From a virus (Duplodnaviria; Caudoviricetes), in the IMG/VR virus record IMGVR_UViG_3300043036_000433, positions 1-35,172 of that record: a DNA stretch of 35,172 bases; one strand, given 5' to 3'. Position 1 is the stretch's first letter; each line of letters opens with the position of its first letter. A model generated the notes under the pieces. The model was not told the DNA's origin. It saw only the letters and a list, made by a program, of their open reading frames with translations, and ran no database searches. The position numbers were made by a program, and so were the translations under genes. Shown here piece by piece: positions 1-35,172 of this stretch.

Positions 1-192
1 GATCACACACATATTCGCACAGCTTTCCATTGGGGCACTTACGGCAAATGTGGTACTCTACCACGTCGTTGGGTTGCTCTCAAAGACTTGGACACTGACC
101 ACATTGTGGCAATCTTGGACACTCAATCACAGATTGCCGGTTGGTTGCGTGATGTATTTAATGCAGAGTTGCAGTTTAGGGTCGCAAAATGA
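1..192 (+). CDS. Conserved phage hypothetical protein, 3' part only (truncated by window)
   Basis: Frame 1 is open from base 1 (…FHWGTYGKCGTLPRRWVALKDLDTDHIVAILDTQ…) to TGA 190-192, which overlaps the next ATG (ATGA). Confidence 0.7.
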   Translation, partial: DHTHIRTAFHWGTYGKCGTLPRRWVALKDLDTDHIVAILDTQSQIAGWLRDVFNAELQFRVAK

Positions 193-434
193 AAACAATC
201 TTTAAGTATGTCATAACCCGAAAGCCTGTACAAATGCCTACAGGTGCAGCTATTGTGCACGTAGACTTGCAAGATCAAAGTTACTGCATATGGGCACTGG
301 TAGATACCACTAACCCCCTAGAGCAAAGACAGTTTGATGTTGTAGGAACGGGTTGGGATTACGAAGGTAATATGCACTATATCGGCACTATTCTAGAGAA
401 TGCTTTTGTATGGCATATTGTGGAAATTAAATGA
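189..434 (+). CDS. Small conserved phage hypothetical protein
   Basis: 81 aa, coupled to both neighbours by ATGA-type overlaps; IWALVD…VGTG…YIGT…FVWH pattern is common in phage small proteins. Confidence 0.75.
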   Translation: MKTIFKYVITRKPVQMPTGAAIVHVDLQDQSYCIWALVDTTNPLEQRQFDVVGTGWDYEGNMHYIGTILENAFVWHIVEIK

Positions 435-625
435 ACAAAAGCTATCACGAAATACGACACAGCTGTCGTTTAGTAGACTTTCAATACAAACTAGCAGGTA
501 ACTCAGGTTTGTGGGTTGAAGTCTATCAAGATAAAACCCACAAGTACCACGCACTTTTTCCTAAAAATACTACACTAGTAACTGATTTACCCCTAACCAT
601 TACCAAACATGAAATTACCACATGA
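431..625 (+). CDS. Hypothetical protein
   Basis: 64-aa ORF tightly packed between coupled genes. Confidence 0.55.
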   Translation: MNKSYHEIRHSCRLVDFQYKLAGNSGLWVEVYQDKTHKYHALFPKNTTLVTDLPLTITKHEITT

Positions 626-1514
626 TTTAATTACTGCAATTATAATTGCAGATTCCATTTCGCCGGAAGGCATTCGCATGACAACTATGGAAATTGAGTA
701 TCCCAGATTTATCTTGGCTGAACTCAATACTCATCGTATGCTGTCGAAGAATAGTGCATCCAGCCGAGCCATTCCAGTCAAAGCAATGCATGACCATATT
801 CGTGCCAATACTGCCCAACCAGTTGCTTGGGGCATTAATCGTCCAGGTATGCAGGCTAAAGAATACCTAGACGTTGAAGATACCATGGAAGCAATGATGT
901 TGTGGGAGCAGGCCCGTGACAATGCACTAGAAGTTAGTGCTGCAATGGCTGATATGAACCTGCATAAACAGATTGTTAACCGCATCACAGAGCCTTGGAT
1001 GATGATGAAAACTGTTATTTCAGGAACTGAGTGGAAAAACTTCTTTTGGTTGCGTGCTCATGCAGATGCACAACCTGAGATTCAAGTCTTAGCGCAAAAG
1101 ATGCGTGATGCTGTTATCCAATCAACACCTACCAAGCTAGGACCTGGTGAGTGGCACTTGCCCTATATTCATACAAAACGTAATTCCGCTGGCCGATTAG
1201 TTTACCTAGACCACAGTGGCGAGCCTATGACACTTGTTGATGCACGTGTTGTGTCTGCGTCATGTTGCGCACAAGTTAGTTATCGCAAAAATGATGATTC
1301 GCTTGAAAAGGCCACAAAGATCTTTGATCAACTTATCAAGTCTGTGCCTGCTCATGCTAGCCCTATTGAGCATCAAGCTACACCAATGCAGCCTGGTTTA
1401 GGTTTTGGTGAACTGGGTACAACACATCAAACTCGCAACACAGAATACTGGTCTGGCAATCTTTGTGGTTGGATTCAATTTCGCAAATTGGTACCACAGG
1501 AGGCACAATGGTAG
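609..1514 (+). CDS. thyX: Flavin-dependent thymidylate synthase (ThyX/Thy1)
   Basis: ELNTHRMLSKNSASSRAIP matches the ThyX RHRxxSxxxxSxR signature; LHKQIVNR, W.NFFWLR and HASPIEHQA motifs are typical of phage ThyX. Confidence 0.9.
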   Translation: MKLPHDLITAIIIADSISPEGIRMTTMEIEYPRFILAELNTHRMLSKNSASSRAIPVKAMHDHIRANTAQPVAWGINRPGMQAKEYLDVEDTMEAMMLWEQARDNALEVSAAMADMNLHKQIVNRITEPWMMMKTVISGTEWKNFFWLRAHADAQPEIQVLAQKMRDAVIQSTPTKLGPGEWHLPYIHTKRNSAGRLVYLDHSGEPMTLVDARVVSASCCAQVSYRKNDDSLEKATKIFDQLIKSVPAHASPIEHQATPMQPGLGFGELGTTHQTRNTEYWSGNLCGWIQFRKLVPQEAQW

Positions 1515-1666
1515 ATTCGTGGACAGTTACAATTGAAGAAGATGGTGATGACTTGGTGTTACCGCTTCCACAAGAATTACTAGATCAAGTCGGCTGGCTT
1601 CCAGGCGACACACTTAATTGGCAAACCGAGGATGATGGCTCATGGACCATAACAAAATCTACATGA
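1508..1666 (+). CDS. AbrB/MazE/SpoVT-like small DNA-binding protein
   Basis: MVDSWTVTIEEDGDDLVLPLPQELLDQVGWLPGDTLNW fits a swapped-hairpin fold; ATG 1508 overlaps the end of thyX and is preceded by GGAGG. Confidence 0.7.
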   Translation: MVDSWTVTIEEDGDDLVLPLPQELLDQVGWLPGDTLNWQTEDDGSWTITKST

Positions 1667-1833
1667 ACTTTGAAGATTGGTTTGATGAATTGGAAGGCTT
1701 TAACTCTAGAGCCGACCGATTCTTAGATCAATTACTATTTGTTGAACAAAAGGATCGTGAGCGTTTTGTCAGGCATTGGATGAAAACCGCGTGGGAACAA
1801 GGTCAACGCAGTATGACATGGGAATCACTGTAG
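1663..1833 (+). CDS. Hypothetical protein
   Basis: MNFEDWFDELEGF…; ATGA overlap with the upstream stop; followed by a terminator. Confidence 0.65.
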   Translation: MNFEDWFDELEGFNSRADRFLDQLLFVEQKDRERFVRHWMKTAWEQGQRSMTWESL

Positions 1834-1853
1834 CCACATTACGTAAATAACAT

Positions 1854-1893
1854 AAGCCGATAGGTCCAAAAGATTGGGCTTGTCGGCTTTTTT
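1854..1893 (+). terminator. Rho-independent terminator overlapping the next promoter
   Basis: AAGCCGATAGGTCCAA/TTGGGCTTGTCGGCTT stem (G-U pairs) plus T-run; TATAAT at 1904-1909. Confidence 0.7.
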
Positions 1894-1942
1894 GTTGTTA
1901 GTATATAATAGGAGCTTGGAAATAACAACTACAAGAAACTCC

Positions 1943-2266
1943 ATGAATACAATAATTTACTCCAGAGACTTTGAGCCTATAACGGTAATTGATTTACCTG
2001 TAGAAGTTTTAGAGTCTGCTGAGCGAACAGGCGGCATAGTCCTAGCCTTAAAAAATGCCAATGAACCAACTAGTGAACGCAGATATGTTACCTTAGAATG
2101 TTTAAAACTTAAGTGGTGGGATTCAACAGTGAAAACTGTATTTGTTACTGAAGATGAAGAATTAGCTATGCTCTTAAAGCCTGAGTGGCTTGTGGGACAA
2201 AAAGCTGTAGTAGGTGCGTATCAGCGAACTCTACAAGTGTTAACCACAAAACTAAAAGGTTTATAA
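1943..2266 (+). CDS. Hypothetical protein
   Basis: MNTIIYSRDFEPITVIDLP…; ATG 1943 lies downstream of the promoter, so it is preferred over the longer TTG start. Confidence 0.7.
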   Translation: MNTIIYSRDFEPITVIDLPVEVLESAERTGGIVLALKNANEPTSERRYVTLECLKLKWWDSTVKTVFVTEDEELAMLLKPEWLVGQKAVVGAYQRTLQVLTTKLKGL

Positions 2267-2274
2267 ATTTAATC

Positions 2275-2303
2275 TTGAAGTGTGTGGTTTAACATATTAT
2301 AAT
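2275..2303 (+). promoter_or_regulatory. Sigma70-type early promoter
   Basis: TTGAAG-17 bp-TATAAT with AT-rich upstream DNA; AGGAAA RBS before ATG 2326. Confidence 0.75.
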
Positions 2304-2325
2304 AAATCTTTTACAGGAAACGCAA

Positions 2326-2652
2326 ATGCAAAAACCCCCATTCAACCTTGATCGTGAGTTTATTAAATGGTTTTACGAAGATTGGTACCCACAACAGGGT
2401 AGCAATCGCAGCCAAGTTCATGAAGCAAGTGTACAATTTACACCCAATACCGAGACTCGTGACTACTGGATGCGTTTAGCATACAAACAAGGTGCACAAG
2501 CCATGGCAAATGAAACACTAAATATCTTGGGTGATTGGGCCGCTGCTGTGGAGGGCTTAGACCCTGAGATGCTGGAACCTTGTGAGGTCTATGACCGTGC
2601 TCGTGCAAACCTATTTGCTTACTGCGATGAACAATTGGAGCTATTTAAATGA
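2326..2652 (+). CDS. Hypothetical protein
   Basis: 108 aa, RBS, own promoter, coupled to next gene. Confidence 0.75.
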   Translation: MQKPPFNLDREFIKWFYEDWYPQQGSNRSQVHEASVQFTPNTETRDYWMRLAYKQGAQAMANETLNILGDWAAAVEGLDPEMLEPCEVYDRARANLFAYCDEQLELFK

Positions 2653-2918
2653 ACTACAAAGAAATGCTTGATAAGTTTGACTACCTAGAGCGTCAGCTTG
2701 CACATCTAGAAAATGAAAACAAGCATGTCAAAGAACGGCTTGCTCGCTTAGAGTACCCTCAGCTTGCTACAGTTAAGGGTCCGAGTTTTACACCAGGTAC
2801 ACTGCCGGGCGTTGGGCTTAATACTTGGTATTCAACTACTACAGCTGAGCTAAGCGGTACTCAAGGTACTTATAAACCACAACGCAACTACGGTGCAGAA
2901 GGGCAGGAATTCCAATGA
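2649..2918 (+). CDS. Hypothetical protein with N-terminal coiled coil
   Basis: LERQLAHLENENKHVKERLARLE heptads; ATGA overlaps at both ends. Confidence 0.65.
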   Translation: MNYKEMLDKFDYLERQLAHLENENKHVKERLARLEYPQLATVKGPSFTPGTLPGVGLNTWYSTTTAELSGTQGTYKPQRNYGAEGQEFQ

Positions 2919-3550
2919 AAGCTACCATCGGACCTTATAAAAACTGGACAGGACCTTATCAAATTGCTGATATGATTTTTTTCTGGCAAGACAAGTATTC
3001 TGATACCTGTGTATGGGCTGAACGTGCACATAAACTGGGTACTTGGTTGGCACGTGACCGCAACGGTAATGACAGCACATTAATGAAACTGTGCAACTGG
3101 ATTCAATCTAAGCGTGTTCGCAAAATCCATGTGCATATTGACCACTATGATGTTTGGGGCTTGGACTCAACACTAGCATTGATTGCACTGCCCATGTTGA
3201 AACAGCTACAAGCTGCCAAAAACGGTGCGCCTTTTACTGATGATTCAGACGTTCCAGATGAACTTAAGAGCACTAGCGCTCCAGCAAAAGAATCTGAGTA
3301 TGATACTGATGCAAATCATTTCAAGCGCTGGGATTGGATTATGGGTGAAATGATCTGGGCTTTTGAGCAAAAGGTTGACGACAATGCGGATTCGCAATTT
3401 TACGATCATGGTGTAGCCGTTCCTAACGAAGATTTAATGGAAAGCATTAAACGAATGAAAGTTGATCGTGAGGGCCTTGAAGCATGGCAAGCACGTAAGT
3501 CTAACGGCTTCAGACTATTTGGAAAGTATTACGAGAATCTATGGGATTAA
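2915..3550 (+). CDS. Conserved phage hypothetical protein
   Basis: 211 aa; HIDHYDVWGLD.TLA, RWDWIMGEMIWAF and GFRLFGKYYENLWD blocks are typical of a widespread phage family of unknown function. Confidence 0.8.
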   Translation: MKATIGPYKNWTGPYQIADMIFFWQDKYSDTCVWAERAHKLGTWLARDRNGNDSTLMKLCNWIQSKRVRKIHVHIDHYDVWGLDSTLALIALPMLKQLQAAKNGAPFTDDSDVPDELKSTSAPAKESEYDTDANHFKRWDWIMGEMIWAFEQKVDDNADSQFYDHGVAVPNEDLMESIKRMKVDREGLEAWQARKSNGFRLFGKYYENLWD

Positions 3551-3678
3551 TACTTAAACTACTCCAATTGCTATCGCAACCGCCTTATCCAAGCCCTTGT
3601 ACACAGCGTTGCAATCAAGGCAGAACCTGTACTTGTCAACAAATTACTTGGCCCTTTCCAACAGGCCCAAAGCCCTAA
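3541..3678 (+). CDS. Small Cys-rich peptide (45 aa)
   Basis: Not in ORF track; read by hand: MGLILKLLQLLSQPPYPSPCTQRCNQGRTCTCQQITWPFPTGPKP; overlaps the upstream stop; CxxxCNQGRxCxC pattern. Confidence 0.6.
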   Translation: MGLILKLLQLLSQPPYPSPCTQRCNQGRTCTCQQITWPFPTGPKP

Positions 3679-3724
3679 GTGTTGTTTTTTAGCAACAAAT
3701 TCTAAGCCCTTCAAGTCTTTGCAC

Positions 3725-3753
3725 TTGAGGGGCTTTGTTGTTTGTGCTATAAT
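3725..3753 (+). promoter_or_regulatory. Sigma70-type promoter inside a hairpin
   Basis: TTGAGG-17-TATAAT with extended TG; the -35 lies in the right arm of AAGCCCTTCAAG…CTTGAGGGGCTT. Confidence 0.7.
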
Positions 3754-3780
3754 AATCTTATAGAAAAGGAAAAAACCATT

Positions 3781-4230
3781 ATGAAAAAAGGCGAAATGCT
3801 TGGTCATGCACTACACTTAGCTACTAATGCTCATCAAGGTCAATTCGACAAAGGCGGAAGCCCTTATATTTTGCATCCGCTGCGAGTTATGAGTTTTATC
3901 AAGCAAGATGACGAAGAACTGCAATGTATTGCATTGCTACATGATACAATCGAAGATACTCAGCTAACTTATTTTGATCTTGGTGAAGCTGGTATGACAC
4001 TGCGAGTTATTGAAGGTGTTATGGCATTGACCAAACAACGTGGTTATAGCTACGATACTTACAAAGCTCAGGTATTTGCTAACCGCGACGCTATGTTTGT
4101 TAAAATGGCGGATTTGCGGCACAACACTGATATTCGCCGTTTAAAGGGTATTACTGAAAAAGATACTCAACGTATGGCAAAGTATCACCAATTTTACATG
4201 GAAATTAAAGCACGATTGGAAATAGTATGA
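3781..4230 (+). CDS. HD-domain hydrolase, RelA/SpoT-hydrolase (Mesh1-like) family
   Basis: AHQGQFDKGGSPYILHPLRV, ALLHDTIED and VKMADLRHN motifs; AAGGA RBS before ATG 3781. Confidence 0.85.
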   Translation: MKKGEMLGHALHLATNAHQGQFDKGGSPYILHPLRVMSFIKQDDEELQCIALLHDTIEDTQLTYFDLGEAGMTLRVIEGVMALTKQRGYSYDTYKAQVFANRDAMFVKMADLRHNTDIRRLKGITEKDTQRMAKYHQFYMEIKARLEIV

Positions 4231-4463
4231 ACGCACAAATACAAAAACTTTGGACACAGGCTGGCGGGCATTACGACGGCGGTAATCAACATACTTGGCC
4301 GCAATATACAATTGACGATCCCAAAAAGTTTGTTGAGTTGATTGTGCGGGAATGTGGAACCGTAATCAATAGTGAAAATTATCGAGAACATTCTAAAGGT
4401 TGGGATATTGCTATTGAATGGGCAGATGGTATGATTAAACAACATTTTGGAGTTGAACCATGA
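4227..4463 (+). CDS. Hypothetical protein
   Basis: KFVELIVREC…IKQHFGVE pattern common in phage small proteins; coupled overlaps. Confidence 0.7.
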   Translation: MNAQIQKLWTQAGGHYDGGNQHTWPQYTIDDPKKFVELIVRECGTVINSENYREHSKGWDIAIEWADGMIKQHFGVEP

Positions 4464-4651
4464 TTACAAAAGATTATGATACTATGGCACAAGTTGAAAT
4501 GTTTGACCACTACTTGGCGGCAAGCGCTGATGTGGAAGATCGCACCTTGCACGGTCGCGGCTACTCTTATGCAGAGTGCGAGTGGGAAGCTTTTCAAAGT
4601 GGCTGGAATGCGGCTAAGCTATACTTTACAGTTGAGGGTCAGGCACTATGA
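4460..4651 (+). CDS. Hypothetical protein
   Basis: 63 aa, ATGA overlaps at both ends. Confidence 0.65.
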   Translation: MITKDYDTMAQVEMFDHYLAASADVEDRTLHGRGYSYAECEWEAFQSGWNAAKLYFTVEGQAL

Positions 4652-4824
4652 TAACTTACATGCTATTTATCTGGACCACAGTTGCTGCCAGCGGCGACAG
4701 GTTTGTTAATAACACAACTCAAGACTGGCGTCCTACAACAGAGTTTGCCTCGCTAGCCCTCTGTGAAGAAGCTGCCCGTGAACTAAACATACTAACACGC
4801 TATCGTTGCGTTAAAACAAAATGA
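4648..4824 (+). CDS. Small protein (58 aa), hydrophobic N-terminus, two Cys
   Basis: Read by hand: MITYMLFIWTTVAASG…EFASLALCEEAARELNILTRYRCVKTK; ATGA overlaps. Confidence 0.6.
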   Translation: MITYMLFIWTTVAASGDRFVNNTTQDWRPTTEFASLALCEEAARELNILTRYRCVKTK

Positions 4825-4991
4825 ACGTAATCTACAAAAACTCTATCTTAGCTAAAGGTTCTCGTGCACTTGAACTTTGGCAAAACTGGCAAAAAGCCAC
4901 ATCAGACAGAGCCAAAGCACAAAAACAGCTAGACGATCATATGAAAGCCATTGAGAAAACTTACAAGGAGCTACACTATGGAAGAATTTGA
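4821..4991 (+). CDS. Hypothetical protein (56 aa)
   Basis: Read by hand: MNVIYKNSILAKGSRALELWQ…; fills the gap between coupled genes. Confidence 0.6.
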   Translation: MNVIYKNSILAKGSRALELWQNWQKATSDRAKAQKQLDDHMKAIEKTYKELHYGRI

Positions 4992-5208
4992 TCGTTATGA
5001 AGAACACCTAGCCAAGCTAGCAATGCGCCCAGCTAAGGGTACCACGGGTTACCTAATCCGTGTACTAGACGACTTTATGTTCCGTGTGTATCATAGTGAC
5101 AAAACTCACACTGATTACACAATCATGCACTATGACCTGGAAATTACAATCACTGACCCCGATGCCATATTCAACAACTTATCGGAAACACTAGACTACC
5201 TACCATGA
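4978..5208 (+). CDS. Hypothetical protein
   Basis: MEEFDRYEE…FMFRVY…TDY.I.HYDLEITI; AAGGAG RBS upstream of ATG 4978. Confidence 0.7.
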   Translation: MEEFDRYEEHLAKLAMRPAKGTTGYLIRVLDDFMFRVYHSDKTHTDYTIMHYDLEITITDPDAIFNNLSETLDYLP

Positions 5209-5435
5209 ACACATTTGATCTAATCTTAACGCAAAATAATATTAACCCCGGCAACACTAAACATGTGTTAAGTTACATAGAACTTGTCAACCTGCTTCGT
5301 CAAACAGTAGGCCAAGCAGTTTTAGCAACAATGTCGGCACCTACTCAACACCTAAAAACAACCACTTACGACCAACAACTGGTTGAGGCTACCACCTACA
5401 CAATCGTTGATCACATTAAGAATCACTTCGAATGA
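5205..5435 (+). CDS. Hypothetical protein
   Basis: 76 aa, coupled overlaps. Confidence 0.6.
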   Translation: MNTFDLILTQNNINPGNTKHVLSYIELVNLLRQTVGQAVLATMSAPTQHLKTTTYDQQLVEATTYTIVDHIKNHFE

Positions 5436-5734
5436 ACCTAATTGCATATGACTATGTTAAAGCGGCCCACGCTCAAACAATTATAGAAACAAACGCAACT
5501 GAAGTACTCGCAAGTTTAGGGTCAGATGTTGCCTACCTGAACTTAGCGGGGCCTATTAGTCATGCATACTACAAGCTTGTTAAATCACTAATTACACCAG
5601 AACTATGGGACTGGTGTGAATGGTGGATGTATGAGTGTGATTTTGGCACTGAGTATAGAATATTTAAAATCAACCATAAAACTTACATCACCAATGAAAT
5701 TACACTAGAAGAATTTTTATCAATAATTGACTAA
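5432..5734 (+). CDS. Hypothetical protein
   Basis: 100 aa; WCEWWMYECDFG block typical of phage small proteins. Confidence 0.7.
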   Translation: MNLIAYDYVKAAHAQTIIETNATEVLASLGSDVAYLNLAGPISHAYYKLVKSLITPELWDWCEWWMYECDFGTEYRIFKINHKTYITNEITLEEFLSIID

Positions 5735-5775
5735 TGTGTTCCAGCGCACAGACACCACAACAATTTTCTACTATA

Positions 5776-6051
5776 ATGAAACCAAACACCCAATACTACC
5801 TAGACAAACTACAAGAAGAAGCGGCTGAAATCATACAAGCGGTCTCTAAAATCCGCAGGTTTGGGCCAGATAGTCAACACCCACAACGTAATTCAACCAA
5901 CTTGCAAGAACTGGTTGGAGAACTAGAAGATTTCTTAGCCCTAGTTGCGGCACTTGAAGCAGATAAAGTATTTGACCTGTCCAAAAACCAACCCAGAATT
6001 GCCCATAAATTCAAGCAAATCTACAAGCCAGTTGACCCTAAACAGCAGTAG
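5776..6051 (+). CDS. MazG-like NTP pyrophosphohydrolase
   Basis: KLQEEAAEIIQAVSKIRRFG…LVGELEDFLA gives the EExxE/ExxD all-alpha NTP-PPase motif; start uncertain (5734 or 5776). Confidence 0.75.
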   Translation: MKPNTQYYLDKLQEEAAEIIQAVSKIRRFGPDSQHPQRNSTNLQELVGELEDFLALVAALEADKVFDLSKNQPRIAHKFKQIYKPVDPKQQ

Positions 6052-6118
6052 TTTATATAACTCATCGACTTTGTCTAAAGTATCCATACTAACATCTCAA
6101 GCAAAACTAAAAACGCAC

Positions 6119-6147
6119 TTGAATTTCACCAAAAAGTATGATAAAAT
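6119..6147 (+). promoter_or_regulatory. Sigma70-type promoter
   Basis: TTGAAT-17-TAAAAT with TG extension. Confidence 0.65.
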
Positions 6148-6179
6148 ATATGTATAAGTTGAACAAGACAACACTAAAA

Positions 6180-6370
6180 GAGATTTACAAAATCGCACAC
6201 AAGCACGGCGATCAGAACTACCTTCAACAGTTCAGAGCGACGCGCAGCTTGTGTAGCGAGTTTGAATAAATCTCACATTTTATCTAATGATGCAAATAGC
6301 AAAGCTATTTTTATTTTTTGGGTTTTTGTAATTAATTTAAATTAAGGAGCATAATTCTTATGCTCTTTTT
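6180..6370 (+). other. Hairpin-rich, AT-rich non-coding region (small RNA or replication-origin candidate)
   Basis: 95-nt imperfect stem 6180-6274, short hairpin plus T-run 6294-6320, AT tract, and hairpin AAGGAGCATAA/TTATGCTCTTT 6344-6370. Confidence 0.5.
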
Positions 6371-6509
6371 GGTTTATCTGGATTTAACTGGATAACTACA
6401 ACCAACTAAGCTAATTTTCCCACCTTTACGCACTGGGACTCTCTAGCCAAAGTTTACTTATTAGGGTCAGGGTATTTACCCAAAACCAGCTTTTTAGCAA
6501 GGAAAAATC

Positions 6510-7529
6510 GTGTACCACACCACAGTAATCAAAAAAGACTTTAAGTCAATCCCTTTCGATCAGTGCTTAGAAACCTATCGAGATGCAGCAGATATGGCTG
6601 AACAAACAGCCGTTACTGCACTAGAATACGCTCACAAACAGCAGCTTAAAGAAATGGAAAAGCTGTATAATGAGGTTAGTGAAGCTCCGTTTGAGGGTAA
6701 CATGTCGGACAAGTATTCTCAGCCACAACTAAGCCCTGAAAAGCGCTTAGAAATTCGTCGTAAGGCTGGCAACAAAGCTATTTCGGAGATCTTTATTCCC
6801 CGTTATAGTCTAGACAAAATGTGGACTTGGATGATGCCGCAGGTAGTTGCCTACATAGCTCAACTGGCTCCACGTATCAGACCCAATGAACTTGGTACGC
6901 TTGAGGGTCAGGTAGATGGTGTGGAATACATTAAGCAGCACTTCTTTTCAGGTAATCCGTGGATGGAGGGGCTTTACCGATTTTTAATGATTGATACCAA
7001 GGGTTCGTATGTACAACAGCAGTACAAAGGTGATGCCCGTAACTACTGTGCGTTAGTTCCACTAATACCTTATGCTCACAAACTGCACAATAGCCTACCT
7101 TATTCAGTTTGGGGTCGCAAAAACTTGCGTTATGTGGTTAACGAATCCTTAGCCCAAGCTATGGTATGCGAAGTCCCTAAACTGGAAACTGAACGCGTAC
7201 TACAAATCCGCAACCAAGGGTTGATGGTTAAAACAGGTGCTAAAGCTGGTGAGTCCAGAAATCCACTAACCACTTATAAATTGTACTCAATCCAGGATAC
7301 TGAGATTGGTAACATGCCTGAGCTTGCACAAACCATGCTTACGCAGATATGGTGTGCTCACCCCGATAACCGCACCAAATACATGGTCTTAGACCCCGAA
7401 GACTGGGATCGAGTGCCTCCTCCACTTATCAATACTAATGTGTTTCATCACGAAGTAGCCTCTGCAAGTGTTTCCACTCACAAGATTACTGCAATGGCAA
7501 ACGGTAGCTTAGCACCATGGGACTTATAA
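6510..7529 (+). CDS. T5 D2-like protein (replication-associated)
   Basis: YCALVPLIPYAHKLHNSLPYSVW and MLTQIWCAHPDNR…MVLDPEDW resemble T5 D2 as I recall it; GTG start with AAGGA RBS; followed by a D3-like gene as in T5. Confidence 0.65.
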   Translation: MYHTTVIKKDFKSIPFDQCLETYRDAADMAEQTAVTALEYAHKQQLKEMEKLYNEVSEAPFEGNMSDKYSQPQLSPEKRLEIRRKAGNKAISEIFIPRYSLDKMWTWMMPQVVAYIAQLAPRIRPNELGTLEGQVDGVEYIKQHFFSGNPWMEGLYRFLMIDTKGSYVQQQYKGDARNYCALVPLIPYAHKLHNSLPYSVWGRKNLRYVVNESLAQAMVCEVPKLETERVLQIRNQGLMVKTGAKAGESRNPLTTYKLYSIQDTEIGNMPELAQTMLTQIWCAHPDNRTKYMVLDPEDWDRVPPPLINTNVFHHEVASASVSTHKITAMANGSLAPWDL

Positions 7530-7531
7530 CC

Positions 7532-7837
7532 ATGAAATATACCACTGAAAACACTAAAAAATTAGTTGATGACTACTTAATGGGAGTGACCGTGTATGCA
7601 CTAGCTGAAGAGCTCGAGGTGCCAGAGCGATCAATAATTGCCAAGCTCTCCAGCTTAGGTGTGTACCAAAAAAAGCAGTACCTAAACAAACGCGGTGAGG
7701 TGCCAACAAAAAAGTCGGTACACATCGAACGGATCGCGGAATTGCTACAAGTTAACCTTGAATTGCTAGAATCGCTGGAAAAGGTCAATAAGCAGGTGCT
7801 TATTATGATCGAACAGAATTTAGAGTCAAAAACCTGA
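7532..7837 (+). CDS. T5 D3/A2-like HTH DNA-binding protein
   Basis: KYTTE…LAEELEVPERSIIAKLSSLGVYQKK…LESLEKVNK; clearly paralogous to the ORFs at 9049, 10278 and 13460. Confidence 0.7.
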   Translation: MKYTTENTKKLVDDYLMGVTVYALAEELEVPERSIIAKLSSLGVYQKKQYLNKRGEVPTKKSVHIERIAELLQVNLELLESLEKVNKQVLIMIEQNLESKT

Positions 7838-7879
7838 CCCTAAACTGAACCAATCAGCGATAATCGCACTTAAATGCAC

Positions 7880-7916
7880 AAAAGCCCACTAATTCTTATA
7901 TTAGTGGGCTTTTTTT
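7880..7916. terminator. Rho-independent terminator, probably bidirectional
   Basis: AAAAGCCCACTAAT-TCTTAT-ATTAGTGGGCTTTTTTT. Confidence 0.85.
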
Positions 7917-8017
7917 CGTCTTGGTCTGGGTGCCAAAAATTGTCGCACTTGCTCAAGTTTAGGGAACACCGTTAGGCAATTTCTCAAGTTTAGGGTCAGA
8001 GTGTGTAGAAAATACAC

Positions 8018-8054
8018 TTGACACTATATAGGTTTCCCACTTATAATTTGGCGC
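8018..8054 (+). promoter_or_regulatory. Orphan promoter of the 18-bp-spacer/GGCGC class
   Basis: TTGACA-18-TATAAT-TTGGCGC; no gene downstream on +. Confidence 0.6.
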
Positions 8055-8077
8055 AGAACGCGTTTAAATTTTCGACA

Positions 8078-8114
8078 ACAAAAAGCCCACACAGGTGATC
8101 AAACCTGGTGGGCT
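8078..8114 (-). terminator. Rho-independent terminator ending the putative ncRNA
   Basis: Minus strand reads AGCCCACCAGGT-TTGATC-ACCTGTGTGGGCT followed by TTTTGTTG. Confidence 0.75.
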
Positions 8115-8901
8115 AGTTGATTGTCGACACCGCGGATCGGTGTATGGCCTTAACCGTTTGTTACGCAACGTCCGAAAGGACGTCCAGTCCAAGTGTTCAC
8201 GTATATAGTAACAACGATTGCTGACAATTTTATAGTACAGTTTTTTGTTTGGGATAGTTACTGTAATTGTACTCTCCATGTCGCTAGTAGTATCTTGGCA
8301 TGCTCTACACAACAGATGTTACTCCGGTGCTGGGTTTGCAACTTCCCACAACTACATTCCTGGAGTTACCCAGATCTTAATTAGACGATAGCTGTATTTA
8401 TCAGGTTCTTTCCTGTTGATGTGGTGTCAGCCCGTGCCATGGGTGTACATTCCCTGGACTCCATCCTTGACCCTAAACCGCCTTGATTGGGCAGTTTGGG
8501 AGACTGCCGCGAAATCAGACTAGATGATAATTTAGGGTTTCGGTCTTGTTTTAAACTGTACTTGGATTACTGCAGTTTAGGGTCAGACCATCATCAGAAG
8601 GTTACCCGTATTGGTGGGCTGCAACTAGAGAATTCGGTTGCAATCAAGTTGTTATACCACAATAAATGTGGACCTCATAACACCCATAAAACATATAAAT
8701 ACTAGCCCTGCGAAATCTCAAAAGTTCCCTACTACCGAGAAAGGCCTTTCAACTGTGTGCACCAGAGCCTAGCGGGGATTCGCGTCTGCAAGAGAGATAC
8801 CTATGCCTAGTCAAGGCTAGTACTTATATGCTTTGGGCTGTGGCTCGGTTTTCCCCACAATTAAGAACGCATCCGTCAAGTCAGACCGCTGTTCACCCTA
8901 T
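8078..8901 (-). ncRNA. Putative large (~820 nt) structured non-coding RNA
   Basis: Bounded by consensus promoters and a terminator, has no credible ORF, and contains many nested stems including a 16-bp long-range helix with a G-U pair on this strand. Confidence 0.6.
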
Positions 8902-8907
8902 ATATCT

Positions 8908-9022
8908 ATTATAACACGAGACGAGTAGCTGTTTCAAGTAAAAAATTATCAGTGTTGCTACTCGTCTCGGCTATTGTTTGTTTCTAAGATATTATTATAT
9001 CAAAAGAAGGGGGTCAGATCAA
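8908..9022 (-). promoter_or_regulatory. Two tandem sigma70 promoters
   Basis: TTGAAA(8937-8932)-18-TATAAT(8913-8908) and TTGATC(9022-9017)-17-TATAAT(8999-8994); no ORF follows either. Confidence 0.7.
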
Positions 9023-9048
9023 GTTTATTTTTTCTGACCCTAAATTGC

Positions 9049-9363
9049 TTAAGCTTTAACAGCTTGTGCAATCAGCTCCAGTGCCTCACGGGTAGCTTTC
9101 TCCAGTGACTCCAGCAATTCTTCGTTGGTATTGATAGCGTGAGCAATCTGTGCAATCAGCTCAGCTTTGCGAGGAGCGGCTTGGCCCTTGGCTTTCGTTT
9201 TTGCGTGGTACACGCCTTCTTTGCTCAGTTTAGCCACAATGCTACGCACGGTTTTATCCATGCGAGTTGCAAGTGCTTCCACGGATTCGCCAGCTTGGTA
9301 GGCCGTGACGATCTCCAGGGTCATTTCAGGGGTGTAGTTTACAGTTTTGGTGGTAGTCATCAT
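9049..9363 (-). CDS. A2/D3-like HTH DNA-binding protein, paralogue 2
   Basis: VNYTPEMT…KTVRSIVAKLSKEGVY…LESLEKAT; AAGGA RBS; promoter TTGACG-17-TATAAT at 9430-9402. Confidence 0.75.
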   Translation of the reverse strand: MMTTTKTVNYTPEMTLEIVTAYQAGESVEALATRMDKTVRSIVAKLSKEGVYHAKTKAKGQAAPRKAELIAQIAHAINTNEELLESLEKATREALELIAQAVKA

Positions 9364-9410
9364 ATGTCCTTTGTTATGGTTTCTGCGCTGTTTAAGATTC
9401 TATTATAAAC

Positions 9411-9545
9411 TCAAAAGGGAACATCGTCAAATTCAAAAAATTCGCGGTGTGTGTGGGTAGCTTCGACAATTTCGGATACTTCCGCATCCACAAATTCACA
9501 GTACCATTGCTCTTGGTCCGCTGTGAAAAATTCACGGTCTGTCAT
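9411..9545 (-). CDS. Acidic 44-aa peptide ending in FEFDDVPF
   Basis: AGGAAGGA RBS before ATG 9545, TATAAT just upstream; MTDREFFTADQEQWYCEFVDAEVSEIVEATHTHREFFEFDDVPF. Confidence 0.7.
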   Translation of the reverse strand: MTDREFFTADQEQWYCEFVDAEVSEIVEATHTHREFFEFDDVPF

Positions 9546-9641
9546 GTGTGGTTCCTTCCTGTTGATAAATAAATTATAAAACAAATCACAAAGTGTGCCA
9601 AGTATAAATTTACACACTTGACCCTAAATTGGTCCAGACGT

Positions 9642-9870
9642 GGTAGTTTTTACACTTGACACTCACACTTGCACTGGCGCGGTAGAATTTACACTTGACA
9701 CTAGCTCTCGCACTGGCGCCGCAGGCGAGCCTGCTATGCTGCAGTGCAGCATACTGGTCGAATTGACGACAATGGTCGAATTGACTACGATTAACCGGTC
9801 GCTTCAAGCGACCATATCGCCGATGGTGACCATTGCCAAAATGGTAACGATTGCCATTTTGGCAACGATT
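9642..9870. repeat. Cluster of tandem repeats and palindromes (includes cassette copy 1)
   Basis: Two 39-bp units (9642-9680, 9681-9719), GCAGGC-GA-GCCTGC, TATGCTGCA-G-TGCAGCATA, two 18-bp units (9755-9790), GGTCGCTTCAAGCGACC 9797-9813, TTGCCAAAATGG/CCATTTTGGCAA. Confidence 0.85.
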
Positions 9871-9875
9871 GGATA

Positions 9876-9904
9876 AAAAATAACCCTGGTCAGCGCCAGG
9901 GTTA
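9876..9904 (-). terminator. Rho-independent terminator
   Basis: TAACCCTGG…CCAGGGTTA stem with an A-run on + (T-run on -), just after the 9920 stop. Confidence 0.7.
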
Positions 9905-9919
9905 TCAGCAAATTGAATA

Positions 9920-10219
9920 TTATTCAAAATAACTATCATCAGTTACGATAGTATCAATCATATTATCAAAATCAGCAAAGCGCATTTTAACAGTTTGACC
10001 ATTTTCAAAACGGGTCATTGCCCAATACTTGCCGACTTTTGGACGATTTTTCTTTTCATTATCAGCGCAAATTGCAGTGCTAAATTCTACCAAATTGCCC
10101 ACGTGGGCAAATGCAACAGTGGTTTGCCCCGCGCGAACAAATTGCACATGGGGCAAAAACTTTTTCATATCCTTGAAAACGGATTTTTCAAATTTGCAGA
10201 GTTTTGTATTGGATTGCAT
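9920..10219 (-). CDS. Hypothetical protein (99 aa)
   Basis: MQSNTKLCKFEK…; AAGGAAA RBS and TGGTATAAT upstream. Confidence 0.7.
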   Translation of the reverse strand: MQSNTKLCKFEKSVFKDMKKFLPHVQFVRAGQTTVAFAHVGNLVEFSTAICADNEKKNRPKVGKYWAMTRFENGQTVKMRFADFDNMIDTIVTDDSYFE

Positions 10220-10277
10220 TTTAGTTTCCTTAAAAATTAAATTATACCACAAAATCGGGGCTTGCGCCCCGATAGGC

Positions 10278-10607
10278 CTACAGTGGCTTAGAATTTGCCA
10301 GAGCGGCGAAAATCTTAGCTAGCGCCGTTTTATTGGCTTTGGTCAGCGATTCGATTTCTGGTTCGGTCATATTCAAAACCGCGCCGATAGCGTCAGCAAC
10401 CGCGTCTTTTTTCACAACTGCTTCGCCGGTTTTAGTGGCATAGGTTTTTTTCTGGTAGACTTTTTCACGCGACAATTTAGCCACAACCGACCGGACAGTT
10501 TTGCCCATTTTTTCGGCAATCATTTCCGCAGTCATTCCAGCCTGATAATCGGCAACCATTGCAACGGTTTGCTCTGGAGTATAATTCACGACAGTTTTGC
10601 TAGTCAT
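10278..10607 (-). CDS. A2/D3-like HTH DNA-binding protein, paralogue 3
   Basis: MTSKTVVNYTPEQT…IAEKMGKTVRSVVAKLSREKVY; AAGGAAA RBS; promoter TTGAAA-17-TATAAT at 10681-10653. Confidence 0.75.
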   Translation of the reverse strand: MTSKTVVNYTPEQTVAMVADYQAGMTAEMIAEKMGKTVRSVVAKLSREKVYQKKTYATKTGEAVVKKDAVADAIGAVLNMTEPEIESLTKANKTALAKIFAALANSKPL

Positions 10608-10727
10608 ATTTTTCCTTTTTTTACCGCTGCACAATCGCTGCGGTATGGATATATTATAAGCGATAAACTGGGGTTTTTCAAGATTATTTTTAAATTTGCG
10701 CAAATACAACATAGGGGTAAACCCCTA

Positions 10728-10865
10728 TTGACACGCGCCACGCGCCCATGCTATAATTTTGGCGCAAGAATCGTGCCAGCTTTAACCGGTCGCTTCAAGC
10801 GACCATTGCCATTTTGGCAACCATTGCCAATTTGCTAACAGTTTATATCGTTACGATTTTGGCAA
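10728..10865 (+). repeat. Intergenic cassette copy 2
   Basis: TTGACA-18-TATAAT-TTTGGCGC, GGTCGCTTCAAGCGACC 10788-10804, CCATTTTGGCAACCATTGCCAA. Confidence 0.85.
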
Positions 10866-10875
10866 TTATCATGGC

Positions 10876-10906
10876 AAAAATAATCGGGGTTATTAACCCC
10901 GATTAT
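10876..10906 (-). terminator. Rho-independent terminator
   Basis: TAATCGGGGTT-ATT-AACCCCGATTA with adjacent A-run. Confidence 0.7.
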
Positions 10907-10910
10907 TATA

Positions 10911-11609
10911 TTATTTTGCCGTGAACCAATTTTTAGTTTGAAAATCGCGCCAGTTATAAGGCTTGATATTATCTTTCCAGTCGCGTTTTTTAATAATAGC
11001 CTTCAAAATCGGCAATTCAAAATCTCGCGCATCCTCCAATGCAGTATGCGGTTCTTTTACAAATTCGCCATTAATAAAACCGCAGACAATTTCAGCGTTA
11101 GTTTGAAATGTCATATTACCATGCGCAGTTGGTTTATTGAAAGCGTGATTTTGCAAAGCAAAATTGCGATAATCTTTTTTATTGCAGATATTACCAACCG
11201 CCGCCGACCACAAACAAAATTTATCGGCAAAGCCTGACAAATCAATTTTAGTATTCTCGCATTTTGAATTATCAAAAGCCAGATTATATGCGGTAAGAGT
11301 TGGGTTATATTTGCCGATTGCCTGATTAATCCATTTATTAATTGCAGCAACCGAAGCAACCATGCGCACGCCAGATTCCAGCATTTGATTATAATTAGCC
11401 TTGCGTTTTTCCAAACCCGCATAACCCCAAATATCATTTGCCGCTTTATCGTGGAATAATTCGTGCGTGCCATAATGACCGGCAACAAGTACCGCGCATT
11501 GATTATATATTTTGCCTTCGCGGTCAACGATAATCATTGCAAAATCGGCAACGGTATCAGCCATTGTCGTTTCGGTGTCGAGAATGCAAAAGAATTGTTT
11601 TTTAGCCAT
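10911..11609 (-). CDS. DEDDh 3'-5' exonuclease (DnaQ-like)
   Basis: ILDTETT (Exo I), AYNLAFD (Exo II), HTALEDA (Exo III). Confidence 0.85.
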   Translation of the reverse strand: MAKKQFFCILDTETTMADTVADFAMIIVDREGKIYNQCAVLVAGHYGTHELFHDKAANDIWGYAGLEKRKANYNQMLESGVRMVASVAAINKWINQAIGKYNPTLTAYNLAFDNSKCENTKIDLSGFADKFCLWSAAVGNICNKKDYRNFALQNHAFNKPTAHGNMTFQTNAEIVCGFINGEFVKEPHTALEDARDFELPILKAIIKKRDWKDNIKPYNWRDFQTKNWFTAK

Positions 11610-11719
11610 TTTTAAACCTATAAACCGGAACCGCCGGATAATCGCGGGTTGCGCAGTATGCGACAACAAAGTTATTATATCACGGAAAACCCGCATTGTG
11701 CGGATTTTCCAAATTTATT

Positions 11720-12196
11720 TTAGTGACCCTGAACTGAGGGAATATATACGCCCCGAATATTGAATCGGTCGCATACCGCCTTCAAATACGATACGTTATC
11801 CTCATAGAAAACAAAATCCGCCGCTTGAAAGTTTGCCAAATTAAAAAACTTTGCCAAACCATTGATTTTTAGGGTTTTGCCTGATTGTGAATCGCCGTCT
11901 TTGCGTGAGATAAAATAATCGGGTTCACCCAAAATTTCCTTGACAAATTGCCAGTCATTATCAAACATAACCCGCGCAGTGGCAATAATAACATAACAAT
12001 TTTCATCAGCCAAATCATTACGATATTGATTATAAAGTGGCAACAATTTATCAGTCATTGCCAAATGCGCATTTTCCTGCCAAAATCCAAGATCAATTCG
12101 CTCGCCATCATTGTCAATTATGGTACGATAACGCGCGCTTGAATCAACGATTGTGCCGTCCATATCATAAATTGCAACCCGATTAATTTTAGCCAT
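11720..12196 (-). CDS. HAD-superfamily phosphatase (PNKP-phosphatase-like)
   Basis: IYDMDGTIVD motif I, IIATAR motif II, K, FYEDN motif IV; AGGA RBS. Confidence 0.85.
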   Translation of the reverse strand: MAKINRVAIYDMDGTIVDSSARYRTIIDNDGERIDLGFWQENAHLAMTDKLLPLYNQYRNDLADENCYVIIATARVMFDNDWQFVKEILGEPDYFISRKDGDSQSGKTLKINGLAKFFNLANFQAADFVFYEDNVSYLKAVCDRFNIRGVYIPSVQGH

Positions 12197-12327
12197 TTTA
12201 CAGTGTCCTAGTTGGTAAGCCTTTATTATAGCGATTTTTTGCCCCCATGCCATAATTCACCATTGTAAATAACTATCGGCCCGATAGCGAAAATCAATCG
12301 GCCTGGCCGCGCATAGTAGTGTTTTTT

Positions 12328-12422
12328 GTGGTAAAATTTGGCGCCCACCTGTTGCTAAAAAGCAACGGTCGCCTGAAGCGACCATATGCAAAATGGTGAC
12401 CATTCGCAAAATGGCCACCATT
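12328..12422 (+). repeat. Intergenic cassette copy 3
   Basis: TGGTAAAAT-TTGGCGC, GTTGCT-AAAA-AGCAAC, GGTCGCCTGAAGCGACC 12367-12383, ATATGCAAAATGGTGACCATT. Confidence 0.85.
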
Positions 12423-12424
12423 AT

Positions 12425-12571
12425 TTATTTGTTAATACATTGTAGGGATACAACCCTTTGCGTGGAATCCCTTATCAATTTGGCAGCATATTGGCATTGT
12501 GCCATAGTATTAAATTCTTGAAATGAAACATTATACGTATGCATTATGACAATTAATACAAAAGTGTTCAT
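12425..12571 (-). CDS. Small protein (48 aa), hydrophobic N-terminus, two Cys
   Basis: Read by hand: MNTFVLIVIMHTYNVSFQEFNTMAQCQYAAKLIRDSTQRVVSLQCINK; AGGAA RBS. Confidence 0.6.
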   Translation of the reverse strand: MNTFVLIVIMHTYNVSFQEFNTMAQCQYAAKLIRDSTQRVVSLQCINK

Positions 12572-12696
12572 TGCATCAGTTCCTGATAATGTTTAACGTT
12601 TTGACGAATAAAGTCAGATAGCGGATAATTTGAGATTGTCCAATCGAACAGCGCGATTAGCGGAAAGAATACGGTGATTATGATTTTAAAAAGCAT
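12568..12696 (-). CDS. Small membrane peptide (42 aa)
   Basis: Read by hand: MLFKIIITVFFPLIALFDWTISNYPLSDFIRQNVKHYQELMQ; overlaps both neighbours. Confidence 0.5.
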   Translation of the reverse strand: MLFKIIITVFFPLIALFDWTISNYPLSDFIRQNVKHYQELMQ

Positions 12697-12898
12697 TATA
12701 AATTCCCAACATATTAGCCAAAAAGAAAACCCCATTCAAAACAATAAGCGAATTATCTTTTCGCTTAAAGCCAACAAAAAGCCATGACGCCGAACCGATA
12801 ATAAATGCCAAATAGCCAACAAATACGATTTGCGAAGCGACTAAAAATGCGCCGATAATGCTTGCCATTGTGCCAAGCCATGATATGATTTTTTCCAT
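12686..12898 (-). CDS. Small integral membrane protein (about 3 TM helices)
   Basis: Three hydrophobic segments in 70 aa; TAATG coupling to the upstream gene. Confidence 0.75.
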   Translation of the reverse strand: MEKIISWLGTMASIIGAFLVASQIVFVGYLAFIIGSASWLFVGFKRKDNSLIVLNGVFFLANMLGIYNAF

Positions 12899-13254
12899 TA
12901 TATTTCCAGTGAGTGATATTTATTAGCGGGTAAACCTAATTCTACCATAATTTTAGCCCAATTTTTGCCATGCCCGCATTTTTTCTCAGATAAACCGAAA
13001 ATGTTATAATCGGCTTGGTGAGCGATTTCATGCGGCAAAATGGTAAGCATCATTTCAGAATGATTGTTGGCAAAGAATTTATTAGCTAAATGAATACGAT
13101 TTTCAGTTTGATAATTTTTGCCAGCGGTACGCGTCAACCGATTGCAGAGCACAATTTTAGGGGCATCAAATCGTACCAATTTTGGATACGATTCTATCAA
13201 CCCAAGCCAAATTGAATCGGTGACAATTTCGATTTTGTGTTGCAGCGTTTTCAT
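12898..13254 (-). CDS. SprT-like zinc metalloprotease
   Basis: RLTRTAGK, TILPHEIAH (HExxH), GHGKNWAKIM; probable leaderless ATG at 13254. Confidence 0.85.
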   Translation of the reverse strand: MKTLQHKIEIVTDSIWLGLIESYPKLVRFDAPKIVLCNRLTRTAGKNYQTENRIHLANKFFANNHSEMMLTILPHEIAHQADYNIFGLSEKKCGHGKNWAKIMVELGLPANKYHSLEI

Positions 13255-13322
13255 GGGTAAATTATACCACGAAAAAAGTGTTGTTTTTTCGCCCAAGTGC
13301 AAAATAAATTTAAATAAATTTC

Positions 13323-13453
13323 TTGACCCGGCCCAAAATTATATGGTATAATTTTGGCGCGCCCAAACTGCTTAAAATTTAAGCAGTCGCTTGAAGCGAC
13401 CATATCCATTTTGGCAACCATTGCCAAAATGGTAAGGGCCGAAGCCCTTACCA
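13323..13453 (+). repeat. Intergenic cassette copy 4 plus minus-strand terminator
   Basis: TTGACC-18-TATAAT-TTTGGCGC, then four abutting inverted repeats including AGTCGCTTGAAGCGACC 13385-13401 and TGGTAAGGGC-CGAA-GCCCTTACCA (UUCG loop on -). Confidence 0.85.
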
Positions 13454-13459
13454 ATTCTA

Positions 13460-13783
13460 TCAGGATTTCTCAGCCTTGATAAAATCAGCGATTGCCTTAA
13501 GTGCAACCTTATTCGCTTTGGTAAGCGATTCGGTATCCGATTCGCTCAAGCCAAGCGCCTCACCGATATAATCGGCAACCATATCTTTTTTGACCACAGT
13601 CTCACCCGTTTTGGTCGTATACGTTTTGGCAACGTATACCTTTTCGCGGCTCAGTTTGGCAACCACAGAGCGCACAGTCTTGCCCATTTTTTCAGCGATT
13701 GCCTCAGCGGTAATGCCCGCCTGATAATCGGCAACCATGCTCAGGGTTTGCTCGGGAGTGTAGTTTACAGTTTTTGCAGTCAT
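13460..13783 (-). CDS. A2/D3-like HTH DNA-binding protein, paralogue 4
   Basis: Near-duplicate of 10278..10607 (identical IAEKMGKTVRSVVAKLSREKVY block); AGGA RBS. Confidence 0.75.
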   Translation of the reverse strand: MTAKTVNYTPEQTLSMVADYQAGITAEAIAEKMGKTVRSVVAKLSREKVYVAKTYTTKTGETVVKKDMVADYIGEALGLSESDTESLTKANKVALKAIADFIKAEKS

Positions 13784-13882
13784 TTTAAAATCCTAAAAAG
13801 TTAAGGGAAAAAAGAGGGTTTAACGATACCCGTTAATCGTTGGCAATTCGTGTAGGATTGCCAAATCCTAGTAAACTCAATC

Positions 13883-14008
13883 TTAATCCTTTTTGAAATA
13901 CTGCGCTATCGCAGAGTAATATTCTATCATATTATTGAACCGAATTTCATGCCGCGCACAAAAATCAGCAAATTCTTTTATTTCTCGTGCGCGGTATTGT
14001 GTGTTCAT
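13883..14008 (-). CDS. Small hypothetical protein (41 aa), leaderless
   Basis: Read by hand: MNTQYRAREIKEFADFCARHEIRFNNMIEYYSAIAQYFKKD; TATAAT-AAACCC-ATG. Confidence 0.55.
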   Translation of the reverse strand: MNTQYRAREIKEFADFCARHEIRFNNMIEYYSAIAQYFKKD

Positions 14009-14098
14009 GGGTTTATTATAGCGAGTTTTTAGCCTAGTGCGAGAAATCGCCATTGTAAATAACTATCGGCCCAATAGCAAAAATCAATCGCAAAAAGC

Positions 14099-14203
14099 TT
14101 GACCCGGCCCGATTTTATGTGGTAAAATCGGCGCCCCAAAAAGCAATGGTCGCTTAAAGCGACCATATGCAAAATGGTGACCATTACTAAAATGATCACC
14201 ATT
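14099..14203 (+). repeat. Intergenic cassette copy 5
   Basis: TTGACC-18-TAAAAT-CGGCGC, TGGTCGCTTAAAGCGACCA 14147-14165, ATATGCAAAATGGTGACCATT. Confidence 0.85.
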
Positions 14204-14206
14204 GCC

Positions 14207-14440
14207 TTAGTGCAGGATAGGTAGCCGTGTGGTAATGGTTACAGTTTGCATAACCATACAAACTTCTGCAAGCTCAGGGTTAGGGATAACGTCGTGCTCG
14301 CTTACCTCAGGCCGATAATTATGAAAGTTATGCATAACATAATCGCAAGCCTTATTGATAATCCAAGCGCGTGCAGTAGCAAAGGTCATGCCATTGTAGT
14401 CGGCAACATTGATTGCCAATTCTTTAAAGGTTAAGATCAT
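14207..14440 (-). CDS. Hypothetical protein
   Basis: MILTFKELAINVADYNG…; ATGA overlap with the upstream peptide. Confidence 0.6.
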   Translation of the reverse strand: MILTFKELAINVADYNGMTFATARAWIINKACDYVMHNFHNYRPEVSEHDVIPNPELAEVCMVMQTVTITTRLPILH

Positions 14441-14532
14441 GGGGTCATATTCCAAAAGTAAATGACGAAAGGAAAGCCGATAGTGGCCGCGATTAGTGTG
14501 GCCTGAGCCAACTCAACTAAAAATTTAATCAT
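14437..14532 (-). CDS. Small membrane peptide (31 aa)
   Basis: Read by hand: MIKFLVELAQATLIAATIGFPFVIYFWNMTP; GGAG RBS; overlaps both neighbours. Confidence 0.5.
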   Translation of the reverse strand: MIKFLVELAQATLIAATIGFPFVIYFWNMTP

Positions 14533-14695
14533 ACCAAACATCTCCAGTGATTACATTGTTGATTATAACATAGTACGCTATGCAATGCCCAACTCGGGCA
14601 GAAAAATTTTCATTGTCAATTTGAACAATACTCCATGCGTTGGGGTGACGCGCCTCAATCGCTTTGCACGCTAGGATATAGTCTTGTTTGTTCAT
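14525..14695 (-). CDS. Small hypothetical protein (56 aa), leaderless
   Basis: Read by hand: MNKQDYILACKAIEARHPNAWSIVQIDNENFSARVGHCIAYYVIINNVITGDVWYD; TGGTATAAT-CTACCC-ATG. Confidence 0.55.
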   Translation of the reverse strand: MNKQDYILACKAIEARHPNAWSIVQIDNENFSARVGHCIAYYVIINNVITGDVWYD

Positions 14696-14720
14696 GGGTA
14701 GATTATACCATAAAAAAGGC

Positions 14721-15083
14721 TTACGCCTTCAATCCGATTTTCTTGCACAATGCGCGAAATTGTGGCAGTGGCATATCTGAGCGCATACGATTGATACCGT
14801 CACAAGCCAAGATAACATTACCAACTTCGTAACCTTTTGTATTGTCGATACGGTCGATTGTGCACAGATCAAACACCACGGCACCTTCGACCAAACCACG
14901 AACAATTGTCATTGGCATTTGTGTGTGGAAGCATTCGCCATTTTGACCATGAAACAATCCGGTAAGGTAGTCAATTGTAACATTGTCGTCAGATTGCAAA
15001 CCTTTCATCTTGTCACGCGAGCGAGCCATTTTCAAGCTCTTAGCGAAGAATTGTTCCAGAGGGTTGCGAGTTGATTTTGCCAT
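14721..15083 (-). CDS. HNH/His-Me-finger endonuclease-like protein
   Basis: Q.GECFHTQMPM…TIDRIDNTKGYEVGNVILACDGINRMRSD; AAGGT RBS, TATAAT upstream. Confidence 0.75.
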   Translation of the reverse strand: MAKSTRNPLEQFFAKSLKMARSRDKMKGLQSDDNVTIDYLTGLFHGQNGECFHTQMPMTIVRGLVEGAVVFDLCTIDRIDNTKGYEVGNVILACDGINRMRSDMPLPQFRALCKKIGLKA

Positions 15084-15278
15084 TTTGAATTACCTTGTTT
15101 GCTGCGTTGAAGTAATTATAACGCAAAATCAAGCGTATTTTTGGCTGGGTGCAAAATACCCCGATTGTATTTGACTATCGGCAGAGGGGGGTTAATAGAC
15201 TACCGCTATCGCACATGCTACTGGGCCCACCCCTACGGAAATTATACAAAACCAAACCCACAACACTAAAGGTGCCAA

Positions 15279-15917
15279 CTACCACAACTTCCACAGCCGT
15301 TGCCACCAATTGGCCTTTAAGACCCTAAACCAACGCTGTTCAGCACTTCTGCACTGTGTGGCTAATAAGTTTGCTTCATGCTTCCAGTACTCCAAATCGG
15401 CCTCAAGTTTCCTGTATTCCGCATTTGCCCGGGCGTCCCGGACTGCCCTAATTGTCCACGATTCATCAAGCAGTTCATAGTCCAGTTCAAGTTCTTGGAC
15501 AGCAGTTTTAAGTGTGTCAACTTCATTTTCAAGCTCACCGGCCTTGGTGGCCATGTTTTCCAAAGCCATTAAGGTTGTAGCAGTTGAGTAGATTTGATTA
15601 CCTCGTTCCATGTGACGAATTAGAGCCCACTGCTCGGCCTCGGTTTTGATTTTGGGAACTTGCGTGTTTAGGGTCGGCTTTAAAAAGTTAATCCAATAAC
15701 CCTCATACTCGTCTAATAAGTCTGGGTGGCAGTTGACTAGTACCGTAGCTTGAGGGTAACAGTGATCGCTAAGGTAGTAGGCTCGCAACATATTTTTAGC
15801 TGCAGTACCTTTGCTTAGTTTATCTGCATGCTGACGCCAACGAGTTTCTAGGTGCAAGGACTTGCCTACATAAGTATCACCATTTAAGAAAGTTAATTGG
15901 TATATTCCAGAGTCCAT
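15279..15917 (-). CDS. GIY-YIG nuclease-domain protein with C-terminal coiled coil
   Basis: MDSGIYQLTF…TYVGKS…RWRQH…E.YWI…PTLN; C-terminal heptads and WWQRLWKLW tail. Confidence 0.8.
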   Translation of the reverse strand: MDSGIYQLTFLNGDTYVGKSLHLETRWRQHADKLSKGTAAKNMLRAYYLSDHCYPQATVLVNCHPDLLDEYEGYWINFLKPTLNTQVPKIKTEAEQWALIRHMERGNQIYSTATTLMALENMATKAGELENEVDTLKTAVQELELDYELLDESWTIRAVRDARANAEYRKLEADLEYWKHEANLLATQCRSAEQRWFRVLKANWWQRLWKLW

Positions 15918-16047
15918 AATAAGCCTTAAAAAACATATTTTACCGGTTTGTGCTGTAACAGTCAAGTCTAGATTTATCTCCGGCAAAAATTTAAGGTTGT
16001 TAGTAGACTTGCTCCTATGTTATACTCTACCAAAGGATTATACCCAA

Positions 16048-16542
16048 ATGCAAAATTTACCCCAAACCGCATCACCTGCCGAAGTTTTAGCAATCTCACC
16101 AGAAAACTTAGAAATAGCCAATTGCTTTTTAGAGTTGCAGGATTCTAAGCGGGTGGCTGATGTATTAGACGTGCCACTTGACTTCGTAACCCGCACCCTA
16201 GCCCGAACCGAGATAAAAGCCTACATAAACCAAGTGTTCTATGAAGTAGGTTTCAACAACCGCTTTATGATGCGGGATTTGATGGATACGCTTATTAAAA
16301 AGAAATTGTCAGATATGCAGGAGTCAGAAACTGGGTCTAACAAGGATATTGTTGACCTTATAGCACTTTCGCATAAGATGTCAATGGAGCACATGGACAA
16401 GGAAATCCAATTAGAGAAGCTACGACAGGGTAACGCTTCCTCAGCAATTAAGTCACAAGTTAACGTACAAATTAATGATGGCTTAGGCGATGGTACCAAG
16501 TACGGTGCACTTATCAACAAATTATTAACTGGTGGTGCGTAA
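16048..16542 (+). CDS. terS: Terminase small subunit (T5-like)
   Basis: 164 aa immediately upstream of and coupled to TerL; ISPENLEIAN, GFNNRF, SNKDIVDL, QVNVQIN…YGALI motifs. Confidence 0.8.
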   Translation: MQNLPQTASPAEVLAISPENLEIANCFLELQDSKRVADVLDVPLDFVTRTLARTEIKAYINQVFYEVGFNNRFMMRDLMDTLIKKKLSDMQESETGSNKDIVDLIALSHKMSMEHMDKEIQLEKLRQGNASSAIKSQVNVQINDGLGDGTKYGALINKLLTGGA

Positions 16543-17828
16543 TGCTTACTATTTCCAGACCTGACGTTGAGCGCACATTTATCACCGAGTTTGATCCAGC
16601 TCGTAGGTTTATTAAACTACCTATTACCAACTACCTAAAGCTTTTAAACATCTGGGAAACTGTCAACGAGCCACAGATTGCCCTAATCAACGCCGTTAAC
16701 GACCCCAAGTATCGTTTTATCTGCGCTGCACTTGCTCGTCGACTAGGCAAGACCTACATAGCCAACGTAATTGGTCAACTTGTAACCTTAGTACCAGGTG
16801 CTAACGTTTTAATTATCTCGCCTAATTACAACCTTTCAACTATTAGTTTCGAGTTGCAACGTAAACTAATCAAGCACTTTGACTTAGAGATCTCGCGTGA
16901 CAACTTAAAAGATCGTATCATTGAACTATCAAACGGGTCTACTATTCGTATGGGTTCACTATCAACCGTGGATAGTTGCGTTGGCAGATCGTATGACCTA
17001 ATTATCTTTGACGAGGCTGCCTTAGGCGGTGATGGTGAAGCAGCATTTAACGTTGCCTTAAGACCTACCCTAGACAAGCCTAATTCAAAAGCAATCTTTA
17101 TTTCAACGCCTCGTGGTAAAAACAACTGGTTTTCACGCTTTTTTGAACGTGGCTTTAGTCCCGACTTTCCAGAGTGGTGTTCGATTACTGCTGACTATAC
17201 CGAGAACTCTCGTATGGCTGAGTCGGATGTGCAGGAAGCTCGCAAATCCATGTCAAAAGCTGAGTTTGAGCAAGAGTACATGGCTTCGTTTACAACGTTT
17301 GAGGGTCAAATCTACAAACTTGATGATGCACACATTGCAGACTACGAGATCTTAGACGGTGACGAATCCTTAGCTGGCTGTGACCCTGGTTATCGTGATG
17401 CTACAGCTTTTGTGGTAATTGTATACCAGCCACAGCATGATCGATTCCATGTGGTTGATGAATACTTAAAAGCAGAAGCTACCACAGATACTCATGCTGC
17501 AGCGTTTGCTGAACTTGTTGCAAAGTGGCAAATCGACCCTGTGTTTATTGATTCGGCTGCGCCACAGTTTGCATCGGACTTAGCCTACTTATACGACATT
17601 GCTACCATTAAAGCTAAAAAGGACGTACTGCCAGGAATTGCCTATGTACAGACCTTAGTTGAATCCGGCAGATTGTACGTATCTCCACACTGCGTAAATA
17701 CACTAGCCACTTTAGACCAGTATCGTTGGGATACTCGTGAAACCTTAACCCGTGAGAAACCTCTGCACGACGAATACTCTCACATGGCTGACGCACTACG
17801 CTACGCCCTATACACTTACACGCTTTAG
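16542..17828 (+). CDS. terL: Terminase large subunit
   Basis: ARRLGKT Walker A, LIIFDEAA Walker B, FISTPRG, FEQEY, GCDPG nuclease motif, HMADALRYA. Confidence 0.95.
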   Translation: MLTISRPDVERTFITEFDPARRFIKLPITNYLKLLNIWETVNEPQIALINAVNDPKYRFICAALARRLGKTYIANVIGQLVTLVPGANVLIISPNYNLSTISFELQRKLIKHFDLEISRDNLKDRIIELSNGSTIRMGSLSTVDSCVGRSYDLIIFDEAALGGDGEAAFNVALRPTLDKPNSKAIFISTPRGKNNWFSRFFERGFSPDFPEWCSITADYTENSRMAESDVQEARKSMSKAEFEQEYMASFTTFEGQIYKLDDAHIADYEILDGDESLAGCDPGYRDATAFVVIVYQPQHDRFHVVDEYLKAEATTDTHAAAFAELVAKWQIDPVFIDSAAPQFASDLAYLYDIATIKAKKDVLPGIAYVQTLVESGRLYVSPHCVNTLATLDQYRWDTRETLTREKPLHDEYSHMADALRYALYTYTL

Positions 17829-17884
17829 TCAACCTCCCTCCGCAATCTTGGAGAATACCAAATTGCGGAGGAAAAATTTTTACG

Positions 17885-17913
17885 TTGACAGGGGCTTGCT
17901 CTAGTGATATAAT
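17885..17913 (+). promoter_or_regulatory. Consensus sigma70 promoter for head genes
   Basis: TTGACA-17-TATAAT, A/T-rich UP element, preceded by hairpin CTCCGCAAT…ATTGCGGAG. Confidence 0.85.
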
Positions 17914-17945
17914 AGTAAGAATTGTAAAAACGTGCCTTATAAATA

Positions 17946-18365
17946 ATGGCCAAAAACACTAATAACCGCATCCCTGTCAAATGGATTAGGGATAAAGCTA
18001 AAGCAGCTTATCAGAAACAGGATACTTGTTACGTATGTAACAAAACTGAAGATCTGGAACTGCACCACCTTCACTCCATTACCGTACTGTTAAATCGTTG
18101 GTCTGAACGAAAAGGATATGATATATCCACAGACGACGGAATTCTTGCTGTCCGAGACGAGTTTATTGCAGAACATAACGTAGAGTTATACGATATGGTT
18201 TACACATTATGTAATCCGCATCACGTAGCACTACACGGTGTTTATGGCAAAGCTCCTGCTTTCGGTAGTGAAGAACGACAGCGCAATTGGATTGAAAAAC
18301 AAAAAGCCAAAGCAGAGGGCAAGGAGATTAAACCTTCTTTATCGCTATTTGGAAAATTCTTGTAA
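17946..18365 (+). CDS. HNH nicking endonuclease (T5-type, between TerL and portal)
   Basis: CYVC…LELHHLHS…TLCNPHHVALHGVYG; synteny with T5. Confidence 0.85.
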   Translation: MAKNTNNRIPVKWIRDKAKAAYQKQDTCYVCNKTEDLELHHLHSITVLLNRWSERKGYDISTDDGILAVRDEFIAEHNVELYDMVYTLCNPHHVALHGVYGKAPAFGSEERQRNWIEKQKAKAEGKEIKPSLSLFGKFL

Positions 18366-18374
18366 AGGACAGCC

Positions 18375-19589
18375 ATGGCATGGTATAAACCAAATACATG
18401 GTTTGCAGACAACGAACAAAAACTTAATCCAGCGCAACAGCTAATTAGTCGTGAGCAAGGTGTTTTCATTAACTCCGATTCAGCGATTACTTACAACATG
18501 GCGTTTGATAAGTTAGAGACTGTAAACCGCGGCGTTAACATGATCGTATCAGGTATCTCTAGCCTTGACTACGATGTAAAAGATAAAAAGATAGAGGGTG
18601 TTGTAGCAGGTATTCGTCAGAAAACGTTAAATACGCTTTTGAACTTTACCCCTAACCCATATCAGTCAGCGCAAGAGTTCAGAACTAATATATTTACCGA
18701 CTTCGTCTTAGAAGGAAATATATTCATTTACTGGGACGGGGTATATATGTACCACTTGCCAGCCTCTCGCGTACAAATTGAAACTGACCCTAAAACGTTT
18801 ATAGCTGCATACCGCTATAACACAACAATCGTTTTTAAGCCGTCAGAAGTAATACACATTAAAGATCTTGCCTCCACGTCAATTTATCGTGGTAGTTCAC
18901 GTTTAGCCAGTGCTGATCGTAACATCAAGATTCTTTATAAAATGCAAACATTTCAAGAACAATTCTTTGATAATGGTGCAATCCCCGGTTTAATCCTAAC
19001 CAGCGAAAATACTCTTAGCCAAGTTGCTAAAGATAAAACTATCGCAAACTGGATGCAAAAATACTCGCCTAAGAATGGTGCCAAAAAGCCCATGATCTTG
19101 GATTCGGGATTAAAGCCTTTTGCGAACTTATCAGATTCATTTAAAGAAATGGATTTTGACACTTCGATCAAAACGCATGACGCAAAAATATTAACATCAC
19201 TTGGTGTGCCTCCTATCTTATTAGAAGGCGGCAACAATGCTAATATTTCACCTAATTTAAGACTATTTTACTTGGAAACAATCTTACCGATTGCAACTAA
19301 GTTTACTAGTGCTGTCGAACGTTTCTTTGGTTACGATATCGAGCCTATTACTGCCACTGTTAGTGCTTTACAGCCTGACATGAAAGATGTAGCTGGATAC
19401 TATACCACTCTTGTTAACGGTGGAGTTCTTTCACCTAATGAAGCAAGAGATGCACTACGTTTCGAAAGCAAGCCAGGACACGATGATTTGAGAGTACCTG
19501 CAAATATTGCAGGATCTGCAGCAAATCCTAGCGTAGGGGGAGCGCCTCCTAAACCACCAAAGGTTGGTGGGGACAAGAGCGTACTATAA
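18375..19589 (+). CDS. Portal protein (HK97 family, T5 pb7-like)
   Basis: 404 aa; PNPYQS, LEGNIFI, EVIHIKD, FFDNGA.PG, LGVPPILL, G.LSPNEAR. Confidence 0.95.
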   Translation: MAWYKPNTWFADNEQKLNPAQQLISREQGVFINSDSAITYNMAFDKLETVNRGVNMIVSGISSLDYDVKDKKIEGVVAGIRQKTLNTLLNFTPNPYQSAQEFRTNIFTDFVLEGNIFIYWDGVYMYHLPASRVQIETDPKTFIAAYRYNTTIVFKPSEVIHIKDLASTSIYRGSSRLASADRNIKILYKMQTFQEQFFDNGAIPGLILTSENTLSQVAKDKTIANWMQKYSPKNGAKKPMILDSGLKPFANLSDSFKEMDFDTSIKTHDAKILTSLGVPPILLEGGNNANISPNLRLFYLETILPIATKFTSAVERFFGYDIEPITATVSALQPDMKDVAGYYTTLVNGGVLSPNEARDALRFESKPGHDDLRVPANIAGSAANPSVGGAPPKPPKVGGDKSVL

Positions 19590-19601
19590 GTAAGGAAATA
19601 C

Positions 19602-21572
19602 ATGAAAAATAAAGTACTACATTTGAATAGTGCTTTTACCATGAAAGAACTTCCTAACGCAGGCGACTCTGGAACTGAGTCTGTTTTTATTGAAGGCTAC
19701 GCAAGTACCGTTGATATTGACAGAAGCGGAGACGTAGTCCCTAAAAGCGTTTGGGAAGCAGGAATTCAAAACTATTTAAAGAATCCGATTATCTTAAGTC
19801 AACATGATTATGACGACCCTATTGGTCGCATGGTTGATTATAAGATTGACGACAAAGGTTTATGGGTAAAAGCTCGTATTTCTTCAGCTGCTGAAGAATG
19901 TTTTAATCTTATCAAAGACAAAGTATTAACGGCTTTTAGTATCGGATTCAGAATCATGGATGCCGAATACAACTCAGCTGCAGAAGTATTTTTAATAAAG
20001 GAACTTGAACTAGTCGAAATTTCGGTAGTATCAGTACCTTGCAATCAAAATACCCTATTCGATTTATCTAAAGCTTTTTCAGATGCTGCGGATTATCAGA
20101 AATTTAAACAGCAATTTGCACCCAACGGCGACTCAGCTAAAGGGCTAGAATCCACTACGGAAGCAAAGAGCACAACCACAAAGGAATTGGAAATGACCCA
20201 AGAAGAAATGCAAAAAATGCTTGCAGATGCAGCTACTAAAGCTGCTCAAGAAGCAACTACATCCCTTTTAGCTGCTCAAGCTGCTAAAAAACTAGAAGAA
20301 GAAGTGGCTGCTAAGTCTGCTGCTGATCTAGATGCTCGTATCAAGTCTGCTGTTGCTGCTCAAGTAACTGTTGGCGAAAGCGGAGCTGAAAAGTTACTAG
20401 CTGAAGTTACTAAGCGTTTCGAAGACCAAGCTGCTCAATCTAAGAGCGCTCTAGCTGGTTTAGAAGCTGCATTAACAGAAAAAGCTGCTGAGATTGCAAA
20501 AATCCAAGCTAGCAAAATGCAATTCACAGACACTAACAAAGCTAACGGTTCTTACTCAGACCGCGAAACAGCTGTTATGTTGTCTAAAATCACTGGCAAG
20601 TCTATTCAAGATACGGCATACGGCCGCGATCTAATCGAAAAGACTGGTCAACACATGCCAAGCGCTACATGGGAACTAGAAGTTTCTACAAACATGGAAG
20701 CTGAAGTTCGTCGTCGTCTAGTTGTTGCTCCGCTAATCCGCGCAGTTAACATGAAGACCAACGTTATGACTATGCCTCTAAACCCAGAAGCTGGTTTAGC
20801 ATCATGGGTTGTTAACAGCGATTTCGGTGGAGCAAATAGCTCTGGCGGTACAACTGCTACTACTGGTCAAACACCAGGTCGCGGTTCTCCACACCAGTTA
20901 AAAGAAATCACTTTGAACGCTTACAAAGTAGCGACCAAAGAATATCTAAACTACGAAGAAGAAGAAGACAGCCTATTGGTTATCATGCCTATCGTTCGCG
21001 ATGCTATGATTCGTCGTCTTGCTCGTACTGTTGATCGTGCTTACTTGTTAGGTGCAGGCTCTGGTGCTGATCCAGTTACCGGTCTAGCTAGCTACGCTAC
21101 TGGTACAAACTTCACTAGCGCTAACGGTGCTGCAGCTTCTACAGTTGCAACTATCGCTAACCTACGTAACCTACGTAAAAACCTAGGTGCATGGGGTCTA
21201 GACCCGGCTGAAGTTGTTTATGTTGTTTCTACAGAAATCTACTACGATTTACTAGATGACACTACATTCCAGACAATGAACCAAGTTGGTCCACAAGCTA
21301 CGTTACTAACTGGTCAAGTTGGCCAAATCGGTAACAGCCCAGTTCTAGTTTCCGCAGAATTCGCTTCTAAGGGTACTGGTACTACTGGCGCAATCGCTTT
21401 TGCACCAGGTAACTTCATGGCAGGTAACCAACGCGGTCTACGCATGGATACTCAAGAATTAGTTGAAACACAGCGTCGTGTTCTAGTTGCGTCTCTACGC
21501 ACTGGTATGACTCAAGTTACAACTAACCTAGGTAACGGTGTTTCTAAGTTCGCTTGGGGCACCTTAAGCTAA
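19602..21572 (+). CDS. Fused prohead protease / scaffold / HK97-fold major capsid protein
   Basis: N-terminal IEGYAST…DRSGDVV…QHD…PIG…FSIGF…EISVVSVPCN; Ala/Lys coiled coil; C-terminal T5 pb8-like capsid domain. Confidence 0.92.
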   Translation: MKNKVLHLNSAFTMKELPNAGDSGTESVFIEGYASTVDIDRSGDVVPKSVWEAGIQNYLKNPIILSQHDYDDPIGRMVDYKIDDKGLWVKARISSAAEECFNLIKDKVLTAFSIGFRIMDAEYNSAAEVFLIKELELVEISVVSVPCNQNTLFDLSKAFSDAADYQKFKQQFAPNGDSAKGLESTTEAKSTTTKELEMTQEEMQKMLADAATKAAQEATTSLLAAQAAKKLEEEVAAKSAADLDARIKSAVAAQVTVGESGAEKLLAEVTKRFEDQAAQSKSALAGLEAALTEKAAEIAKIQASKMQFTDTNKANGSYSDRETAVMLSKITGKSIQDTAYGRDLIEKTGQHMPSATWELEVSTNMEAEVRRRLVVAPLIRAVNMKTNVMTMPLNPEAGLASWVVNSDFGGANSSGGTTATTGQTPGRGSPHQLKEITLNAYKVATKEYLNYEEEEDSLLVIMPIVRDAMIRRLARTVDRAYLLGAGSGADPVTGLASYATGTNFTSANGAAASTVATIANLRNLRKNLGAWGLDPAEVVYVVSTEIYYDLLDDTTFQTMNQVGPQATLLTGQVGQIGNSPVLVSAEFASKGTGTTGAIAFAPGNFMAGNQRGLRMDTQELVETQRRVLVASLRTGMTQVTTNLGNGVSKFAWGTLS

Positions 21573-21600
21573 TCTTTGGATTAGTTAGGTAATAAGTTAA

Positions 21601-21630
21601 GACTCGGGAACTTCGGTTCCCGGTCTTTTA
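21601..21630 (+). terminator. Terminator after capsid gene
   Basis: CGGGAAC-TTCG-GTTCCCG (UUCG loop) plus TCTTTT. Confidence 0.8.
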
Positions 21631-21672
21631 TAAAGGTATTAAGGTACCTTTATAAAAGATAAAGGAATAAAT

Positions 21673-22317
21673 ATGGGACTATCATTAGTTACAAGAGCAG
21701 AATATAAAGCCTACGCTGGCATCTCTAGTACTACTAGCGATACCATACTAGACTCACTAATTCCAAAAGTAAGTGAATTAGTAAAGTCTATTTGCCGTAG
21801 AACTTTCGTAGATTACGTAGGCGATCCAAAAATAGACTACACAGATGGTGGCGGAAAAACAATCGAACTAAGCGAATTTCCCGTCATTTCGATCAGTAGT
21901 GTAGAAGTATCTACGGATTATGGTGCTACATATACTGCGCTTACAGAATTTACTGACTATGTTTTTGCAAAGTCAAAAAATCATATTCGACCACTACCAA
22001 TCTCTACAGCCCTAGACTCAAACAGCAATCTAGTTTCTACAGCTTGGCGCGGTTCACGAGTTAATAAATCAGATTTAATTTTCCAAGAGTTAATTAACGG
22101 ATACCGTGTAACATATAATGCAGGATACGAGACTTTACCTGGCGATTTAAAATTAGCCATATTTGACTTAATAGCATTTTATATGCGTAATGATTCTGCT
22201 GTTCATAGTACGAAATCAATTAGTCCTAATACAATGCAGATTGAGTACGTTTCAAGCACTAATCTTCCAGCCCATATTAAACGCGTGTTAGACCTATATA
22301 CTGTGAGTTATGACTAA
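21673..22317 (+). CDS. Head completion / head-tail connector protein (T5 p144-like)
   Basis: Position after capsid; LIPKVSELVKSIC.RTF, YNAGY..LP.DLKLA, LPAHIKRVLDLY. Confidence 0.85.
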   Translation: MGLSLVTRAEYKAYAGISSTTSDTILDSLIPKVSELVKSICRRTFVDYVGDPKIDYTDGGGKTIELSEFPVISISSVEVSTDYGATYTALTEFTDYVFAKSKNHIRPLPISTALDSNSNLVSTAWRGSRVNKSDLIFQELINGYRVTYNAGYETLPGDLKLAIFDLIAFYMRNDSAVHSTKSISPNTMQIEYVSSTNLPAHIKRVLDLYTVSYD

Positions 22318-22319
22318 GT

Positions 22320-24005
22320 ATGAGTATAGAAGAAATGTCACGTACTCTAAGAAAAGAGATACTTGAAAGATTAAAACAGCAATACGCCGGAACCGGTGGT
22401 AGAAACGCAGATGCTCGTTTAGAAAATTTCTTAGACTATACAAGCACTGAAAGAATTAGAGCTGATACGGATACTAAAGTCGGTAGGCACGAAAGCATAA
22501 TGAGTAGAGGTGCTTTTCAGAATTTAGCTAACGAATTAAGTGCAGTACTTAATAGTAGTTCTCTGAGTACTATTGCTTCTCAAAGTCTTTCTTCTGACGT
22601 AACTTTTGAGGCATTTAAAGAATATTTAACAGATACTGTAAAACTTAATACAGGGACTGGTAAAGCTAGAACTGCGGGTGATTTTTCTTATACTGGAGTA
22701 TCTAGGATAGGAAAAGAGTCAGGGTTAACTATAGCTACAAGTGTTGATAGTACTGATAAAAATCCAAGTGACAGAGATGTATTAATTTTAAGAAATATAC
22801 CTATCGGTAACTTAGTTAATTATTATGTAGATTTCTTAGTCGATAATTTAGTTTTAGCAGGAAATACTACTAAAGAACAAGCTGCCAAAGAATTACGCAA
22901 ACAGTTTAATGCCGGTCACTTAACCGGAGCATTCAATGCCAGATTAGTACGTGCTTTAGGTTTACGTAAGAATCCAGAAGGAAACGTAGTATTTGATAAT
23001 ACTAAAGGAAATTCTTTAGCTACAAAAGCCGAATCAGAACTTAATAAAATAATGTCGTTAATTACGGATGCAGACTATCTCTCCAGTAATATAGTTAATG
23101 ATATTCAGTTATTTGTAACCACTGACAAACGCTTATATAAAAATAAAGTTAATTTACAACTTACTACAGAAGTTCAGTTTGCAAAAGCTAACCAAGACTC
23201 CGGAAGACTTTTACAGCAAGCAGGTAGCGCTATATCAGCACTTACAAAAGCTGTAAAAGAGAATGTAAGCGAAAGCGGACAAGAGGTCGCGGTAGAAAAA
23301 GCTTTAGTTAGATTATATAGTAATTTACAGAAACTTTCTAAAGAAGTTAGTGCTAAAGCCAACTCCTACAAAAATCTGCCTAAGAAACTTAGTCAGGAAG
23401 CACAAAAAAATCTTGATAGAATACTTGAGAACACAGATGCAATTAATGAAATTATTAAAAGCCCAGGTTCTCGCTCTGTACCTCAACACGTAGCTTACTT
23501 AGTAGAATGTGCTTTAAGAGGAATTAATGCACAAGAAGACGCTAGTAAAGCAAAAATTAAAGATTCTGTATTACCTAAAAATAAGGTAGTTAAAAATACT
23601 GGTAGTAATATAAAGTTAAATACTACTAAAAGTAAAGTATCCGCTAAGACTAACCCAATAAAAAGTGTTGTACAAAGTTACTCATTAGCTAGTTTACAGC
23701 TTCTTATTAATAGCCACTTGCAGGATGTAATATCGGCAAATATGGGCTCAGGAAATTCAAAAAACATGTTGAACTACAGAACCGGACGCTTCGCAGCGTC
23801 AGCTAAAGTAGAACGTATGTCGCAGAGCCGGGAAGGAATGATTACAGCTTTTTATAGCTATATGAAAAATCCTTACCAAACATTTGAACCGGGCTATCGC
23901 CAAGGTTCACCAAAAACAAGAGACCCTAAATTGCTAATTGCTGGTTCCATTCGTGAGATTGCAGCAAGCAAAGTTAGTGACAGAATGAGGGCAGTATCAC
24001 TATGA
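22320..24005 (+). CDS. Tail completion protein (T5 p143-like C-terminus) with long N-terminal extension
   Basis: C-terminal LNYRTGRFA.S…YMKNPYQTFEPG…RDP.LLI..SIREIA; synteny. Confidence 0.75.
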   Translation: MSIEEMSRTLRKEILERLKQQYAGTGGRNADARLENFLDYTSTERIRADTDTKVGRHESIMSRGAFQNLANELSAVLNSSSLSTIASQSLSSDVTFEAFKEYLTDTVKLNTGTGKARTAGDFSYTGVSRIGKESGLTIATSVDSTDKNPSDRDVLILRNIPIGNLVNYYVDFLVDNLVLAGNTTKEQAAKELRKQFNAGHLTGAFNARLVRALGLRKNPEGNVVFDNTKGNSLATKAESELNKIMSLITDADYLSSNIVNDIQLFVTTDKRLYKNKVNLQLTTEVQFAKANQDSGRLLQQAGSAISALTKAVKENVSESGQEVAVEKALVRLYSNLQKLSKEVSAKANSYKNLPKKLSQEAQKNLDRILENTDAINEIIKSPGSRSVPQHVAYLVECALRGINAQEDASKAKIKDSVLPKNKVVKNTGSNIKLNTTKSKVSAKTNPIKSVVQSYSLASLQLLINSHLQDVISANMGSGNSKNMLNYRTGRFAASAKVERMSQSREGMITAFYSYMKNPYQTFEPGYRQGSPKTRDPKLLIAGSIREIAASKVSDRMRAVSL

Positions 24006-24439
24006 GTCGTAGGACCTCGATTTTAAAAGCTATCGTAGAAAAGCTTAAACTAATAGACGGCACAGAACCGTATACCACTAACTTATTTTCAAATGCTTAT
24101 CCAGTAATAAAATTCTGGGATGAAGTCAACGATTTTCCAAGTGTGTATGGCTCAACAGGTTCTGAAACACGTGATTATCTTCCAGGAGCTTTTACTTGGG
24201 TATTTTTAAACTTAACGCTTAAAATATACTGCAAAGGTGAAGAATCTCAGTTACAACTAGAGCAACTACTAGAAGATATTGAAACGGTTATCAACAACAA
24301 TCGTGTGTTGACGTACGACACCGAAAATAACTACGAAACTACTGAGATTTTGGTAGCTTCAATAACAACTGATGAAGGACTATTAGCTCCTTATGCCGTA
24401 GGTGAAATGAACCTGCAGGTTAGGTATCAGATGATGTAA
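24002..24439 (+). CDS. Tail terminator protein (T5 p142-like)
   Basis: MSRRTSI, KFWDEVNDFP, SITTDEGLLAPY.VGE; directly before the tail tube gene. Confidence 0.85.
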   Translation: MSRRTSILKAIVEKLKLIDGTEPYTTNLFSNAYPVIKFWDEVNDFPSVYGSTGSETRDYLPGAFTWVFLNLTLKIYCKGEESQLQLEQLLEDIETVINNNRVLTYDTENNYETTEILVASITTDEGLLAPYAVGEMNLQVRYQMM

Positions 24440-24507
24440 CCCGTATCACGGTATGCTACAGATAAAGATCTAGTATATTACCAAGGTACTAAACAAAAGG
24501 AAATAAG

Positions 24508-26418
24508 ATGGCATTAAATCTAGTACGTAATAGTAAGGTATACTTTACTACAAACGTTAACTCTACAACCGGAGCAATTAATACTTCCGGCTTTACTACA
24601 GCAAATACCCAAGAAATTCAAGTTCTTGATGGATTTACTTTCTCACAAAACACAAACGCTGATACCGTAACTATTTCAGAAGCAGGCGGCGATCCAGTTC
24701 GTGGTCAACGCAGTTTTAACACTAGCTTAGCTCCAGTAGACTTTTCGTTCTCAACATATGTTCGCCCTTATAGCACAGGTAGTGCAATTACTGCTGAAGA
24801 ATCTGGTTTATGGAATGCACTACTAGGTACAGTATCACAAGAAAATAGTTCTACTACAATTCCTAGTGTTACCACTACAGCTGGTGCTTCAACATATGCA
24901 GCAACAACGGGTATTCTTACCATTGCGGTTACTGCTTTACCTACTAATATTGCTGTAAATAACATTATTACGCTAACGGGTCTTACTACTGCTACTGCTG
25001 GTGATGCCGTTTATCTTAACGCTCCAGCTAAAGTACTAACCCTAAGTTCTAGCGCAGTTACCTTACAGATGATTAATCCTAGACCAGATCTAGCATCTAT
25101 TTCACAGATTACAGCACCTTCAACCATTACGGTACATAAGGCAGCATGGGCTCCAGTTAGCTCTAGCTACTCTCTAGCTACTACAGCTGGATCTAACAAA
25201 AATCAATTACTAAAGTTCGGTATGATTTTCGTAGTTGACAGTGTAACTTATGCTGTTGATAATTGCGCTATGAATCAAGTAACTCTAGACTTTGGTTTAG
25301 ATGCTATTGCTACTCTAGCATGGACTGGTCAAGCTACTACATTACGTGAAATTTCACTAACTGGTGGTATTACCATTAATAGTGCTGCGGTAACAAACTT
25401 ACCTACAACTGAAAATATCTTTGTTGGTAACGTTGTAAGATACACCGGTGCAGGCGGTTTAACATCCCAAACATCTACAGCAGCAGCTAATAACGTTAGC
25501 ATTTCAAGTATTAACGGACCAACTTCCTTAACATTAACTGGTGGTACACTAACAAGCAGCGGTACCGCCTCTGACTTTAAAGTGTATAACTTTAGCGCAG
25601 CGGGAACTATTGGTACTGTAACAGGTTCCGCAAGTCCTTGGACTGCTCCAGTAACTGGTTTAACTAGTACGCAAGGTATTTCAGTTGGTGACATTATTAC
25701 TGCATCTAATAATGTGGGAGTATGGGGAACAGGTACAGCTAAGGTTATTTCTGTAGATACTGCAGCTGCTATTACGGTTCAATGGACCGGAGGAGTTACC
25801 CCTACAGCTGGAACCATACAAAATGTATACACACAAATTGCTACACTAAGTGTTGCTGCAACTGCTCTTACTGCTGCTGCTAAAAATACTAGTGCACCAT
25901 TTATTACTAATAAATTAAGTACTGTTAGCTTCAAGACTCTAAATGCACTAGGTTCAGCAGCAGCTACAACATACGCAATTGCACTAACTGGTGGGTCATT
26001 AACTATTAACAACAATATTAGTTATATTACTCCAGCTAACCTTGGTGTTGTTAACGTTCCAGCCGTATACTACACAGGTACACGCTCTATTACTGGTACT
26101 ATGAATGCTTACCTAAAAACAGGTAGTGGTGTTGGTGGTACGGGTCAATTGCTATCAGACATGCTTGCAGCAGCTAGTGCTTCTGTTGAGCCAATGGCAG
26201 CATTGACTATTGCGGTTGGTGGTTCTGCTAATACTACTAAAGTTGAATTAGATATGCCTGCGGTTACATTCAGTATTCCAAGTATTGACGTTCAGCAAGT
26301 TATTTCTACTGCTATTAACTTTACTGCTGAAGGTTCTGACCCAAGCTCAACAGTTAATGGTAACACATTTGACGTTGGTGCAACCAACGACTTATCTGTT
26401 CGTTACTACGCAGCTTAA
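24508..26418 (+). CDS. Major tail tube protein (T5 pb6-like) with internal insertions
   Basis: MALNLVRNSKVY, EAG..PVRGQRSFNTSL.PVDFSFSTYVRP, DFGLDAIATLAWTG, ALTGGSLTINNNISYITP, TGTRSITG.MNAYL. Confidence 0.9.
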   Translation: MALNLVRNSKVYFTTNVNSTTGAINTSGFTTANTQEIQVLDGFTFSQNTNADTVTISEAGGDPVRGQRSFNTSLAPVDFSFSTYVRPYSTGSAITAEESGLWNALLGTVSQENSSTTIPSVTTTAGASTYAATTGILTIAVTALPTNIAVNNIITLTGLTTATAGDAVYLNAPAKVLTLSSSAVTLQMINPRPDLASISQITAPSTITVHKAAWAPVSSSYSLATTAGSNKNQLLKFGMIFVVDSVTYAVDNCAMNQVTLDFGLDAIATLAWTGQATTLREISLTGGITINSAAVTNLPTTENIFVGNVVRYTGAGGLTSQTSTAAANNVSISSINGPTSLTLTGGTLTSSGTASDFKVYNFSAAGTIGTVTGSASPWTAPVTGLTSTQGISVGDIITASNNVGVWGTGTAKVISVDTAAAITVQWTGGVTPTAGTIQNVYTQIATLSVAATALTAAAKNTSAPFITNKLSTVSFKTLNALGSAAATTYAIALTGGSLTINNNISYITPANLGVVNVPAVYYTGTRSITGTMNAYLKTGSGVGGTGQLLSDMLAAASASVEPMAALTIAVGGSANTTKVELDMPAVTFSIPSIDVQQVISTAINFTAEGSDPSSTVNGNTFDVGATNDLSVRYYAA

Positions 26419-26428
26419 TTAGTTTCTC

Positions 26429-26461
26429 TGGTGGGGGTTTGATCTCCCCCACCTCTTTTTT
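26429..26461 (+). terminator. Terminator after tail tube gene
   Basis: GGTGGGGG…CCCCCACC plus T-run. Confidence 0.8.
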
Positions 26462-26494
26462 CTCACTGTTATAATAAATAAAAGGACCATATTC

Positions 26495-26923
26495 ATGGCA
26501 ACAAACGCAGCACTAAGCCTTAAATCACTACTAGTACCATCAAAAACGGTCGAAGTTGATTACCCTGGCTTTAACGGATTCAAAATTAACGTAGTTTTCT
26601 TGTCACGTGAAACCTTGGTAGGTATTCGCAAGAAAGCAACAAAAACAACTTTTAAGAATCGTCAACCAGTTGAAGAACTTGATGACAAATTATTCTTACA
26701 ACTATACGTTAATGCGTGTATTAAAGGCTGGAGTGGGTTTAAACTAAGTTATCTAGAGCAACTAGCTCCAGTAGACCTAAGTGGTCAAGACTTGGAAAGC
26801 GAACTACCTTACGACCAGGATAATGCACTATTCTTAATGCAAGCTTCCGCCAACTTTGATTCTTTTATTAGTGAAACAGTAACTGAGCTATCAAATTTCA
26901 CGAAGACCAGTACCGAGAGTTAA
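26495..26923 (+). CDS. Tail assembly chaperone (gpG-like)
   Basis: Between tail tube and TMP; IKGWSG motif; slippery AAATTTC near the 3' end. Confidence 0.8.
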   Translation: MATNAALSLKSLLVPSKTVEVDYPGFNGFKINVVFLSRETLVGIRKKATKTTFKNRQPVEELDDKLFLQLYVNACIKGWSGFKLSYLEQLAPVDLSGQDLESELPYDQDNALFLMQASANFDSFISETVTELSNFTKTSTES

Positions 26924-27273
26924 ATCGACAACTAGAGTCTTACTTTGCTAACAGCGCAGTATCAATGACAAAAGACGCATACTTTGAGATGTGTGAAATG
27001 ATGGGTACTGAGCCAGTAGATGAAGAAATCCCCGTAGAGTACGAGGATTTCTGCTTAGATGTTCAAGAAGCTTTTAGTATCTACCAAAAGCTTCGAGATG
27101 AGTGGGACACAATGAATGGGATTTATTTAGGTAAAAACTATGCAGGACTAATAGATTTATTAGAGCTGCTTGAGGTACCGGTCGAAGATCGTAGAACTCA
27201 GTATGAGTTAATAGGGATAATTGATGGGCATAGGTCAAAAGCCATTGCCGACGCAAAACCGAAAACAAAATAA
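26900..27273 (+). CDS. Tail assembly chaperone extension (gpT-like), reached by -1 frameshift
   Basis: The -1 frame is open from the slippery site into the annotated ORF 26965..27273 (MTKDAYFEMCEMMG…). Confidence 0.75.
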
Positions 27274-27275
27274 AC

Positions 27276-27361
27276 AGCCCCTTGTACTTAACGGTACAGG
27301 GGGTTTTTTATTGGGCGAAAAAATTTTATCTATTGACACCATTCCCCGGTAGTGGTATAAT
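27276..27361 (+). promoter_or_regulatory. Terminator followed by consensus promoter for TMP
   Basis: GCCCCTTGTAC…GTACAGGGGGT-TTTTT, then TTGACA(27333)-17-TATAAT(27356). Confidence 0.8.
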
Positions 27362-27414
27362 GGTAGCAACTAATAATAATGCGTGATTTTTTTGCGTATT
27401 GACGAGGGAAATTT

Positions 27415-30400
27415 ATGGCAAATAACATTAAAATAGGCATGACACTGGATGACGGTGGATCTATTGCCAACAAAAACAACGACGCAAAAGAACTTAAACA
27501 AACATTAATGCAAGCAGGTGAAGCTGCTAAAAATATACGGGTACCTGCTGCTGTACGTTCTGCGGCAGCACCTACAGGCATGGGTCAAACTAAAACAGCT
27601 CGCAGTGTTGGGGCCGGTGCAGGCACCGGTTCAAGTGCAAGTGACTTTGCTGCACAAGCTCAAGGCTTGGGAGGGCTTGTTCACGTATATGCAACTTTTG
27701 CTGCTAACTTATACGCTGTTAGTGCAGCTTTTGGAGCACTATCAAAAGCAGCGGATACCACAAATATTGTAAAAGGTCTAGATCAACTAGGCGCTCAAAG
27801 TGGTCGCGCACTAGGCAGCTTAGCAAAACAAATGGTTGTAGTTACTGATGGTGCAATCTCCATGCAACAAGCCATGACTTCTACTGCATTAGCTAGTAGC
27901 GGGGGCATGACTAATACTGCAATTTTACGTATGACCGAAGTAGCTCGCAAAGCTTCTTTAGCTTTAGGCCGAGATATGCCGGATTCAATGGATCGTTTAA
28001 CAAAAGGTATTGTTAAAATTCAGCCTGAATTATTAGACGAATTAGGTATTATGGCTCGTGTTATACCCGCTCAACAAGCATATGCTAAAGCAGTTGGTAA
28101 ATCCGTAGGTGATCTAACAGAATTTGAAAAACGCCAAGCTTTTGCAAATGCAGTACTAGACGAAGGTGAACGCAAATTTAGCGCAATCTCATTACAAAGC
28201 AATCCTTACTCTAAAATTCTAGCGTCTACGCAGAATTTAATGCAAACTACCTTAGAACTAGTAAATACTGCATTAGGACCACTACTAAATTTATTATCTT
28301 CTAGCCCAACGGCTCTTGGATTGGCTTTAGCATTTATTGGAAAAACACTTTTAACCATGGCGCTGCCAGCTATTGGACAGTGGAAAAAGGGCCTTGATGC
28401 AGCAACAGAAGCGGCTAGACAAAACGTTATTGAAACTAACGCTCAACGAGTAGCGCACAGAAAAAATGTAGATAGTCTGTTAGCAGAAAAAACGGCTACT
28501 GACGACTTAAGTGCTACAAAGAAAGCAAACTTAGCTATCGATAGCTTAGCTAATAAATCTTCTGCTAAGACTAAAAGATTACTACCAGAAACGGCCAATG
28601 CAGTAGACACACAAGGTTTAGACTTATTAGAAAAGCAAAATTTAGCGCTTAAAAAGCAAGGAGACTTGCTAGAAGCAAAACTAACTACGCTTAAAAATCC
28701 TGCTGCTATAGCAAGAAACACTGAAGAATTAAACGGAATACGTGCAACTACTAAAGCCCTAGATGACAAAATCATTGCAGGTAGGGCTTATGAAGCGTTA
28801 GAATCAGAAACTTACTCAAAATTTCAATATTTTACTAAGGCCGCTACTGATGCGCGTAAAGCTGATGCAGCAGCAGCTAAAAGTCAGCGCACTGCTATTT
28901 CTAAAGCTACTTCGGAAGCGTACCAAAAAGATGGTATGTCGGGAGGGTGGAAAGCACTTAATGAAGGTGTATCTAATGCTAAAAAAGGATTAGATACTGC
29001 AGGAGTTGCTTTTGATAATAACCAAAAAGCAATGAGTAGCTGGAATAGCATTTTAACTAAAGCAGCCGGTATAGGTATTATTGCAGTTGGAGTTTTTGAA
29101 ACATTAGCTGCTGCATTATCGTCTTTATTTATATACATAGGCGTAGCCGTAGCTGCATTTCAGTTGCTTGATTTTGCTTTTGGTAAAAACTCAAAACAAG
29201 CAGAAGCAGCCGCATCAGCGTTAGATAATTTGTCTAGTGCATCAGAAGCTGCAAACAATGTATTAAAAGATCTAGAAGGGAGAGACCCACTTTATAAAAT
29301 ATCTACTACGGCAATGACTGCAAAAGCTAATGCTATTTTAGAAGTTGGCGATGCTGCATCTAAGGCATTTAAAGCGGTCAAAGAACAAGACGATTCCGCT
29401 AGTTGGTTTGATAGATTAGTAGACACAGGTAAAATCTTACTAGGGTCTAATTTACTAAGAAAATCTTCTATAGAATTAGCTAAAAGTGTTGCTAACTCTT
29501 TTAAACTAGCTTCGCCTGGTGCTGAAACAACGAAAGCTTTAAAAGAAATTAAAGAGTTAACGGGAGTAGACCCCACAGATCAAGAAGCTTTTAAAGAATA
29601 CTTAAACGATACTCCAGAAAAATTCTTAGAAATTGCCCCAAAAGTTACTGCTGTTATGCAGCAGCTAGGAACAGATTTAAGCATTACTGCATCAAAGGGC
29701 AAAGAACTAGACGATTCATTTAAAACTGCAAGCGCCACTTTTGAAGCAATATTAGTAAGCATGATGCCTTCTGATAATTTAGCTAAACTAGGTTTTGAAA
29801 CTGTAGACGTAGCTAAAAAGATGGCTAAAGCCTTAGAGGACCCTACTACTGCATTAAGCAAGCTAGTAGAAATATCTGGCGATACTTCTAAACTAAGATT
29901 TTTTAGCCCGCAGGCAGCAGCTGAGTTGTATAAAGCTTCTCCACAGATAAAGATTATGACTTCTGATATTTCAGCATATACTGCCGGAATAGAAAAACTA
30001 AAACAAGAAGAACAAGATTTACTAGAACAACGTAAAGGTTTAGCCTTTACCCAACAAGTAGATACAAAATTATCTCAAAATAAAGCCCAACAGAAACTAC
30101 TGATAGATGTTTTAGATCCGTTAAAGGCAAAAATACAGCCATATATTGATACCCTTAACAAGGAACAAACTTCCGTATTTATTAAAGGTGCTAAATTAGT
30201 TGCAGATAGCATTGGTATAGGCTTTGAAAAAGCTCGTCTTACGGTTGCCAAAGCAACTGCTCAAGGTTTAGGAGATACTGCACAAGGCATTCAAGTACGT
30301 GCAGGATTAGATAAAGCCGGTGTTGATATACAGATACGCCAATTAGACGCTCAAATTAGTTTATCTACAGTTATGGATAGCTTGAGAATTGTTGAAGAAG

Positions 30401-33400
30401 AACGTCTTGTATTTGATCAACAAAAACAGCTAAACGATAAACAAAAAGAAAGATTTGATAAAGGTATCCCGGCTACTGATTCAGAAAGAAGTGCAGAATC
30501 AAAATTAAGTGGTGAACTAACTCAACGTAGAGTAGGTATCGAAATTGCTAAAGAAATGCAAACATCGACGCTAACTGCTGTAATGGCCGCATTAAAGTCT
30601 CCGGTGGGTAGTGCTAGATATATAGCTGCTTCAATTGCTTTACCTGGTGCGCAGCAGCGTGCTGGTGCAGGAGCCCAAAGAGCGCAACTTGGTGCTGAAA
30701 AAACTGGTATCGACATTACTACTAACTATGCTTTAATGGATCATGAAGTTAAAGTACAAAAAGACTTAAAAGATACAGAATTACAACGTTTAACAACGCA
30801 ACAACAAGAACTAGATATCAGAGCTAAAAATGCTTTGTACGTGGACCGAGAGTTATTAACACAAAAACAAAGAGTTACTGAACTAATTGCTTTAAACAGA
30901 GAAACATCTGAAAATTTAGATCTTGAAAATCAAATAGCTAAAGCAAAGCGTGCAGGAGTTAAGCCAGGTGAAGGTATTATGGGGGCGCCAGGCTCAAGTG
31001 CTGTTACTGAGCTACAATCAAAATTAGCTGAAAAGCAGAAAAGAGATAGTGAAGCTGCTGCTAAACGTGCGGCCGGGTATACTGAAGAAGCCGGAACTTT
31101 TGCAGAAGGTAAACGAGTAGTTCTTGCACAACAAGAATTAGACAAGAACAATGCCCTTGTAAAAGCCGAAGAAAATAGATCTGCTATAGAAAAAGAAAGA
31201 TTTAATCTTTTAAACTCAATAGGAGCACTAGACGCCAAATCAGTAATAGATGCTAATGCTAAATTTGCAATTGAAGATGCTACTAGAGCAAGTAACCAAG
31301 CTTTGTTTGATAAAAAGCAAGCCTTTGAGAAAGAAGATGCAGCACTAAAACAAAAATTAGGTACACAGCCAGAAGATTCGCCTGAGTATCGCAAAATACA
31401 GGCCGAAATTACGTTAAGAAAAACATACTACGATGATTCAGTGGCTGGCGAAGGAAGATTACTAGCCGCCAAAACATTCAGTATAACACAGCAACAAGCG
31501 TATAATACTTTACTGGACTCACAAAAAAGTACAATGGAAAAAATGGTAGACATTACTGCTAATCTTTCTACCGTATTTGGTGAACTAGGCAGTAATGTTG
31601 GAAAACTTGGCGAAACAATTGTAGCAACAGCACAACAAGAAGCCCTGTATTTAGAACAGAAAAAAGTCTTATTAGCGGAACAAGCAAAAGCTCCTGAAGG
31701 TAGTGATGAACAAAAAGACGCTACGGACAGACTAATAAAATTAGATCAAAAATACGCTAAAGATAAGATAAAAAATAACGCAAATATTCTTACTTCTACT
31801 GCAAAATTATTTAAAGAAGAAAGTAAGGGAGCTAAAGCAGTTGCAGCGCTACAAAAAGGTGCAGTACTAGAGCAAATATCGTTAAAAGCAAAAGAAGCTG
31901 ATTTTAGTACTGAAAACTTAGCTAAACAGTGGAATAACGCCAAAGAGTGGATGAGTAGTGTAGGGGATATGATACAAAAAGACGGCATTGCGGCCGTTGT
32001 TAAGCAAGGTATCGGAGGAGACCCATGGACTGCTATTCCTCGTATGATTACAATGGCTGCTTTCTTGTCTAGTTTAACAGGTGAAAATATTTCAGGACCT
32101 CCACCAATAGATCAAGGTACCTTAGCTGGTACAGGTCAACAAGTTGGTGCCGATGGTCAAACTATTGGCACTCGTGCAGGGGGGGTAATAGGTGATTCCA
32201 AAGCTACAGCACAATCATTAACAGGATCTATAGACGAATTGTCTAAAGTATTCTTTGATAATATGGGCTCTACTAGTAGTAACTTAATTACAAGCTTAAA
32301 AGGTATTCAAGAAAACACTTATAATACTGCTAAAGCTCTTGGAGCTGCAGGTGTATTAGGTAGTGGCAATCCTTTTGGTGCAGCTACCGGAGATAAGTCA
32401 GCATTTTCAACAGGTATAGGTTTATTAGATAACTTATTGGGCGGTATTTTTGGCGGTAATACTAGTAGATCTGTTACCGGAGCCGGCATCATGGGTTCAG
32501 GAACTTCTTCACAACTTGCTGCAGGTCAAAAAGAGTTTATAGGATATACCAATGTTCGTGAAGAGACTTCTGGTGGTTTATTTAGTAGTGGTAGTACTAG
32601 AGACTATCCTGTGTTATCAGTATTAGATAAGTCAATACAAAAAGGTATTCGTGGAATCTTTACAAACTTTAACGAAGTTTTACTGGAAACCGCAGGTAGT
32701 CTTGGACAAACCAAAGAAAACATTCAAGATATCTTAGATTCTACTATACTATCCGTAAAAGTATCTAACGTTGGTTTAACTGGCACTGAATTTGCTGAAA
32801 AGTTGAGCGCTGAGGTATCCATACAGTTAAATACGATTGCTGAAAAAGCTTACCCTTTCTTAAACTTGTATACAAAAGTTGGTGAAGAAAGCTTCCAAGT
32901 AGCCACCAGACTAATCAAAGACGGCGAAACCGTTAACTTTGGTTTAGGCATGGTAGGTAATGCCTTAAAAGATCTTGGTACTGCTTCTGAGTACACTGTT
33001 GCAGAACAGCAAAAGGTAATTAAAAACTTTGGTGGTACAGCAGAAGAATTTGCTTCAGCTATTGAAGGTTACTACAATGCATTGTTTAGCGATAGCGAGA
33101 AAGCTGCTTTTGGTACACAAAATGTACAAAAACAACTTAGTGCTCTTGGACAGACAGGTATTACAACTAACGAACAGCTAAAAGATTTAATTGCTTCAGT
33201 TGACCCTACTACTAAACTATATGCTAACTTAGTTAAACTAGCCCCAGCTTTTGCTGATGCTAATGCAGCTGCAAAAGCTCTAAGCAATAGTATTAGTGAT
33301 CAAGAGGCTGCAATTTATACTCTAATAGGTGAGCCAAGTAAAGCATTAGAAATTTCCCGTGCTAAAGAACTGGATGCGTTAGAAGATATCTTAAAGCCTC

Positions 33401-34296
33401 GTCAGCTATACATTAATGCTCTTACTGATGAAGTTGCTATTCGTGACAAACTTAAAGCTGCTTACACTTCAAGTAATACAGCACTAACTAACTCTATTAA
33501 AACACTTAACGACTATAAAACAGCACTAACAGCAGGAGCAAGCTCAACGCTAACACCTAGCGAAAAGTATGCCCAAGCTAAGTCAATATTTATGCAAACT
33601 GCAGCAGCTGCTCAAGCAGCAATAACTGCTAACAGTTCAACAGCAGATATTGCTGCACGCGATGCCGCGTTAGCTAAAATACAGTCGACGGGTGATGCTT
33701 TATTAGGTGCTAGTAAAGAAGTAAACGCTAGTGGTGCACAGTATTCATCAGACTTTGCGTCAGTAAGTGATACTGTTGGTAAAACTGCTGATATACTATC
33801 TACGCAACAAACTGACCAACAAAAGCAACTAGGTTTCTTAGAAATTACCGCTACAGCTACTGATACAATGGCAACATTGCTACAAAAGTACTTAGAGGCT
33901 CAAGCAACAACCGCGCTAGCGCAAGCTGGTGCAGTCGCAGCAAGCTCTACAGCAGCTACATTAACTATTCCAGGCCACGCACGTGGAGGATTAGCAAAAG
34001 GTGTATCAATTGTAGGCGAGCAAGGACCCGAAATTGTAGATTTCGCAAACCCTGGACGTGTTTACTCTAACCAAGCAAGTAATGATTTGTTTAATACTAA
34101 GGAATTAGTAGCAGAAATCAAAGCATTGCGTGAAGAAGTAAGCCAGCTACGTGAGGATCAAAACAAGCAAACAGGTGCTTTAATTGATACAACACTAAGA
34201 GCTAATGCACAAAATGCAGAAGCTATTACAACCGCAACAACAAATGCAGTCAACCAACAAAATTGGAAAACTCGTTCACAAGTTAATGTAGCGTAA
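27415..34296 (+). CDS. Tail tape measure protein (2293 aa)
   Basis: Position after chaperones; Ala-rich helical sequence; T5 pb2-like N-terminus (YATFAANLYAVSAAF, RLTKGIVK.QPELLDELGI); two hydrophobic segments. Confidence 0.93.
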   Translation: MANNIKIGMTLDDGGSIANKNNDAKELKQTLMQAGEAAKNIRVPAAVRSAAAPTGMGQTKTARSVGAGAGTGSSASDFAAQAQGLGGLVHVYATFAANLYAVSAAFGALSKAADTTNIVKGLDQLGAQSGRALGSLAKQMVVVTDGAISMQQAMTSTALASSGGMTNTAILRMTEVARKASLALGRDMPDSMDRLTKGIVKIQPELLDELGIMARVIPAQQAYAKAVGKSVGDLTEFEKRQAFANAVLDEGERKFSAISLQSNPYSKILASTQNLMQTTLELVNTALGPLLNLLSSSPTALGLALAFIGKTLLTMALPAIGQWKKGLDAATEAARQNVIETNAQRVAHRKNVDSLLAEKTATDDLSATKKANLAIDSLANKSSAKTKRLLPETANAVDTQGLDLLEKQNLALKKQGDLLEAKLTTLKNPAAIARNTEELNGIRATTKALDDKIIAGRAYEALESETYSKFQYFTKAATDARKADAAAAKSQRTAISKATSEAYQKDGMSGGWKALNEGVSNAKKGLDTAGVAFDNNQKAMSSWNSILTKAAGIGIIAVGVFETLAAALSSLFIYIGVAVAAFQLLDFAFGKNSKQAEAAASALDNLSSASEAANNVLKDLEGRDPLYKISTTAMTAKANAILEVGDAASKAFKAVKEQDDSASWFDRLVDTGKILLGSNLLRKSSIELAKSVANSFKLASPGAETTKALKEIKELTGVDPTDQEAFKEYLNDTPEKFLEIAPKVTAVMQQLGTDLSITASKGKELDDSFKTASATFEAILVSMMPSDNLAKLGFETVDVAKKMAKALEDPTTALSKLVEISGDTSKLRFFSPQAAAELYKASPQIKIMTSDISAYTAGIEKLKQEEQDLLEQRKGLAFTQQVDTKLSQNKAQQKLLIDVLDPLKAKIQPYIDTLNKEQTSVFIKGAKLVADSIGIGFEKARLTVAKATAQGLGDTAQGIQVRAGLDKAGVDIQIRQLDAQISLSTVMDSLRIVEEERLVFDQQKQLNDKQKERFDKGIPATDSERSAESKLSGELTQRRVGIEIAKEMQTSTLTAVMAALKSPVGSARYIAASIALPGAQQRAGAGAQRAQLGAEKTGIDITTNYALMDHEVKVQKDLKDTELQRLTTQQQELDIRAKNALYVDRELLTQKQRVTELIALNRETSENLDLENQIAKAKRAGVKPGEGIMGAPGSSAVTELQSKLAEKQKRDSEAAAKRAAGYTEEAGTFAEGKRVVLAQQELDKNNALVKAEENRSAIEKERFNLLNSIGALDAKSVIDANAKFAIEDATRASNQALFDKKQAFEKEDAALKQKLGTQPEDSPEYRKIQAEITLRKTYYDDSVAGEGRLLAAKTFSITQQQAYNTLLDSQKSTMEKMVDITANLSTVFGELGSNVGKLGETIVATAQQEALYLEQKKVLLAEQAKAPEGSDEQKDATDRLIKLDQKYAKDKIKNNANILTSTAKLFKEESKGAKAVAALQKGAVLEQISLKAKEADFSTENLAKQWNNAKEWMSSVGDMIQKDGIAAVVKQGIGGDPWTAIPRMITMAAFLSSLTGENISGPPPIDQGTLAGTGQQVGADGQTIGTRAGGVIGDSKATAQSLTGSIDELSKVFFDNMGSTSSNLITSLKGIQENTYNTAKALGAAGVLGSGNPFGAATGDKSAFSTGIGLLDNLLGGIFGGNTSRSVTGAGIMGSGTSSQLAAGQKEFIGYTNVREETSGGLFSSGSTRDYPVLSVLDKSIQKGIRGIFTNFNEVLLETAGSLGQTKENIQDILDSTILSVKVSNVGLTGTEFAEKLSAEVSIQLNTIAEKAYPFLNLYTKVGEESFQVATRLIKDGETVNFGLGMVGNALKDLGTASEYTVAEQQKVIKNFGGTAEEFASAIEGYYNALFSDSEKAAFGTQNVQKQLSALGQTGITTNEQLKDLIASVDPTTKLYANLVKLAPAFADANAAAKALSNSISDQEAAIYTLIGEPSKALEISRAKELDALEDILKPRQLYINALTDEVAIRDKLKAAYTSSNTALTNSIKTLNDYKTALTAGASSTLTPSEKYAQAKSIFMQTAAAAQAAITANSSTADIAARDAALAKIQSTGDALLGASKEVNASGAQYSSDFASVSDTVGKTADILSTQQTDQQKQLGFLEITATATDTMATLLQKYLEAQATTALAQAGAVAASSTAATLTIPGHARGGLAKGVSIVGEQGPEIVDFANPGRVYSNQASNDLFNTKELVAEIKALREEVSQLREDQNKQTGALIDTTLRANAQNAEAITTATTNAVNQQNWKTRSQVNVA

Positions 34297-34301
34297 AAAC
34301 T

Positions 34302-34375
34302 GCCCCGGTAACCCCGGGGCTTTTTTACGCCTAATAAAAATTATGCTTGACTTCGAGTACCTAAAAGAGTATAAT
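34302..34375 (+). promoter_or_regulatory. Terminator followed by promoter
   Basis: GCCCCGG…CCGGGGC-TTTTTT, then TTGACT(34347)-17-TATAAT(34370). Confidence 0.8.
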
Positions 34376-34400
34376 AGGGTAAATTGATTTAGGAGATAAT

Positions 34401-35172
34401 ATGAGTATGTTAACACAGGCATGGCTAGAAGACCAGACGAGCATTCGTTGTCTATTAGTAGAAGTTACTGCTAGAAATGTCACTACAAGTACTGAAGTTA
34501 CGTTTTACCTTTCAAATATGGGGTATACTACAACAACAGCTGATGTAACATATTTACCTTATTTAACAGGCTCACTTCAAACTACAGAAGCACTTGGCAT
34601 TGACAACAATTTATCAATGAGTTTTGGTGATATTCAAGTCGCTAACTTAAATGGCGAATTAGATGACTGGTTAGACAGTACTAAGTATGTTTGGGTTAAT
34701 CGTACAGTAAAAGTTTATTTAGGTGACCCAAGATGGGTTTCATCTAACTTAACTGCTGTACGCGCTAACTTTGAGAAAATATTTGACGGTGTAGTAGCTG
34801 ATGTAGACTCTAGCTCTCGCGATAGCCTTAATATTAAAGTACGCGATAAATTACAGCGTCTTAACTACCCGCTAACAGAGCACACATTAGGTATTTATGG
34901 GACCTGGGCAGCAGGCCAAGCTAATAAAGACACTATTAGACCGCTAATATTTGGTGAAGTAAATAATATTTCCCCAATATTAGTAGACCCTAGTAAATTA
35001 GAGTATATGTTTAATGATACTGGCGCGGCATTAGATATAACTAGTACTGTAGGTACTGGTTTTATTTACTGTACAAGTGCTGTAGGTCTTGTCACTAATG
35101 CAGCAGTAGTTTTTAGTATGCCGACGGCATATGCAATATCAGGTACATTAACCAATAGTTCTATTAGTAGTA
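34401..35172 (+). CDS. Tail tip / baseplate hub protein, 5' part (truncated by window)
   Basis: AGGAG RBS; MSMLTQAWLEDQ…FGDIQVANLNGELDDW…VYLGDPRW…RDKLQRLN…RPLIFGEVNNISPILVD; absent from the ORF track because no stop is reached. Confidence 0.75.
   Translation, partial: MSMLTQAWLEDQTSIRCLLVEVTARNVTTSTEVTFYLSNMGYTTTTADVTYLPYLTGSLQTTEALGIDNNLSMSFGDIQVANLNGELDDWLDSTKYVWVNRTVKVYLGDPRWVSSNLTAVRANFEKIFDGVVADVDSSSRDSLNIKVRDKLQRLNYPLTEHTLGIYGTWAAGQANKDTIRPLIFGEVNNISPILVDPSKLEYMFNDTGAALDITSTVGTGFIYCTSAVGLVTNAAVVFSMPTAYAISGTLTNSSISS

Follow-up and report, generated by a model that had tools for sequence, protein, structure and literature searches.

A hammerhead-containing cassette of exchangeable RNA modules in a large non-coding operon of T5-related phages

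The window analysed here is an entire phage record, a 35-kb fragment of 35,172 nucleotides, whose terminase large subunit finds its best match among Vibrio phages (49%). The one Vibrio phage record inspected, VspSw_1, belongs to Demerecviridae and carries a DNA-transfer gene immediately upstream of its terminase genes; the block described below has a similar place, close to the terminase genes on their upstream side. Convergent genes, A on the plus strand and B on the minus strand, border the flagged gap (7838-9048) and encode paralogous small proteins. The original prediction expected D2/D3 genes as neighbours; instead, the flanking genes match D5-like and DNA-binding PHROG families, and these matches are weak. 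Gene A is preceded by gene U, whose product has 327 homologues and a confident structure model (pLDDT 91), with no match in Pfam, PHROG, NCBIfam or PDB and only two uncharacterised phage proteins resembling it. The features of the locus are as follows.

6510-7529: gene U, 339-aa protein, preceding gene A
7517..7837, plus strand: gene A on the left flank, whose product is a small, D5-like, putative DNA-binding protein (weak matches, phrog_323 E 1e-4, phrog_1725 E 5e-4)
7835..9044, both strands: repeated word TGACCCTAAA/TTTAGGGTCA, five exact copies at 7835, 7989, 8468, 8576 and 9035
7880-7913: terminator belonging to gene A
8018..8047, plus strand: perfect-consensus antisense promoter facing the terminator of the unit
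8078..8114, minus strand: intrinsic terminator of the unit
8282..8415, minus strand: module M4, a hairpin with an AAAGAA loop joined through the linker AAAUACA to a four-way junction that GCUA/UAGC closes, with covarying pairs
8465..8601, minus strand: type I hammerhead, recognised by descriptor, core and covariation
8601-8598/8468-8465, minus strand: hammerhead stem I, open
8597-8591, minus strand: hammerhead core CUGAUGA, followed by an extra U at 8590
8589-8585/8546-8542, minus strand: hammerhead stem II
8547..8584, minus strand: 38-nt extension of stem II carrying a copy of the word and complementary to the cleavage arm 8481-8468
8541-8538, minus strand: hammerhead GAAA, followed by a long stem III
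8471-8469, minus strand: GUC of the cut site, with the predicted cut between 8469 and 8468
8616..8685, minus strand: module M2, second copy of the M1 junction, pseudoknot GAG/CUC
8689..8834, minus strand: stem insert of variable length between M1 and M2 (folding z -3.35 on minus, -0.75 on plus)
8835..8898, minus strand: module M1, a three-way junction (P1-P2-UUAAU-P3) in which CGG of the P2 internal loop and CCG of the P3 loop form a 3-bp pseudoknot
8908..8937, minus strand: promoter P2, -10 box TATAAT at 8913-8908, predicted start about 8901, 3 nt ahead of M1
8917..8969, minus strand: leader hairpin of the transcript from promoter P1, 13 bp (8969-8957 with 8929-8917), z -7.8
8994..9022, minus strand: promoter P1, sigma-70 type with extended -10, TATAAT at 8999-8994, predicted start about 8987
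9049..9363, minus strand: gene B on the right flank, paralogous to gene A (phrog_1725 E 6e-7)
10278-10712 and 13460-13783: further paralogues of A and B

Every element listed by the original prediction is present at or beside its position, and its interpretation was borne out in part: its central proposal, a structured non-coding minus-strand unit of about 820 nt running from promoter to terminator in a T5-related phage, is right, and the unit has no counterpart in Rfam. Comparison with relatives confirms both the existence of the non-coding unit and its placement on the minus strand. The small ORFs inside the gap (63-82 aa) are not kept in relatives, as had been anticipated: the 82-aa minus-strand ORF matches the relative L089 in two pieces only and not as a maintained frame, and no ORF is conserved in place in the relatives' gaps. 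Module lengths are spread over the three reading frames (33/27/27 of 87), and a coding role was rejected on this ground and that of the unconserved ORFs. Rfam covariance models gave zero matches in the flagged region, both at gathering thresholds and at E<=10; these scans covered the window (gathering and E<=10), 19 loci (gathering), L037 (E<=10) and 8 loci (E<=1), and only tRNA passed. ARAGORN found no tRNA in the window. No match to the gap region was found by BLASTn among 50,697 records of cultured phages, and none to genes B and C by tblastn against cultured phages, so that the A2 label for the neighbouring proteins is unconfirmed.

In regard to folding energy, the region as a whole is only modestly better than shuffled sequences (z -2.72 for the minus strand and -2.93 for the plus strand, each against 20 shuffles). 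The expectation of non-random folding thus stood for the whole, and did not extend to a preferred strand or to M1, M4 and the 3′ tail, which singly fold no better than shuffles. The strong support for the unit is comparative instead, namely modules that are conserved, show compensatory changes and all fall on the minus-equivalent strand.

Both predicted minus-strand promoters were found, each with a -35 box and a TATAAT -10 box with the extended TG. Promoter P1 has a copy of the repeated word 12 nt upstream, and this arrangement of word and promoter recurs in 18/44 relative gaps by a strict regular expression and is visible in the alignment; a -10 box 9-22 nt ahead of M1 is present in 32/40 distinct relative copies. 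The leader hairpin encloses the -35 box of promoter P2, and three relatives (L001-L003) carry other inverted-repeat sequences at this site in the alignment, as judged by eye. The terminator at 8114-8078 has the proposed hairpin and U-run on the minus strand; a consensus terminator scanner did not include it among its calls, and terminator-like regular-expression matches occur in 29/44 relative gaps. The plus-strand promoter at 8018, which had been raised as a caveat, matches the consensus at 12/12 positions and has no ORF downstream; its equivalent is present in 34/44 relative gaps, and 27/44 also have the word upstream of it. By these pattern matches, promoters and terminator are conserved in relatives.

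Relatives were collected with gene A as query (52 IMG/VR loci and 80 metagenome loci), with gene B (51 loci) and with motif patterns (39, 62 and 4 further loci), these sets overlapping one another. The order U-A-gap-B/C is kept across the IMG/VR gene A loci, nearly all of which have the gap between paralogues, and the gaps measure 660-2080 nt. A structure-blind alignment of the window with 23 gaps, picked by sequence similarity, shows conserved minus-strand islands separated by long indels. The module inventory is based on the 52 loci, 50 of them usable and giving 44 distinct gaps, in which profile searches, with profiles built partly from the same gap sequences, detected the hammerhead in 31, M1 in 25, M2 in 23 and a tRNA-Glu in 10. 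M4 was detected in 5 and an alternative 3′ domain in 14, the two being mutually alternative, and the remaining gaps had neither detected. By the same searches the hammerhead is absent from 13/44 gaps and 7/44 are without any of the modules searched, and none of these was found on the opposite strand of the 44 gaps. The optional tRNA is tRNA-Glu(UUC), placed between M2 and the hammerhead and missing in the window phage. The span from M1 to the terminator ranges from 457 to 1387 nt in 21 relatives, and modules are gained, lost and swapped among them. On this comparative sequence evidence, the gap holds a conserved minus-strand series of folded RNA modules that are distinct from one another and exchangeable.

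The original prediction had called for covariation among homologues, and it was found in the hammerhead, in the junction and in M4. The covariation scores of the hammerhead, of M2/M3, of the joint junction alignment and of M4 exceed those of 500/500 shuffles as well as slid controls; these statistics ignore relatedness, and percentages of paired positions are inflated for the hammerhead and for the P2 and P3 stems, which pairing descriptors had selected.

The junction shared by M1 and M2 consists of P1, of P2, which includes an internal loop as well as a hairpin that varies, of a UURAU linker and of P3, whose loop starts near GAA and ends with AG; the unpaired UURAU, GAA and AG are invariant. 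The linker is UUAAU or UUGAU in 87/87 junction copies, as the descriptor requires. Some relatives have a third type, M3, upstream of gene U, where tandem copies of it lie on the other strand. All three pseudoknot pairs form in 41/41 distinct copies of M1, 35/37 of M2 and 8/9 of M3, and the pseudoknot was not among the selection criteria of the search. The lone M3 exception is a mis-parse. At least eight pairs of pseudoknot words were seen (CGG/CCG, CAG/CUG, CGA/UCG, UAG/CUA, GAG/CUC, GAC/GUC, AGG/CCU and AAG/CUU), with four sequence versions among the 41 M1 copies. In M2/M3, two-sided changes occur in 16/19 pairs, including 3/3 of the pseudoknot (43 sequences), and the joint alignment of M1 with M2/M3 also covaries. 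Modules M1 and M2 are thus established, at the level of sequence comparison, as having covarying stems and a covarying pseudoknot, and neither has an Rfam match in the scans given above. A covariance model of the junction finds exactly two copies in the window and, in five whole records, 1-3 copies at this locus only. Among GTDB cellular genomes there were 13 pattern matches to the junction, of which the model recognises only L230, a 2.9-kb MAG contig that probably comes from a phage and was mis-binned. The predicted TGCAAC/GTTGCA helix proved to be a stem of M2. The insert between M1 and M2 is closed by the predicted 16-bp helix (8692-8707/8815-8830), which indeed has one G-U on the minus strand and a mismatch on the plus strand; the base of this stem is common to the window and L089, and in relatives the insert is absent, short or longer.

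In the 3′ part of the unit, M4 shows two-sided changes in 13/19 pairs; its sequences were collected by sequence words and not by pairing, 23 of the 29 collected could be aligned, and three insert-bearing ones, the window included, are misaligned in the last stems. In the window, M4 carries an insert of roughly 55 nt in its third arm. The words ACTCC, GGAGT, CTGGGT and ACCCAG, proposed as a possible pseudoknot, are present at 8321, 8362, 8330 and 8368; these crossing pairings near 8320-8373 lie in or next to an insert common to few relatives, L089 keeps 4/6 and 3/5 of the pairs as counted by eye, and a local hairpin at 8373-8360 is supported in 23 sequences. The hairpin at 8168-8183 exists as described, and it is private to the window genome among the aligned closest relatives; because it is not conserved there, its plus-strand GAAA loop, offered as a caveat, says nothing on the strand.

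Between M2 and M4 the gap contains a complete type I hammerhead core that is predicted to cut the RNA, an element missed by the original prediction. All positions of the core are present (C3-U4-G5-A6-N7-G8-A9, G12-A13-A14, A15.1-U16.1 and H17), and they form invariant columns in 48 sequences. The descriptor matches 81/222 loci (a redundant set), with 49 matches on the minus-equivalent strand and 0 on the opposite one in gene-A-oriented loci. Stems I-III show two-sided changes in 14/16 pairs among 48 distinct sequences chosen by the pairing descriptor, and the same core and stems are visible in the unselected structure-blind alignment. A9 is not directly followed by the 10.1-11.1 pair in the window, where the extra U at 8590 intervenes, as it does in L010, L089 and L327-L330; hammerheads may tolerate such an insertion. 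Rfam hammerhead models gave no match at E<=10 in window positions 5800-10500 or in L037 positions 4292-5929, nor did any of 19 loci pass at gathering; the length of stem III (about 50-70 nt) is the probable cause. In 8/10 tRNA-bearing loci the core starts 5-9 nt past the tRNA CCA, and the predicted cut falls about 90-100 nt beyond it. We infer that the hammerhead separates products and does not trim the tRNA.

The predicted GGTCT/AGACC and TAAACTG/CAGTTTA helices correspond to stem II of the hammerhead and its extension. This extension could form 14 bp with the cleavage arm, with one G-U on the minus strand, a pairing that includes the 11-bp alternative helix proposed for 8468-8478/8575-8585. 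The helix itself is present; it joins two copies of the repeated DNA word and did not hold up as a conserved alternative fold. The GATGAT/ATCATC pairing, also present (8523-8528/8590-8595), can as GAUGAU/AUCAUC sequester the hammerhead core as well. In the window the predicted probability of stem III is 0.07, the lowest of 48 sequences, most of which exceed 0.9. The competing helix has a probability of 0.7-0.88 in three of four contexts and of 0.2 in the promoter P1 transcript, and the active fold reaches p 0.06-0.30 by context, 0.8-2.4 kcal/mol off the MFE. The extension is shared by four other contigs (L327/L329, L328 and L330, the last being the same contig as L089). A conserved antisense switch acting through the stem II insert was considered and rejected, as the competing pairing is not kept in 3/4 of these contigs; by sequence comparison the extension belongs to a subclade, and conservation does not extend to the blocking helix.

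The window's copy of the hammerhead may thus be damped according to these folding models, and an alternative, which we regard as unlikely and still the most serious one, is that the window phage has the same cassette with a hammerhead kept inactive or able to switch. Pairing of the cleavage arm with the copy of the word in stem II would then leave the RNA uncut until a protein or the kinetics of folding releases it. In a 143-nt context the off fold does prevail, by 0.8 kcal/mol (p 0.92), and L330/L089 behaves alike (p 0.99). However, L327/L329 (p 0.99) and L328 (MFE) fold the hammerhead despite the same extension, from which it follows that the competing pairing is not conserved. Furthermore, the extension would form its own hairpin before the cleavage arm is transcribed, and in a slightly longer context the MFE contains stems II and III of the hammerhead.

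The repeated word deserves attention on its own. With up to one mismatch, TTTAGGGTCA has 20 matches in the window versus 2.4 expected, on both strands and also within genes. The word is likely a site on DNA to which a protein binds, and the position of three of its copies 12-19 nt upstream of a -35 box (background 3.5% per position) suggests an operator for the flanking proteins. The cleavage arm of the hammerhead is itself a copy of the word, which recurs in hairpins of relatives' RNAs. The word may act on DNA alongside RNA. A co-variation of the word with the hammerhead arm looked suggestive in the 8-kb L018 locus and was not upheld over whole records. Such observations bear on a quite unlikely reading in which the RNA would be a decoy or scaffold for D5/A2-like proteins or for the 339-aa U, with a part in the control of transcription or in the two-step entry of DNA, and with the word as a site shared between DNA and RNA. 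The position of the gap between these paralogues in nearly all loci, the word upstream of three promoters, in the cleavage arm and in RNA hairpins, and the location of the block where the Demerecviridae relative has its DNA-transfer gene are all in its favour. On the other hand, differing cleavage arms are not genome-wide words (in the L018 genome the arm word has 5 copies versus 4 for a control), several word-rich phages carry deviant arms, other relatives also have tandem copies of the junction motif upstream of U, on the other strand, and the A2 label is, as noted above, unconfirmed.

It is also conceivable, although improbable, that M1/M2 (or M4) represent a new class of self-cleaving ribozyme and that the cassette is a multi-ribozyme processing array. 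A small pseudoknotted motif with invariant unpaired UURAU, GAA and AG, found in tandem copies beside a hammerhead and a tRNA, would suit such a role, but M1 begins a few nt from the predicted start in most relatives, where cutting would release little, and it matches no Rfam ribozyme model. The original prediction had assigned the unit to the giant phage RNAs, or to a new class of that kind, and a single ornate, continuously folded RNA of about 820 nt of the GOLLD/ROOL type is now very improbable and largely refuted. Its size, its phage origin and the tRNA in the unit of 10/44 relatives would fit, and GOLLD likewise has a variable 5′ part with tRNAs possible in its linker (PMC12286853). Nevertheless, neither model gives a hit at E<=10, the length varies between 457 and 1387 nt with modules gained, lost and swapped, two alternative 3′ domains exist, and the internal hammerhead would split the RNA into pieces of ~430 and ~390 nt. 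A DNA-level element (an operator array, an injection-stop-like region or an origin) with RNA folds as by-products is scarcely credible, for although the word repeats are dense on both strands, folding energy lacks a strand preference and the iss region of T5 is untranslated, long and rich in repeats (10.1101/866236), a complete hammerhead core, G-U pairs maintained on one strand, a covarying pseudoknot and an inserted tRNA make sense only as RNA.

Parts of the stretch were found as assembled contigs in two small-share runs. The X1 run, a metatranscriptome from freshwater, has contigs of relatives that match M2, the 5′ part of the hammerhead, M4 and the 3′ tail, several at a depth of about 100-380, and one contig of 1513 nt extends to gene B; the contig match in X2 is restricted to 8029-8204. 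As these are contigs of relatives that possibly contain DNA, from which strand, ends and level are not readable and in which uncovered bins carry no negative meaning, they provide a weak hint of expression. A contig with an adapter end near 8436-8460 does not map the predicted cut.

The reading that we favour, and hold to be probable, is that of a conserved RNA-module cassette around a hammerhead, transcribed leftward, cut in two, and yielding trans-acting, tRNA-shaped decoys or scaffolds. Its anatomy is well supported, cleavage in the window genome is uncertain, and the binding partner is a guess. Under this proposal, host sigma-70 polymerase would transcribe the unit early in infection from promoters P1 and P2 (about 8987 and 8901) to about 8078, giving an RNA of about 820-900 nt in which the hammerhead would cleave itself after the GUC at 8469. 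The 5′ piece of about 430 nt would hold M1, the insert, M2 and the ribozyme body and end in a 2′,3′-cyclic phosphate, and the 3′ piece of about 390 nt, with M4, would begin with a 5′-OH. Ends of the latter kind resist 5′-monophosphate-dependent decay. The cassette would resemble a phage tRNA island, as a slot-and-module operon into which some relatives insert the real tRNA-Glu(UUC). In the least certain step, which draws on topology and context, M1 and M2 would adopt a fold like the Alu core or the tRNA elbow and bind, early in infection, a host factor that recognises tRNA, possibly the translation machinery or a tRNA-targeting defence nuclease; such a factor is our best guess because of the tRNA slot and the Alu/tRNA-like topology. 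A more specific version, by analogy, is decidedly unlikely: M1 and M2 would be protein-free mimics of the SRP Alu domain or the tRNA elbow, and the stable, two-headed RNA released by the hammerhead would dock at the elongation-factor site of the host ribosome or bait tRNA-cutting defences, and would in this way alter translation early in infection. If true, such mimicry would be a new phage route to control of host translation or to evasion of tRNA-targeting defence.

Irrespective of the partner, an uncultured and widespread clade of T5-related phages carries a large non-coding operon with a predicted hammerhead and at least two RNA motifs absent from Rfam 15, the pseudoknotted junction being a candidate new class of functional RNA, and the long-stem hammerheads indicate that standard scans overlook phage ribozymes. 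As the modules measure 60-140 nt, cleavage, fold and partner can be tested with synthetic RNA. No description of this RNA and no viral mimic of the Alu domain were found in the literature searched; supplementary lists of candidate RNAs (e.g. of PMC5737381 and PMC3088659) could hold the motifs.

Among known systems, the type I hammerheads of bacteria and phages (Perreault et al. 2011, text of PMC3088659) share with the phage cassette the core CUGANGA...GAAA...UH, three covarying stems, an open stem I, the GUC site and an intergenic location in phages, where active core variants have also been described; an insertion after A9 is not described in that text. The phage cassette differs in its stem III of about 50-70 nt, which Rfam misses, and in lying inside a non-coding operon with no ORF downstream, and the window copy differs further in the extra U after A9 and in the 38-nt, arm-complementary extension of stem II. 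Theta ribozymes, which according to PMC10879173 are HDV-like and cut within 5 nt of the tRNA 3′ end, are alike in that the phage tRNA is followed at once, on its 3′ side, by a ribozyme that cleaves itself, as in 8/10 of the tRNA-bearing relatives. The relatives differ, however, in using a hammerhead and not an HDV fold, in cutting about 90-100 nt past the CCA, and in that the hammerhead persists without a tRNA, as in the window. With GOLLD and ROOL (PMC12286853) the cassette shares features that do not distinguish it, being a large, structured, tRNA-linked phage ncRNA of 600-800+ nt; it differs in matching neither model and in having interchangeable modules, two alternative 3′ domains and an internal ribozyme. 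Neither the universal 3′ region of GOLLD nor the intertwined 5′/3′ fold of ROOL was found, the two 3′ domains occurring in 5/44 and 14/44 gaps.

The closest topological parallel to M1 and M2 is offered by the SRP Alu core of B. subtilis, whose shape is likened to tRNA by Kempf et al. 2014 (PMC4231752) and which likewise consists of a three-way junction with a closing helix, a helix with a pairing loop, a short linker and a second helix with a purine-rich loop, joined by a loop-loop pseudoknot. Among the 26 large-SRP genes compared, AGCGG/CCG is common with M1 and the loop end CUCUAG with M2. The linker, however, is UGU in most of these genes versus UURAU in the phage junction, the pseudoknot has 5 bp in the Bacillus Alu domain versus 3 bp here, and the phage junction lacks an S domain and places its pairing strand in an internal loop, on top of which sits a hairpin that varies. 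The covariance model of the phage junction (R1) matched 0/26 SRP Alu regions at E<=10, the SRP model (R2) found no complete module in 23 phage loci and the window (best E 0.14, for the 5′ half of one M1), and RF01854 (helix 5 and S domain) had no match in the window. Membership of M1 and M2 in the SRP Alu family was rejected since the models fail both ways and the UGU linker is absent, and the resemblance is kept as an analogy, according to which the junction may work like an Alu core.

Upstream of gene A, one of the two convergent small-protein genes that flank the structured RNA cassette, lies a longer gene for a protein designated U:

6510-7529, plus strand, gene for the 339-aa protein U
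7517-7837, 9049-9363, 10278-10712 and 13460-13783, set of four paralogues for small D5-like/HTH proteins, all within a single phage

Gene A was preceded by U in all 52 loci retrieved with it, and 327 homologues were found for protein U. Its predicted structure is confident and helical, with no match to known families in Pfam, PHROG and NCBIfam or to solved folds in the PDB. Protein U is a candidate partner of the cassette RNA or of the short DNA word repeated along the genome. One copy of this word (at 6460) and a terminator-like hairpin (near 6345-6375) were located within a second gap:

6052-6509, about 450 nt devoid of ORFs, preceding gene U

In some relatives (L172, L183, L186 and L208), the pseudoknotted junction motif (M3) occurs upstream of U in tandem, on the plus strand. 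The motif is also present twice in L230, a 2.9-kb contig assigned to a Saccharibacteria MAG; this contig is probably a mis-binned phage fragment.

The cassette itself varies among relatives. Between the predicted promoters P1 and P2, most of them have a further conserved element, about 150 nt long (about 5500-5680 in L004; also L007, L009-L012), which is absent from the window. In a number of relatives (L006, L007, L009, L019, L023, L025-L027, L029, L034, L037, L039, L045, L049), the four-way-junction module M4 is replaced 3′ of the hammerhead by an alternative conserved domain without an entry in Rfam. All cassette tRNAs found in relatives are tRNA-Glu(UUC) (listed for L002, L004, L005, L010, L018, L019, L021, L023, L026, L037, L089), several scoring below the Rfam gathering cut-off; L006 holds a decayed tRNA-like remnant at the corresponding position.

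Copies of a promoter-like word, also kept in relatives, could possibly represent polymerase sinks or antisense promoters:

8005-8047 and 9639-9716, plus strand, promoter-like word TTTACACTTGACACT

The second interval covers two more copies of the word, located in the stretch that separates gene B from gene C and holds only doubtful ORFs. Elsewhere, two genes are situated directly upstream of the terminase genes, and a fusion of the head maturation protease with the major capsid protein apparently occupies a single ORF:

15279-15986, minus strand, GIY-YIG domain protein
14721-15083, minus strand, endonuclease VII/HNH-like protein
19602-21572, plus strand, 656-aa ORF, apparent protease-capsid fusion
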